Positions 1-64,000 of a stretch of DNA of 64,000 nt are shown piece after piece. The translations under genes were made by a program, and so were the position numbers. The stretch comes from Synechococcus sp. (GTDB taxonomy: Bacteria > Cyanobacteriota > Cyanobacteriia > PCC-6307 > Cyanobiaceae): NCBI GenBank assembly GCA_047285535.1, contig JBJBDC010000001.1, forward strand, positions 2,880,136-2,944,135. The letters run 5' to 3'. The notes beneath the pieces are model-generated. The model saw nothing but the letters and a program-made list of their open reading frames with translations. It had not been told where the DNA came from and searched no databases. Within the stretch, counting starts at the first letter, position 1. Each line of letters starts with the position of its first letter.

Positions 1-154
1 CACGAGGGTGCTGGAGAGCAGCAACGCTCCCTGCGAGGCTTCCAGCAATTGGGATCAGCGTGCGTTCGAAATGCTCTTTGGCCTTTAGAACGACCTGGTC
101 TTCTTTTGAGCTGGGACGTACCCGCTGGCGCTGTTGGCTGAAGCGTTCGGCCAT
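1..154 (-). CDS. N-terminal part of a probable alkaline/neutral invertase (GH100), running off the window edge
   Basis: ATG at 154 opens MAERFSQQRQRVRPSSKEDQVVLKAKEHFERTLIPIAGSLAGSVAALQHPR with no stop before base 1. GSVAA resembles the GTVAA motif near the N-terminus of GH100 invertases. Not in the ORF track because it is truncated. Confidence 0.55.
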   Translation of the reverse strand, partial: MAERFSQQRQRVRPSSKEDQVVLKAKEHFERTLIPIAGSLAGSVAALQHPR

Positions 155-449
155 GCTGCAGTTGCGACCATCCCTCAAAAATTAGTGATGCTCCTTGTTT
201 TGGCCAGTGGAAGTAAGTCTGGAGATACTGGTTTCAGGAGATAGTTGCGAAGGGAGCAGTCATTGAGTTATGGTTTTGGACTGCGCGGGGGGGCAATGCT
301 CCGAAGCGCAGCCGAGGATCATGACAAGCGAGAGCTTGAAGTGTTCTGAGGGGCTTGCAGGATTGGGGGAGCGATCCCACGATGTTGTAAGTTTCAAAGG
401 CGGTTGCGAAACCGCAGGCCAACCGTTTCTGCAAGGGAACGCGAAGGCA

Positions 450-461
450 GAACCTGGACAA
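450..461 (+). promoter_or_regulatory. rRNA leader boxA antitermination element
   Basis: GAACCTGGACAA upstream of 16S, preceded by GC hairpins; near-identical to the spacer copy GAACCTTGACAA at 2840. Confidence 0.7.
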
Positions 462-823
462 TTGAAAAGTTTAGGAACTGACGCTTTTATCGCGTTTAGT
501 TTGAACTTAAGTCGAAAGATTTAAGTGCGAGCTAAATGATAGTGCGATAAAGGTGTGAGGTCCCGTCAACAATTATTTAGTTGCAGAGAAGCATTGTGCT
601 TGCAGCTCGAGAGTTTTCACGAAGTCTTGAGTTGTCGGTGTGCGCAATGTGGAGCAACGACCGGATCTGAGATCCCGGAAAGTCGAAGGAGGAAGAAATT
701 CTGATTTTGCACTCTTTGAACCCTTCTGTCAGAGGAAGGAGGCAACAACTGCATGAAGTACGCCAGTGCTTTGATGTGGGTGAAGCAAATCAATCGGAGG
801 TGAGAACCAAAAGGGATTGATCT

Positions 824-2307
<1,484 letters not shown>

Positions 2308-2493
2308 ACAGGGAGACAAACAACCGATTTTGATGTCTGAGTACTTGATTCTTAGGCCAAAATCCTGTCACCTTAGGTCGATCGGTACCTCAATTTTGAA
2401 GCCAAGAGATGTCTAGAGATAGGGATTGGCTTGGTGGAGATCTTTAGTTCCTAAACTTTGTCTAGGTCACACCCCATAAGGGATGAGACTCCT

Positions 2494-2567
<74 letters not shown>

Positions 2568-2575
2568 TCGGTGTT

Positions 2576-2648
2576 GGGGGTTTAGCTCAGTTGGTAGAGC
2601 GCCTGCTTTGCAAGCAGGATGTCAGGAGTTCGAGTCTCCTAACCTCCA
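2576..2648 (+). tRNA. tRNA-Ala(TGC)
   Basis: GGGGGTTTAGCTCAG...TTTGCAA...GTTCGAGTC...AACCTCCA cloverleaf in the ITS. Confidence 0.98.
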
Positions 2649-2839
2649 CTGACCGAAATGAATCCCCATCTCCCAAGAGTGGAGTATGAGCTCGTATGGA
2701 TTGTGATTTAGATTTGTCCGCTAGATGATCCTAGCTTCTTGTCATTTTAAAGAATGGGAGTGAACCCAAGATTTAATTGATAGGACGCTGGGCTCAATGA
2801 ATGGATTGAGAGATCAATGCATTGATTTGATGTCTAGCC

Positions 2840-2851
2840 GAACCTTGACAA
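2840..2851 (+). promoter_or_regulatory. ITS boxA antitermination element
   Basis: GAACCTTGACAA, the conserved cyanobacterial spacer boxA, upstream of 23S. Confidence 0.8.
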
Positions 2852-2997
2852 CTGCATAGTAAGTCTGGAAAGAATAAAGCATCTCATAGATGCATCATTC
2901 TTGAGGGTTAATTCTTGATGGAATGATGTTAATTCTACGAGCAAGAGCCGAGACTCCATCACGTTCTTTCAAATGTGTCGAGCATTTGAGAGTTTGA

Positions 2998-3038
2998 TTT
3001 TAACTTCTAAGTTAGAAGTTCTAAGTTAGAAGTTAAAA
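2998..3038. repeat. 14-bp tandem duplication within an inverted repeat in the ITS
   Basis: TTCTAAGTTAGAAG at 3005-3018 and 3019-3032; TTTTAACTTCTAA (2998-3010) is the reverse complement of TTAGAAGTTAAAA (3026-3038). Confidence 0.85.
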
Positions 3039-3078
3039 GAATCTGTTTCAACAACAGCAAGCGTGTTGGAGATACATT

Positions 3079-5944
<2,866 letters not shown>

Positions 5945-6058
5945 CATTTGGTTCTTGCCTTTGAAAAGACTTTATTTGATCCAGATCGCAAACAAGGAAC
6001 GCAAGTGAATTGAATGCAGCTATGCAGTTCTCAGGGGTCAACCCTTGGGAAATGTCTA

Positions 6059-6176
6059 TCCTGGTGTCCATAGCGCTGTGGACCCACTCCGATCCATCTC
6101 GAACTCGGTTGTGAAACGCAGCAGCGGCGACGATATTTGGGGGGTAGCCCCCTGAGAAAATAGCTCGATGCCAGGT
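6059..6176 (+). rRNA. rrf: 5S rRNA
   Basis: TCCTGGTGTCC...CCATCTCGAACTCGGTTGTGAAACG...GCCAGG with complementary ends. Confidence 0.97.
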
Positions 6177-6195
6177 AAAAACATTTTCAACGAAG

Positions 6196-6226
6196 AAAGC
6201 CATCCCTTGAAGGGATGGCTTTTTTT
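6196..6226 (+). terminator. Intrinsic terminator of the rRNA operon (possibly bidirectional with mutM)
   Basis: AAAGCCATCCCT-TGA-AGGGATGGCTTT hairpin followed by a T run. Confidence 0.9.
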
Positions 6227-6287
6227 GTGCCCTGCTGCACGGTAGTTTATGTCTCTATAGGCTTTATTAGAAGTTTTAGAGGTCGTT

Positions 6288-7157
6288 TTAGTGTTGGCAT
6301 TGAGGACACCAATGCGTGCTTCTCCCAGCAACCTTGATCCTTTCGATCGTTGTTCCGCAATGTAGGCATGGTTGACCGGTACGTCTGTAAACAGCAGCTT
6401 GGCCTCCATAATTACCGTTAATTCCTTCAAGATCTCGGAAATCTTTAAAGGTTGTCCCGCCTGCTCCAATGCTCATTTCTAATACATTGATCAGGCATTG
6501 TCTTAGTTTCTCCAGTTGCTTACGATTCAGCCTTCCTGCTGCTTTTTGTGGGCAAATCCCCGCTGCAAATAAACTTTCGTCTGCATAGATGTTGCCTGTG
6601 CCAGCCACGGTTGATTGATCGAGTAATGCAGCTTTAATTGACCGTGTGGATCCTTTTAATTTTTCTTGCAGGTATTCTGTCTTGAAATCTTGACTAAAGG
6701 GTTCAGGGCCTAGTTTTTTGATTCCACAGATGACGGAATCCACGGCAATGCCCGGTGGAACCCACCACATTTCTGCGAAACTTCTTACATCAACAAAGCG
6801 CAGTTCCTGTCCCTTGGCATTCCAGAACCGTACACGTGTGTGTTTACAGACTGGCGTTCCATCCTCAATCCATTGAAACTGCCCAGTCATGCGTAGATGA
6901 ACTCCCCAGTACCCTCCGCTCTCTTCAGAATCTTGCAACTCAGCTGATGCTGGCCTGTGGAGTTCGGCGAATAAATACTTGCCTCTTCGATTCCAACTGC
7001 CAATGCGGCAGTTTATGAGCCCTGATTGAAAGCATTCGGCTCCACCGGGACTTGCAATAGCCCTGTCTCTGCAGACTTCAAGATCGGTGATGACAAATTG
7101 ATCCAGACGGCTCGCCAATCCTCGACGAACCGTCTCAACCTCTGGGAGTTCAGGCAA
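6288..7157 (-). CDS. mutM: Formamidopyrimidine-DNA glycosylase
   Basis: N-terminal PELPEVE, HLRMTG, GNIYADE and a C-terminal CxxC...CxxC zinc finger. Confidence 0.97.
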   Translation of the reverse strand: MPELPEVETVRRGLASRLDQFVITDLEVCRDRAIASPGGAECFQSGLINCRIGSWNRRGKYLFAELHRPASAELQDSEESGGYWGVHLRMTGQFQWIEDGTPVCKHTRVRFWNAKGQELRFVDVRSFAEMWWVPPGIAVDSVICGIKKLGPEPFSQDFKTEYLQEKLKGSTRSIKAALLDQSTVAGTGNIYADESLFAAGICPQKAAGRLNRKQLEKLRQCLINVLEMSIGAGGTTFKDFRDLEGINGNYGGQAAVYRRTGQPCLHCGTTIERIKVAGRSTHWCPQCQH

Positions 7158-7162
7158 CGACC

Positions 7163-7372
7163 TCAGGCAGGTTCCAGCTCTGCCTGAGAGAAGTTATTGG
7201 TATTGATACCACCTTCTGATCCAGAGATTCCGCTGTAGTTCACCTTTTCAAAACGAACTACAACTGGGTAACGAATGCCAGAGGTGTCAATCGATGCCAC
7301 TGTGCCGACATCGTTGTACCAATAGGACTCAGGCCGCTTGATGCGAACCTTGTCACCACGGGAAATAGCCAT
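7163..7372 (-). CDS. psaE: Photosystem I subunit IV
   Basis: [19 protein letters not shown]...[13 protein letters not shown]. Confidence 0.98.
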
Positions 7373-7482
7373 CGCTGCTCAGAAACGTTGATGTAAAGAA
7401 AGCGTATCGCTGAGTGGTCTCCAGATCGAGAGAGCGTCACAGAATGTCTTTGGCGTGTTTTTGATCTGTTGACCTCATCGGC

Positions 7483-8556
7483 ATGGCAGCATCCATCACC
7501 ACCCCATTGATGACGCCGTTGACCAGCCTTAGTCCCGAACCGCCCTCGCTGGATCTTGACCTTCCCGATCCTGACCAGGATGACATCAGTACGATGGAAT
7601 TCCTGGCTCGACTCGAGCAAGCCTGGGATGTTTGCGACAAATTTGATCTGCAGACTGAAATCTGTCGTGGTCGCATCTTGAAAGCTGTGCGTGATCGCGA
7701 AAAACGAGGTGGTGAGGGTCGTGGAGCCGGTTTTTTGCAGTGGCTTCGGGAACGGGAAATCAGTAAGACCAGGGCGTATGGATTGATTCAGTTGGCTGAA
7801 TCAGCGGAAGACTTAGTCGGCGAAGGGTTGTTGCAGCAATCGAGTGTGAATCAATTCTCGAAGCGCGCCTTTCTTGAAACTGCTTCTGCGGCTCCAGAAG
7901 TCCAGGTGATGATTGCGGAAGCCGCCAACGATGGTCAGGAGATCACTCGTAAGCAGGTCAGAAGGTTGACTGACGATTTCACGGCAGCGACGAGTCTCCT
8001 GCTCCCGGACGAAATTCGTCAACGTGCGCAAGAGAATTTGCTGCCTTCAAAGGTTGTTGCACCGCTGGTGCGAGAACTATCCAAACTTCCAGAGCTGCAA
8101 CAAGATGATTTCCGCAAGGTCCTCAGGGATGAGCCGGAACTTGATCGAATCAAAGATGTCACACATACGGCTCGTTGGATTACCAAAGCCACCGAATCTG
8201 GCGTTGCAGTTCGCGCTTTTCAGCAGGGTGATTTGGACCTGGATAAAGCAATGCAGGAAGCTCAGAGGCTCGATGCCCTTGGCTTGCTTGCCGATGCAGT
8301 AGGTCAGGCGCAGGCCCTGGAGGCAGCTGTTCTCAAGTTGCACACCTCATGGAGACGGCTTGGCGGGCTTCATGAACGTCTTTGGGTTGAAAGTGGAAGC
8401 AGCACTCCTTATCTCCGGGATGTTTTGACAGCTCTTCAGACGTTGAGTGGTGCCACGATGCGGGTGTCTTTAGGTGAGCTTGCTGGTGGAAAGAGGGTCA
8501 GACTTCAACTTGTTGAAGAGGCTCCTGAACAACTGGATCCCCCAATAACCCTCTAG
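7483..8556 (+). CDS. Conserved cyanobacterial hypothetical protein (helical, possible N-terminal HTH-like segment)
   Basis: 357-aa ORF filling the gap between psaE and recQ; FLQWLREREISKTRAYGLIQLA segment. Confidence 0.75.
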   Translation: MAASITTPLMTPLTSLSPEPPSLDLDLPDPDQDDISTMEFLARLEQAWDVCDKFDLQTEICRGRILKAVRDREKRGGEGRGAGFLQWLREREISKTRAYGLIQLAESAEDLVGEGLLQQSSVNQFSKRAFLETASAAPEVQVMIAEAANDGQEITRKQVRRLTDDFTAATSLLLPDEIRQRAQENLLPSKVVAPLVRELSKLPELQQDDFRKVLRDEPELDRIKDVTHTARWITKATESGVAVRAFQQGDLDLDKAMQEAQRLDALGLLADAVGQAQALEAAVLKLHTSWRRLGGLHERLWVESGSSTPYLRDVLTALQTLSGATMRVSLGELAGGKRVRLQLVEEAPEQLDPPITL

Positions 8557-8603
8557 ATCTGGTACTCGTTAGAGTGAATCCGCTATCTGTGGTGCGAGGG
8601 TGA

Positions 8604-10097
8604 GTGTTGGATCCACTCATTGATGCTCTCAACAACCATTTTGGCTGGGATTCCTTTCGTTCAGGGCAGCGCCCCGTCATTGAAGCCTTGCTGAGTGGAC
8701 GAGATTGTCTTGCAGTTCTACCAACTGGAGGAGGTAAATCTCTTTGCTATCAGCTGCCTGCACTGGTGAGGCAGGGGTTGGTTGTAGTGATTTCTCCATT
8801 GGTGGCTCTGATGGATGATCAGGTTCGTCAGTTACAGAAGCGAGGTATTTCTGCTGCCTGTCTGCATCGCGGTATTCACCCTGACCGGCGCCGCTTGATT
8901 CGGAAACAGTTGTCTTCGGGAGCGTTGCGTCTGTTGTATCTCGCTCCTGAGCGTCTTCAAGGTGATGAGGCGAGAGACATGCTTGCTGAGTATGCGCGGC
9001 GGGGACAGTTAGTTGCTTTGGCCGTGGATGAAGCGCATTGCATCAGTGCATGGGGGCATGATTTCAGACCTGATTATCGACGGCTTGGTCAGCTGCGCTT
9101 ACTTTGCCCTGGTGTTCCTCTTGTGGCTCTAAGCGCCACAGCGGCTCCCAGGGTGCGGGCTGACATCCTTCGATTGCTTGGTTTATGCAAACCACTGATT
9201 CAGGTGTCTTCAGCGCAACGCTGCAATCTCCAATACACGATGCGACGTCGTCCGAGCGATCCGCTCCCAGAGGTCCTGGATGCCTTAAAGAATTCTCGTG
9301 GTGCAAAGTTGATCTATGCCAGGACCCGCCGTTCGGTGGAGTACTGGGCACAACGATTGCAATCTGAAGGGATTCAAGCGATCACTTATCACGCGGGTCT
9401 GGAACTGGAGCGTCGCGAGGAGGCTTTACGTCATTTTTTGGAAGCCGATGGGCCCGTCTTGGTGGCAACAGTTGCGTTTGGTATGGGTGTCGATCGTTCG
9501 GACGTGGGTTTGGTATTGCACTTGGATCTTCCTGCTTCGCCGGAGGGTTACCTCCAGGAATCAGGTCGTGCTGGTCGTGATGGCAGACCGGCCCATTGTC
9601 TTGTGCTTTTTTCGCCTCGAGATCGAATTCGTCTTGGCTGGGCAATGCAGTCCACGTTGAGACGTGAGGCTGAAACCAAGGTTTTGGAAGACGATGTTCG
9701 GCGCGTGGAGTTGGCTCAACAACAATTACGTCGCATGGAGGCTGTCGCAGAAGGAGAGATTTGCCGTGAGCAAGCTCTTCTCTTATCTGTTGGAGAGCTG
9801 ACCTCTCCTTGCGGCCGCTGTGATCGCTGCGTCACTGAATTGCGACCACAGGATTGGTCTGATCGCGCCCAGGAACTGTTAAGCGTCATCCATGCAAAGC
9901 GGGGCGCGGATATTCGCTCCCTCACTGAGCATTTACGGGAGATCAATGGAAACGAAGAGCGCTGGGGTTGGCTTGTCCGCAGGCTTGTGCAAGAAGAGCT
10001 CATTGGTGAGAGCAATGATGGTGTACAACGTCTTTCCCTTCGGGATAGCGGCAGACAATTTCTGCATGCACCTTGGCCTTTGCATTACTCGGCTTAA
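8604..10097 (+). CDS. recQ: RecQ-family ATP-dependent DNA helicase (short form, no evident HRDC)
   Basis: PTGGGKSLCYQLP, DEAHCISAWGHDFRP, ATVAFGMG, QESGRAGRDG and zinc-binding cysteines. Confidence 0.95.
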   Translation: MLDPLIDALNNHFGWDSFRSGQRPVIEALLSGRDCLAVLPTGGGKSLCYQLPALVRQGLVVVISPLVALMDDQVRQLQKRGISAACLHRGIHPDRRRLIRKQLSSGALRLLYLAPERLQGDEARDMLAEYARRGQLVALAVDEAHCISAWGHDFRPDYRRLGQLRLLCPGVPLVALSATAAPRVRADILRLLGLCKPLIQVSSAQRCNLQYTMRRRPSDPLPEVLDALKNSRGAKLIYARTRRSVEYWAQRLQSEGIQAITYHAGLELERREEALRHFLEADGPVLVATVAFGMGVDRSDVGLVLHLDLPASPEGYLQESGRAGRDGRPAHCLVLFSPRDRIRLGWAMQSTLRREAETKVLEDDVRRVELAQQQLRRMEAVAEGEICREQALLLSVGELTSPCGRCDRCVTELRPQDWSDRAQELLSVIHAKRGADIRSLTEHLREINGNEERWGWLVRRLVQEELIGESNDGVQRLSLRDSGRQFLHAPWPLHYSA

Positions 10098-10112
10098 TTG
10101 AAGTGACTTGAT

Positions 10113-11186
10113 TTAGGCGGCTTTGCAGCGATCTTTCACCAGGTCTTTTTCGAAATTGGTCTGGGGTGCAATCCAGGTTTTCCAGGCACCATCTGAGCTG
10201 GTTACATTGATTTTGCGGGCAGAGCAGTTCACCGCTACATACAGAGGCTTTCCTTCTCCGTTCAGGGTTGGGGCCACCATGCTGCCGCCCATCGATTGCC
10301 AGTTGCTCCAGTCCACTTGAAGTGGTCCATAGGTGCGCCATGCAGCGGGATTGGCCTGGACGGTCTTGGTTTTATCTTTTTTTGATGCTTTCTTTTGGGA
10401 TTGAATTTTCGTGGCTGGTTTGGTAGCTGTTGCAGTGAGAACGGGCTGGGGTGAAGGCTTCACTGCTTGAGTGGTAAGGGTCTGCGACGCTGACTTTTGG
10501 ACGCTCTCAGGTTTTGAACTGGTGGCTGAATTGGTTGTGATTTGTGCCGAGGGTGTGGAATCTGCTCGAGTTGCAGTCACTTGCTCGTTGAGACTTGTAT
10601 CCCGGAGCATCAGCTTTGTTCCCACCTTGATCTTGTCGGGGTCGCTGATGGTATTGAGATCGATCAGAGAGGCCACTGGAATCTCATAGGCAAGAGCGAT
10701 CTGCGTCAATGTCTGACCTCTCGCAATGGTGTGAGAGGTGGCATTTGGATTGGCCTTGATCGGCGTTGGCTTGGCCTTGGCCACGGGCTTTGGCCTGGGC
10801 AGAACGGCGGTTGTTGGCAGTTTCAGGGTTTGGCCAATTTCAATGTGATCTGCGCTTTGAAGGCTGTTGATGGTGATCAAGTCTCTCTCTCTGACGCGGT
10901 AACGCCCAGCAATGTCTCCCAAGGTGTCGCCCAGTCGCACGGTGTGGCGTCCTGAACCAGCACTGACCACACCCCTGGCACCACTAGGCAATCGAAGAGT
11001 TTGACCGGCCTCTACATGGTTGGAGTTCCGGATGCCATTCATTCGCATCAGACTGTTGACGGATACTCCGTATCTCTCAGCCAGATCGGAGATGGTGTCT
11101 CCTCGCTTCACGGTGATCGATGCTGCTAGGGCTGGCAGGGGCATCAATGCCGTCAGGGTTAGGGCAGCGGCAACCATGCTTCTCAT
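10113..11186 (-). CDS. Secreted LysM-repeat peptidoglycan-binding protein (3 LysM domains)
   Basis: Signal peptide MRSMVAAALTL...ALA; repeats TVKRGDTISDLA, TVRLGDTLGDIA, TIARGQTLTQIA. Start moved from 11273 to ATG 11186. Confidence 0.9.
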   Translation of the reverse strand: MRSMVAAALTLTALMPLPALAASITVKRGDTISDLAERYGVSVNSLMRMNGIRNSNHVEAGQTLRLPSGARGVVSAGSGRHTVRLGDTLGDIAGRYRVRERDLITINSLQSADHIEIGQTLKLPTTAVLPRPKPVAKAKPTPIKANPNATSHTIARGQTLTQIALAYEIPVASLIDLNTISDPDKIKVGTKLMLRDTSLNEQVTATRADSTPSAQITTNSATSSKPESVQKSASQTLTTQAVKPSPQPVLTATATKPATKIQSQKKASKKDKTKTVQANPAAWRTYGPLQVDWSNWQSMGGSMVAPTLNGEGKPLYVAVNCSARKINVTSSDGAWKTWIAPQTNFEKDLVKDRCKAA

Positions 11187-11265
11187 GCGACTCTCTTGGC
11201 TGGGCGCAAGATAAGGTGCCTGGCTCAACTCGCCAGTCCCTTTCGGCGATTGATTTGCAAGTGAT

Positions 11266-12666
11266 TCAGCCAACTAGGCGGCGTAACAAAGCAGGATTCA
11301 GTGTGTAGGGGGGATAGCGGAGACGTGGGTCAAGAAAAAAGGGTCTTCTGAGCACGGCTCGTTCGTTGGAAAAGGTACGAAATCCTGCTTCGCCGTGATA
11401 GCTACCCATTCCACTAGGACCTACGCCACCAAATGGCAGCTCAGGAATCCCCGCTTGCATCACCACGTCGTTAAAGCAAACTCCGCCCGAACTGGTGTTT
11501 TGTAGCAGGGTGTTTTGGTCGTTTTCGTCGCCACCAAACAGATAGATCGCCAAGGGTTTGTCTTGTTTTTGAATTCGTGTGATGGCGCAACTCAGATCAT
11601 CCACCGCAATCAATGGCAACAATGGGCCGAAGAGTTCTTCAGCCATTAAGGGGTCATCGTCACTCGTGACCTCAATCAGGGTGGGAGCGATCTTGCGGAC
11701 TGTCGGGTCGCATTCCCCTCCCAGAAGGAGACGGTCGTTCCCCCGAGCAGCAGCTAGGAGACTTTCCAGGTGGTTGTAATGCTGATCATGGATTAACGAA
11801 CCCAGATCAGCAGAAGCGAGAGGAACGTCGCCGTAGAGATTGCGGCGCTGTTCAGACAGGGCATGAATCAGGTCTTCACGGATGCTCGTCTGAACGAGTA
11901 AGTGGTCGGGTGCGACGCAGGTTTGTCCAGCATTCAAGCCTTTCCCCCAAATCAAGCGGCGGGCCGTCACCGCAAGGTCAGCACCTTTAAGCACTATCGC
12001 CGGATTTTTTCCTCCTAACTCCAGAGTGACTGGTGTGAGATGCCGTGCTGCTCCAGCCAGCACCTTGGCTCCAATCGCCCCACGACCAGTGAAGAAAATG
12101 TGGTCAAAGCCAAGATCTATGAGACCTGCTGCAGTAGAGGCATCTCCGTTTACGACCTGCACCACATCCTCGGGAAAGCAGACAGAGATAAGGCGCTTGA
12201 TTAATTGTGCAGTGGCAGGAGCATGCTCTGACGGTTTCAAAACAGCCGTATTTCCAGCAGCGAGGGCGCTGATCAGAGGCTGGATCGTGAGCATGAACGG
12301 GTAGTTCCATGGGCCGATCACAAGCACACATCCCAAGGGCTCTCGGATGAGTTTTGCCCGCCCAGGACGCTGAGTGATTGGGATGGGAATGCGGCGAGGG
12401 CGCATCCAGGCTCTGAGATGTCGCTTGGTGAGTTTTAATTCTTGAAGCAGGGCCACGATCTCAACCATGCCCTCCAGCGCAGGTTTCCCAAGGTCGATGC
12501 GAAGAGCTTGGAGTATGTCTTCTTCATGGCGGTGGAGCAGGTCGCTTAATCGCTTTAATTGAACACGTCGCCAAGCTTCTGGTCGGGTATGACCCGAGAT
12601 GACAGGCGTGCGGAGGACCTTCAAATGAGCAGCTGTTAAGGCCTCGCCGGGGCTTGAGCGGACCAT
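11266..12666 (-). CDS. NAD(P)-dependent aldehyde dehydrogenase (class 3-like)
   Basis: PWNYP, LKPSE, FFTG, LELGGKNP, GQTCVAPD, EELFGP and PFGGVG. Start is approximate. Confidence 0.93.
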   Translation of the reverse strand: MVRSSPGEALTAAHLKVLRTPVISGHTRPEAWRRVQLKRLSDLLHRHEEDILQALRIDLGKPALEGMVEIVALLQELKLTKRHLRAWMRPRRIPIPITQRPGRAKLIREPLGCVLVIGPWNYPFMLTIQPLISALAAGNTAVLKPSEHAPATAQLIKRLISVCFPEDVVQVVNGDASTAAGLIDLGFDHIFFTGRGAIGAKVLAGAARHLTPVTLELGGKNPAIVLKGADLAVTARRLIWGKGLNAGQTCVAPDHLLVQTSIREDLIHALSEQRRNLYGDVPLASADLGSLIHDQHYNHLESLLAAARGNDRLLLGGECDPTVRKIAPTLIEVTSDDDPLMAEELFGPLLPLIAVDDLSCAITRIQKQDKPLAIYLFGGDENDQNTLLQNTSSGGVCFNDVVMQAGIPELPFGGVGPSGMGSYHGEAGFRTFSNERAVLRRPFFLDPRLRYPPYTLNPALLRRLVG

Positions 12667-12778
12667 CAAAAGGTGTCCGATGGAGGTGCATGTTCGCAGG
12701 TCTGATTGGTTGATCGTGAAAGAGGGGATGACGTTGGAGCCGATTGGGATTAGTACGAGATGGAATGGTGTCGGCCTG

Positions 12779-14527
12779 ATGACTAAGCAGCAGCCGTGGT
12801 GGAACGGTGCAGTCATCTATCAGCTGATTGTGCGCAGCTATGCCGATGGCAACGGTGATGGAATTGGCGATTTACAGGGCCTCGCGAATCGTTTGCCCTA
12901 CCTCCGCTGGTTAGGAGTCGATGCGATCTGGCTCACCCCGATTTATCCATCTCCGCTGCAGGACGGTGGTTATGACATCACCGATTTCAAGTCGATTCAC
13001 CCAGAGCTTGGAGATCTAGCGGCATTCCATCGGGTCTTAATGGCTGCGCACTCCCAGGGCATAAAAGTGGTGCTGGACCTGGTGTTGAATCACACCAGCA
13101 CCCTGCATCCTTGGTTTCAACGCGCCCGTTGGGCCCCTGCCGGCAGTCCGGAACGCGACGTTTACGTCTGGAGTGATGATCTCGATCGTTACTCAGACGC
13201 ACCAGTGTTATTCCGTCATTTTGAATCTTCAAATTGGGAATGGGATGAGGTTGCGCAGCAGTATTACCTTCATCGCTTTTTGCGTCACCAACCTGATCTC
13301 AACTACGACAGCCCATTGGTTCAGGAAGAGATGCTCAATGTGGTGGATTTTTGGATTGAGCGAGGAGTGGATGGCTTCAGGCTGGATGCGGTGCCTTTTC
13401 TCTGCGAAGCCGAGGGGTCTCGTTGCGAAGGATTGCCCGAAACTCATGCCTTTCTTCAGCGCTTGCGGGCACGGGTTGAGAGCCATGGAAAGGATGTATT
13501 GCTTCTTGCTGAAGCAATACAGCCGGTGGAGGAGGCCGCTCCATACCTTGCAGATAATGAGCTGCACGGGGCCTTTAATTTCGCATTAACGGCTCATCTT
13601 TTTGCTGCGATTGCAAGCGGAACGGTAGATGCCTTACGTCATTGCTTACAGGCAGCTCAGAACGCTGTTGGAGGTTGTCGATGGGCCTTGCCGCTACGAA
13701 ATCACGATGAGCTTTGGCTTGGGGATGGTCACTTGGTGCCGGAAGATGTGATTCAAACGATCCGAGCCGGATTGCATCAAGGACAGGGACATTGGCTGAA
13801 CTGGGGCATCAATCGGCGTCTGGCTCCTCTGCTCAATGGTGATCCAGGGTCGAACCGAGTAATGCATGCTCTGCTTTACAGCCTCCCAGGACTTCCTTGC
13901 CTGTATTACGGCGATGAACTTGGAATGGGAGATTGGCCTGGCTTGCGAGACCGCGATCCGAATCGCACTCCGATGGCCTGGACGCCAGCACGGAACGGTG
14001 GGTTTTCGACGGCTCCAGACCCTCTTTTGGTCTTGCCTCCGATCACGGCTCCTGGATACGACTATCGGGTGGTGAATGTGGAGGTTCAGAAGCAGCTGCC
14101 TGGATCGCTTCTCAATTGGCACCGGCGCATGCTCACCTGTCGCAAGCTTCTCCCAGCACTACGGAATGGAGATTTTGAGTTGTTGGATTGCGCTCACCCT
14201 GGTGTCATTGTTTATGTGCGTACGAACGCCACCATGACCGTGATGGTGGCGGCTAATCTCTCCGCAGCAGGGGCCTCGATTTACCTTGACCTCAGTCGAT
14301 GGTCAGGGGAACGGACTCGTGAGGTGCTCTGGGGGTGTGACTTCCCTCCCGCTGATGCCGATTGGTTTGTGTACTTAGCGGCTCATGGGTTCAACTGGTG
14401 GTTGATTGGTGAAGTTGAGGAAACGGACAGCGGCGGTGTGGAGACCGGGGCTCAGCAAGACAGGTTGAGATCAGAAACTTCTGAAGACAAGAGAGGGTCA
14501 ATCCCTGCCTCATTCAGGAGGTCTTGA
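12779..14527 (+). CDS. treS: GH13 trehalose synthase (TreS)-like alpha-glucosyltransferase
   Basis: DGGYDI, LNHTS, RLDAVP (nucleophile), LAEA (acid/base), LRNHDEL and GINRRLAPLL, all typical of TreS. Start at ATG 12779. Confidence 0.8.
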   Translation: MTKQQPWWNGAVIYQLIVRSYADGNGDGIGDLQGLANRLPYLRWLGVDAIWLTPIYPSPLQDGGYDITDFKSIHPELGDLAAFHRVLMAAHSQGIKVVLDLVLNHTSTLHPWFQRARWAPAGSPERDVYVWSDDLDRYSDAPVLFRHFESSNWEWDEVAQQYYLHRFLRHQPDLNYDSPLVQEEMLNVVDFWIERGVDGFRLDAVPFLCEAEGSRCEGLPETHAFLQRLRARVESHGKDVLLLAEAIQPVEEAAPYLADNELHGAFNFALTAHLFAAIASGTVDALRHCLQAAQNAVGGCRWALPLRNHDELWLGDGHLVPEDVIQTIRAGLHQGQGHWLNWGINRRLAPLLNGDPGSNRVMHALLYSLPGLPCLYYGDELGMGDWPGLRDRDPNRTPMAWTPARNGGFSTAPDPLLVLPPITAPGYDYRVVNVEVQKQLPGSLLNWHRRMLTCRKLLPALRNGDFELLDCAHPGVIVYVRTNATMTVMVAANLSAAGASIYLDLSRWSGERTREVLWGCDFPPADADWFVYLAAHGFNWWLIGEVEETDSGGVETGAQQDRLRSETSEDKRGSIPASFRRS

Positions 14528-16035
14528 ACCTGCGGAACGAGACGCTCCGCTTCGTTTTGATCCACCATGGCTAATCGGCAGCGACGTGCGAGAACATCCG
14601 TGGCCGTTCTCGCATGCTCAGCGTTGATTGCATGGCGCAGTTCACCACGACAGATGGGCATCACGTCGCTCAGTGGTTGGCGATCGTTTGCATCCCAGCT
14701 GGCGACAAGTGCAGCAGCTTCCAATCCGAAACTGGCTTGCAGGTGGGCGATCTGTTGGCCTTGAAGTGTCGTCTCCGGTAGCAGACGCTTCAGAGCGCTC
14801 ACCTGCTCTCGAAGGAGTGAGGGAGTTCGCTGAGGGTCCTCATCGGAACCAATCAGAGGCAAGGCAGACGGTTTGGGTAAGCGTGATCCGAGTCTCTCTT
14901 CCACCTCTTTAAGCGTGTCGATCGCCATGGGTCGGCAGGTGGTCCATTTGCCTCCCATGACGCTAATGAGACCACTTTCTAATCTTTCAACTTCGTGCTC
15001 TCGCACGACCCTGCTGCTGTTGAGATCAGCATCCGCTGGCTTGAGTAGCGGTCTTCCACCAGCCCAGCAACTGCCTACATCGGGATTACCTAGATCGGGG
15101 AACCAGCGCCGGACGTAATTCAGCAAGTAGTTTTTTTCAGTTTCTGACGGCACTGCTGCGTCGGCTTGCGGGCAGGGTGTGTCTGTGGTTCCGACCAAGG
15201 TGCGTCCAAAGAATGGCAACATGAACAGAACACGTCCATCATCGGTGGCTGGCAAGAGCAGGCCGATTCCCTGAGGGCAGAGATCAGCTCGTAAAACAAT
15301 GTGCACTCCCCTGCTCGTGAGCATGCGCATGGCGCAGTTGGGATCGGCCATTCGTCGGATGACATCAGCGTGGATCCCAGTGGCATTCACGATCGCCCTC
15401 GCCTCCCAACGCTCTCGCTCCCCCTTGCCGTTTTCGCTGATGACGGCAGCGATCTGACCACTGCCATCGCGCTCCAGCTCCTGAACCTTGGTGCGCGTGC
15501 GAATGACAGCGCCAGCCCGTTCGGCTGTCAGGGCCATTAGCAGATTCAAGCGGGCATCATTGAACTGCCCATCGCTGTAAGCCACTCCGCATTGAACCTC
15601 GGGACGAAGGAGAGGCAGTGCTTGCTTTAACTCGTTGGATGAGAGCAAACGGCTACTGCCAATCCCTGCACGACCGGATAGGGCGTCATAAAGACCAAGG
15701 CCGATTCGGTAGTAGGCCTGGCCTAGACGATTGTCACTGGGAAGAGCGAGTTCGAGACGTTGGGCCAAAAAGGGAGCTTGTTCCAACCAGTGTCCGCGTT
15801 CAAGAAGTGCTTCACGCACCAAACGCAATTGAGCTAGGTCGGCTGTTTTGAAGGCAAGCTCGAGGTAGCGAACGCCTCCATGCAGCAGCTTGGTACTCCG
15901 ACAACTGGTGCCGCTTCCTAAATCATGGCTCTCCAGCAACGCAACCCGCAGGCCGCGACGCACCGCCTCATAGGCCACGCTGCAGCCACTGGCGCCGCCA
16001 CCAATGACGACGAGATCGAACTGTTGATCAACCAT
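14452..16035 (-). CDS. glpD: FAD-dependent glycerol-3-phosphate dehydrogenase
   Basis: IGGGASG, TSCRSTKLLHGGVRYL, GGKWTT; lies directly downstream of glpK. Confidence 0.94.
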   Translation of the reverse strand: MVDQQFDLVVIGGGASGCSVAYEAVRRGLRVALLESHDLGSGTSCRSTKLLHGGVRYLELAFKTADLAQLRLVREALLERGHWLEQAPFLAQRLELALPSDNRLGQAYYRIGLGLYDALSGRAGIGSSRLLSSNELKQALPLLRPEVQCGVAYSDGQFNDARLNLLMALTAERAGAVIRTRTKVQELERDGSGQIAAVISENGKGERERWEARAIVNATGIHADVIRRMADPNCAMRMLTSRGVHIVLRADLCPQGIGLLLPATDDGRVLFMLPFFGRTLVGTTDTPCPQADAAVPSETEKNYLLNYVRRWFPDLGNPDVGSCWAGGRPLLKPADADLNSSRVVREHEVERLESGLISVMGGKWTTCRPMAIDTLKEVEERLGSRLPKPSALPLIGSDEDPQRTPSLLREQVSALKRLLPETTLQGQQIAHLQASFGLEAAALVASWDANDRQPLSDVMPICRGELRHAINAEHARTATDVLARRCRLAMVDQNEAERLVPQVQDLLNEAGIDPLLSSEVSDLNLSC

Positions 16036-17533
16036 TCCAGTGCAGGCTTCTAGTGACAGCGTCGTCCCATCGCTGCCGCCAGCGTTGTCGTTGCTCCTGC
16101 GTTTGCTTTGGTTTAAACATTGTGGAATTGTTGGTTCGATTCGGAAGTAAATCCTTGAGGTCTGCAATTGCTCCTGCTTGCAATCCGGCAAGTAGAGCAA
16201 CTCCACGAGCTGTGCTTTCGAGATGGGCTGGACGGCGCACCCCTAGCCCGGTGCTGTCTGCTTGAGCCTGCAATAAAAGGTCTGAGGCCGCAGCTCCTCC
16301 ATCCACAGCAAGCTCTCCAAGACCATGCCCCATTGCTTGCTCTGTCAACTCGACAAGACTTGCCACAGAAAGTGCGATTCCTTCCAAGGCGGCGCGGGCG
16401 ATATGGCCACGGCAGGTGTCGCGCGTAAGTCCAATCAATACGCCACGAGCATTGGGATCCCAGTGTGGTGTGCCCCATCCAGTGAAGGCGGGCACAAGCA
16501 TCACTCCAGCAGCATTGTCAACTTCTTGCGCGAGTGGATTCACCTCCTCTGCACTGCCAATGATTCCTAAGCCATCTCGCAGCCACTGCACCACCGTTCC
16601 AGCATTGAATAAGCTTCCTTCTAAGCAATAGGTGGCTGTGCCCTGCTCATCCGTCCAGCCGAGGGTGCTCAGCAGGCCAGCATCGGAGTAGCGGATGGAG
16701 TCTCCAGTGTTCACGACGAGGAAGGCACCTGTGCCGTAAGTACATTTGCCTTCTCCTGGTTCTAGGCAAAGTTGCCCCAGAGTGGCCGCCTGCTGGTCGC
16801 CGAGTAGGGCTTGAATCGGTACTCCAGCGAAAGGTAAGCCCGCTTGGATTGCACCGAAATCTCCACGGCATGGCTTGAGGTCGGGCAGCGCATGCTGAGG
16901 AAGCCCAATTTCAGCGCAGGCTTCATCGATCCATCGGCGTTGTTCTAGATCCATCAGCAAGGTGCGACTGGCATTGCTCATGTCTGATGCATGGATTTTG
17001 CCGCCACTGAGCTGCCAAAGCAGCCAGCTCTCTACAGTCCCAAAACAGAGATCACCTTGGCCAGCCGCAGTACTTGCGGCGGGCTCATTGTCAAGAAGCC
17101 AACGAATTTTGCTCGCACTGAAATAGGGGTCCAGCATCAGGCCGGTCTGAGCTCTCCAGCTCGCTTCGAGTCCGTTGTTTTTCCACTGTTGACACAGGTT
17201 GGAAGTGCGGCCGTCCTGCCAGACCAGTGCAGGGCCACAAGGGCTGCTATCACTTCGCTTCCAGAGTGTGGTGGTTTCACGCTGGTTGGTAATGCCACAG
17301 CTGATCACCGCCTGCCGCTGTTCCGGAGTGATCGTCTGCTCAAGGCGTTTCATCGCCAGGCGTTGGCTCTCCCAGATGTCTGTTGGATTTTGTTCCACCC
17401 AGCCATCGGCGGGGTAATGAATTTCAAGAGGAGCCGAGGCGCTCGCCACTGGGCATCCATCTGTATCGAATAAAGCAGCACGTGAGCTGCTTGTGCCTTG
17501 ATCTAATGCCAGCAGGAGAGGTGCAGCTGCCAT
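16028..17533 (-). CDS. glpK: Glycerol kinase
   Basis: ALDQGTSSSRA, GITNQRET, DPYFSASK, GDQQAA, KCTYGTG. Confidence 0.97.
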   Translation of the reverse strand: MAAAPLLLALDQGTSSSRAALFDTDGCPVASASAPLEIHYPADGWVEQNPTDIWESQRLAMKRLEQTITPEQRQAVISCGITNQRETTTLWKRSDSSPCGPALVWQDGRTSNLCQQWKNNGLEASWRAQTGLMLDPYFSASKIRWLLDNEPAASTAAGQGDLCFGTVESWLLWQLSGGKIHASDMSNASRTLLMDLEQRRWIDEACAEIGLPQHALPDLKPCRGDFGAIQAGLPFAGVPIQALLGDQQAATLGQLCLEPGEGKCTYGTGAFLVVNTGDSIRYSDAGLLSTLGWTDEQGTATYCLEGSLFNAGTVVQWLRDGLGIIGSAEEVNPLAQEVDNAAGVMLVPAFTGWGTPHWDPNARGVLIGLTRDTCRGHIARAALEGIALSVASLVELTEQAMGHGLGELAVDGGAAASDLLLQAQADSTGLGVRRPAHLESTARGVALLAGLQAGAIADLKDLLPNRTNNSTMFKPKQTQEQRQRWRQRWDDAVTRSLHWNG

Positions 17534-17590
17534 GGCATGGCTATCTTCGTTTCTTACTTGCTAGCGATGGCACCAGAGGCCTGCCAAGAA

Positions 17591-19036
17591 ATGGCTGAGA
17601 CACAAAGAATTGGCCGGTTTCCCTCCTGGGTTGGTGAGGCGGTTGTGTATCAGGTGTTTCCTGATCGTTTTTGTCGCAGTGGCCTTGTCGATGCTCAACG
17701 GGGTCTATTGCTGCAACCTTGGGGCACAGAGCCTGAGAAACAGGGTTTTCAGGGGGGTGATCTCTATGGCGTGATCGATTCTCTGGACCACCTTCAGAGG
17801 TTGGGAGTGACCTGTCTTTATCTCACTCCTGTGTTCAGCTCGGCGGCCAACCATCGCTATCACGCCTACAACTACTACGAGGTGGATCCACTCCTGGGAG
17901 GGAATAAGGCGCTTGATGCCCTAATTGCTGCAGTGCACCAACGCGGCATGCGCTTGATCCTGGATGGGGTGTTCAACCATTGCGGCCGTGGGTTTTGGGC
18001 CTTTCATCACCTGCTTGAAAACGGTGATCGCTCCCCTTATCGCGACTGGTTTCATGTGTATGAGTGGCCGCTACGGCCTTATCCGCGCAAGGGCCAGAGC
18101 TGTGGCTACAGCTGCTGGTGGAATGATCCTGCATTGCCGAAGTTCAACCATCATCATCCGGCCGTGAAGGAGTACCTACTGGCCATAGGCAAGCACTGGT
18201 TGGAACGGGGAATCGACGGTTGGCGTTTGGACGTGCCAGATGAGGTGCCAGCTGCGTTTTGGTTGGACTTCCGACGCATGGTGAAAGGAGTGAACCCCGA
18301 AGCCTGGATTGTGGGTGAGATTTGGGGAGATGCCAGGCCCTGGCTTCAAGGGGAGCATTTTGATGGGGTGATGAATTACCGCGTGGGTTGGAGCAGCCTG
18401 TGTTGGGTAGCCGGCTCTCGTTTACGACGCAGCTATCGCAACCCGATGTATCCCTTGCAGCCACTCGATACAGCTGCATTGCTGGAGATTTGGTCTGAAA
18501 CCCAAGGTTGGTATTGCCTGGAAGTGAATCGTTCCCAGCTCAACCTGCTGGATAGCCACGATGTTCCTCGGGCTCTCAACACCCTGAAAGGAGATGTTTC
18601 CGCCCTGGCCTTGGCTTTGTTGTTGTTGATGCTTCAGCCGGGAGCACCCTGTCTCTATTACGGAACTGAAGTGGGGCTGGATGGCGGTGCGGAACCAGCC
18701 TGTCGTGAAGCTATGCCCTGGGGTGCACCCTGGCCTCATGATTTGTGTCAGACGATCCAGGCTTTGATCCAGGTTCGCCAACAGATTGCTGCTGTGCAGG
18801 ATCGTGGGTTGTCTTGGCAGGCCAGTGGAAGTGATGGCCTGATTGGTCGAGGCCCTGGGGTGGTGATCGTGGTGAATCGCTCCAGAACAAAAGGATTGCG
18901 ATTCGATCCTCAAGAGCTTGATCAGGACCTGTGGGGTGTACAAGCCTTAGTGGGGAATTACCAGGCCTCGCGCCATACTCTGAGCCCGCAATCGGCGGTG
19001 CTGTTTAGGGGAACCGATGAACAGAGAAGGTCTTAG
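17591..19036 (+). CDS. GH13 neopullulanase/cyclomaltodextrinase-like glycosidase
   Basis: YQVFPDRF, GGDLYG, DGVFNH, GWRLDV, GEIW, DSHD. Start could be 17537, 17567 or 17591. Confidence 0.9.
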   Translation: MAETQRIGRFPSWVGEAVVYQVFPDRFCRSGLVDAQRGLLLQPWGTEPEKQGFQGGDLYGVIDSLDHLQRLGVTCLYLTPVFSSAANHRYHAYNYYEVDPLLGGNKALDALIAAVHQRGMRLILDGVFNHCGRGFWAFHHLLENGDRSPYRDWFHVYEWPLRPYPRKGQSCGYSCWWNDPALPKFNHHHPAVKEYLLAIGKHWLERGIDGWRLDVPDEVPAAFWLDFRRMVKGVNPEAWIVGEIWGDARPWLQGEHFDGVMNYRVGWSSLCWVAGSRLRRSYRNPMYPLQPLDTAALLEIWSETQGWYCLEVNRSQLNLLDSHDVPRALNTLKGDVSALALALLLLMLQPGAPCLYYGTEVGLDGGAEPACREAMPWGAPWPHDLCQTIQALIQVRQQIAAVQDRGLSWQASGSDGLIGRGPGVVIVVNRSRTKGLRFDPQELDQDLWGVQALVGNYQASRHTLSPQSAVLFRGTDEQRRS

Positions 19037-19126
19037 CTAGGTCTCTGTGGATTTCAGCGTCACACAGCGAAACATCTCTCTTCTGATTCTGTTTCCCACA
19101 CTTCGGGTGCCGAGAAGTGAGGAATA

Positions 19127-19198
19127 AGCCCTTGACGAGAATTGAACTCGTGACCTCTCCCTTACCAAGGGAGTGCTCTGCCGCTGAGCTACAAGGGC
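19127..19198 (-). tRNA. tRNA-Thr(GGT)
   Basis: Reverse strand GCCCTTGTAGCTCAG...CTTGGTAAG...GTTCAATTC...AAGGGCT. Confidence 0.97.
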
Positions 19199-19208
19199 GT
19201 GTGGGGGA

Positions 19209-19290
19209 TGGGCCGGGTTGGATTTGAACCAACGTAGGCAGAGCCAGCGGATTTACAGTCCGCCCCCATTAACCACTCGGGCACCGACCC
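19209..19290 (-). tRNA. tRNA-Tyr(GTA)
   Basis: Reverse strand GGGTCGGTGCCCGAGTGG...CTGTAAA...long variable arm...GGTTCAAATCC...GGCCCA. Confidence 0.97.
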
Positions 19291-19358
19291 GAACCACACA
19301 CGGAGACATTACCAGCACGTCAGTCGATACCATCACTGAATCCTCTTTTTATTGGGCC

Positions 19359-19814
19359 ATGCGCCTGTTGCTGCTCAACGGCCCCAATCTCAATCTTCTT
19401 GGTCAGCGGGAACCAGGCCTTTATGGCCACCAAACCCTTGATGAGATTGAGACGGGGCTGCGTGAGCGGGCTTCCTCCAATGGTGTGAACCTGCAGTGCT
19501 TCCAAAGCAATTTTGAGGGCGCTTTGGTCGATCGCATCCATCAGGCGATGGGGCAGGTGGATGGAATCTTGATCAATGCAGGGGCTTTCACCCATACCTC
19601 CATCGCGATCCGCGATGCCCTATTGGGGACTGCAATTCCCTATGTGGAGTTGCATCTGAGTAATACCCATGCACGTGAATCCTTCCGAGAGCGCTCGTTT
19701 TTGGCCGACCGTGCAATCGGTGTGATCTGTGGTTTTGGGCCCGTGAGCTACGACTTGGCCCTAGATGGTTTGGTTTGTTATCTACGGAAATTCATGGATG
19801 GAAAGGAAGCCTGA
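19359..19814 (+). CDS. aroQ: Type II 3-dehydroquinate dehydratase
   Basis: [31 protein letters not shown]. True start is ATG 19359; the ORF-track start overlaps the tRNA. Confidence 0.97.
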
Positions 19815-20434
19815 TGGCATTGAGTTCAGTCGCCGCAATCCGTTGGCTGGCTGCTCCCACTAGCGCTACTTGGGTGGAGCAAGCAATCGCCAGGCCCATT
19901 GAAGTTTTGATTGATCATGCGCACTGCGAGCGCAAGGCAGCGGGGGCAGCGGTTCAGCTGATGTTTCGTTATCTCTGCGAACCAGGCTTGAGTGAGGCAC
20001 TGAGTCCTCTGGCCCGTGAGGAGCTGCAGCACTTTGAGCTGGTGCTTGCGTTACTTCAGGCCCGAGGTCGTTATCTCGAGCCATTGCCTTCCCCTGGTTA
20101 TGGCGCATTCCTAGCCAAGCACATTCGAAAAGGGGAGCCGCAACGCATGTTGGATTCGTTTTTGGTGGCCGGTCTGATTGAGGCGCGGAGTCATGAACGG
20201 ATGGCGTTGTTGGCAGAGCACAGCCCGGAGCCGGATTTAAGTGATCTTTATGGAAGTTTGCTGAAGAGTGAGGCTCGCCATTTTGGTCTTTATTGGTTGT
20301 TATGCGAGCAGCGTTGGGATCGGTCGGTGATTGTGCCTCGCCTGGAGGCTTTGGCGCAGGTTGAAGTCGAAGCTCTGAGAGGAGTGTTGGACAAACCTGA
20401 AGATGTTCGAATGCATAGTTGTGGAGTTGAGTAA
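19814..20434 (+). CDS. miaE: tRNA-(ms2io6A) hydroxylase
   Basis: DHAHCERKAA, EELQHF, IEARSHER and SEARH di-iron motifs; TGATG coupling to aroQ. Confidence 0.93.
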   Translation: MALSSVAAIRWLAAPTSATWVEQAIARPIEVLIDHAHCERKAAGAAVQLMFRYLCEPGLSEALSPLAREELQHFELVLALLQARGRYLEPLPSPGYGAFLAKHIRKGEPQRMLDSFLVAGLIEARSHERMALLAEHSPEPDLSDLYGSLLKSEARHFGLYWLLCEQRWDRSVIVPRLEALAQVEVEALRGVLDKPEDVRMHSCGVE

Positions 20435-20635
20435 GGAGGCTGATCTCTGTCTCTAGCGCTGGGAATGAATCAAAATCGTAGAGAATTTATGCAGCGATTT
20501 TTTCTGTGGTTCTCTTGAGAAAAGCTATTAGGAGTTAGGCTGAATCCTGTTTTAAGGTGGAAAGATTTGCTTCAAGATGATGTTATTGGCGTTTGATTTG
20601 TTTGGTATTGGTTTGTATTAAGTTCTTTTTGAGCC

Positions 20636-21003
20636 ATGAACCGCCGTAGCTTTCTGCCCTCCGGCTTTGGGGATACGTTGATTGCTTTGAATAACCCTTG
20701 AGAATCAAGCCTTGATGCGAACTATCCCGCCTGATAAGCAAGCGTCTCGCATTGCAGGTTAATTCAAATTTAATAATCCTAAGGTATTGGATGATTTTAT
20801 TGTCTCGCATGTCTGGGATTGGGTGACCTAGTCATCGATTAAAAACCCTTTGGATTTGTCAAATTAGGCCAGGGTAAGAAAATCAGGGAGATGTAAGTCT
20901 CAGTCGGTAGGCTTCACTGGGCTGGTGATCGGATCACCCTAAAGATAGATTGGATTGAAGGAGCTATTGAGTCAGGGTTGAGGGCTGCGCGGAACATTGA
21001 CCC
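20636..21003 (+). pseudogene. Relic of a flavin-dependent amine/L-amino-acid oxidase with a possible Tat signal
   Basis: MNRRSFL at 20636, then ...DFIVSHVWDWVT*, a frameshift, and FGFVKLGQGKKIREM*VSVGRLHWAGDRITLKIDWIEGAIESGLRAARNIDP, which matches the C-terminal FAD-binding motif of amine oxidases. In-frame stops and a frameshift. Confidence 0.75.
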
Positions 21004-21878
21004 CTCCTTCTCCCCAGTTTTTTATTTCATTCGTGCTGAAAAAGCTTGCCGATCTTCTTGGTGATTAGAACTCTAAGCTGAATCTAGCCTGGCTTTATCA
21101 AAGCTCTTGTTGGAGTCTTTTGTTTAAAGGTATTCGCGTCATTGATGGTCTTCTTGGTTGATCTGCATGAGGGTGGCTCACATGTTCTAGGGCTTTTGCC
21201 TCTCGACTAAGGCATATTAATTTCAGTGCTTGAATCTTCAATGCTTAGCTCGCCTTTGGAGTGAGTTCGTTAATGCTCGCGAGTCTAAAAAGTTACTCCT
21301 TTGCACAGTAGTGGTGTGGATATTCGCTGATTATCTGCGCCTCTTCTCTCCGTATATTCGTTTACGGTGAGTCTGTACTGCTTCACTGCATATCATGATT
21401 TTGGGGAGGGTGCGGGTGGTTTTAACGCTTCTGCCGATGTTCGTGCAGAAATGTTGTCGTAGTTGTGCTGTCTTGGTCTGATCTTGATCGGAGTTGACGT
21501 GCATCGTGTCGATGGTTTGGTCGTTCTATTTTCGTTGAAAAACAGTGATTTCTGCTTCCTAGGTGTTCAAAATCTCGACTTGATCTGCTTCTTGCTTTAA
21601 CGATGGCTTTGGGAGCCAGCGTTCAAAGTTGATGCCTCGTGTTTGGAGTTGTTCGCGAATTTTTCAGCGTCGGATGTGCAGAAAACACCGGTAGGTGCTG
21701 CGCTGCTGACAGCTGTTTTTGTTGAAAAAATGCTCAGCTGAGTCATCAGCGCACAGTCTGCATTAATCGGTTTTTGTTTAGCCCCGTCAGGGTTGTCCAG
21801 TTGGTGTGTGATCAGCGGTACGCGCCAATCGGTGTTGGAGATGCAGCCATCTTTAATGGTGTCTTGAGCTTGGATCCT

Positions 21879-22625
21879 GTGCCTCACTCTCTGCAATTGA
21901 TCGGAGTAGGACCTGGTGATCCAGAGCTTCTCACCATTGCTGCTGTCCGTGCGATTGAAGCTGCGGATGTGGTGGCTTATCCCGTGGCGCGAGCGAATGC
22001 AGATGGGATGGCTTGCTCCATCGCCTCGCGTTGGATTCGCTCAGATCAGCGGCGGTTACCTCTGATCTTTCCGATGGTCACTGAAGCGGAGCCCCGTTTA
22101 AAGGCTTGGCGTCATGCCGCCGACAGCCTTGCTTCAGAGGTGCGACGCGGACTTGCAGTGGTTTTGCTATGCGAAGGCGATCCATCACTGTTTGCAACTG
22201 GCAGTTATGTGCAACTGGCACTTCGCCATCAGCATCCTGATCTGCTCTTCAGGGTGATTCCAGGCATTCCATCCGTCTGTGCAGCAGCAGCTGCCAGTGC
22301 TGACTTGGCGATGGACTGGCCGCTTGCTTTACAAGAGGACGGGTTGCTGATCCGCCCCTGTCCTGACCAAGAACTCGAACTGGTGGCATTGCTTGATTTG
22401 GCTCGCTCGAGCTCCATGGTGCTGGCTTTAATCAAGCTGGGAAAGCGTTGGGCATGGGTTAGGGCCTGTTTAGAGACTCGTCAGCTTCTTGATTGCTCTT
22501 TATTCGCGCAAAGGGTTGGTTGGCCTGATCAGGTGTTGGCACGGGCAATCGATCTGCCTGGTGGAATACAGCCATATTTCTCCATGCTGCTGGTTCGGCA
22601 GACTTGGCCTGAGGTGTTGCCTTGA
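21879..22625 (+). CDS. cobI: Precorrin-2 C20-methyltransferase
   Basis: IGVGPGDPELLTI, CEGDPSLF, IPGIPS, PYFS. Start is approximate (21864 or 21879). Confidence 0.9.
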   Translation: MPHSLQLIGVGPGDPELLTIAAVRAIEAADVVAYPVARANADGMACSIASRWIRSDQRRLPLIFPMVTEAEPRLKAWRHAADSLASEVRRGLAVVLLCEGDPSLFATGSYVQLALRHQHPDLLFRVIPGIPSVCAAAAASADLAMDWPLALQEDGLLIRPCPDQELELVALLDLARSSSMVLALIKLGKRWAWVRACLETRQLLDCSLFAQRVGWPDQVLARAIDLPGGIQPYFSMLLVRQTWPEVLP

Positions 22626-22651
22626 TTGATAGCGTTCCGTTTCTCACTTCC

Positions 22652-23248
22652 ATGAACTGGATCGGGCTGATTCATCCCGTTTTGATGATTCTGTTCGTTT
22701 ATCCGGTGGTGGGGGCCACGATTCGGTTGGGCATTTTGGCTCGGGAACGAAGGCTGGACCTCAATCCGATAGCCCCTACGGTGCCGGTCGAGCATGCCGA
22801 CCATGGTCGTTGGGTCACCGGGGGGATGGTCTTGGCGGTGTTGGTGGCGTTGTTTCACAACGCACTGGCTGGAGGGATGCAGTCTGATCAGATGCTGGGT
22901 TTTTTGCTGGCTGTAATTGGTGCTGCAGCGGCTTACGTGGCGTTGTTAGGTGCCAAAGGAGTCATCGCAAAGATGTTGTGGGCAGCAGCCTGTTGGTTCA
23001 CCCTGATCCTGATTGCCTCACAGCCTGCCTTGCTCCAGTGGCGTCAGGCCTACCCAACAGCGGTTTGGCAGTCGCATCTTTGGGGTGGTTCAGCTCTCAT
23101 CGCCCTCATGTTGGCTGCCGTGGTGATGCAGAAGCAGATTGCTGGTCGGCTCTGGATGCGACGGCTGCATGTGTCGATGAATATTGTTGTTGCTTTGTTG
23201 CTAGCCACGCAGGCAATCACGGGGACGCGGGATCTTTTCATGCGCTGA
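22652..23248 (+). CDS. DUF4079-like membrane protein with conserved histidines
   Basis: LIHPVLM, HADHGRW, WQSHLWGG, RRLHV, QAITGTRDL; several transmembrane helices. Confidence 0.75.
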   Translation: MNWIGLIHPVLMILFVYPVVGATIRLGILARERRLDLNPIAPTVPVEHADHGRWVTGGMVLAVLVALFHNALAGGMQSDQMLGFLLAVIGAAAAYVALLGAKGVIAKMLWAAACWFTLILIASQPALLQWRQAYPTAVWQSHLWGGSALIALMLAAVVMQKQIAGRLWMRRLHVSMNIVVALLLATQAITGTRDLFMR

Positions 23249-25249
23249 GGTTTGGAGTGTGGAAGAGTGCTGCGGGATCAGGCTCGGGTTGAAGGGGCTG
23301 CTCTTTGGTGGTGCGATCAGTCGCCGGACTAGGGCCAGCAAGGCACGGCCTTCCTGAGGTGCCTGCCGATCAACCCAGCATCCCGGCCGGCAAAACAGCC
23401 AGCGGATCAGGGCATAGCGCTCTTGCCGCGGCAAGTGTCCCCAGTGGAGAAGGGCTTCTGTCTCTGTTGTGTGCATCAAGTTCACTGGTAAAGCCGGCAG
23501 CTCTTGGCACCAGCGCAGCCTGGAACTGGCAACCCATGGCAAGGGCGAACGGGAGTAGGTGATCCTGGCGCCGCTTTCGCTTAAGGCCGTAATGCAGCAG
23601 GGGTAACGGTGCCCCCCGTCGTCTTCGATCCAGGCTTCTGTTTTGAGCTTCTGCCAGGGGTAAAGATCCTTTGCCGCAGGATCCCAGCAAGCACGAATCG
23701 CCACGAGCAAGCTGAGCAGATTGATCAGGCCCCAGACCAATCCAACAGGTCGACCAGCCAAAACCTGATCCGGGAGATGGCTGCCATTGGACAGCAGACC
23801 GTGGAGATTTACCAGATTGAACAGCGCCAGGGCCAGGAGCGGAACTAACAGCTGCAGGCTGTAGCTCCCGCGGTCACGGCGCTGATGTTTAGGTGTGACC
23901 CGAAATCCACTGATGCGTCCCACAAGGTTGGTCAGCACGGTCATGGTGAGGGGAACGGTGAGTACCCAGCCGGTGAGCTCGCTCAAGAAGGCTGTTCTTG
24001 AACCTCGGTTGATCCAGCTCAGGCTCAATACTTGCAAACACCAAAGAGGAAATAACAGGGTCAACGCGGCTTGGACAGTCAGTAGAATTGGAACGATTCC
24101 GAGCAGGCCATAGCTGAGGGGCATCAACATCAGCACCAGCCTTGGCACGTTGTTGAACCAATGCATCGCGCCCTCCAGGTAGGCAATGCGTTGCCCAAGA
24201 GATAGCCCTTCACATCGCACTGGACCGCTTCTGAGCCGAAGGCTTTGCAACGTGCCAGAGGCCCAGCGTTGCCTCTGTCGTACAAAATCAGCCATGGTTT
24301 CAGCGGCCAAGCCAGCGCTGAGCTTTTCTTGTAAGTACAGCAGTCGCCAGTGATGACGACGCAGACTGATTCCGGTGACGAAATCCTCCGAGATGGCTGG
24401 TTCTACGAAGCCCCCGATCTGATCAAGTGCTTTCCGTTTCAAGACAAAGGAGGTGCCGGCGCAAACAACAGCTCCCCAGCCATCGCGGATGGGTTCGATC
24501 CAGCGATAGAAACTCTCTTCATCTGAGAGTAGCCAGTCTTCCATTGCCAGATTGCGCATCACTGGGTCGGCGTTGATGAACGTCTGCGGGGTCTGAATGA
24601 GGGCGACATCAGGGTCGAGAAGAAAGCCAATGCTGTGATCGAGAAATGTTCGCTGGGGGATGAAGTCAGCATCGAAAACGGCTATCAGTTCGCCCTTGCA
24701 ATGGCGCAGCCCATAGTTGAGATTGCCGGCCTTTGCATTCACTCGTTCCGGGCGGTGAAGGTATCGGCATCCAAGGCCGGTCACTAACGACTGCACCTCT
24801 TGGCGATTGCTGTCATCAAGAACCCACACTTTGGTGTGGGGATAGGACAAGTTTGTGCAGCCAATCAGGGTGCGTTCCAGCACATTTAAAGGCTCGCCAT
24901 AGGTCGGGATCAAGATGTCCACGTCTGGACGCCACCCGCTATCAGCCCAGCGCTGATGTCGTTGGTCGATCTCTTGCCGGCGATCTGGGAACGGTTGCCA
25001 AGCCAACCAGAGCGGAACCAATCCACCCAGCAACAACCAGGCCTCAGCGAGCAGGAGCAGCACGCTGAGGGTGATCGATAAGCGACTATCGAAGTTGAGG
25101 CTGGAGGTCACTCTCCAGATCAAATAGCGAAAGGTGAACAGACTGATCAGCAGGATCAGGCTGCGCCGTCCCCAGATCGGGGTGTCTTGTTCGGGGCGAC
25201 GGATCAGCCAGAGCGGCCAGAGCAGCAGCAGAAGAAACAACGCATTCAT
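23201..25249 (-). CDS. bcsA: Cellulose synthase catalytic subunit-like GT2 glycosyltransferase
   Basis: LDD, NAKAGN, FDAD, QTPQ, SED and QRQRW motifs, TM helices and a PilZ-like C-terminus. Confidence 0.8.
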   Translation of the reverse strand: MNALFLLLLLWPLWLIRRPEQDTPIWGRRSLILLISLFTFRYLIWRVTSSLNFDSRLSITLSVLLLLAEAWLLLGGLVPLWLAWQPFPDRRQEIDQRHQRWADSGWRPDVDILIPTYGEPLNVLERTLIGCTNLSYPHTKVWVLDDSNRQEVQSLVTGLGCRYLHRPERVNAKAGNLNYGLRHCKGELIAVFDADFIPQRTFLDHSIGFLLDPDVALIQTPQTFINADPVMRNLAMEDWLLSDEESFYRWIEPIRDGWGAVVCAGTSFVLKRKALDQIGGFVEPAISEDFVTGISLRRHHWRLLYLQEKLSAGLAAETMADFVRQRQRWASGTLQSLRLRSGPVRCEGLSLGQRIAYLEGAMHWFNNVPRLVLMLMPLSYGLLGIVPILLTVQAALTLLFPLWCLQVLSLSWINRGSRTAFLSELTGWVLTVPLTMTVLTNLVGRISGFRVTPKHQRRDRGSYSLQLLVPLLALALFNLVNLHGLLSNGSHLPDQVLAGRPVGLVWGLINLLSLLVAIRACWDPAAKDLYPWQKLKTEAWIEDDGGHRYPCCITALSESGARITYSRSPLPWVASSRLRWCQELPALPVNLMHTTETEALLHWGHLPRQERYALIRWLFCRPGCWVDRQAPQEGRALLALVRRLIAPPKSSPFNPSLIPQHSSTLQTSAHEKIPRPRDCLRG

Positions 25250-26241
25250 TCCATTCGCTGCATCTGTTGATCGAGCAAATCAAGGGCCGTGGCGGGCGTG
25301 GGCGCGCGCATCAGCTGTTGCCGAAACTGGGATGCGCCCTGGAAGCCAGTGCAGGTCCAGCTCATGTGTTTCCGGGCAATCAAGAGGCCGTGATCTCCAC
25401 GAGCCTCGATCAGCGCCAGGAGTTGCTCCTTGGCGAGGGCTAAGCGCGCCATCGGTGCGGGTGTGGCTGGAATCGGCCGATCACTGAGTGCTGCATCGAT
25501 TTGGCCCAAAAGCCAAGGGGCACCCATGCTTCCGCGACCCACCATCACGCCATCGGCACCAGTGATATGGAGACATAGAAGGGCATCCTCTGGGCTGTTC
25601 ACATCCCCGTTGGCAATGACAGGAATGTTCAGAGCTGCTTTAACTGCGGCAATGGCGTTCCAATCCGCAGTGCCGCTGAAGCGTTGCTCTCGCGTGCGCC
25701 CGTGGAGCGTCAGCATTCGCGCCCCTGCCTCCTCCAAGCGTCGGCACCAGTTCACGGCGGCCTCAGCCCCTACAGCGTTGTGTTCACCACACCAGCCGAG
25801 ACGGGTTTTCACCGTGACCGGAAGTCCCACTGCGGCCACTACGGTGTCGACAATTCTGCAAGCCAGATCCGGGTCACGAATCAGACCGCTGCCACCGCCT
25901 TTTCGGGCGATTTTGCGAACAGGACAGCCCATATTGATGTCGATCAGAAAGGCTCCGGCATCGGCCGCACGACGGGCTGCATCGGCCATGGCGTCGGGAT
26001 GGTGATCAAACAGCTGTACCCCGATGGGCCCTGTTTCCTCCTGCAGACCGTCCATCTTGAGCTGTCCGTGGCCCAATTCAAGGCTGGTGGCATTCACCAT
26101 TTCGGTAAATAGCAATGCATCGGGAGCCCAGCGGCGCACCAGTTGCCTGAAGATTCGATCGCTGACGCCAGCGAGAGGGGATTGGAGTGCGCGGCATCTG
26201 AGTTGTCGCTCTAAAAGTCGACCCTGAATCTTCAGCGGCAT
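25246..26241 (-). CDS. dusB: tRNA-dihydrouridine synthase B
   Basis: PLAGVSD, DINMGCP, VTVKTRLGW, LHGRT, NGDV, ARKH. Confidence 0.95.
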   Translation of the reverse strand: MPLKIQGRLLERQLRCRALQSPLAGVSDRIFRQLVRRWAPDALLFTEMVNATSLELGHGQLKMDGLQEETGPIGVQLFDHHPDAMADAARRAADAGAFLIDINMGCPVRKIARKGGGSGLIRDPDLACRIVDTVVAAVGLPVTVKTRLGWCGEHNAVGAEAAVNWCRRLEEAGARMLTLHGRTREQRFSGTADWNAIAAVKAALNIPVIANGDVNSPEDALLCLHITGADGVMVGRGSMGAPWLLGQIDAALSDRPIPATPAPMARLALAKEQLLALIEARGDHGLLIARKHMSWTCTGFQGASQFRQQLMRAPTPATALDLLDQQMQRME

Positions 26242-26328
26242 GGCCAGAGGCCGAAGACACTCTCATTGTGCTGGTCCGAAAGAGGCTCCTTTCGCGCACT
26301 GGCAGTTCGGACAACAGTTGTGACTGTT

Positions 26329-26424
26329 ATGTCTTCAACCATGTCTTCAACCATGTCTTCAACAGCGTCTTGAATCGTGTCTTGAATGTTCCATTTCTGG
26401 TTCATCTTCTGGTTCATCGTTGGT
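26329..26424. repeat. 12-bp-period tandem array with graded divergence
   Basis: ATGTCTTCAACC x2, ATGTCTTCAACA, GCGTCTTGAATC, GTGTCTTGAATG, TTCCATTTCTGG, TTCATCTTCTGG, TTCATCGTTGGT. Confidence 0.85.
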
Positions 26425-26498
26425 GACCGCCACCCCCATTTTTTTGCTTCTCAAGGTACGGTGCTGGGGCGAAAGATGGATGTTTCCGGTCTGCTCGT

Positions 26499-26960
26499 AT
26501 GTCCTCAACATTCTGGCCTCTTAGCCGGCTGTTATTGGAGCGAATCCTGGAAGATCGCATCAGTGATCGTTTTGTAGCGGAGAGGGTCTGGGAGCGCCTG
26601 GGGTATCAGCAGGAAGGCCCAGGCCTGATCTGGATGGCCGGGTCTGAGACACCTTCTGTATGGCAAGAGGCCTTCCCCCTGGCTCCTGAAGTCATCAGTC
26701 TTCGTTCTGCGTCAGTACAGCTCACCCGCTCGATTCCGCGCCAGTTCAAACAATTACTGAAAGAGCAGCTGGAGTTTCCTGGCTATCGAATTGGTGAGCT
26801 TTACCCTCGACGTACGCGTCGGGCCACAGCCGTCAATTGGCTTTTGGCATGGCTGGCATCCCGTGGTCAGGTGCTGGCAGAGGAAGGGCCCCTGCCGCAG
26901 CTGCTTGACCCGCCTCTCAACCCTGTGAGTGGTCATCCCGGAGATTTGCCCGTGACTTGA
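26499..26960 (+). CDS. DUF1823-like conserved cyanobacterial protein
   Basis: VWERLGY, LTRSIP..KQLLKEQL.F.GY, PRRTRRATAVNWLL. Confidence 0.8.
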   Translation: MSSTFWPLSRLLLERILEDRISDRFVAERVWERLGYQQEGPGLIWMAGSETPSVWQEAFPLAPEVISLRSASVQLTRSIPRQFKQLLKEQLEFPGYRIGELYPRRTRRATAVNWLLAWLASRGQVLAEEGPLPQLLDPPLNPVSGHPGDLPVT

Positions 26961-26963
26961 GGG

Positions 26964-27347
26964 CTAGGCCTGAATAATGACCTTGGTCCCTTTAGGCGTG
27001 TTTTCGAATAGCCATCGAGCTTGATGGGTGGGCATGCGCACGCAGCCGTTACTTCTAGGCACCCCAAAGGGTTGGCCAGCATTTTCTTGCCAGGGAGCGG
27101 CATGCATGCAGATCGCTTCGTTCGCTGTGATGCACATGGCGTAGGGAACGTTCGGCGAGATATAGTCACGTCCACGCATCGTGACCGAACGGTATTTCGT
27201 GAGCACGGAAGCATGCCCTGTGGGTGTGGGCGAGGAAGCTTTGCCAGTACTCACGGGGATCACCCTGACTGTTTGCTCTTTCTGGTCCAGGACGGTGAGG
27301 GTCTGATCGGAGAGATCAACCACGAGCGTTGCAATGAGTTCGAGCAT
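26964..27347 (-). CDS. L,D-transpeptidase (YkuD) domain protein
   Basis: VDLSDQTL, PVSTG, TPTG, H...SNGCVRM catalytic motif. Confidence 0.88.
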   Translation of the reverse strand: MLELIATLVVDLSDQTLTVLDQKEQTVRVIPVSTGKASSPTPTGHASVLTKYRSVTMRGRDYISPNVPYAMCITANEAICMHAAPWQENAGQPFGVPRSNGCVRMPTHQARWLFENTPKGTKVIIQA

Positions 27348-27480
27348 GTCTGTGACGCCGTAGCAGCTGTCCCAGGCCTAGCCATCTTGCGTGCGTCTCA
27401 TTGGTCTCTTTCTGAATGATTTCGCATTTCTTTGATGGGTCACCTCTGTACTGTCAAGACTGTTGTTCTCTACGATTCTC

Positions 27481-28848
27481 TTGGCACGTCCGGTCGTCGC
27501 CATCATCGGCCGTCCCAACGTCGGCAAGTCGACTTTGGTGAATCGACTGTGTCGGAGTCGTGAAGCCATCGTTCACGATCAGCCTGGAGTGACGCGTGAT
27601 CGTACGTATCAGGATGGGTACTGGGGAGATCGAGAGTTCAAGGTTGTGGACACCGGTGGTTTGGTGTTTGATGACGACAGTGAATTCCTTCCTGAGATTC
27701 GGCAGCAGGCCAGTCTGGCCCTGGCTGAAGCCAGTGTGGCGTTGGTGATTGTTGATGGTCAACAGGGCCTGACCGCAGCCGATGAATCGATTGCGGAATG
27801 GCTTCGCACGCAGAATTGTCAGACCCTTCTTGCGGTCAACAAGTGTGAGTCTGTTGAGCAAGGGCTTGCCATGGCTGCAGAGTTCTGGAGGCTTGGCCTT
27901 GGAGAACCTCATCCGATTTCGGCGATCCATGGGGCTGGCACAGGCGAGCTGTTGGATCAGGTGCTCAACTTTTTGCCTCCGAAGGATGAGGAGAGCGATG
28001 ACAATGAGCCAATCCAGCTTGCGATCATTGGGCGACCCAATGTGGGAAAGTCCAGCTTGCTTAATGCGATTTGTGGCGAAACCCGGGCGATTGTTAGTCC
28101 GATTCGTGGGACCACTAGAGACACCATTGATACGCGCATTGAACGAGAGAATCGTCCTTGGCGATTGATCGATACAGCAGGGATTCGCCGGCGCCGCAGT
28201 GTGAATTATGGGCCTGAATTTTTTGGAATCAACCGTAGTTTCAAAGCGATTGAACGGAGTGATGTTTGCATTTTAGTGATTGATGCTCTTGACGGGGTGA
28301 CGGAGCAGGATCAACGCCTGGCTGGTCGCATCGAAGAAGACGGCCGTGCTTGCGTTGTGGTGGTGAATAAGTGGGACGCAGTCGAAAAAGACAGTCACAC
28401 CATGACGGCGATGGAGAAGGAGCTTCGCGCCAAGCTTTATTTCCTTGATTGGGCTCCCATGCTGTTTACTTCTGCCCTTACGGGGCAGCGTGTGGATAGC
28501 ATTTTCGCTCTTGCGGCTCTTGCCGTAGAGCAGCACCGCCGAAGGGTGACGACATCGGTTGTGAATGAAGTGCTGAAGGAAGCCCTCAGCTGGCGGAGTC
28601 CACCAACGACACGAGGTGGCAGGCAGGGTCGCTTGTATTACGGCACTCAGGTGGCGAGTCGCCCGCCAAGTTTTACTCTCTTTGTGAATGACCCAAAGCT
28701 GTTTGGAGACACATATCGCCGTTATGTGGAGCGGCAAATTCGTGAAGGTCTCGGTTTTGATGGCACTCCAGTGAAGCTGTTCTGGCGTGGTAAGCAGCAG
28801 CGTGATGCAGAACGTGATCTGGTCCGCCAGCAGAACCGCCAAGGTTGA
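27481..28848 (+). CDS. der: Ribosome biogenesis GTPase Der (EngA)
   Basis: Two GRPNVGKS P-loops, DTGG/DTAG and NKCE/NKWD. TTG start at 27481. Confidence 0.98.
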
Positions 28849-28853
28849 TCCCC

Positions 28854-29738
28854 ATGGACTGGTTGCGACAGATCCCGATCGGACAGTATGTCGATGGCCG
28901 CGCTGGATGGCTCCGCCAGATCGATCCCCGGTTGAAGCTGGGCTGGGTGGTGATGTTTTTGTTGACCCCCGTTCTTGCTGGTCCGGTTTGGCGTCTTGGA
29001 CTTGTGCTGTCTTTGATGGCGATCACCGCCGTGAGTGGTTTGCCCCCCAGGTTGTGGTGGCGTTCTCTGCTCTTGGTCTTCTCCCTTGGTGTTGGCATCG
29101 GCCTATTGGCTTTGTTACTGCCCACGGGTGATCCTGTGGCTAGCCATTCCATTCGCCCTGTTCAAGAATTGCAAGGTTTGTCACTACAGACGCCTGCTTG
29201 GGATTTAGTTCGGTTGGGGCCTCTGGTGGTGAGTCGACGCTCGGCTGAGCTTGGTCTCAACAGCGCAACGCTGATTGTCACCGTCATGCACAGCGTGAAT
29301 TTGTTGCTGTTATCCACTCCAAGCGAAGACTTGATGTGGGCCTTGAGTTGGTGCTTGTTACCCCTGACCAGATTTGGTGTGCCAGTGGATCGGCTTTGCT
29401 TTCAATTGCTTTTGGCACTGCGTTTCCTTCCGCTGGTTCAAGAAGAACTTCAGAATTTGTTGAGGTCAGTGGCGAGTCGAGCTGTCAATCTTCGTCAGCT
29501 TGGCTTCAAGGCCTCCTTCGGGCTCATCCTTGCGGTGGGCGAACGATTACTCGCTAATATTTTGTTGCGTGCTGAGCAAGGGGCTGATGCCTTGATTGCC
29601 AGAGGTGGGCGTTGGCTTCCTGCCGATTCCTTTCGACCGGTTCAGAATTCATCAGCACTGTCTCGTGTCTTGAATTTGCTGTCATTTCTTGGCCTAATCT
29701 CTTTACTGGGATTGAGAGGCAAGTACGGTTCTCTATAA
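28854..29738 (+). CDS. ECF transporter T component (CbiQ/EcfT family)
   Basis: DPRLKL, LALRFLPLV.EE, and SRA/ARG motifs. Confidence 0.88.
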   Translation: MDWLRQIPIGQYVDGRAGWLRQIDPRLKLGWVVMFLLTPVLAGPVWRLGLVLSLMAITAVSGLPPRLWWRSLLLVFSLGVGIGLLALLLPTGDPVASHSIRPVQELQGLSLQTPAWDLVRLGPLVVSRRSAELGLNSATLIVTVMHSVNLLLLSTPSEDLMWALSWCLLPLTRFGVPVDRLCFQLLLALRFLPLVQEELQNLLRSVASRAVNLRQLGFKASFGLILAVGERLLANILLRAEQGADALIARGGRWLPADSFRPVQNSSALSRVLNLLSFLGLISLLGLRGKYGSL

Positions 29739-29744
29739 CTAACG

Positions 29745-30023
29745 ATGGATTGTGTTTTGGGAGCAGAGCGTTACCTTAATCATCCCACCTTTGGAATGCT
29801 TTATCAGGTCTCGACCGCTGGAGAAGGGCGTGATCTTTACGCCACTCTTTATGCACAGCGCATGTTCTTCTTGGTGACGCTTCAACCCCGTGGAGCTCAG
29901 TTCGAAGTGATTCCTTATCAGGACGCACGACATCATGCGGAGTTGCACCTAGCCCGTTGCCGACGCGATCGTGCTCCTGATTTTGCAGAGTGGAAGCAGC
30001 TGTTCGATCAAACATTCATTTGA
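29745..30023 (+). CDS. pipX: PII/NtcA-interacting protein PipX
   Basis: ERYLNHPTFGMLY, ATLYAQRMFFLV; directly upstream of pipY. Confidence 0.95.
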   Translation: MDCVLGAERYLNHPTFGMLYQVSTAGEGRDLYATLYAQRMFFLVTLQPRGAQFEVIPYQDARHHAELHLARCRRDRAPDFAEWKQLFDQTFI

Positions 30024-30697
30024 TGGTGTCCAGCAGTTTTGAATCAGACACGATTGAGGCCCGATGGCGGAGGATTCATCAAGAGTGCCCCGATCTTGTG
30101 AACTTGCTGGCAGTAAGCAAAGGCCACTCAGCAATGGCCGTGCGCGAGCTGGCAGATATTGGTCAGATTGATTTTGGTGAGAGCAGGGTGCAAGAAGCAC
30201 TTCCTAAGCAACAAGAATTGAGCGATATCTCGCAATTGCGCTGGCATTTCATAGGACGCCTTCAGTCGAACAAAGTTAGGGCAGTTGTGCGTGCTTTCCC
30301 CGTCATTCATTCGATTGATTCTCAGGAGTTGGCGGAGAGGACCTCAAGAATTGCCTTAGAGGAAGATCAGATTCCTGAGGTGTTTTTTCAGGTCAAGCTT
30401 CGCGACGATCCAGCGAAAGGTGGATTAGACCCGTTTGCGTTGCGTGAGATTTGGCCAAGGCTTCAGTCTCTTCCTGGCTTGAAGCCAATTGGACTGATGA
30501 CGATGGCTCCTCTTGGCATGGAAGCTGCAGACCGCCAGAACCTCTTCCATGACTGCAGGACTCTGGCGGATGAACTCGGCTTGCCGGATTGCTCAATGGG
30601 GATGAGCGGAGACTGGCAACTAGCTGCTAGGGCTGGTGCTACGTGGGTGCGCTTGGGCTCTGGATTGTTCGGACCCAGGCCAGAACGCTCTATTTAA
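30023..30697 (+). CDS. pipY: PLP homeostasis protein (YggS/PipY)
   Basis: LLAVSK, FGESRVQE, WHFIGRLQSNK, SMGMSGD, VRLGS.LFG. Confidence 0.95.
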   Translation: MVSSSFESDTIEARWRRIHQECPDLVNLLAVSKGHSAMAVRELADIGQIDFGESRVQEALPKQQELSDISQLRWHFIGRLQSNKVRAVVRAFPVIHSIDSQELAERTSRIALEEDQIPEVFFQVKLRDDPAKGGLDPFALREIWPRLQSLPGLKPIGLMTMAPLGMEAADRQNLFHDCRTLADELGLPDCSMGMSGDWQLAARAGATWVRLGSGLFGPRPERSI

Positions 30698-30804
30698 AGG
30701 CCATTGAGCCTGAATATGAGTTGTGATGATGATCAAATCGCCCAGTCACTCTTGCTCACAACTCTGTTCAGCGCTATTCAGGGTCAAGGTTTGATTGCTT
30801 TCAG

Positions 30805-31380
30805 GTGTCGCTTATTTCTCGTCTTCGCGCAGTTGTTGCGGGTGATGATTACCTTGATGGGGATTATGACGATCTCGATTACGACACTGGTGATCAGGAT
30901 GATGTCGAAGACGTCCCGCAGCGTTCTATGGCGAGTGCTCTGGCAACACTAGATTCTGCTAATCCTTTTGAAACTGATCAGTCTTTCTCAGGATCAAATG
31001 TGATCGGGATGCCTGGAATTAGCACAGGCACTGCCGAGGTCTCTCTCATGGAACCTCGCAGTTTTGATGAAATGCCCGCAGCGATTCAAGCCCTGCGAGA
31101 ACGAAAGACTGTGATCCTCAATCTCACAATGATGGAGCCTGATCAAGCGCAACGGGCTGTTGATTTTGTGGCTGGCGGTACTTTTGCGATTGATGGTCAT
31201 CAAGAGCGTGTAGGTGAAAGTATTTTTCTGTTTGCCCCCAGCTGTGTGACCGTGACCAACGTCAGTCAAGACGAAAGTTCCACTCCGACCCACGTTTCCA
31301 AGGATGTAGAGCAAGCCTCTTCAGAAGCCAGCATTGCTCCAACTCCAGCATGGAGTGCAACAAGCGCCACGGCACTTTGA
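30805..31380 (+). CDS. sepF: Cell division protein SepF
   Basis: [23 protein letters not shown]. Confidence 0.95.
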
Positions 31381-31387
31381 TCGTTCA

Positions 31388-32203
31388 GTGCCTTTCGCTT
31401 TAGGTGTGATTGGTCTGGGTCGTATGGCTCAGGCCCTTGTGACCCCCCTTATTGAACAGGGCCTAATCCAAGCTGATGACGTTATTGGTGTAGTTGGCCG
31501 TCAGCAATCATCGGAGACGCTCTCCTCTCGTACGCCTTTAAGAATCAAGGTTGTCTCTTCAAGCGATGAGCAGGCTCGAGAGGCTTGGGGTTCATCGGTG
31601 CAACTGTTGGCTGTCAAGCCACAGGTGCTTGATGAGGTAGCTGCTTCGGCACCGCCTGCATCGGATTCAACACTGCTAATTTCAGTGTTGGCTGGAGTGC
31701 CTCTTTCTCGTCTGCAAGGTTTGTTCCCTGGAAGGCGTTGTGTTCGGGCCGTGCCCAATACTCCATGCCTAGTCGGACAGGGATTAACAGCTCTCGCCTG
31801 GGGCGCCGGCATCTCAGACCAACAGAAACAACGAGTTCGCACCTTTTTTGAGCCCGTCAGTGAGGTTTTAGAGCTGCCTGAAGAACGTCTGGATGCTTTT
31901 CTTGCGCTGACCTCATCGGGTCCGGCCTATGTCGCCTTAATGGCTGAGGCGATGGCCGACGGTGCGGTTGCCGTTGGTATGCCGCGGGTTCAGGCTCAGC
32001 ATTTGGCTCATCGAACGCTCGCTGGTACAGCAGCCCTCCTTCATGAGCAAAAGCTCCACCCTGGCGAGCTCAAAGATATGGTGGCTTCCCCTGGAGGCAC
32101 CACAATGGCGGCGTTGCGCCATCTAGAGAAAGCCGGGTTGCGTTCAGCGTTGATCGAAGCCGTGATCACGGCTACTAACCATGGCAAAGGGATGGCCAGA
32201 TGA
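31388..32203 (+). CDS. proC: Pyrroline-5-carboxylate reductase
   Basis: IGLGRMA, AVKPQ, RAVPNTP, SSGPAY, VASPGGTT. Confidence 0.96.
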   Translation: MPFALGVIGLGRMAQALVTPLIEQGLIQADDVIGVVGRQQSSETLSSRTPLRIKVVSSSDEQAREAWGSSVQLLAVKPQVLDEVAASAPPASDSTLLISVLAGVPLSRLQGLFPGRRCVRAVPNTPCLVGQGLTALAWGAGISDQQKQRVRTFFEPVSEVLELPEERLDAFLALTSSGPAYVALMAEAMADGAVAVGMPRVQAQHLAHRTLAGTAALLHEQKLHPGELKDMVASPGGTTMAALRHLEKAGLRSALIEAVITATNHGKGMAR

Positions 32204-32253
32204 TCTTGGTCTTGCCGTATCTATTTTCCACTCCTAATTCATCCTCTCCCCTG

Positions 32254-33444
32254 CTAAATGGTCAGTGCTGTTTGAGTGATAAGAGTTTCATAAAGTTGTT
32301 CCAGTGCGTCGATGTTAGCCATTATCTGGTATCTCTCCATCACCCTCTCTCGAGCGCGCAGCCCAAGCTCTTGTGTGAGCAGAGGTTGATCACGGAGTAG
32401 GGGCAGAAGGGTGCGGAGTTGAGTCGTCACCCCTTGGGTGCTTAGCACGATGCCTGCACCGCCTGAAAGCACTTCTCCATCGGCTCCAGCATCAGTGGCC
32501 ACGCAAGCGCACTGACAGGCCATGGCCTCCAGTAGAGCTAAAGAAAGACCTTCAACAAGTGATGGCAGGACAAAGACTTCAGCACATTGCAGCAGTGCGA
32601 TGCGAGTGTTGAGATCGTCTTCGTAACCCCACCACAGCAGGTCACCCATTCCGTTGTCATAAACATTTTGCAAGGTGCTGCGAAGAGGACCGTCTCCGAC
32701 AATCACCAACCTGCAGCCAGACGGTTGTACCAGTCGCCAGGCGCGTAACAAGGCTTCCACATTTTTTTCTGTTGCGATCCGTCCCATGTAAAGACAAATG
32801 CGCTGATCACCAAGGCGCGAGCGCACGGCATGCAACTCCTTGCTGATTGAGGCGGGATTGGTTGGTGGGGGAGACCAGCGTTCTGGATCAACACCATTTG
32901 GAATGACGGCGAGACACTCTTCATGCACCCCTAAACGGTTGAGTACGTCAGCCTGCAGATCGGAAAAGACGATCACACGGTTGTAGCGAGACAGTGCAGG
33001 TGCATAGAGCTGGTAGGTGAGCTGTTGCGTGCCAGCTGTGAGGTTGCGCAAGCCTGCATCAAAGGGTGGATGAAAGGTTGCCACCAGTGGAATCCCTAAT
33101 TGCTTACAAAGCTCCGGAAGGAGGAAGTCGAGGGGAGAAAGGGTGAGGCTTGCATGCACAACATCGGGCTTGAGTCTTTCGAGCGATTCACGCAATTCCC
33201 GTTGTGCTCTAGGGGAGGGAATTGTGTAGACCTGAGATTTCACTAAATACGGCAGGCTCACATCGGGATCGTTTGCCACTAACGAGGTGTTGTTGCTGCC
33301 GGTAGAGCCAGGGTTATCGAAATGAATGAAGCTGGTTTGATGCCCGCGTTGTCTTAGGGCCTCTGTTGTGCTCAGCCCATAGGTGACGTTGCCGCAGAAC
33401 GGAGTTTTTTTGCCCAGCCAGGCAATATGCGTCACCGCCACCAT
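32254..33444 (-). CDS. GT4 family glycosyltransferase
   Basis: IPNGVD, MGRIATEKN, VGDGP, PSLVEGLSLALLEAMA. Confidence 0.92.
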   Translation of the reverse strand: MVAVTHIAWLGKKTPFCGNVTYGLSTTEALRQRGHQTSFIHFDNPGSTGSNNTSLVANDPDVSLPYLVKSQVYTIPSPRAQRELRESLERLKPDVVHASLTLSPLDFLLPELCKQLGIPLVATFHPPFDAGLRNLTAGTQQLTYQLYAPALSRYNRVIVFSDLQADVLNRLGVHEECLAVIPNGVDPERWSPPPTNPASISKELHAVRSRLGDQRICLYMGRIATEKNVEALLRAWRLVQPSGCRLVIVGDGPLRSTLQNVYDNGMGDLLWWGYEDDLNTRIALLQCAEVFVLPSLVEGLSLALLEAMACQCACVATDAGADGEVLSGGAGIVLSTQGVTTQLRTLLPLLRDQPLLTQELGLRARERVMERYQIMANIDALEQLYETLITQTALTI

Positions 33445-33463
33445 TCGCAGGCCCTGGCAGACG

Positions 33464-34882
33464 CTAGCAGCGCTGCCAGGGCCGTTCGATCAGTGCGGCG
33501 ATGAGCGCCAGCGCGGCCAGCACCCACAGCACGGGCAGTAGACCCACACTGCTGACCAGAGCGCCAGCCAGTACAAGCGGCAGGCTTAGGGCGATATTGA
33601 TCAGATTGTTCTGCAATCCGAACACTCTGCCTCTCTGGAATTCGGGTGTGTCCTCCTGAATCGTGGTCTGAGCAGGGATAGCGACAAAAGCGGCACCAAC
33701 TCCAAGAAGGGCACAAAGAATCAGGGTGTAGGGGAGATTGCCACGCAGCTCACCCAGGAGCACCAGGCTCCAGGTGATGGCTCCTAGGCCGGTGGCGGCG
33801 AGGCGCCTTCTGCTGAACCTGTGGCCAACCTGCGCTAGGACAACGGCTCCAATCGCCATGCCCAGTCCACTCATGGCTAGCAGAGGGCCAAACCCAGTCG
33901 GACCAAGCCCCTGGATTGCTGACGCGAGGCTGATTGAAAGCACGTAGAGGGCAGCGAGCAGGCTATAGAGCAAGACGAGATGAACCATGGCGGATCGTAC
34001 GGATGGTCGTGTTCTCAGAACCTCCATGCCCTCCATGATGTCCTTCCAAACAGACTCTCCAGACTCCTTCTGCGGTTGCTCCCGCATTCGGATTGTGCTC
34101 AGGACTATCGCTGCCATGCCGTAGCAGAAAGGCAGCAAAAGAAATTCACCCCCTTTGAGCCCCATTGAGAGGAACAGGCTGTGGAGCTGACTCAAGATTC
34201 GTTCGCCAAGCGCGAAACCCACAATCGTGGCCCCCATGCTGGTGGTTTGATAGAGCGAATTGGCTGCAAGGAGATGCTCTTGTGGCACCAGCAGAGGAAT
34301 AGCAGCCTGCTCGGCGGGAGCGAAGAACTGGGTCAGCACTGATTCGAGGAAGGTCATCACGAGCAACGCCCAGTAGCCCCAGCTCAGACCCAGTAAGTGG
34401 GGGCCAGGAAGCAGAAAAAATGGGGTGAAGATCACCAGCAGGGCACGTAAGCCGTTGGAGGCAACCATGACGCGCCGTTTAGGCCATCGGTCCACCCATA
34501 CTCCGGCGACAGAGCCCAGTACCATCGCTGGGATCGTATTAGCCACGTAAACGCCAGTGGCCAGCAGGGTGATCCTCTGCGCGCGAGTCTCGAAGTCCAT
34601 TCGGATCGCTGAGGCAATCTCCGATAGGGCTCCGCTGTCTTGCGGGGTGCTCGTCACCCAGTACTGAGCGATCAAGTACACCATTAAAACGATGTAGAAC
34701 TTGTCCGCGAGTTGGGAGAAGATCTGACCGATCCAGAGACGCCGGAAACCATCCAGATGGATCACGGCCTGTAGGCCGCGGCGACCTTGTGGGTTGGCGC
34801 TCGTAGGCAGGGCCGGGTCCGGACTATTTAGGGGGGGACCGCTCAAAATGGATTCAATAGCGGGATCATGTTCGCCCACCAC
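33464..34882 (-). CDS. MFS transporter
   Basis: AGVWVDRWPKRRVM motif A and about 12 TM helices. Start is uncertain. Confidence 0.9.
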   Translation of the reverse strand: MVGEHDPAIESILSGPPLNSPDPALPTSANPQGRRGLQAVIHLDGFRRLWIGQIFSQLADKFYIVLMVYLIAQYWVTSTPQDSGALSEIASAIRMDFETRAQRITLLATGVYVANTIPAMVLGSVAGVWVDRWPKRRVMVASNGLRALLVIFTPFFLLPGPHLLGLSWGYWALLVMTFLESVLTQFFAPAEQAAIPLLVPQEHLLAANSLYQTTSMGATIVGFALGERILSQLHSLFLSMGLKGGEFLLLPFCYGMAAIVLSTIRMREQPQKESGESVWKDIMEGMEVLRTRPSVRSAMVHLVLLYSLLAALYVLSISLASAIQGLGPTGFGPLLAMSGLGMAIGAVVLAQVGHRFSRRRLAATGLGAITWSLVLLGELRGNLPYTLILCALLGVGAAFVAIPAQTTIQEDTPEFQRGRVFGLQNNLINIALSLPLVLAGALVSSVGLLPVLWVLAALALIAALIERPWQRC

Positions 34883-35765
34883 CGTTCATCGCGGCATCGC
34901 CGCTAATCGAAGTGGATGGGCAGGCGCTGGTGACAGCCTGTCGCAGCATGGAAAAAGAACGTACTGGTCGAGGAAGATGCGCTCTGCACCAGCACTCCAA
35001 AAGGGTCAATAGACGCAACCAAACGGATCTTGGTCCCATCAATTCGCCATCTTGGCGGTGAGGGAGTTCGAGCCGCGTTAACCGTTGCAATAAGGCCAGT
35101 TCTGAGGGGTTGATCTGGATGGCAGCACCGGCTTGAGACCCAATGGCCAGACCCTCTTCTGCAAGAAGACTGCAACGCCAATCCCACTGACCGATGGGTG
35201 GAGACAGGGGTGCTCCGCTGCGACAACAGATCTGGAGTGGGAGGCCATATCCGCCCAGAGCAAGAAGATGCACGCAGGCCTGAACCAGCGTTGCCAAGGA
35301 TCTATCAACAAAAGTGCTGTCAAGGCTGTTTGGGATCAGGTTCTCTGTTTTGAGACTGTTGTTTTGGGCGACAGGCTTGCGTCGAGATAGATCTTCCAGT
35401 CTCTCGAGATGCATCAATACGGCACTCAAAAATCCTGGTACGGGATCATCTCGCCCTACTAATGAGATGGAGAGCTCTGACAAGGCTTGGGCGGCCGCAA
35501 GTGTTTCCAATCGCTGCCCAACCTTGCCAAAATTGTGCTGAACCTGAAGCTGGCGAACTCTTAAGAGGCCGTTGCGCCCTCCCACCTGAAGCTCCAGTGT
35601 GGTGAGAGGAACTGCTGCAGCCATACTGCTGCGCGGTTTGCGTGCCCCCGGCACCGCCAGATGAATCAACCCAGCTTCATCACTCAGCAGTGTGAGCAGT
35701 CTGTCGTGGTCTCCTAAGGGCCCCACTTTTAAAGCCAGTCCTTCAAGCCGCCGTTCCGGGCTCAT
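34866..35765 (-). CDS. recO: DNA repair protein RecO
   Basis: GDHDRLLTLL, PGARKPRS; upstream neighbour is deoC. Confidence 0.9.
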   Translation of the reverse strand: MSPERRLEGLALKVGPLGDHDRLLTLLSDEAGLIHLAVPGARKPRSSMAAAVPLTTLELQVGGRNGLLRVRQLQVQHNFGKVGQRLETLAAAQALSELSISLVGRDDPVPGFLSAVLMHLERLEDLSRRKPVAQNNSLKTENLIPNSLDSTFVDRSLATLVQACVHLLALGGYGLPLQICCRSGAPLSPPIGQWDWRCSLLAEEGLAIGSQAGAAIQINPSELALLQRLTRLELPHRQDGELMGPRSVWLRLLTLLECWCRAHLPRPVRSFSMLRQAVTSACPSTSISGDAAMNGGGRT

Positions 35766-36442
35766 TGCTGATGCCGTAGGGCCTGGATCAGTGCTGGACC
35801 ATGACTGGTCCCAAGGGCGGTTGCACCTTCCTCTATCAGATCCAAGGCTGTCTCCAACCGTTGAATGCCGCCAGCCGCTTTGATCGCGCAGCGGCCCTTG
35901 GCAAGCTCTTTAAGAATGCGGACTTGAATGGGTGTCGTGGCAGGTCCAAATCCGTTCCCTGCTTGTAAGCATGCGGCACCCGCATCGATGGCAGCTTCCG
36001 TGGCCAACTTCAGATGCTCTGGAGGCAAACGGTTGACATCCAAAATCACAGTCACCGGTAGGCCGAGACCACTGATCTGAGCGAGATCCTCGGCATAGGA
36101 TTCGATCCGACCTGCGGTTAAGGCGCTGAGGTCAGGAACCACATCTAGGGCATCAGCTCCTCTGCTACCGGCCCATTCCGCCTGAGCCAGTTTGAGCTCC
36201 GCTGGGATGGTTCCGAAAGGGAAGGCCACAACAGCAAACAAACGCAGGCGATCGTTAGGTCCAATTCGGTGTCGTACCTTTTCGAGATGGCAGAGGCTGG
36301 TGCAGAGCCCTCCAAAGCCCAGCAAACGCGCTGCATCACAAAGGTTGAAAAGAGCCTCTTCCTCAAGAAGGGGATCTAAAATTGCCTGATGAATCAGCGG
36401 AGGCAACTCTGGTAGCTCCCGCTTGGGTTTGGACGCGGTCAT
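35762..36442 (-). CDS. deoC: Deoxyribose-phosphate aldolase-like protein
   Basis: VVAFPFG, IKAAGGI, LGTS. Confidence 0.85.
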   Translation of the reverse strand: MTASKPKRELPELPPLIHQAILDPLLEEEALFNLCDAARLLGFGGLCTSLCHLEKVRHRIGPNDRLRLFAVVAFPFGTIPAELKLAQAEWAGSRGADALDVVPDLSALTAGRIESYAEDLAQISGLGLPVTVILDVNRLPPEHLKLATEAAIDAGAACLQAGNGFGPATTPIQVRILKELAKGRCAIKAAGGIQRLETALDLIEEGATALGTSHGPALIQALRHQQ

Positions 36443-36458
36443 CGTTGTGATGAGCTGA

Positions 36459-37043
36459 CTAGTTACGCGCTTGAATCACGCCATAGCCACCGTGATTGCG
36501 GTGATAGATCACCTGCAGCTCTCCGCTGGCTTTATCTCGAAAGAGGTAAAAGTCATGGTCGATCAGATCGAGCTGTTGGCGTGCCTCATCGAGACTCATC
36601 GCTGGCATGGCGAAATATTTGCGCCGCACACCTGGAGTAGGTAGCTGGGCTTCTTTCCCCTTCAGAAGAGACTCGTCAGTTGGACCAGTGGGACTTTCGG
36701 AGAGCAGTTCTTCATTGGGCTCGCTGAGGCTGGAGCGATGTCCATGTCCGCTGTGGCGTTCCTTGAACCGTCGGAGCTGACGCGCCAGCTTGCTCGCGAC
36801 GAGGTCAATGCTCGCGTAAAGGTTTTCACTTCTTTCCTGGGCGCGGATCACTGTTCCATTGGCAAACACAGTCACTTCTGCGGTTTGTTGCGGAACTCTT
36901 GGATTGCGAGCTACGGAAAGGTGTACATCCGCTTCCTTCACGAGGTCATTGAAGTGATGGATGGCACGTTCCAGTTTTGTTTCGGTGTATTCCCGCAGTG
37001 CGGGAGTCACATCCAAATTGCGACCATGGATCAGAAGCTTCAA
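36459..37043 (-). CDS. hpf: Ribosome hibernation promoting factor (long HPF/LrtA)
   Basis: [39 protein letters not shown] start. Confidence 0.95.
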
Positions 37044-37054
37044 GGCGTTTTCCT

Positions 37055-37777
37055 TTGCCTGTTTCTACCGGCAACTTACTAACTGAGCGTGCACCAGGAA
37101 AGCTGTCTTCGGCATTTCTTTTTGAGCCTGCTGCTCCAGTGTCTTTCTCTTCCGCTTGGGAGTTGCAACGTCAATGGCAGCATCGCTTACTCGCTGCTGA
37201 GGAGCCGGCGATGGAAGCGGTTTGGATTCTTCAACATCCGTCTTGCTTCACCCTTGGGCGAGGAGCGACTCAGGAGCACTTGCGGTTTGATCGCGAACAC
37301 CCCCCAGCGCCCCTGCATCGCATCGATCGTGGCGGTGAGGCGACACACCATGCACCCGGGCAGTTGGTTGTTTATCCCGTGTTAGATCTTCGACGCCGAG
37401 AACCAGATCTTCACTGGTACATGCGCCAGCTCGAGCAAGTGGTGATTGATGTGCTGGCTGCGTTTGATCTGAGGGGTGAACGCATTGCAAAGCTCACGGG
37501 CGTTTGGTTAGAGGGCCGAAAAGTGGCGGCCATCGGGGTGAGTTGTCGTCGCTGGATCACCCAACACGGCCTTGCCCTTAATGTCTCCTGCTCCATGGAT
37601 GGATTCGAGCAGATTGTGCCCTGTGGAATCTCAGATCGTCCTGTGGATCGTTTGCAACGCTGGATTCCTGATATCACCCCTGAGTTGGTCCAGCCGATCT
37701 TGCGGGATGCGCTGGCAAAACGTCTTTCACTTCAATGGTGCACGCTTGCTGGCCTCGATCCAGGGTGGTACTCCTAG
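37055..37777 (+). CDS. lipB: Octanoyltransferase
   Basis: [37 protein letters not shown]. Start taken as TTG 37055. Confidence 0.93.
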
Positions 37778-37797
37778 TCGCAAGCTGAAACAACGTT

Positions 37798-39744
37798 GTG
37801 GATTCGTTTGCGCATGCCAGCTGGCGATCGACCCCTTGGGAGTTGAAAACACTTGCTCGGCAGCAGCATGTGCAAGACCTAGGGCGAGTGGATCAGCTTT
37901 GGCCATGGCTTGAGCAGCATCATGGTGCGTTGTTGGCGGTGGATGCTCCCCACGCCACGCATCCTGAGCGCTTCACTTACGCAGAGTTGTCCCAACGCAT
38001 TACGGCTGCGGCTGCAGGTTTTTGTTCGCTTGGTATCCGTGAGGGGGAGGTGGTTGGACTGTTCGCAGAAAACAGTCCCCGCTGGCTGATGGCCGATCAA
38101 GGATTGATGCGCGCCGGTGCAGCGGATGCGGTGAGGGGGGCTTCGGCTCCAGTGGAGGAGTTGCGTTACATCCTTGAAGATGCAAAGGCTGTGGCTCTGG
38201 TCGTGCAAAACGCTGACCTCTGGCAACGTCTTGAGTTGTCCCCGGATCGGCGACGACAACTGCGCTTTGTCTTGCAGCTCGAGGGAGAGGCGGAAGATCA
38301 AGACGTGATCTGTTGGGCTGATTTCTTGGCGGCAGGTGCCAATCAAGATGCCCCTCAGCCAGCCGTCGGTCGAAACGCTGACACCGCAGACAGCCCGACT
38401 GCCACCATCCTTTACACCTCAGGGACAACAGGTCAGCCAAAAGGAGTTCCACTCAGTCACGCCAACCTGCTGCATCAAATGCGGACCCTGAGCTGTGTGG
38501 CGCGACCAGAACCTGGTGCACCTGTACTGAGCGTTTTGCCGATTTGGCATGCGTACGAAAGAAGTGCTGAGTATTACTTTTTTTCTTGCGCCTGCACTCA
38601 GAGCTACACCACAATCAAGCAGCTGAAGCGGGATCTGCCCCGGGTGAAGCCTGTGGTGATGGTCACAGTACCGCGCCTATGGGAGGCGGTTCAGGCCGGT
38701 TTTGAAGATGTGCTTAAAACCTTCCCGTCTTCTCGGCAACGGTTACTGCGCGCGGCACTATCCAATAGCGGTGCCTATTGCTTAGCCCGTCGCCAGAGCC
38801 GCAATCTTCTTTTGAAGCCCTTGGGCCGGCGGATGCGCTTGATGGCGCGCTTGGAAGCAGCCTGGCGCTGGCCTGCCCATGCCCTGGCATCCAAGCTGAT
38901 TTGGCCAAAGCTCAGGCTGCAACTCAGTGGGGGTCAGCTTCAGTTCCCGATTAATGGAGGAGGGGCAATTGCGCCTCATGTCGATTCTTTTTTTGAGGCG
39001 GTGGGGATTGAGTTATTGGTGGGTTATGGCCTCACCGAAACCAGTCCTGTTGTGAGTTGTCGGCGTCCATGGCGCAATATTCGCGGAAGTTCAGGTCAGC
39101 CTTTACCTCAAACGGAATTCAGGATCGTTGATGCTGAGACGAGAAAGCCAATGGGCTTTCGGGAGTGTGGTGTCGTCTTGGTGCGCGGTCCTCAGGTGAT
39201 GAGTGGATATTTGGGCCGTCCAGAGGCAACCGCAAAAGTGCTTGATGAGAATGGCTGGTTTGATACCGGTGATCTAGGCCTGCTGTTGCCCGACGGGTCG
39301 GTGGTCCTGACTGGCCGCGCGAAGGACACGATTGTTCTCAGTAGTGGAGAAAACATCGAGCCTGCTCCTTTGGAGGAGGAGTTGGTTTCAAGCCCACTGA
39401 TCGAACAGGTGATGCTCGTTGGCCAAGATCAACGTCAGCTCGCGGCCTTGGTTGTGCCGCGCCACGAGGAGATGTTGGCTTGGGGGGAGAAGCAGGGCCT
39501 TAGCTTGTCCAAGGATCTCGGAGGAACTCCGGGAGATCAACACTTGCGCCGGCTCCTGCGCGGGGAACTCAATCGCTTGCTCAGTTTGCGAGTTGGGTCT
39601 CGTTCGGATGAGCGGGTCATCGGTGTGGTGTTAGTGGAGCCGTTCACCCTTGAGAACGGCCTGCTCACTCAGACCTTGAAGCAGCGCCGTGATCGAATCA
39701 GCGATCGTGATCGGGAGTCGATTGCTGCTCTTTACGGAGGTTGA
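37798..39744 (+). CDS. Long-chain acyl-CoA/acyl-ACP synthetase (AMP-binding)
   Basis: YTSGTTGQPKGV, GYGLTET, WFDTGD, GRAKD. Confidence 0.92.
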   Translation: MDSFAHASWRSTPWELKTLARQQHVQDLGRVDQLWPWLEQHHGALLAVDAPHATHPERFTYAELSQRITAAAAGFCSLGIREGEVVGLFAENSPRWLMADQGLMRAGAADAVRGASAPVEELRYILEDAKAVALVVQNADLWQRLELSPDRRRQLRFVLQLEGEAEDQDVICWADFLAAGANQDAPQPAVGRNADTADSPTATILYTSGTTGQPKGVPLSHANLLHQMRTLSCVARPEPGAPVLSVLPIWHAYERSAEYYFFSCACTQSYTTIKQLKRDLPRVKPVVMVTVPRLWEAVQAGFEDVLKTFPSSRQRLLRAALSNSGAYCLARRQSRNLLLKPLGRRMRLMARLEAAWRWPAHALASKLIWPKLRLQLSGGQLQFPINGGGAIAPHVDSFFEAVGIELLVGYGLTETSPVVSCRRPWRNIRGSSGQPLPQTEFRIVDAETRKPMGFRECGVVLVRGPQVMSGYLGRPEATAKVLDENGWFDTGDLGLLLPDGSVVLTGRAKDTIVLSSGENIEPAPLEEELVSSPLIEQVMLVGQDQRQLAALVVPRHEEMLAWGEKQGLSLSKDLGGTPGDQHLRRLLRGELNRLLSLRVGSRSDERVIGVVLVEPFTLENGLLTQTLKQRRDRISDRDRESIAALYGG

Positions 39745-39816
39745 TGGCTGTATCCACTGATTTGGCTTGACCTCTGACCACCGGACTGAGACCCTTGGCA
39801 CTACTTCACGAATTTC

Positions 39817-40260
39817 ATGTCGGACGGCCCCACCCTGTCGATTAAGCGCACTATCACCATTCGTGCGGTGGTGACGCCAGCCTGGAAGGAGGAAGCGGAA
39901 CGTGAGTTGAGCAATGGCATAGCGACCACTGATCAGCAGCTTGCGCAGCTGGAGCAAGAGGGTCAGCAGGTGGTCGATGATGTACGTCGTCAAAGCGCTA
40001 ATCCTCTTGATCCCAGGGTCCAAGAGCAGGTGGCTCAGGTGCAGCAACAAGTTGCTGCAAAACGCGCTGAGCTGGAGGAACAAAAGCGAAACCTGCTGCA
40101 ACAACAGGCTCAAGTGCGCGAATTAGAGATGGAGCAGATTGTTGAACAGGGACAACTCGATAGTTTCTGTGACATTGAAGTTGGAGACAACTTGGTGAAG
40201 AAAATGCAGGTTGCCGTTGTTGTGCGAGACGGTGTGATCGAGTCGATCGATCAGGGCTAA
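39817..40260 (+). CDS. YlqD-family protein
   Basis: IKRTITIRAVVTP.WKEE, central coiled coil, VGDNLV.KM. Confidence 0.8.
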   Translation: MSDGPTLSIKRTITIRAVVTPAWKEEAERELSNGIATTDQQLAQLEQEGQQVVDDVRRQSANPLDPRVQEQVAQVQQQVAAKRAELEEQKRNLLQQQAQVRELEMEQIVEQGQLDSFCDIEVGDNLVKKMQVAVVVRDGVIESIDQG

Positions 40261-40304
40261 CCCGCGCCGTAAAATCTCTCCGGTTAGCTCTTCTGGAGAC
40301 GGTT

Positions 40305-41642
40305 TTGTCAACCCACGACATTTTTATGCCTGCCCTTAGCTCCACCATGACGGAGGGCAAGATCGTGGAATGGCTCAAACAGCCCGGTGAGAAGGTGGCG
40401 CGCGGTGAATCCGTTCTCGTTGTTGAGTCGGATAAAGCTGATATGGATGTGGAGTCGTTTCAGGACGGCTATCTGGCGGCTGTCTTGATGCCTGCAGGGA
40501 GTACGGCTCCTGTCGGTGAAACCATTGGTTTGATCGTAGAGACGGAAGCTGAGATCGCTGAAGTGAAGGCCAAAGCCCCCTCCGCTCCAGCTGCTGCTGC
40601 AGCCCCCACTGTTTCTGCGGTGGAACCAGGTCCGGCAGCATCGGCTGATCCCGCCCCTGTTGCTGTCGCTCCTGCATCTGCACCAGCTCCAGTTGTTGCG
40701 CCCGCTCCAGTTGCCAGTCCAGTGAGTAACGGACGCTTGATCGTCAGTCCTCGCGCTCGCAAGCTTGCCTCCCAAATGGGTGTGGATTTAGCTGGTTTGC
40801 GAGGTAGTGGACCGAATGGCCGCATTCAGGCCGAGGATGTGGAAAAGGCTGCTGGACGAGCAATTACCCCGCCTCGTGTAGGTGAAGGCACATCTGCTGC
40901 TGTCGTTGTTAGTGCAGCTGCAGTTGATGCACCGACGAAAGCCCCAGCAGGCAACAGTTTTGGTGCTCCTGGTGACACCGTTGCGTTCAACACTCTTCAA
41001 ACCGCAGTCAATCGCAACATGGAAGCCAGCCTTGCTGTGCCCTGCTTCCGGGTTGGATACACCATCACCACAGACAAGTTCGATGCTTTTTACAAGCAGG
41101 TAAAGAATAAAGGCGTCACCATGACAGCCCTTCTTGCCAAAGCTGTGGCCGTGACCTTGGCCCGTCATCCTCAAGTGAATGCGGCCACGTCTGCCTCTGG
41201 GATGAGTTACCCCGCTGAGCTCAATGTGGCTGTCGCTGTTGCCATGGAAGACGGAGGATTGATTACGCCTGTGTTGCGAAATGCCGATCGCACTGATCTC
41301 TATGAGCTCTCACGTCAGTGGGGGGATCTGGTGAAGCGCTCGCGCAGCAAACAGTTGCAGCCCGAGGAATACAGCACCGGAACCTTCACCCTCTCCAATC
41401 TCGGTATGTTCGGTGTGGATCGCTTCGATGCCATCCTTCCTCCCGGCACCGGCGCCATCCTTGCGGTGGCGGCTTCAAGACCTGCCGTTGTGGCTGGAAA
41501 GGATGGCTCCATCGCTGTGAAGCGGCAGATGCAGGTCAATCTCACGGCGGACCACCGCGTGATCTACGGCGCCGATGGGGCCGCGTTCCTCCAGGATCTT
41601 GCGGAATTGATTGAAACCCGTCCTGAAAGTCTGGCGATCTGA
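40305..41642 (+). CDS. pdhC: Pyruvate dehydrogenase E2, dihydrolipoamide acetyltransferase
   Basis: Lipoyl domain ESDKA, Ala/Pro linker, GSGPNGRI binding domain and catalytic DHRVIYG. Confidence 0.97.
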   Translation: MSTHDIFMPALSSTMTEGKIVEWLKQPGEKVARGESVLVVESDKADMDVESFQDGYLAAVLMPAGSTAPVGETIGLIVETEAEIAEVKAKAPSAPAAAAAPTVSAVEPGPAASADPAPVAVAPASAPAPVVAPAPVASPVSNGRLIVSPRARKLASQMGVDLAGLRGSGPNGRIQAEDVEKAAGRAITPPRVGEGTSAAVVVSAAAVDAPTKAPAGNSFGAPGDTVAFNTLQTAVNRNMEASLAVPCFRVGYTITTDKFDAFYKQVKNKGVTMTALLAKAVAVTLARHPQVNAATSASGMSYPAELNVAVAVAMEDGGLITPVLRNADRTDLYELSRQWGDLVKRSRSKQLQPEEYSTGTFTLSNLGMFGVDRFDAILPPGTGAILAVAASRPAVVAGKDGSIAVKRQMQVNLTADHRVIYGADGAAFLQDLAELIETRPESLAI

Positions 41643-41716
41643 ATCAGATCAGCGGAAGACACTCAGCTGCCGAGCTCAGGGAACCTTGCCACTCTTGAAG
41701 TGGTGTAGCTCGATCT

Positions 41717-43597
41717 GTGTCTGTTCGATCCTTTTCACGCCTGCTGGGTCGCCCCCTGCCACGTTCCAGTGCCAAGGATGAGCGACTGCCCAACCTTCAG
41801 GCTCTGCCGATCCTGTCCTCGGATGCTCTGTCATCCGTGGCTTATGCCACGGAAGCGGCGCTTGGAATTCTGATTCTGGGAGGCAGCGCCGCTCTTCGGC
41901 TATCGCTGCCCATCACCGTGGCGATCATTGCCTTGATCACGATCGTGGTGCTGTCGTATCGGCAGGCGATCTCGGCCTATCCCCATGGTGGCGGTTCCTA
42001 CGTGGTGGCCCGCGACAATCTCGGACGTAATTTGGGATTGGTTGCAGCCGCTGCGCTGCTGATCGACTACACCCTCACTGCAGCGGTCAGCCTGATGGCC
42101 GGAACGCAGGCACTGTCGTCACTGGATCCATCCTTGTTGGCCTACGAGGTTCCGATCGCCCTGCTGCTGCTCGTGCTCGTGGGCTGGGCCAACCTGCGCG
42201 GGGTGAAGGAGGCGGGGCGTGTGTTCTCCGTTCCCACCTATGCCTTTGTGGTGATGATTGTTCTGCTCACGGTTGCTGGGCTCAAGGACCTCACCTTCCA
42301 TCACGGCTGGAGTCCTGATCCGCCCCCTCTCACGACTGCGCTGCAGCCCATCGGCTTGTTTCTGATTCTCCGGGCATTCAGCTCAGGATGTTCAGCGATG
42401 ACTGGTATCGAAGCCATCGCTAATGGTGTTCAGGTTTTCCGGGAGCCTGCTCCCGTCAATGCCCGCAAAACCCTACTGGTGATGGGTGTTCTGCTCTCGG
42501 TGATGTTTCTTGCGGTCAGCACCATGGGATTCATGTATGGAGTCGCACCCAATCCCGACCTCACCGTGTTGGCTCAGATCGGTCAGCGTGTATTTGGCGA
42601 TGGCAGCGCTCTGTACTGGCTCCTGCAGATCTCAACGCTGCTGATTTTGGTGCTGGCAGCGAATACAGCCTTCTCCGGATTCCCTCGTCTGGCGGCAATG
42701 CTGGCGGAAGACCACTGTTTGCCCATGCAGATGAAGCTGCTGGGTGATCGGCTCGTCTACCAGAACGGGATCGGGGTGCTGGTCGCGATCACGGCGCTGA
42801 TCATCGTGATCTGCCGGGGTGACACCACCGTGGCGGTCAATCTTTACGCCCTTGGAGTCTTCACCGCTTTCACGCTCTCTCAACTGGGCCTGGTGTGTCG
42901 CTGGTGGAAGCGGCGTGGAGAGGGCTGGCGCGGGCGGATGGCGATGAATGCGCTCGGATCGCTCACCACCTTTGTGGTGTTGCTGGTGATCGTAGTGAGC
43001 AAATTTGATGAGGGGGCCTGGACCGTGGTGATCGCTATTCCTCTGCTGGTGTGGGGACTGGCCTTGATCCGCCGCCGCTATCGGGAGATCTTCGCTGCCC
43101 TGGCTCTGGACCCTAATGGGTCGTCACTGAAGCTGGTTCCCCGTGATCCACCCACCGGGCACCATGCGATCGTTTGGGTCGCGAGCGTGATGCAACCATC
43201 TTTCGAGGCGTTGCGCTACGCCTGTTCATTCGCCGATTCGGTCACTGCGGTGATGGTGGTGCAGAAGGAAGAGGATGCCGGTCAGCTCAGCCAAATGTGG
43301 GATCGCTATGCGGGCACGGATACTGGTGCTCTTGAGCTGGTGCTGCTCAACAGCCCATACAGTTCGTTGCTGGATCCCTTCTGTGACTTTGTTATGGAGC
43401 AGGAGCGACGCCATCCCGAGCGCACCACCACCGTGGTCATGCCTGTCGCTATTCCCAGGGATCGACTGGATATGGCTCTGCTCAACCAAAGGGTTCTCAA
43501 TCTGTTCGAGGCGCTTTCCACCGACCAGAGCCGCGTATTTTCGATTGTGCGCTATTTCGTTCCCCGCTTGAGCAGCAAGAGCGGGTCAGTGTCCTGA
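41717..43597 (+). CDS. APC-superfamily permease, KimA/YdaO-like putative K+/H+ symporter
   Basis: LSSDALSSVAYA, GGGSY, LLIDY.LT.AVS, GCSAMTGIEAI.NG; about 12 TM helices plus a cytosolic C-domain. Confidence 0.8.
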   Translation: MSVRSFSRLLGRPLPRSSAKDERLPNLQALPILSSDALSSVAYATEAALGILILGGSAALRLSLPITVAIIALITIVVLSYRQAISAYPHGGGSYVVARDNLGRNLGLVAAAALLIDYTLTAAVSLMAGTQALSSLDPSLLAYEVPIALLLLVLVGWANLRGVKEAGRVFSVPTYAFVVMIVLLTVAGLKDLTFHHGWSPDPPPLTTALQPIGLFLILRAFSSGCSAMTGIEAIANGVQVFREPAPVNARKTLLVMGVLLSVMFLAVSTMGFMYGVAPNPDLTVLAQIGQRVFGDGSALYWLLQISTLLILVLAANTAFSGFPRLAAMLAEDHCLPMQMKLLGDRLVYQNGIGVLVAITALIIVICRGDTTVAVNLYALGVFTAFTLSQLGLVCRWWKRRGEGWRGRMAMNALGSLTTFVVLLVIVVSKFDEGAWTVVIAIPLLVWGLALIRRRYREIFAALALDPNGSSLKLVPRDPPTGHHAIVWVASVMQPSFEALRYACSFADSVTAVMVVQKEEDAGQLSQMWDRYAGTDTGALELVLLNSPYSSLLDPFCDFVMEQERRHPERTTTVVMPVAIPRDRLDMALLNQRVLNLFEALSTDQSRVFSIVRYFVPRLSSKSGSVS

Positions 43598-43630
43598 GGC
43601 AGCATGGATTGATCACGTTCAAGTCTTGTA

Positions 43631-44740
43631 GTGGATCCAAGGGATCTTCAGCTCAGCTCCTACGACTACCGTTTGCCCGAAGAGCTCATCGCGCAGTCCC
43701 CCGTGGAGCCACGCCATGCAGCACGACTGTTGATGGCGCCCCCGCTCAACCGACCCGTGACGGAGCGCAACCATCGTCTGGTCTGGGATTGGCAGGATGA
43801 GCTTCGTTCTGGCGACCTACTGGTGGTCAACGACACGCGGGTTCTGCGGGCGCGTCTAAGGGTGCGGCGTTCCGGTGGTGGTCTTGCTGAGCTATTGGTG
43901 CTGGAGCCTCGCGGCGAAGGCCGCTGGCTCTGTCTTGCCCGACCCGGCAAGAAATTGAAGCCCGGTGATCAGGTTTGGCTTGAAGCCCTTGAACAGGAGC
44001 CCATCCCTCTGCAGGTGTTGACCGCGGATGGCGCCAGTGGCGGCCGCATTATCCAGTTCCCTCCTGCTTTCATCGATGCTGCAGCGATCGAAATGCTGCT
44101 TGAGCGCTATGGCGAAGTTCCGCTTCCGCCTTACATCACACGGCAGGACAGTTCAGATCAAGAGCGATATCAGACGCGCTACGCCACTCGTCCAGGAGCG
44201 GTGGCAGCTCCCACGGCAGGTCTCCATCTGAGTGATGAATTGCTGTCTTCGATTGCTGAGCGGGGAGTTGCTATGGCACAAGTAACCCTGCACGTGGGCT
44301 TGGGTACCTTCAGGCCAGTTGAAACAGAGGATCTCAGCGATCTCACCCTTCACAGCGAATGGGTGGAGGTTAGGCCTGAACTGGTGGAGGCGGTGTCGGA
44401 GTGTCGAGCTCGCGGTGGCCGTGTGCTGGCCGTGGGAACGACAAGTGTGCGTGCTTTGGAAGCCGCTGCCGTTGCGGGCAGCGGGAGCTTGCAGCCATTG
44501 AAGGGGCCTGTGGATCTCGTGATTCAGCCCGGTTATCGCTTCCAAGTGGTACAGGGATTACTGACGAATTTCCATTTGCCCAAGAGCTCCCTGTTGTTGC
44601 TTGTAAGCGCATTAATCGGTCGTCATCAGTTACTTCAGCTCTACAGCAAAGCGATAGAGGAGAGATATCGCTTCTACTCCTATGGAGATGCGATGTGGAT
44701 TCCGCCTGATGCGGTTCTATTGAATGCGAGGCCTCAATGA
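43631..44740 (+). CDS. queA: S-adenosylmethionine:tRNA ribosyltransferase-isomerase
   Basis: [41 protein letters not shown]. Confidence 0.98.
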
Positions 44741-44801
44741 TGGGCTGGAAGGTTCTCATCTTTGATCAGGATCCTTCTGATGACGATCCAGTGATGACAG
44801 G

Positions 44802-44826
44802 AAAAAACCCCGTTTTTAGACGGGGT
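44802..44826 (-). terminator. Intrinsic terminator after cysK
   Basis: Minus strand ACCCCGT-CTAAAA-ACGGGGT followed by TTTTT, between convergent queA and cysK. Confidence 0.8.
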
Positions 44827-44862
44827 AATCAAGCTTTTTCGCGCTCTTCGCCAGATTGCTGA

Positions 44863-45849
44863 TCAAGCAGGAACGGGTTGTTCGATGATGCCGGTGGGGA
44901 CCTCTGCAAACAAGACAGAGGACAGATAACGCTCGGCGAGGTCAGGTAGGACCACCACGATAGTTTTACCGGCGAATTCGTCTAGTTGAGCGAGGCGAAT
45001 TGCGGCGGCGGCGGCGGCACCGCAAGAAATCCCTACCAATAAGCCTTCTTCTTTGGACAAGCGCAGAGCCATCTCAATGGATTCGTCGTTCGTGACTTGC
45101 TCAACGCGATCAACCAATGAGAGATCAAGATTTTTGGGGATGAAGCCAGCGCCGATGCCTTGGATCTTGTGGGGTCCTGGCTTGACTTCTTCGCCATTCA
45201 TTGTCTGGGTGATGACTGGGCTGTGGCTTGGCTCAACAGCCACTGAAGTGATGGCTTTACCTTGTCCATTCTTGATGTAGCGCGAAACGCCGGTGATGGT
45301 GCCTCCGGTACCAACGCCGGCGACCAAGACATCGATGGCTCCATCACAGTCATTCCAGATTTCTGGACCGGTTGTCTTTTCGTGGATTTCAGGGTTAGCC
45401 GGATTCTCGAATTGACCAGGCATGAAATATTTCGCTGGATCGCTCTCAGCAATTTCCTTGGCCTTGGCAATGGCTCCAGGCATGCCTTTGGCGGCTTCGG
45501 TGAGAATGAGTTCAGCCCCCAGTGCTGCCATGACACGTCGACGTTCGATCGACATTGATTCCGGCATGGTGAGAATCAATTTGTAACCCCGTGCGGCAGC
45601 CGTGAAGGCCAGGGCAATGCCTGTATTGCCTGATGTGGGTTCCACAATGGTCTTCCCATCGCTGAGAACACCACGCTTTTCAGCGTCCCAAATCATGTTT
45701 GCGCCGATGCGGCACTTCACGCTGTACGCAGGGTTACGACCCTCGACTTTGGCCAGAACGGTGGCTTTGCATCCCTTCGTGACATGGTTGAGGCGAACGA
45801 GTGGAGTGTTGCCAATGGCTTGGCTGTTGTCGGCGTAGACGCGGGACAT
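44863..45849 (-). CDS. cysK: Cysteine synthase A
   Basis: [34 protein letters not shown]. Start at ATG 45849. Confidence 0.97.
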
Positions 45850-46310
45850 GGGGCTGGAATTATTTTCTAGAAATTTAATTCCCATGCATCACTCTGGATT
45901 GCAGCTTCAGGCCTTATTAAGACTTCGAGGTCTTCTGGTGTGCCATTGGTTAAGGGGTTCTGATCAATTGTTTGGTTTTCAAGGCAAACTCGGCCTGCTT
46001 GGAGATAATTAAGGTTGTTTTGAGAGCACTTTCGCCTCCAGCTTGCTCTCGGTGCAAAACCTGAAGATCATTCCCCTAGTCCGAACCTGCGACTTGATGA
46101 AGAAGAGCGGCTCCGACCTTGATGGGTTGGAGTTCTCGGGATTGAGGACATGAAGAGGGCCTAGCGGATTGGATCAGATCCTTGCTTGGACAAGGCCTTG
46201 TTGGACCCAGCTCTGAACATTGTTCATTCTGGCTGCAGTTTGATCTCGTGATCTCAGGCATGCAAAGGAATTTCAATCATCAACGGTGTTAAAAGTTTTC
46301 GTCTTGGTTT

Positions 46311-47789
46311 TCAGCCGCTTGAGATAGACAATGCCTGTTCAAACCGTTGCCAGAGTTCCTCAGGTTCTTCGAGTCCGACTGAAACACGAAGAAGGTGAGA
46401 GGGGACGCCGCAGGCTTCGGCCCACGCCAGTTCGTCATAGTGAGCAAGGAGCACATAGGGGCACACCAACGTGAAAGGTGTTCCCAGGCTGGGACCTTTG
46501 CAGATCGACAAGCCGTTGTAGACCTTCTGGGCTTGATCGACACCACCCTTGAGATCAAACGAAAGTAAGCATCCATATCCTGCGCCCGGACGCAATAAGG
46601 CTCGGAAATTTGCACATTGATCCGGGTAATGCACATGTGCCACCGCGGGATGTTCATCGAGCCGTTGGGCTAGGACTTGGGCCTTGGCATTCAGTTCAGG
46701 GACGCGTGATTGGACATCTCGGCTTCCTTGTTCCAGGGCAATCGCATCAGCATTCCCAAGGGCGACGAATCCTGCGGTTGAGCGCTTGTGTTGGAAGGTT
46801 TGGTCCCAAGGGGAGTAAGGACTGATCACCAGTGCGCCAGCGAGCACATCACCACGACCGGCAAAACTTTTGGTGAGAGAACTAAAGATCAGGTCTGCAT
46901 GATTAAGGATGTCGATGTTCAGGCATGAGCCGATCGTGTCGTCAGCAATGACCGGAATCCCTCTTGCATGAGCCAATCTGGCGATGGCGATCAGATCCAC
47001 GCATTGAAGGAGTGGGTTGCTTGGTAGCTCCACAATCACCGCCGAGGGATCGAAGCGATCCAGAGCGTTTTGGACGGCCTGACTCCTGTTGTCGAGCAGG
47101 AGCTCGCTGCCGGCAAAGATCACCTGGGGCAGCTTCAGGACATCCACGTAGGGAAAGCCAATCTGAAGTGTGGGCCGTCCAGGGCGCAGATCCGTCACCA
47201 ATTGGAGAGCATGGTGAAGAGCTGCCATGCCGGAAGGGTGCAAGCTCAACTGTTGGGTTCCACAGCCGTAAATCGATCCCAGTCGCCTGACCACGTCGAT
47301 TTTGGCGCGTTCACCAGCTCCCTTTGCTGGTTCTGGTTCTTTTTTCAAGCTGATCGCCGCGCATCGGGATGAGGCTCCTAATCCGGCGTGTTGCCAAAAG
47401 GCTTTGGCATGTGGACTGGCTTCAGCGTCGGCAATGAACACCGTGAGTCCGTCTTGATGAATGGTTTGAGTTGCAGCATCTGGGGCCTGAGAGCGGCAAT
47501 GTTGTTGAGCTAGTTGTGCGGCAGCAACGTTGGAGTAAGGCCAGGCACTTGATCCAGAGGGGGCCTTCTCCAATGCCATCTGAGCAACATCCGCGACCAG
47601 AGGGTGCAGTCCGAAACGTGGATAAACCGTGCGCAGCTGTGCGCGGCAGGTTGGATCGTTCTCTTCGTAGGCGATGACATCGCTCCAACGCGGGAGCGCC
47701 ACAGACACGGCATGAGTGCTATCGGGCAAGGGATGACCCAGGTCCTTGCCTTGCCAGCAGGGATTGCGCAGTAGATCGCGGGGACTCAC
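46311..47789 (-). CDS. PLP-dependent trans-sulfuration enzyme (cystathionine gamma-synthase-like, long form)
   Basis: YPRF, SGMAA, PSNPLL, DDT, SLTKSFAG, GPSLG, LRVSVGLE. Confidence 0.85.
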   Translation of the reverse strand: MSPRDLLRNPCWQGKDLGHPLPDSTHAVSVALPRWSDVIAYEENDPTCRAQLRTVYPRFGLHPLVADVAQMALEKAPSGSSAWPYSNVAAAQLAQQHCRSQAPDAATQTIHQDGLTVFIADAEASPHAKAFWQHAGLGASSRCAAISLKKEPEPAKGAGERAKIDVVRRLGSIYGCGTQQLSLHPSGMAALHHALQLVTDLRPGRPTLQIGFPYVDVLKLPQVIFAGSELLLDNRSQAVQNALDRFDPSAVIVELPSNPLLQCVDLIAIARLAHARGIPVIADDTIGSCLNIDILNHADLIFSSLTKSFAGRGDVLAGALVISPYSPWDQTFQHKRSTAGFVALGNADAIALEQGSRDVQSRVPELNAKAQVLAQRLDEHPAVAHVHYPDQCANFRALLRPGAGYGCLLSFDLKGGVDQAQKVYNGLSICKGPSLGTPFTLVCPYVLLAHYDELAWAEACGVPSHLLRVSVGLEEPEELWQRFEQALSISSG

Positions 47790-48964
47790 GAAAGAAGGGT
47801 GAGAGCTTGATCAAGATCGATCAAGAGGTCAGCGATGTCTTCGCAACCCAGCGACAGGCGAATGAGTCCATCGCTGATGCCTAGTGCTTCTTTGATGTCA
47901 GCGGGGACAGCGGCGTGGGTCATGGTGGCTGGGTGGCAGATCAAACTTTCAACTCCACCGAGACTTTCGGCCATCGTGAACCAACGCAAGGCTTTACAAA
48001 CGGCATAGGCCTGCTCACGGTTCGCCCTCAATTCAATCGTCACAATGGCCCCACCTCCTTTCATCTGGCGCAAGGCCACAGTCCTCTGCGGGTGATCATT
48101 GCGTCCGGGGTAACGCACCCAAGACACAGCCGGGTGCAAGGCAAGATGATCCGCAACAGCCGCTGCGTTAGCCATCTGCTCCTTCAGGCGAAGGGGCAGT
48201 GTTTTGATGCCTCGGGTGATCAACCAGCAGTCGAAAGGGGAAGGCATCAGCCCAAGCGCTTTTTGGGCGAAAACCATGTTTTGGTGCCAGTTCGGCTCAT
48301 CGGTGCAAACGGCACCACCGAGGGCATCGGAATGCCCATTGATGTATTTGGTCGTACTAGTCAGTGAGAGGGTGGCCCCTAGGGCTATCGGCCGTTGCAC
48401 CAAGGCGGTGGAGAAGGTGTTGTCGACCACCACTGGGATGCCTGCACGATTCGCAGCGCTGCATACCGCTTTGAGGTCAATCACCTTGAGCAGTGGGTTG
48501 GTTGGGCTCTCCAACCAAACCATTGCAGGTTGTTGAGCGCGCAGACTCTCCAGAGCAGCAGGATCGGTGAAATCCAACCAGGCAGTTCGTACCCCGAACT
48601 TGGCAAACACCTGCTCAAACAGTCGGACTGTGCAGCCGTAGAGATTCTCTTCGCAAAGGACTAAATCTCCTTGGCTGAGGGTGGAGGCTATGGCTGTAAT
48701 CGCGCTCACACCGGATCCAAACACAGTGGCAAAAGCGCACTCCTCAACAGAGGCCAGTACACCTTCGAGGATACGAAAATTGGGATTACCGGAGCGGGTG
48801 TAATCGAACCCACAGGGGTTGCCATGCTCAAAAGTTGATGTGGCGTAAATCGGCGGCATCACCGTGCCTGTCTCCGCCGCAAAGCTGTCTCCGTGATGAA
48901 TCGCCCGGGTGGCTGCGGCAGGCTTTTCCACGTTGCTCAACACTGGAACATCCAGGCTAGGCAA
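47786..48964 (-). CDS. Cystathionine gamma-synthase/beta- or gamma-lyase family enzyme
   Basis: YTRSGNP, ESPTNPLL, DNTF, STTKYINGHSD, SLGGVESL, RLSLGCED. Confidence 0.92.
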   Translation of the reverse strand: MPSLDVPVLSNVEKPAAATRAIHHGDSFAAETGTVMPPIYATSTFEHGNPCGFDYTRSGNPNFRILEGVLASVEECAFATVFGSGVSAITAIASTLSQGDLVLCEENLYGCTVRLFEQVFAKFGVRTAWLDFTDPAALESLRAQQPAMVWLESPTNPLLKVIDLKAVCSAANRAGIPVVVDNTFSTALVQRPIALGATLSLTSTTKYINGHSDALGGAVCTDEPNWHQNMVFAQKALGLMPSPFDCWLITRGIKTLPLRLKEQMANAAAVADHLALHPAVSWVRYPGRNDHPQRTVALRQMKGGGAIVTIELRANREQAYAVCKALRWFTMAESLGGVESLICHPATMTHAAVPADIKEALGISDGLIRLSLGCEDIADLLIDLDQALTLLS

Positions 48965-48995
48965 ACACCTTCCTTGCTGATTAACGTTTCAAAAG

Positions 48996-49268
48996 ATGTT
49001 GGACTGCGTTGTGACAGAAAGCCAGGTGCAGCAAAAGGATAAAGACGAATGGCGCGATCATGTGCTTCAGGAAATTGTTGACTTCTTGAGTAAAAACAAA
49101 GAAGAAATTCATGGTCGCTACTTGAATCAGCGACGTGGCCAACTCTCCCGAGATTTCATTGAAGAGAGGGGGTTGATGGATTTCGAGCTAGCGATCACAT
49201 TTTTGGAAGATAAGCCCAAGGGGCTGGGGCTTGGTTTGGGCTTTTTCAAGGCAAATCTGATTCGCTAG
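48996..49268 (+). CDS. Hypothetical protein
   Basis: 90-aa ORF divergent from the trans-sulfuration genes, with protein-like composition. Confidence 0.65.
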   Translation: MLDCVVTESQVQQKDKDEWRDHVLQEIVDFLSKNKEEIHGRYLNQRRGQLSRDFIEERGLMDFELAITFLEDKPKGLGLGLGFFKANLIR

Positions 49269-49361
49269 AGGCTCGAGAAGTGTTGTTGAAGATGGGATAG
49301 AGGTCGTTTGTGTGCGAGATCAAGGATTGTTTGCCAGAGTGACCACAAAGATTGGAATGCG

Positions 49362-49529
49362 ATGGGCTTACGGAAATCGTTCAAGCAAGCGATGGCTTAC
49401 CTGCTGGGTGTGGTTGATGAGTACTGGGCGATGAGGGAACCTAGTCAATACGGTGAGAGGGATCCCGAATGTTCGATTGCTTCTCAGGATGAGGTTTGTT
49501 TTGGCGAAAGAGCACCCGTAAAAAAATAG
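49362..49529 (+). CDS. Small hypothetical protein (55 aa)
   Basis: MGLRKSFKQAMAYLLGVVDEYWAMREPSQYG...; a second copy at 54661 differs at many synonymous sites, which supports coding. Confidence 0.65.
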   Translation: MGLRKSFKQAMAYLLGVVDEYWAMREPSQYGERDPECSIASQDEVCFGERAPVKK

Positions 49530-49948
49530 ATGGTCTGTTGTACTGATTGGGAATAATCTTGCTGGCAAAACTATTTTTTAATGCCACAATCAAAAATCCT
49601 GTTCCTTACTACTCTGTTTTTGGAAAAGTTCCTATTCGTTGATGTGTGTTTGCTCTAGCTGTTGGGGTTTCAGATCTTTTTGCTCTTTTGCAGATCCCTT
49701 GTTGAAGACCCATTCGCGGGGTAAGGCTAAGTTCCGCTTTGGTTGTTGTTTATGAACTGATCATTTGAGTAGATGGTGTATTTGCAAAGAAGAAGACCTT
49801 CTTCCTCATGTAATCAGGTTAACCATCAGCACAAAAGACCATCGAACATGGTGGCGGAAAGCTTTTTTGCTAACGGAAGGCCCTGTTTTTCGCACAAGAG
49901 TCTAGACTCGGTGAATAAATGAAGGCGAACTCGAACGGTTTCAATACT

Positions 49949-50848
49949 ATGCATCGCCTTCTCCGTTTTTTGTCTTTCCCAATCCTTGTCATCATTTTAT
50001 TAGGCTGTGGAAGCAATACATCTGAAAAGACATCTGATCTTGAGCAAGAAGAACTCCAGGCATCACAGGCTAGAGATTGTGCCGGAGACCAACGTGAATC
50101 AGCCACAATAAGAACCGTGTCTGTCGTCCCGCAGTTCCCCCAAGCGAAAATTTATGCCTATTACTGGCCACTACTAAAAAGTATTGGAGAGCAATCCAAC
50201 ATTTGCTTTAAATTGAAATTGGCTGCTGATATTCCAGAATTTGAAAAACTTCTGGAAGGGTCAGCTGTTGATTATGCATTCATGAACCCTTATCATCAGG
50301 TTATGAATAAGCAGCGTTACACGCCATTAATCAGGGATGCGAACAAGCTTCTGACCGGAATTATCGTGACCTCCAATTTCTCTTCAATTCAAAATATACA
50401 AGATATTGATGGTAAAACACTCTTCCTGCCCGCACCTAATGCCTTTGGTGCATCGTTACTTGTAAGATCCTATCTTTCTTCGCAAGGGATCAGTCCTATT
50501 GTGAAATACGTAAAAACACACAGCAATGTTTATAGAAACACTTTGTTGGATGTAGACAGTGTGGGAGGAGGTGTTAATAATACGTTGAAAAGGGAAAATT
50601 CTGCAGTGCTGTCAAAACTTAAAATCTTGAAGGAAACGAAAGGTTACCCTGCTCATCCTTTCTCGTCGAAATCAGATCTTCCGAAAAACGAACAAATCGA
50701 AGTTCAAAATGCTTGGTTAAATCTTGGCGAAGAGAAAGAAAATTTTCCCATATTAAATAAAGCGCAAATACCAACTCCCATCAAGGCGGATTACCAAGAT
50801 GATTACCAACAGCTGGAATTGCTTGGCCTCGAGAAATATGTGCAATAA
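49949..50848 (+). CDS. PhnD-like (phosphate/phosphonate-type) substrate-binding lipoprotein
   Basis: Lipobox LLGC; VVPQ, DYAFMNPYH, PAPNAFGASL, HSNVY and PAHP motifs of the PhnD-like PBP2 group. Confidence 0.8.
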   Translation: MHRLLRFLSFPILVIILLGCGSNTSEKTSDLEQEELQASQARDCAGDQRESATIRTVSVVPQFPQAKIYAYYWPLLKSIGEQSNICFKLKLAADIPEFEKLLEGSAVDYAFMNPYHQVMNKQRYTPLIRDANKLLTGIIVTSNFSSIQNIQDIDGKTLFLPAPNAFGASLLVRSYLSSQGISPIVKYVKTHSNVYRNTLLDVDSVGGGVNNTLKRENSAVLSKLKILKETKGYPAHPFSSKSDLPKNEQIEVQNAWLNLGEEKENFPILNKAQIPTPIKADYQDDYQQLELLGLEKYVQ

Positions 50849-50860
50849 TTTGCTGTACTT

Positions 50861-53494
50861 ATGGACAATAATCTAGAAAATAAATATTGGAAAATACCAT
50901 CAAGGCTGGTCATCGCTTCTACGATAGTAGCCTTTTTTGGCATTAATGCATGGGTTCAACAGAAAACGACTTTAGAACTGCAGCAAATACAAAATCAATC
51001 TCTCACTGAAACAGCGTACACACTTGCAAGGAATCTAACGAGAGCCCTTGTGATCGATGATTATGCCGATGTAGAAAAGAGACTTGAAGATGTTTTCAAC
51101 GAGAAAGATTATATTCAATCGATTGTGCTTACAAGGCCCAATGGGATTGATATCTTAAAGCTTAGCCGCCTTAATCCTGGTGGTTTAGTTGAGATTGAAT
51201 ATCCAAGTATGTCGCAACAGAAGACTTTTGAAGAGCCTCAAGGTAGTCAGAATAATAGACCAGTTTTAAGTAAAAAAGTATCTGTCAAAGCAGGAACGGC
51301 AAACCTTGGCTCTCTGAAGATTAACTCTTGGAAATCAACGCTTGAAAACCGAGTTGAATTGATAAAAAGTACAATTTTTCTAAGCTCCATATTCTCCATG
51401 TTGCCAGCGTTTGGTGCCATTTTCTATGCTGCTCTGACCCGCAATAGAGCTGAAGTTCATATGATTACAGAAGAGAAGAATAAGCAATTAATGAAAGCAA
51501 ATGTACTTGCAGAAAGTGCAAGTATAGCCAAAACAGAATTCCTTTCTCGAATGACCCATGAGCTTCGTACACCCATGAATGCAGTGCTAGGTATTACTCA
51601 TTTAGCTATGCAAGCAGAACCAGAAGCTCGCCAACTAAATTACCTCAGAAAAATTCAAAAGTCTGGCAATAATCTTCTTTCAATTATCAATGATATCCTT
51701 GATTTTAGTAAAATTGAAGCTGGAAAGTTGACGCTTAATCAATCAACTTTTCTTCTTGCCGAGGTTATTGATGATGTTGTTGGTCTGGTCGCAGATTCTA
51801 TCTTCAACAAAGATATTGAATTTGTTGTAGTTGTAGATCCTCGCATCCCTAACACACTTTGGGGAGATTCTTTTCGCCTTATTCAGATTCTGGTCAATTT
51901 ACTTTCAAATGCCTCAAAATTTACTGAGCATGGAACCATCAGCCTGCGCGCATCAGTTGTCGCCATCAATTCTGAGCAGACGACCCTTCAATTTTCTGTA
52001 CAGGACAGTGGTATTGGCATAAAGAAGGATCAGATCAAGACCTTGTTTGAAGACTTTCAGCAAGCAGAGCCATCAACAACTCGTAAATTTGGTGGCTCAG
52101 GCCTAGGACTCAGTATCTGTAAACATCTTGTTGAGCTGATGCAAGGAAGCATCAATGTTGAGAGTGCGCTTGGAGAGGGGTCTTGCTTCATTGTGAAGCT
52201 GCCATTCGGCGTGCTAGAGCCAGTAGCAACGTCAGAACCAGAGGAGAGGTTTAACTATAAAAATGGTTTGATACTTGCAAGCCATGACTTGCTGAAGGAG
52301 GAGGTCCAGAAAATTCTCAGGCGGTTAGGAATTAACACTGAAATTGCAAAAAATTTAGATGAAATGAGAGTTAATTGCATGACTACTTATGAGAATGCAG
52401 TCCCATACGACCTTATTCTTGTCGATCATTGTCTATTGAATGATGTTGAAGATCTAATCTTTTCCCAGGGCTCTCAAGGCCAGTTCTTGGAGGCGAAGCC
52501 AACAATTATCCTGATGACCATACCGTCTAAGTCAAGAAATTTAATTCAGCTGGATTCAAGTCTTGTTAAAGCGTCGATCTCTAAGCCGATTTTGATCGAA
52601 TCGATGAAGGCCTGCTTACAACAAATAGACACCTCAATATCCACATCTAAGTCCTATAGAAAAACAGAAAATCTAGTTGATACGGTACCAATCAATTGGA
52701 AATTTGATCAACTACGAGTTCTGCTTGTTGAAGATAACCCCATCAATGAAGAAATCTGTCGTGAGCTATTGATGAATGCTGGAATTCATGTTTTCAGCGC
52801 AATGCATGGCAAAGATGCGCTCGAGTGGCTCCAGTTAAATACACCTGCAGGTAACGGGACCACTGCCATGCCTTGTGAGGTAATTCTTATGGACTTGGAT
52901 ATGCCAATCATGAGTGGTTGGGAATGCACTCAACAAATTCGTAAAAATCCTCACTGGTCAGACATACCGATTCTGGCGATGTCGGCCCATGCCATGGAAC
53001 AGGAAAAAAGCCGATCGATGGCGATGGGTTTTCAGGACTACATCACAAAACCCTTTCATCCCAATCATCTTTACGAGCGGATTGAACATTGGAGCAGGAA
53101 GAAAAATTCCAATAGCGTGCAAAATAGTAAACTTCTCGACCAAGAATTATCGATCTCTGGAATCAATACGCAAGAAGCACTGAAACGACTTGGAGGCAAT
53201 CAGAAGCTCTATAAAAGAATGCTTAGGGCGTTTGTTCAGTCGCATGGACAAACTGGTAATACATTGTCAATGTACCTTCAACAGAATGAATGGTCAGACG
53301 CCAAAAGGCTTATTCATACCATTAAAGGCTTGGCCCTGACCCTAGGAATTACAGCCCTTGCAGATAGTTCAAAAGAGCTTGAAAAGCAATTAAAAGCCCA
53401 TCAAAGCCCTCAAGATCTCACGATAAAATTTAATCAAGATTTGATAAAATCAATTGCAGAAATCAAGCAATTTCTGGACGTTGACGAACAATGA
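50861..53494 (+). CDS. Membrane hybrid sensor histidine kinase (2 TM, HisKA, HATPase, degenerate REC, REC, HPt)
   Basis: H-box MTHELRTP, N-box NLLSNASKFT, DSGIG, GGSGLGL, REC LLVEDN...MDLDMP...KP, and HPt HTIKG. Confidence 0.95.
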   Translation: MDNNLENKYWKIPSRLVIASTIVAFFGINAWVQQKTTLELQQIQNQSLTETAYTLARNLTRALVIDDYADVEKRLEDVFNEKDYIQSIVLTRPNGIDILKLSRLNPGGLVEIEYPSMSQQKTFEEPQGSQNNRPVLSKKVSVKAGTANLGSLKINSWKSTLENRVELIKSTIFLSSIFSMLPAFGAIFYAALTRNRAEVHMITEEKNKQLMKANVLAESASIAKTEFLSRMTHELRTPMNAVLGITHLAMQAEPEARQLNYLRKIQKSGNNLLSIINDILDFSKIEAGKLTLNQSTFLLAEVIDDVVGLVADSIFNKDIEFVVVVDPRIPNTLWGDSFRLIQILVNLLSNASKFTEHGTISLRASVVAINSEQTTLQFSVQDSGIGIKKDQIKTLFEDFQQAEPSTTRKFGGSGLGLSICKHLVELMQGSINVESALGEGSCFIVKLPFGVLEPVATSEPEERFNYKNGLILASHDLLKEEVQKILRRLGINTEIAKNLDEMRVNCMTTYENAVPYDLILVDHCLLNDVEDLIFSQGSQGQFLEAKPTIILMTIPSKSRNLIQLDSSLVKASISKPILIESMKACLQQIDTSISTSKSYRKTENLVDTVPINWKFDQLRVLLVEDNPINEEICRELLMNAGIHVFSAMHGKDALEWLQLNTPAGNGTTAMPCEVILMDLDMPIMSGWECTQQIRKNPHWSDIPILAMSAHAMEQEKSRSMAMGFQDYITKPFHPNHLYERIEHWSRKKNSNSVQNSKLLDQELSISGINTQEALKRLGGNQKLYKRMLRAFVQSHGQTGNTLSMYLQQNEWSDAKRLIHTIKGLALTLGITALADSSKELEKQLKAHQSPQDLTIKFNQDLIKSIAEIKQFLDVDEQ

Positions 53495-53523
53495 TGGGGT
53501 CTGTTTTGAGATAGTTTAAGGCA

Positions 53524-53925
53524 TTATTGGCATTTGCAATGGTCTTCGATGCATTGCTTTAAAGCAGTTTTGCTAACAGGCTTCACAAGGACCTCTGCCA
53601 TTCCCGCCTGTAGGCATGTCTCTAATTCATCATCAGCACCGGTGATGCCTACGATTGCTAATTCTCCAAATCTGGCATGGTTTTTGATCATTTGAGTAGC
53701 CTCTAAGCCATTCATTCCGCGCATCATCACATCCATGAAGATGATCTCCCACTCACCCGTTATTGCTGTTTCAACAGCATCCTCACCATTATTGACCACA
53801 GTGACCTGACAATTGAGCTCTTCCAGTAACTCTGCCGTCAACTCTGCAATAATGGCATCATCTTCAACAAGCAGTACGCGATAGCGTTGGTCATTTTGAT
53901 TATTCCATGGAAATTGATTTTCCAT
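53524..53925 (-). CDS. Single-domain (CheY-like) response regulator
   Basis: LLVEDD, FMDVMM..MNG, ITG, VKP; no output domain. Confidence 0.92.
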   Translation of the reverse strand: MENQFPWNNQNDQRYRVLLVEDDAIIAELTAELLEELNCQVTVVNNGEDAVETAITGEWEIIFMDVMMRGMNGLEATQMIKNHARFGELAIVGITGADDELETCLQAGMAEVLVKPVSKTALKQCIEDHCKCQ

Positions 53926-54533
53926 TGATCAACACTTGAAAATGGGTGCTTTAATCAATATTAAAGCATAAATAGTTACGGCAAGTCAATATGAGAGTAT
54001 TTGGTTTACATGTTTCTTGAGCCGGTTTGCTTTCATGTGAATTGAGCTTGATTTTCAGTGTTTTGCCTTAAACCTGTAGGGATGCTGTCTCGACTGATTT
54101 GTTAACCATTTCATGACCGTACAACACGTGCTAGTTAAGGCGATTCTTTCTTTTCATGGCTTCTTGCTGGCAACATGACAATGACTTGATCGCAATTGTA
54201 TTGAGATTGTTGAGACACAATGTTCGGGCATGGTTCTTCGATTTAAGGCGAGAGCCTTGATGGCTTAGGGTGGCTGATGTGCTTGGAATATTTTTGATGT
54301 TTCGGATCTTGCCTTGACAAGAGCAAAGTAATCTTGATTTTGTGCTCCAGTTACTGGTGTGAGTAATGATTCCTCTGTAATAATTATTGTCGCTCCTTGT
54401 AGTCTCTGTTGGGTTCTGAACAGAAAGATGATCTTTGGCTCTCTTGAGATTTCATTGAAGAGAGGTGATGGTGGGTTGTGATTGAGTGATGATATTTTTG
54501 AAAAGCAATCCCAAGGGGATGCTGCTTTGTCTG

Positions 54534-54569
54534 TGACATTCTAGCCAATCTTGGTTGGCTAGAATGTCA
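54534..54569. repeat. Perfect 15-bp inverted repeat
   Basis: TGACATTCTAGCCAA-TCTTGG-TTGGCTAGAATGTCA. Confidence 0.9.
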
Positions 54570-54660
54570 AGAGGTTTTGTTGAAACTGGATTGAAGTTAG
54601 AGGTCTGTTTGTGTGCGCTCAAGGATTGTTCGCCAGAGTACTCTGAAAGGTTGGCATGTG

Positions 54661-54774
54661 ATGGGCCTACGAAAATTGTTCAAGTAAGCTGTCACTTATC
54701 TGCCAGTTGCTCTTGATGACTCGTGGGCTAAGAGAGAACCTAATCAATACGGCGTGAGAATCAAGACTGTTTGA
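54661..54774 (+). pseudogene. Broken second copy of the small gene at 49362
   Basis: MGLRKLFK*AVTYLPVALDDSWAKREPNQYG aligns without gaps to the 49362 ORF; CAA to TAA at codon 9. Confidence 0.85.
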
Positions 54775-54931
54775 CTGATTCTCTGGATAGAGTTGGTTTT
54801 GGCGATAGAACGATTGATTGAACCATGAATAGGCTGTTGAATTGATTGCGAAGTATGGTTTGAGATGAAGATTGATTCCCTTGAAGCTCTAGGGCAAAAG
54901 CACTAGAGTTAACTTTTAATCGGAAGCCATT

Positions 54932-55195
54932 TTGAGTAAAGCTAGCATCCGTCGTTTTATCTTTACCCTGATTACAGGCTACTTGGCTATTTTTGGTGTT
55001 CAGCAGGTTCCTTATGAGTTTCCGAATCAATGGGTCGTACTCATTCCTGTTTTAATCGTCGTCTATATCATAACGGTGTGGCTGGATGGTGTATTTTTTA
55101 AAGATGAGGAGCCTCCACAAAAGATTGCTCCTGATCTGAAAAAGAAAAAGGATCGCAGGCTTGGAAGGAAATCCACAGGATTTGGTGATTCATGA
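54932..55195 (+). CDS. Small two-TM hypothetical membrane protein
   Basis: Two hydrophobic helices and a basic tail ending KSTGFG. Confidence 0.7.
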   Translation: MSKASIRRFIFTLITGYLAIFGVQQVPYEFPNQWVVLIPVLIVVYIITVWLDGVFFKDEEPPQKIAPDLKKKKDRRLGRKSTGFGDS

Positions 55196-55395
55196 CTTGA
55201 GGACTTGTTTGCATGCATTGAGGATTGAACTTTAATGTCATTGATCTCGATATTCGTTGAATCATGTATCGCTGAAAAATGATTGCTTGAGGTGTGTGAA
55301 AGTTGAATTCGTTTGGTAATACTTTTTTAAGCTTTTGCCATGGTATTTCTTTCTCTTGGGGAGGGTATTGTTGATGTTTAGCCAGTGTTGGTATT

Positions 55396-55436
55396 AAAAA
55401 ACCTTGCTTCTCTGGAAAAAAGAGAAACAAGGTTTT
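55396..55436 (-). terminator. Intrinsic terminator after rpsD
   Basis: Minus strand AAAACCTTGTTTCTCT-loop-AGAGAAGCAAGGTTTTTT. Confidence 0.8.
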
Positions 55437-55483
55437 GATGCTGAGCCAAAGAGAAAGTTTTGCGATCCCTTGAAAAGTTGGAT

Positions 55484-56092
55484 CTACACTTTCCTTGAGT
55501 AGTACTCCACCACCAGCAGTTCGTTGATCTCCAGGGCGACCCATTCGCGTTCAGCGCGGCCAATGACCTTGGCGCTGAGTTTGGGTTTGTCGAGTTCAAG
55601 ATGAGGCGGCACGTTGGCCAAGCCTGGAAATTGGAGGTTGGCTTCAGCAAGGAGCTTGCTGCACTTGCGTTCGCGGATTGCGATCACATCACCTGCTTTG
55701 CACTGATAACTGGCAATGTCGGTCACTCGTCCATTGACTGTGACGTGTCCATGGTTCACCAATTGCCGTGCACCGGGCACGGTTGGTCCAAAGCCAAGAC
55801 GGAAACATACATTGTCGAGGCGATTCTCGAGCAGTTTGAGCAGGTTTGTTCCTGTTGAGCCTTCCTGAGCACGCGCTTTCTTCACGTAGCGCACGAGTTG
55901 TCGTTCAGAAACGCCGTAGTTGAAGCGAAGCTTTTGCTTTTCTTCTAAGCGAATTGCGTATTCGGAGCGCTTGCGACGGGCTTGGCCGTGCTGACCAGGT
56001 GGATAGGACCGTTTAGCGGCCTTCCGGGTGAGACCGGGTAGGTCTCCCAAGCGCCGCGTGATCCTCAGGCGAGGGCCGCGGTATCTGGACAT
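55484..56092 (-). CDS. rpsD: 30S ribosomal protein S4
   Basis: [33 protein letters not shown]. Confidence 0.99.
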
Positions 56093-56173
56093 AGGAAAAT
56101 CAATGTAGAAAATGGGTTCGCGCTAGACCGAGAATCCGTCATGCTGGGTAAGTGGCCCGCACTGCGGAATCGC

Positions 56174-56440
56174 ATGCACGAATTGAACATCTTATCGGGC
56201 GGCAGTCCGAACCCCATTAATCGTGCAATCAGCGCGATGTTGCTGGCATTGATCAGGTTGTATCGCCATTGGATTTCTCCTCTGCTTGGCCCCCGTTGTC
56301 GGTTTATTCCTAGTTGTAGTGCCTATGGCATTGAGGCGATTGAACGTCATGGTCCTTGGCGGGGAGGTTGGTTGACGTTCCGTCGGCTTTTGCGTTGTCA
56401 TCCTTTTACTCCCTGTGGTTGTGACCCTGTCCCGGATTGA
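56174..56440 (+). CDS. yidD: Membrane protein insertion efficiency factor
   Basis: [27 protein letters not shown]. Confidence 0.93.
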
Positions 56441-56729
56441 TTCTCGTCGCTTAATTCTTTACAGCCGTTCTGGTTGTTGTCTTTGCGAGGGGCTTGAGCA
56501 GCGCTTGCGGGCTCTCAACCTTGATCAAGGTCAACATCCCTTGCAGCTGGTTGTTTTTGACATCGATGCTCCAGAGTTCTCTGCGGCATTGAAAGCCCGA
56601 TATGACGTCGAGGTGCCTGTCTTGGCTCTAGAAGAAACAGAGCTGCCTCGTGTGTCTCCCAGGCTGAGTGGTGATGGACTCTTGCATTGGTTGCAGAGGG
56701 TTTGCGCGATTGCGTCAGGTTCGGATTAG
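56415..56729 (+). CDS. Glutaredoxin-like protein (DUF836 type)
   Basis: [21 protein letters not shown]. Start is uncertain. Confidence 0.85.
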
Positions 56730-56754
56730 AACACCCATCTGTGGTGACCTAGCG

Positions 56755-58293
56755 ATGACCCAGACACTCCACGCCTTGCTTCATTCGGTGGGTTTTCCTG
56801 TGCCCCAGAGCGTGGCCGATGTAGTGATCGAATCAATCACCTGTGATTCTCGGTGTGTGCGCCCTGGGAGTCTTTTTATCGGTCTTCCCGGCGGGCGTGT
56901 CGATGGAGGAAGCTTCTGGCCCCAGGCTCTTGCTGATGGGGCTGCAGCAGTCCTGATTGGCTCAGACGCAGCTGCCGCGAGGCCTCCTCGACAGAGCGAC
57001 GCTGTGCTGGTTGTGTCTGATCCAGTTGCTCGCTGGGCCGGTGAGTTAGCAGCCGCTTTCTGGAATCACCCCAGTGATCGCATCGGTTTGATTGGAGTCA
57101 CGGGCACCAACGGCAAAACCACGACTACCCATCTTATTGAACATTTGAGCTCGGCCTGCGGGCGTCCTTCCGCCCTGTTTGGAACGCTTCTGAATCGCTG
57201 GCCTGGCCACAGCGTCACGGCGACCCACACCACAGCGGTGGCTGATCGGCTGCAGGCTCAGCTTGCTGAAGCCTCTGCCGCTGGCGCGCAGTTAACGGCG
57301 ATGGAGGTCAGCTCCCACGCCCTTGATCAACATCGGGTCGCTGGATGCCGTTTTTCCGGCGCTGTGTTTACCAACCTCACCCAGGACCATCTCGATTACC
57401 ACGAGACGATGGCGGCTTATTTCGAAGCCAAAGCTCGTCTGTTTGCGCCACCGCTTTCGCCGCCACTGAATGCTGATCATGGCGCTCAATTTGTGGTCAA
57501 TGTGGACGATCCTTGGGGCAAACAACTAGCGGAGCGGTTGGGAGATCGCTGTTGGCGGAGTTCGCTGTCAGAGGGCTCAATTCACGCAGAATTGACAATT
57601 TCAGAGTTGGTGATGGGCCCCTCCGGGGTCGAAGGTCGTTTGTCCAGTCCTCGGGGTGAGGGCTCCTTCCATTCCCCGCTGTTGGGCCGCTTCAATCTGA
57701 TGAACCTTTTGCAGGCCGTCGGGGTCTTGCTTCAGCAAGGTCTTCCTTTGGAGTCGCTTCTGAAAGCAATCAGCACATTCCCAGGTGTTCCCGGTCGAAT
57801 GGAACGGGTTGTTTTGGCCTCAACTCTTGAAGCGCTGCCCACGGTCTTGGTGGATTACGCGCACACTCCTGATGGTTTAAGCAGCGCATTGAGGGCGTGT
57901 CGCCCCTTCGTGGACGGCAAACTGATCTGTGTGTTTGGGTGTGGTGGTGATAGGGACCGTGGCAAGCGTCCGCAGATGGCTGAGATTGCGGCAGAGCTTG
58001 CTGATTGTGTGGTGGTGACCTCTGATAATCCACGCACAGAAGATCCTCAACAAATCCTGGATGATGTTGTCAATGGAATTCCCAGCGGTACTGATTTGGC
58101 TGTGAGGCTGGATCGTGCTGAAGCTATTGCTGGAGCCATTCAGGATGCAGGGCCTAAGGATCTTGTTCTGATTGCCGGGAAAGGTCATGAGGATTATCAA
58201 ATTCTGGGTACCCAAAAAGTTCATTTTGATGACCGTGAACACGCTCTGGAGGCCTTGCAGCAAAAGTATTCAAGTAATGAATCGGCTGATTGA
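56755..58293 (+). CDS. murE: UDP-N-acetylmuramoyl-L-alanyl-D-glutamate--2,6-diaminopimelate ligase
   Basis: [33 protein letters not shown] (DAP specificity), GKGHE. Confidence 0.97.
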
Positions 58294-58309
58294 TTGCTTG
58301 AGTTGTGGT

Positions 58310-59461
58310 TTAGCTAGGGTAATAGAAAAATGCTGCTCCAAAGATTGAAAACATTCCTAGAAGTAAGACTCCCTCTAGCCAATTCGATTGAGCATCCATA
58401 TTTACCAGATTTACGATTAATACACTAAATAATAATGCTATGACTTCAAATGCTGTGAAGTCGAGATTCATTGGTTGGCCGATAAGTGAGCCAATGATGA
58501 TCAGAGCCGGCGCAATCAGTAAAGCAACGAGTAAGCTGGATCCCATGGCTAGTGAAATGGGAAGGTCCATTTGGTTTTTCCATGCTCCTTTGACTGCTGG
58601 CACATATTCTGAAAAACCACCAATAATTGGAATGATAATAATTCCAGTGAATAAAGGACTGAATCCCAATTGTTCGGTGGCAGGCTCAAGAAAATGAACA
58701 AAGCTCTCTGATTGATAAGCTAAGAACGCAGTGCTAGCAATCAATTGGATAATCCAGGCCATTAAATTTGTGCTGCCTTTCACGTCTGATTGTGCAGACG
58801 AAGTTGTTGCGTCGTCCTTCAGGTGATGAGGATCAAACAGATGGCTATGGGTTGCGAGCGAAAAGATGAGGGTCATGAAATAGATGACCATGAGAATCAC
58901 GGCCACTGTTATTGATAAACCGTGAATTGCGACTGGGTCATCAATGCCTGATGTGCTGATGAGAGAGGCAGGGAGTGCCATGGCCATCACGGCTAAAGTC
59001 ATTGCGGCACCATTTGTTCGAACCATGGTGGCTTGAAAGCTTTGTTCGCTATATCTCAGGCCTCCAATCAGCATCGCAATGCCTGTTACAAGCAGAAGGT
59101 CAGAGAGAATCGCGCCAGTAATGCTTGCCTTGACAACATCAATAAGCCCCATTCTGAGGGCAGATAAGGCAATAATAAATTCAGCACAGTTTCCAAAGAC
59201 TGCTGTGCAAATTGCTCCTATGGTAGGTCCACTATGTTCTGAAATCTCTTCTGTAGCATCACTCAGCAAGAGAGCAATTGGAATAATTCCTGCTGCTGAA
59301 AGGATGAAACAAATAATGGTAGGCCAACCTAGGCTTCTCGCTAATTGCGTCAAGACAAGCATGGTTAGCGCTGGTAATAATTTCCATCGACCAGATTCGA
59401 TAAATGAGTTGAGTGGACTCATCTCGTTCTTGTTTTCTGAACTGATTTTATTTGTTAGCAT
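58310..59461 (-). CDS. Ca2+/H+ antiporter (CAX/ChaA family)
   Basis: GNCAE alpha-1 repeat, ASITGAILSDLLL, THSHLF, KNQMDL, SNWLEG; about 11 TM helices. Confidence 0.9.
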   Translation of the reverse strand: MLTNKISSENKNEMSPLNSFIESGRWKLLPALTMLVLTQLARSLGWPTIICFILSAAGIIPIALLLSDATEEISEHSGPTIGAICTAVFGNCAEFIIALSALRMGLIDVVKASITGAILSDLLLVTGIAMLIGGLRYSEQSFQATMVRTNGAAMTLAVMAMALPASLISTSGIDDPVAIHGLSITVAVILMVIYFMTLIFSLATHSHLFDPHHLKDDATTSSAQSDVKGSTNLMAWIIQLIASTAFLAYQSESFVHFLEPATEQLGFSPLFTGIIIIPIIGGFSEYVPAVKGAWKNQMDLPISLAMGSSLLVALLIAPALIIIGSLIGQPMNLDFTAFEVIALLFSVLIVNLVNMDAQSNWLEGVLLLGMFSIFGAAFFYYPS

Positions 59462-59515
59462 CTATTTTGTGTTGTTTTGACTGTTGAATCGACAGGTTTT
59501 GATGCTGGGATTTGA

Positions 59516-60676
59516 TCATGGCTCCCATTGTTGCGAGCCAAAAAAGGTGAGTTCAACATAGTCACTTGCTTGTTTCTTGTTTGTCAAGAAATCAAGCTTA
59601 AATCCGCCTAGATCAACTTTTTTGAGCGACCTGAGAGCCGTGATTAACTTCTCTCTGGTGAGTTGGCCTTTCACTCTTTTTAAGCCCTCTGTTAATAATT
59701 TAGCGGCTATGAATCCTTCTAGACTGGTGTATCCGAATTTTGCAGAGGGATTGTTGTCACGCATCAGCCGTTGATAGTCTGCGACAATTGGAATCCATCG
59801 ATCCCAGGGGAATGGAACAACTTGACTGACCCCGATCCCATTCGCTTGCCCGACAGGCAGAGAATTTTCGAGTGCTCTAGTGCCCACAAAAGAAACGTTC
59901 ATAATCTGAGCTTTGATGTTATGTCGCAACAATGCCTTGCTTAATGCTGCTGAGCTTACATAAGTTGAAATGATAATAACGGCATTGGGTTGAGCCTCTT
60001 TAAGGATTTTAAGTGCAGGTTTAATTTGTGCAGAATTTCTTTGAACAGTTGCAACCGCAACAGGTTTGAGGCCATGTTGTTTGATGGCTAATTCTGCCGA
60101 CCGTAGCCCGTCTTTGCCAAAGGCATCATCTTGATAGATAATTGCGATTTTTTGCCGTGCGTTGCGAACAAGGCTGTCAACAATTTTGTCTATTTCCATC
60201 TTGTAGCTGGCTCGTAGATTGACCACCATCTTCAGGTTGTTGTTTCGAAGCAGAGTCGCGCCCGTCAGAGGAGCTATGAGTGGCACCTTCTTTGCTTCAA
60301 TTAATGGGAGTATTTCCTTGGTTGTTGGTGTGCCTACATATCCAAATAATGCCAAAAGATTAGGCTTTGCAAGTAAAGACTTTGTATTGACAATAGTCAT
60401 CTCTGGCTCGTATTGATCATCGAGGCTGATTAGTTTGATTTTTTTTCCATTGATTCCTCCGGTTCGATTGACTTCATTAAACCAGGCATTAGCGCCAGTC
60501 TTGTATTTTTGGCCAATTTGAGCTGATGGGCCACTGAGCGGAAGTGATTGGCCAAGAAGGATCATATTTTGGCCTTCAGAGGATGTTTGTCGTGTGCTCT
60601 GTTGAGCCGAGGCTGACATAATCGATACAGAAATTCCAATAGCGATGAAGGCATTTCTTATCACTCCCTTCTCCAT
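59516..60676 (-). CDS. Type I periplasmic binding protein (LivK/branched-chain amino acid-binding family)
   Basis: Signal peptide MEKGVIRNAFIAIG...ASA, GQSLPLSGP, GGINGKKI, DDQYEP, VGTPT, YQDDAFG, EGF. Start could be 60676 or 60724. Confidence 0.9.
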   Translation of the reverse strand: MEKGVIRNAFIAIGISVSIMSASAQQSTRQTSSEGQNMILLGQSLPLSGPSAQIGQKYKTGANAWFNEVNRTGGINGKKIKLISLDDQYEPEMTIVNTKSLLAKPNLLALFGYVGTPTTKEILPLIEAKKVPLIAPLTGATLLRNNNLKMVVNLRASYKMEIDKIVDSLVRNARQKIAIIYQDDAFGKDGLRSAELAIKQHGLKPVAVATVQRNSAQIKPALKILKEAQPNAVIIISTYVSSAALSKALLRHNIKAQIMNVSFVGTRALENSLPVGQANGIGVSQVVPFPWDRWIPIVADYQRLMRDNNPSAKFGYTSLEGFIAAKLLTEGLKRVKGQLTREKLITALRSLKKVDLGGFKLDFLTNKKQASDYVELTFFGSQQWEP

Positions 60677-60722
60677 ATGCTTATACAATGAAGGATTCGT
60701 TTGAATTGGTACTTTTGGTTCC

Positions 60723-61961
60723 ATGACGAAGATTCGACGACGGAGAAAGTGGAACATCTTGGCAGTCGCTTCAGTCTTGCTGGCAGCTTTACTTCTTATT
60801 GTTGGAATATCCAGTTTAGATGTAGATCAAGTGCCGGGACGTGATTCCTTGCGCCTTTCTTCAGCTTCTCGTGCTTTAACCACCTCGTTAGAGCGCTTGC
60901 CTCGTGATGGCTGGAGTTCTCAACGAGGGGAGTCTTTAAGTGGGAGTGAAATACAAACTGATCTTGAGGCATTAGATAAGGCTAAATACCACGTGAAGAT
61001 TGGGGTGTATTCAAATAGCATGTATGATCTTGATCTAAGTGTGCCCAGCTTTTCGTCTAGTGGGTATGTGTGGTTGCGATGGGAAAAGCCTCTACAAGAT
61101 TACTTAGAGGCAAATGATAATTCCTTGGAAGAGCATATTCTTCTATTGAATGCTCTTTTGTCTGATGCGGAGCCTGTCTTGAATCCTGTTCAGGATAAGC
61201 CAGCAGTCTTGTCTGATGGCACCTATTATCAACTGTATACCTATGTCGGTAGATTTTTTATTGATCTGACAAGCTTTAGACACTTTCCGTTCCTAAAAAT
61301 TGGGTTGCCAATTGCAATCGAAGCGGATGATGTTGCCGGTGGTCTTGGTTACTCAGAGCTGCGTTTTGAACCCGATATTCGTAATAGTGGTATGGGCCTT
61401 TACGCGGGAAAAGGTATCATCGGATGGCTGAATCGTGGTTGGTCAATTGCTGAGTATCGACATAATTATGCTACCAATTTTGGCTTAGGGGGTTTGGAGC
61501 GAGATTATAGTTTAGTTGTTTACGATATTACATTTGGTACTTCGGCTTGGTCGGCTTTCTGGCGCTTGATGTTGCCTCTCCTTGTTGTCATGGTGATGGT
61601 ACTTCTTGTCTTTAAGATACGTCCAGATGAACAGGATGCTAGGGCTGGTATTCCTGTTACTGTTTTGTTGACGTTGGTGTTTTTGCAGCAAGTGTATAGA
61701 GGGGAGTTGCCTGATCTTCCCTATTTAACTTTTTTGGATTCTGTTTATGTGATTGCTTATGTCATCACACTGTTTGCATTTGTGTTGTTAGTGTGGATTG
61801 GTCGTCGTTATGCAGATATGGAAAATATGCCCCTTGGAGAAATGCGTGACAAGCTGTCTCATCGGCTTGAAACTCTTGATCAAGTATGGCCCCTGATGAT
61901 GGTATTGTTTTGCACAATTGCCGTGCTTCTTGCTTGGTATTTGATTCCTGCAGCGGCTTAA
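60723..61961 (+). CDS. Pentameric ligand-gated ion channel (GLIC/ELIC-like Pro-loop channel)
   Basis: N-terminal hydrophobic segment; beta-rich domain VKIGVY...GYVWLRW, DGT, FRHFPF, GW; four TM helices with M1 Pro (LMLP), M2 ARAGIPVTVLLTL, M2-M3 loop LPDLPYLTFLD and M4 Pro. Confidence 0.88.
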   Translation: MTKIRRRRKWNILAVASVLLAALLLIVGISSLDVDQVPGRDSLRLSSASRALTTSLERLPRDGWSSQRGESLSGSEIQTDLEALDKAKYHVKIGVYSNSMYDLDLSVPSFSSSGYVWLRWEKPLQDYLEANDNSLEEHILLLNALLSDAEPVLNPVQDKPAVLSDGTYYQLYTYVGRFFIDLTSFRHFPFLKIGLPIAIEADDVAGGLGYSELRFEPDIRNSGMGLYAGKGIIGWLNRGWSIAEYRHNYATNFGLGGLERDYSLVVYDITFGTSAWSAFWRLMLPLLVVMVMVLLVFKIRPDEQDARAGIPVTVLLTLVFLQQVYRGELPDLPYLTFLDSVYVIAYVITLFAFVLLVWIGRRYADMENMPLGEMRDKLSHRLETLDQVWPLMMVLFCTIAVLLAWYLIPAAA

Positions 61962-61970
61962 ATTATCTCT

Positions 61971-63161
61971 TTATGCTAATTCTTTAAGGGCATTCATTAG
62001 CGCTGAAATTTCTTGTTCTTGCGTGGTGATATGGGTGCAGGCTCTTAAGCAAATTGGCTCCTCGAGGTTGCGGATCCAGATCCCCTTATTGCCAAGCATT
62101 TGTACGATTTCAGAAGTGCTTTTGTTTGACTTGGCGTCGAGTTTGAAACTTACGAGTCCCGCAGGTGGTTCTCCTTCGAGTAATGGAGTGGTACCTCGAT
62201 GCCTATTGAGTTGTTCCCACAGCTGACTACTTAAGTTTTGAATTTTTTTTAGTCTCATCTCAACATTTCCCTCTTCCTCTAATAAATTCAATGATTGTCG
62301 TAATCCTGCCATGAGAGGTACGCAGCTCGTCGCGATTTCAAAGCGCCGGCTGTCGTGGTGGAAGGGGTCTGGATCATTCATAATCGCGCGGGTTTCATCG
62401 CGAAGGCTGCGCCAGCCGATCATGGTTGGATTGGCTTCGTTAAGCATGCGTTCTGATAGGGCCACACCTCCAAGTCCTTCGGGGCCGCAGGCCCATTTGT
62501 GTCCAGTGAAGGCATAGATGTCTGCAGCCTGTGCTGCTTCTTTCACAGGGATCTGCCCCATGGTTTGGGCTGCATCCACGAGCAGATAGGGATGCTGAGG
62601 ATGGGCACGAAGATGGTCCGCAACAGCGGCGATGGGCATGAGTTGTCCTGTATTCCAGAGCAGATGGGAGAGCACCACCAATGTCGTGCGTGGCTGGAGT
62701 GATTCCTCCAGAGCCTTGATCACGCTTGCGTCAGTATCGCTTTGTGCTTCACGGCCTCGTCTCAACCCTTGCACAGGAAGTTTGTCGATGGCTAGCTCTT
62801 CACGCCTGGCGAGTTCATGGCAAGCGGCCACCACCCCTGGGTGTTCGCAATCACTGATCAAGATGCGATCACCAGCTTTGAAGGGAAGCCCCCACAGAGG
62901 TAGGACACATCCACTGGTCACGTTTTCGCTCAGGGCAAGGCGATGAGGTGCGACACCGCATAAGCGAGCTAATAACCCTCGCGTTCGATTGGTTTCCCTA
63001 CTGATGAAAGGCCACACATCGGTGGTGAAAGGCCCGAGCTCCTGGATGCGATGCCAACTTGTGGCCATAGCTTCTAAAGAAGGCGTAGGAAGTGGTCCCT
63101 GACCTCCGAAGTTGAAGTAGGTCTTATTCGTGAGTGCTGGACAGAAATCTTTGAACGACAC
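61971..63161 (-). CDS. Class V PLP aminotransferase (cysteine/cystine lyase or desulfurase-like)
   Basis: YFNFGGQGP, SDCEHP, DAAQ, FTGHKWACGP. Confidence 0.9.
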   Translation of the reverse strand: MSFKDFCPALTNKTYFNFGGQGPLPTPSLEAMATSWHRIQELGPFTTDVWPFISRETNRTRGLLARLCGVAPHRLALSENVTSGCVLPLWGLPFKAGDRILISDCEHPGVVAACHELARREELAIDKLPVQGLRRGREAQSDTDASVIKALEESLQPRTTLVVLSHLLWNTGQLMPIAAVADHLRAHPQHPYLLVDAAQTMGQIPVKEAAQAADIYAFTGHKWACGPEGLGGVALSERMLNEANPTMIGWRSLRDETRAIMNDPDPFHHDSRRFEIATSCVPLMAGLRQSLNLLEEEGNVEMRLKKIQNLSSQLWEQLNRHRGTTPLLEGEPPAGLVSFKLDAKSNKSTSEIVQMLGNKGIWIRNLEEPICLRACTHITTQEQEISALMNALKELA

Positions 63162-63460
63162 AAGAAAAAATGTTAGGGAGGTGTTGGTGCTTTATTGCTT
63201 TATTCAATCTGACAAGACATGCATTGAGCGGTTTGAGTAAGGCTTTGAATCTAACTATTATAAGACTTTCTTAGGACGTTATTAATCATCTTTTTAAGGG
63301 TGTAGGGTTTATAGACATACAGCTATCACCCCTGCTCTTTGGATTGGGTCTTTAGGAGTCAAAGCAGTGCTTTCGATGTCTTTGATGATGAATAACTTCA
63401 TCGAGTGCATCTACCTCGCTTGAAGCCATGGCTACCTTTTGAGTCGATGCTTGGTTGGCA

Positions 63461-64000
63461 ATGGCTGCAGTTGATTGGTGGTGGATCCTGCATCCTTTTC
63501 TTGCTGTGGTGTTGGTGTATCCACTGATTGGTGTGGTGGTTCGTTTGGCCATTCAGACGCGTGCACGTCGCCTTCAAAAGGAGAAGCTTCCTGCAACGGT
63601 GGGTCGTGACCACAGCGATTTGGGTCGTTGGCTGGCTGCTGCGGTGGTTGTGCTTGTGTTGATCGCTCTTTCTGTCGTGATCGTCACGAAAGCTCCTCTG
63701 GCTCAGTTTGAAGGGGGTGTGGCTCGAGCTCTGCAGCTATTCCTTGTGTTGTGCGGGACGATTGCAAGTCTTTTTGCGCTTTGGCGTTGCAAATTGCCAG
63801 GATTGAGGCTGGCGTTCGCTTTAATTACCTGGGCTGGAGTCTTGGGGCTTGGAGCTCAGCCAGAGGTTTGGCGGCTTTCGGATAATCCATTGACACCGGC
63901 GTTTTGGCAGTCCCATTACTGGGCAGGTGTGGGCGTTACCGGATTAATGTTGTTTTCTCTTGGAGCTCGTCCTGAGATCTTGCGTGACATTCGCATGCGT
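63461..64000 (+). CDS. DUF4079-like membrane protein (partial, runs off the window)
   Basis: MAAVDWWWILHPFLAVVLVYPLIG...HSDLGRW...FWQSHYWAG; homologous to 22652-23248. Confidence 0.8.
   Translation, partial: MAAVDWWWILHPFLAVVLVYPLIGVVVRLAIQTRARRLQKEKLPATVGRDHSDLGRWLAAAVVVLVLIALSVVIVTKAPLAQFEGGVARALQLFLVLCGTIASLFALWRCKLPGLRLAFALITWAGVLGLGAQPEVWRLSDNPLTPAFWQSHYWAGVGVTGLMLFSLGARPEILRDIRMR

Follow-up and report, generated by a model that had tools for sequence, protein, structure and literature searches.

Gene organization of the locus

The window, that is, the whole stretch of 64,000 nucleotides of Synechococcus sp. DNA that was analyzed, carries three ORFs between murE and a class V aminotransferase gene, encoding a CAX-type exchanger, a periplasmic binding protein and a pentameric ligand-gated ion channel (pLGIC; Table 1). 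A first-pass annotation had placed them between these same flanks, with the channel gene head to head with the binding-protein gene and CAX about 55 bp further on; the coordinates and the arrangement were confirmed, and the gap between the binding-protein stop codon and the CAX start codon is 54 bp. The three genes had also been described as richer in A+T than their flanks, which agrees with G+C contents of 0.431 for CAX, 0.433 for the binding-protein gene and 0.436 for the channel gene, compared with 0.56 for murE, 0.52 for the aminotransferase gene and 0.525 for the whole window.

Table 1. Features of the murE–aminotransferase interval, in window positions.
Feature	Position	Strand	Evidence
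murE (left flank)	56668..58293	+	TIGR01085, 513 bits
CAX Ca2+/H+ exchanger	58310..59461	-	TIGR00378, 328.9 bits
Stretch absent from sister genome G135 (locus L015)	59408..61867	no strand	tblastn, blastn
LivK-fold binding protein (Peripla_BP_6, class I), longest ORF	59516..60757	-	Pfam, E 1.6e-52
Spacer between divergent start codons, 46 bp	60677..60722	no strand	Sequence and 386-aa form
pLGIC (Pro-loop receptor), 412 aa	60723..61961	+	ELIC phmmer alignment, AF2 model, Foldseek
Class V aminotransferase/cysteine desulfurase-like (right flank)	61971..63161	-	PF00266, E 1.2e-32

The longest ORFs of the two divergent genes overlap by 35 bp. We rejected this as a real overlap, since the recorded form of the binding protein is 386 aa long and starts at M28 (P0270, P0271). 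This start at 60676, which is the choice of other gene callers, is likely the true one and leaves the two start codons 46 bp apart. Because so little DNA separates them, the promoters would have to lie inside the neighboring coding regions. No NtcA-type GTAN8TAC site was found in the 46-bp spacer, and a promoter and terminator scan of it returned nothing, with counts the same as those of shuffled sequences.

The channel protein

The 412-aa protein has a basic N-terminus with a hydrophobic helix (residues 4–31) and a linker of ~50 residues, followed by an extracellular β-sandwich domain (about residues 74–273) and the transmembrane helices M1 to M4 (275–296, 304–326, 337–368, and 373–407). Its Pro-loop motif FPF, which contains P189, aligns with the FPF of ELIC; W117 and W120 are kept together with the Pro-loop as conserved residues of the extracellular domain, and M1 carries the proline P285. 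Six residues (N143, P189, P285, L316, P330, and D339) are invariant in an alignment of 66 channel sequences (A1).

Residues 84–365, which span both domains, were aligned to ELIC by phmmer (E 4.9e-6). The AF2 model of the protein (pLDDT 89.1, pTM 0.82) matched GLIC, ELIC, and sTeLIC in Foldseek at E ~1e-19 with TMt 0.77; for GLIC 4ila the values were E 1.7e-19 and TMt 0.77. The Neur_chan_memb profile scored 24.4 bits, under its gathering cut-off of 28.1, and a Neur_chan_LBD profile search of the protein gave no match; because Pfam stays below the cut-off, the homology to pLGICs rests on the phmmer alignment to ELIC and on the fold. Judging from these two, we take the 412-aa protein to be a pLGIC of the GLIC/ELIC fold, as the first-pass annotation had expected it to model. 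In M2, the residues D305 (-2′), A306 (-1′), R307 (0′), T313 (6′), and L316 (9′) could be assigned. GLIC has a Glu at -2′, the comparison point for D305. The D(-2′) A(-1′) R(0′) sequence and the invariant 9′ Leu suggest that the channel is probably cation-selective, and it is predicted to be a homopentamer.

Outside the family, a phylum-wide genome search returned channel matches that are at most 33% identical and start no earlier than residue 49, in most cases within residues 73–95. No binding protein adjoined the channel at the two loci inspected outside the family (L052 and L053). A natural fusion of a pLGIC with a C-terminal SBP_bac_5 domain is present in another Cyanobacteriota genome (L047). 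Among longer proteins no fused form of the channel subfamily itself was found, which is weak evidence, and the Protein Atlas rows listed contained pLGIC-like clusters only and no fused architecture. For the channel and the binding protein alike, metagenomes seem to contain relatives in the hundreds.

The binding protein and the search for a transporter partner

Of the three profiles that the first-pass annotation had named for checking, Peripla_BP_6 (PF13458) matched the binding protein at 179.7 bits against a cut-off of 31.7, while the two channel profiles fell short as described above. Matches to 4kv7 (1.4e-55) and 3lop (2.5e-51) were found in the PDB, and Liv-type binding proteins are its closest relatives of known structure. 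Direct reading of the sequence revealed a signal peptide, with the site ASA-QQ, and no lipobox Cys; the subfamily shares the motif QVVPFPW. Five LivJ residues were traced in it, whose roles include the binding of the α-amino-acid main chain. Ser79 and Tyr150 have kept equivalents (Thr143 and Phe213), Thr102 corresponds to Gly166, Tyr202 to Thr265/Tyr266, and Glu226 to Ser289, a Ser that is invariant across the subfamily; this residue alignment is uncertain because the protein is only 18% identical to LivJ. An amino acid or amide, the ligand suggested in the first-pass annotation, is at most a candidate.

Databases label the protein an "ABC transporter substrate-binding protein." The first-pass annotation had reported no ABC permease or ATPase next to its gene, and we also found none adjacent. 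In the whole genome of the window's strain, the only genes of the BPD_transp_2 type (LivH/LivM-type) are UrtB and UrtC, which adjoin UrtA, UrtD, and ureG, and UrtA (590 bits) is their cognate binding protein; the binding protein studied here is thus without a cognate permease in this genome. Three of five other complete genomes with the pair (G230, G281, and G022) have a single LivHM-type permease pair, counted by type and with no implication of Urt identity. Additional LivHM-type permease pairs occur elsewhere in the genomes of G047 and G069, so a distant ABC partner may yet exist in some genomes. Service to a distant ABC transporter, named beforehand as an outcome that would tell against a sensor role, is unlikely in the window's own genome, and the extra pairs of G047 and G069 leave room for it there.

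Linkage of the two genes across genomes

We surveyed 301 genomes of the family, in which channel orthologs (at least 46% identity) were found at 55 places. The binding-protein gene is directly adjacent and divergent at 50 of these, and 55 of the 69 binding-protein matches adjoin a channel gene. All 49 full-length binding proteins of the orthologous clade lie beside a channel. A second, paralogous pair, whose channel is 37–41% and whose binding protein is 38–43% identical to those of the window, is adjacent but convergent at all five places of its subclade. Its genes belong to separate transcription units (hrcA-SBP and PALP-pLGIC), which shows the adjacency to be independent of a shared promoter.

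Trees of the channel and of the binding protein, built on 33 pairs, have 25 of 30 bipartitions in common, including every well-supported branch (14/14 for the channel, 18/18 for the binding protein); random relabeling gave a mean of 0.15 common bipartitions and a maximum of 3. Such congruence is partly expected of any two linked, vertically inherited genes, and it is the mirrored paralogy alone that is informative. G176 and G113 carry tandem double pairs, and the two trees divide these between the same two clades, which, together with the common well-supported branches, indicates duplication of the pair as one unit.

The pair was also lost as a unit in the sister genome G135. Its locus L015 is collinear with window positions 56000–59407 and 61868–63144, and tblastn and blastn showed that the missing 2.46 kb comprises the binding-protein gene and channel codons 1–383; the last 29 channel codons are retained at 72% identity. 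Three genomes (G049, G156, and G208) have an intact channel ortholog with no match to the binding protein and no remnant of it (tblastn beside the unpaired orthologs, loci L012–L014, none at E<1e-5), so the channel is not strictly dependent on the binding protein. Linkage of the two genes far exceeds what chance would give; marine picocyanobacteria inherit, lose, and duplicate them together as one cassette.

The CAX exchanger is not a conserved member of the cassette

The neighborhood check that bore out the co-occurrence of binding protein and channel did not extend to CAX as a third gene, which the first-pass annotation had counted as part of the module. CAX scored well above the TIGR00378 equivalog cut-off of 211.15 bits, with two stretches matching PF01699 (Na_Ca_ex), and is the sole CAX match in the window's genome. 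In the module as proposed, the binding protein would sense, the channel would admit Ca2+, and CAX would reset Ca2+ or pH. In its favor are the low G+C content of ~0.43 common to all three genes, the plausibly cation-selective pore, and the collinear CAX-SBP-pLGIC order in six genomes (G000, G080, G109, G268, G277, and G286), all of one genus (g1) and the only ones in which CAX adjoins the pair. Against it, the pair-carrying genomes G004, G066, G230, and G281 gave no CAX match at E<=1e-20, G282 and G225 have CAX on other contigs than the pair, and in other genera the neighbors of the pair are ABC1 kinase and OKR_DC genes, the loci read there containing no CAX. Conversely, CAX stands by itself at the murE locus of G135, and G298, of another genus, has an 85% identical CAX at a different locus without the pair. 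CAX is a resident neighbor peculiar to one genus and not a conserved partner of the pair; independent assortment has largely refuted the three-gene module, which we regard as very improbable.

Comparison with known systems

The channel resembles ELIC, GLIC, and sTeLIC in fold, in the FPF Pro-loop, the M1 proline, the 9′ Leu and the LPxLPY M2–M3 loop, and in having four transmembrane helices with a short M3–M4 loop. It differs from them in being just 17–19% identical to the solved channels and under the Pfam cut-off, in ~85 additional N-terminal residues (helix and linker), and in having a dedicated, co-inherited binding-protein gene. The binding protein shares with LivJ/LivK and other HAAT proteins the Peripla_BP_6 fold and the signal peptide and, by the uncertain alignment above, keeps equivalents of Ser79 and Tyr150. 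Unlike LivJ/LivK, it has no LivHMGF partner, carries by that alignment the invariant Ser in place of Glu226 and Gly in place of Thr102, and bears the QVVPFPW motif.

In MBP-Tar, LuxP-LuxQ, and TorT-TorS, as well as in ionotropic glutamate receptors, a membrane signaling protein receives the ligand-occupancy signal from a bilobed binding module. The proposed pair would share this logic, and the conserved genetic coupling of a binder to a membrane receptor that goes with such receptor pairs is found here (50 of 55 places, convergent paralogs, and trees). Unlike in the three bacterial systems, the output would be a Cys-loop-type channel.

The idea that periplasmic binding proteins (PBPs) and pLGICs cooperate is not new in kind. 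In the portion of their work drawn on here, Tasneem et al. (2005; PMC549065) described PBP-I domains fused N-terminally to pLGICs of α-proteobacteria and pLGIC neighborhoods with stand-alone PBP-II or Cache proteins, and predicted from these fusions and neighborhoods that PBPs and pLGICs cooperate in chemosensing; cyanobacterial pLGICs were described there as being of simple architecture. The pair is like those systems in its genetic coupling of a pLGIC to a periplasmic binding module, and unlike the fusions in that the class I LivK-type module is a separate protein and occurs in cyanobacteria; beyond those systems, as far as that portion describes them, the pair co-duplicates. What is new here is a separate class I binding protein that is paired with a cyanobacterial pLGIC and co-duplicates with it. 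Our literature search found no paper on this binding-protein/channel pair, only the general 2005 prediction, and no experimental case of a binding-protein-dependent Cys-loop-type channel.

Proposed function and alternative explanations

We consider it reasonably probable that the two genes form a cassette for a two-part sensor, composed of a transporter-less soluble LivK-fold binding protein and a probable cation-selective pLGIC; the most likely role of the binding protein is that of a soluble ligand-sensing accessory of the channel. It would capture a small periplasmic solute and, once loaded, dock on the extracellular domain of the channel or hand the solute to it. Either event would alter gating, so that presence of the solute would be read out as an ion flux or as an altered membrane potential, and different copies of the cassette probably sense different ligands. 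A complex prediction with two extracellular domains (residues 32–282) and the mature binding protein (55–413) gave values on either side of the mark of 0.32 (0.39, 0.22, and 0.25), which weigh neither way on binding.

The binding protein could instead be an ordinary receptor of an ABC importer whose permease lies elsewhere (Urt or another HAAT system), its place beside the channel reflecting co-regulation or shared history. The database name, the Liv-type closest solved relatives and the extra LivHM-type permease pairs of G047 and G069 agree with this, and the components of cyanobacterial Nat (nat gene) are scattered in genomes, which is a precedent. We nevertheless judge it unlikely, because the window's genome offers only UrtBC with their cognate UrtA, because the gene has stayed next to a channel gene despite altered orientation and several duplications, and because every binding protein observed in the orthologous clade was accompanied by a channel. 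About equally doubtful is a model in which the binding protein would concentrate or buffer periplasmic ligand without docking and the ligand would bind the orthosteric site of the channel, as proposed for PBP neighbors and fusions, at least in the portion cited above (Tasneem et al., 2005). The persistence of the channel without its partner in three genomes and the retained W117, W120, and Pro-loop fit such a scavenger, but a freely diffusing high-affinity binder would be expected to leave less free ligand for the channel rather than more, and fusions hold the binding domain at the channel, a hint of contact.

Starting from the two-part sensor, a wider reading can be offered tentatively. The cassettes may constitute a family of two-part "neurotransmitter-type" receptors in which a LivK-fold subunit directly gates a Cys-loop-type cation channel, duplications provide a repertoire of specificities, and a sister clade of binding proteins has been recruited to a second putative channel family, Bestrophin-like (PF14023). 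If this is true, the whole binding-protein subfamily serves channels and not ABC importers.

Implications

GLIC and ELIC are structural models for human neurotransmitter receptors. To our knowledge, bacterial pLGICs have no established physiological ligand or role, and a co-inherited, transporter-less binding protein is a direct experimental handle on such ligands. The annotation of such proteins also needs correction, as these "ABC transporter substrate-binding proteins" probably serve no ABC transporter. Should the channel prove to be gated by the binding protein, the pair would represent the first Cys-loop-type receptor that depends on a binding protein, a parallel to glutamate receptors, in which channel and binding module form one fused protein, and it would provide a fast electrical route of chemosensing in some of the ocean's most abundant phototrophs.

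Organization of the locus

An orphan binding protein of the LivK fold and a pentameric ligand-gated ion channel (pLGIC) form a conserved two-gene cassette that is duplicated and lost as a unit, which is the strong result of this analysis. The three ORFs of the first-pass annotation (Ca2+/H+ exchanger CAX, binding protein, and channel) are present as described there, with binding protein and channel head to head, flanked by murE on one side and a class-V aminotransferase gene on the other. Their G+C contents (0.431, 0.433, and 0.436, in ORF order) are lower than those of murE (0.56), the aminotransferase (0.52), and the whole window (0.525). The interpretation attached to them, a sensor-channel of three parts, is partly supported: coupling of binding protein and pLGIC is likely, the exchanger as third part was not supported, and an amino acid or amide ligand is not endorsed. 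The CAX and binding-protein genes are 54 bp apart, and the longest ORFs of the divergent pair overlap by 35 bp; the binding protein on record has 386 aa from M28 (P0270, P0271), leaving a 46-bp spacer to the channel gene. A second low-G+C stretch (0.38–0.45) lies upstream of rpsD; in the six-frame list it has no ORFs other than short, overlapping ones.

Table. Coordinates of the features discussed (L-numbers, loci read; G-numbers, genomes compared)
Feature	Location	Strand	Remark
CAX	window 58310-59461	-	ORF in window
Binding protein	window 59516-60757	-	ORF in window; longest ORF 413 aa
Channel (membrane protein)	window 60723-61961	+	ORF in window; 412 aa
Second low-G+C stretch	window 52000-55500
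Collinear with G135 locus	window 56000-59407 and 61868-63144
Tandem double pair, G176	L023:6073-12649		ABC1 kinase gene between pairs (intervening gene read here)
Tandem double pair, G113	L037:907-7437
Third-clade loci	L009:5426-8396, L011:4234-7240, L010:4275-6214
262-aa ORF, G156	L012:4909-5697	-
Unpaired pLGIC paralogues	L026:2899-6798, L025:1816-7232
CAX of G298	L016:6635-7792		matches window 58310-59461
875-aa fusion ORF, G406 contig C47	L047:4201-6828	+

Identity of the channel

The 412-aa protein is a pLGIC despite scoring below the Pfam cut-off for Neur_chan_memb (24.4 vs. 28.1) and giving no match to Neur_chan_LBD in the same profile search, because residues 84–365 align with ELIC over both domains (phmmer, E = 4.9e-6), the AF2 model from 66 relatives (pLDDT 89.1, pTM 0.82) has a beta-sandwich followed by four helices, and Foldseek matches this model to GLIC, ELIC, and sTeLIC (E about 1e-19, target-normalised TM 0.77). 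Invariant columns of the alignment include P189 (the Pro-loop proline, in FPF), P285 (the M1 proline), L316, P330, and D339. About 85 extra N-terminal residues comprise a basic stretch, a helix at 4–31 in the AF2 model, and a linker. With R307 set as 0' by the ELIC alignment, the leucine at 9' is L316, and the residues at the cytoplasmic mouth are D(-2') A(-1') R(0'). GLIC has a glutamate at -2', and from this comparison we infer that the channel would be selective for cations, an assignment that does not extend to Ca2+ permeability.

Conservation, duplication, and loss of the pair

When each protein served as a separate query against one set of 301 family genomes, the channel matched in 107, frequently with several paralogues each, and the binding protein in 55. 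The binding protein is directly adjacent and divergent at 50 of the 55 channel places of at least 46% identity; these 50 places represent 48 genomes, since G176 and G113 hold two tandem pairs each. Five places lack the neighbor. Those in G238 and G287 have a truncated channel match and cannot be assessed; those in G049, G156, and G208 have complete surroundings, in which tblastn detected no remnant of a binding protein. In G156 a 262-aa ORF without a Pfam match occupies the divergent position. Conversely, 55 of 69 binding-protein matches adjoin a channel, 12 belong to a third clade, and 2 are fragments. None of the 301 genomes showed a binding protein of this clade lacking its channel, and the channel was seen alone three times; this asymmetry suggests that the binding protein is the accessory partner.

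A second paralogous pair (channel 37–41%, binding protein 38–43% identical to the window proteins) is adjacent but convergent in all five subclade places (G080, G277, G286, G248, and G294), the binding protein following hrcA and the channel following a PALP-enzyme gene; adjacency therefore persists without a shared promoter. Many other channel paralogues (27–42% identical) have no such binding-protein neighbor at E ≤ 1e-20 (L025 and L026 inspected).

Identities of the two proteins to those of the window run in parallel across 33 extracted pairs (28 divergent, 5 convergent; Spearman 0.91, a descriptive value only, related genomes not being independent). Quick IQ-TREE trees of both proteins have 25 of 30 bipartitions in common, against a mean of 0.15 and a maximum of 3 in 1000 random relabellings, and every well-supported branch (14/14 for the channel, 18/18 for the binding protein) occurs in both. 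Such congruence alone is expected for any vertically inherited linked genes; the informative part is the mirrored paralogous lineages. The convergent clade is the same group in both trees, and in G176 as in G113 the two tandem pairs fall into two clades that are the same in either tree. As for loss, the murE locus of the sister genome G135 is collinear with the window on both sides of a missing 2.46 kb that holds the binding protein and channel codons 1–383, and retains the last 29 channel codons (72% identity). Taken together, a functional coupling of binding protein and channel is likely; that the one would dock onto and gate the other directly is plausible, with a probability somewhat below even.

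In the loci read from other genera (L017–L024), the pair lies beside an ABC1 kinase gene, often with an OKR_DC (Orn/Lys/Arg) decarboxylase gene near and regulators and malQ beyond. There are also two unpaired pLGIC paralogues (L026 and L025), with identities of about 40%. A gene for a Tll0287-like PAS/heme protein runs divergently from one of them, which sits next to agmatinase-family and spermidine-synthase genes; the other follows genes for a PLP-dependent decarboxylase and an MFS transporter. The decarboxylase near the main pair and these neighbors give a weak hint of amine ligands.

The binding protein and its ligand

The binding protein belongs to Peripla_BP_6 (1.6e-52, Pfam profile search), its closest solved relatives being the Liv-type 4kv7 (1.4e-55) and 3lop (2.5e-51). 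Direct reading of the sequence shows a signal peptide but no lipobox cysteine. Its subfamily is marked by invariant R182 and R240 and the motif QVVPFPW. In an alignment with Escherichia coli LivJ and LivK, which is uncertain at 18% identity between LivJ and the window protein (LivJ numbering checked on the sequence), Ser79 of LivJ corresponds to invariant Thr143, Tyr150 to Phe213, Tyr202 to Thr265 (adjoining nearly invariant Tyr266), Thr102 to invariant Gly166, and Glu226 to invariant Ser289. These LivJ residues hold the main chain of the amino acid. On this alignment we do not endorse the amino acid or amide proposed earlier.

The binding protein has no ABC permease of its own: the only two LivH/LivM-type (BPD_transp_2) genes of the 3.03-Mb genome are adjacent to each other, are UrtB and UrtC by NCBIfam, and adjoin UrtA (590 bits), UrtD, and ureG. 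Five other complete genomes carry the cassette; of these, G230, G281, and G022 have a single pair of LivH/LivM-type permease genes each, and G047 and G069 have additional ones distant from the cassette.

The third binding-protein clade (12 matches, 42–47% identical to that of the window) adjoins no pLGIC; a Bestrophin-like (PF14023) membrane protein directly follows it in all three loci read, and genes for PstS-like PBP_like_2 proteins, an OprB porin, and a CHAD protein lie around it. Such loci may represent another pairing of binding protein and putative channel, inside a phosphate-acquisition island.

The exchanger

CAX scores above its equivalog cut-off (TIGR00378, 328.9 vs. 211 bits). It was dropped as a module member since it assorts apart from the pair: it adjoins the pair only in G000, G080, G109, G268, G277, and G286, all of one genus, is the sole gene in the murE–aminotransferase interval of G135, and has no match at E ≤ 1e-20 in four pair carriers (G004, G066, G230, and G281). 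CAX is thus a neighbor peculiar to one genus. G298, a genome from a different genus, has an 85% identical CAX at an unrelated locus close to sodN and trpC, unaccompanied by the pair, and in most family genomes the identity of CAX is only about 45%, which suggests that the low-G+C variant moved laterally.

Relation to known architectures

Architectures elsewhere lend support to such a coupling. Tasneem et al. (2005; PMC549065) described N-terminal PBP-I fusions to pLGICs in alpha-proteobacteria, neighborhoods with stand-alone PBP-II or Cache proteins, and a Na+/H+ symporter operon in Microbulbifer, proposed that such modules and the channel cooperate in chemosensing, and attributed the simple architecture to the cyanobacterial channels. 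An 875-aa ORF of G406, from another class of the phylum, differs from those fusions in carrying a C-terminal SBP_bac_5 domain (residues 457–744, 3.3e-31, predicted periplasmic) after a signal peptide, pLGIC extracellular domain, and M1–M4, and it could reflect a frameshift or misassembly, the assembly being fragmented (730 contigs) with 6% contamination. Jaiteh et al. (2016; PMC4795631) listed Synechococcus and Prochlorococcus channels, and in the text of that paper "periplasmic," "operon," and "neighbo" do not occur. Our literature search, which took in the text of both papers, found no description of this pair and no experimental test of the 2005 prediction. The pair extends in a new form the coupling predicted at that time.
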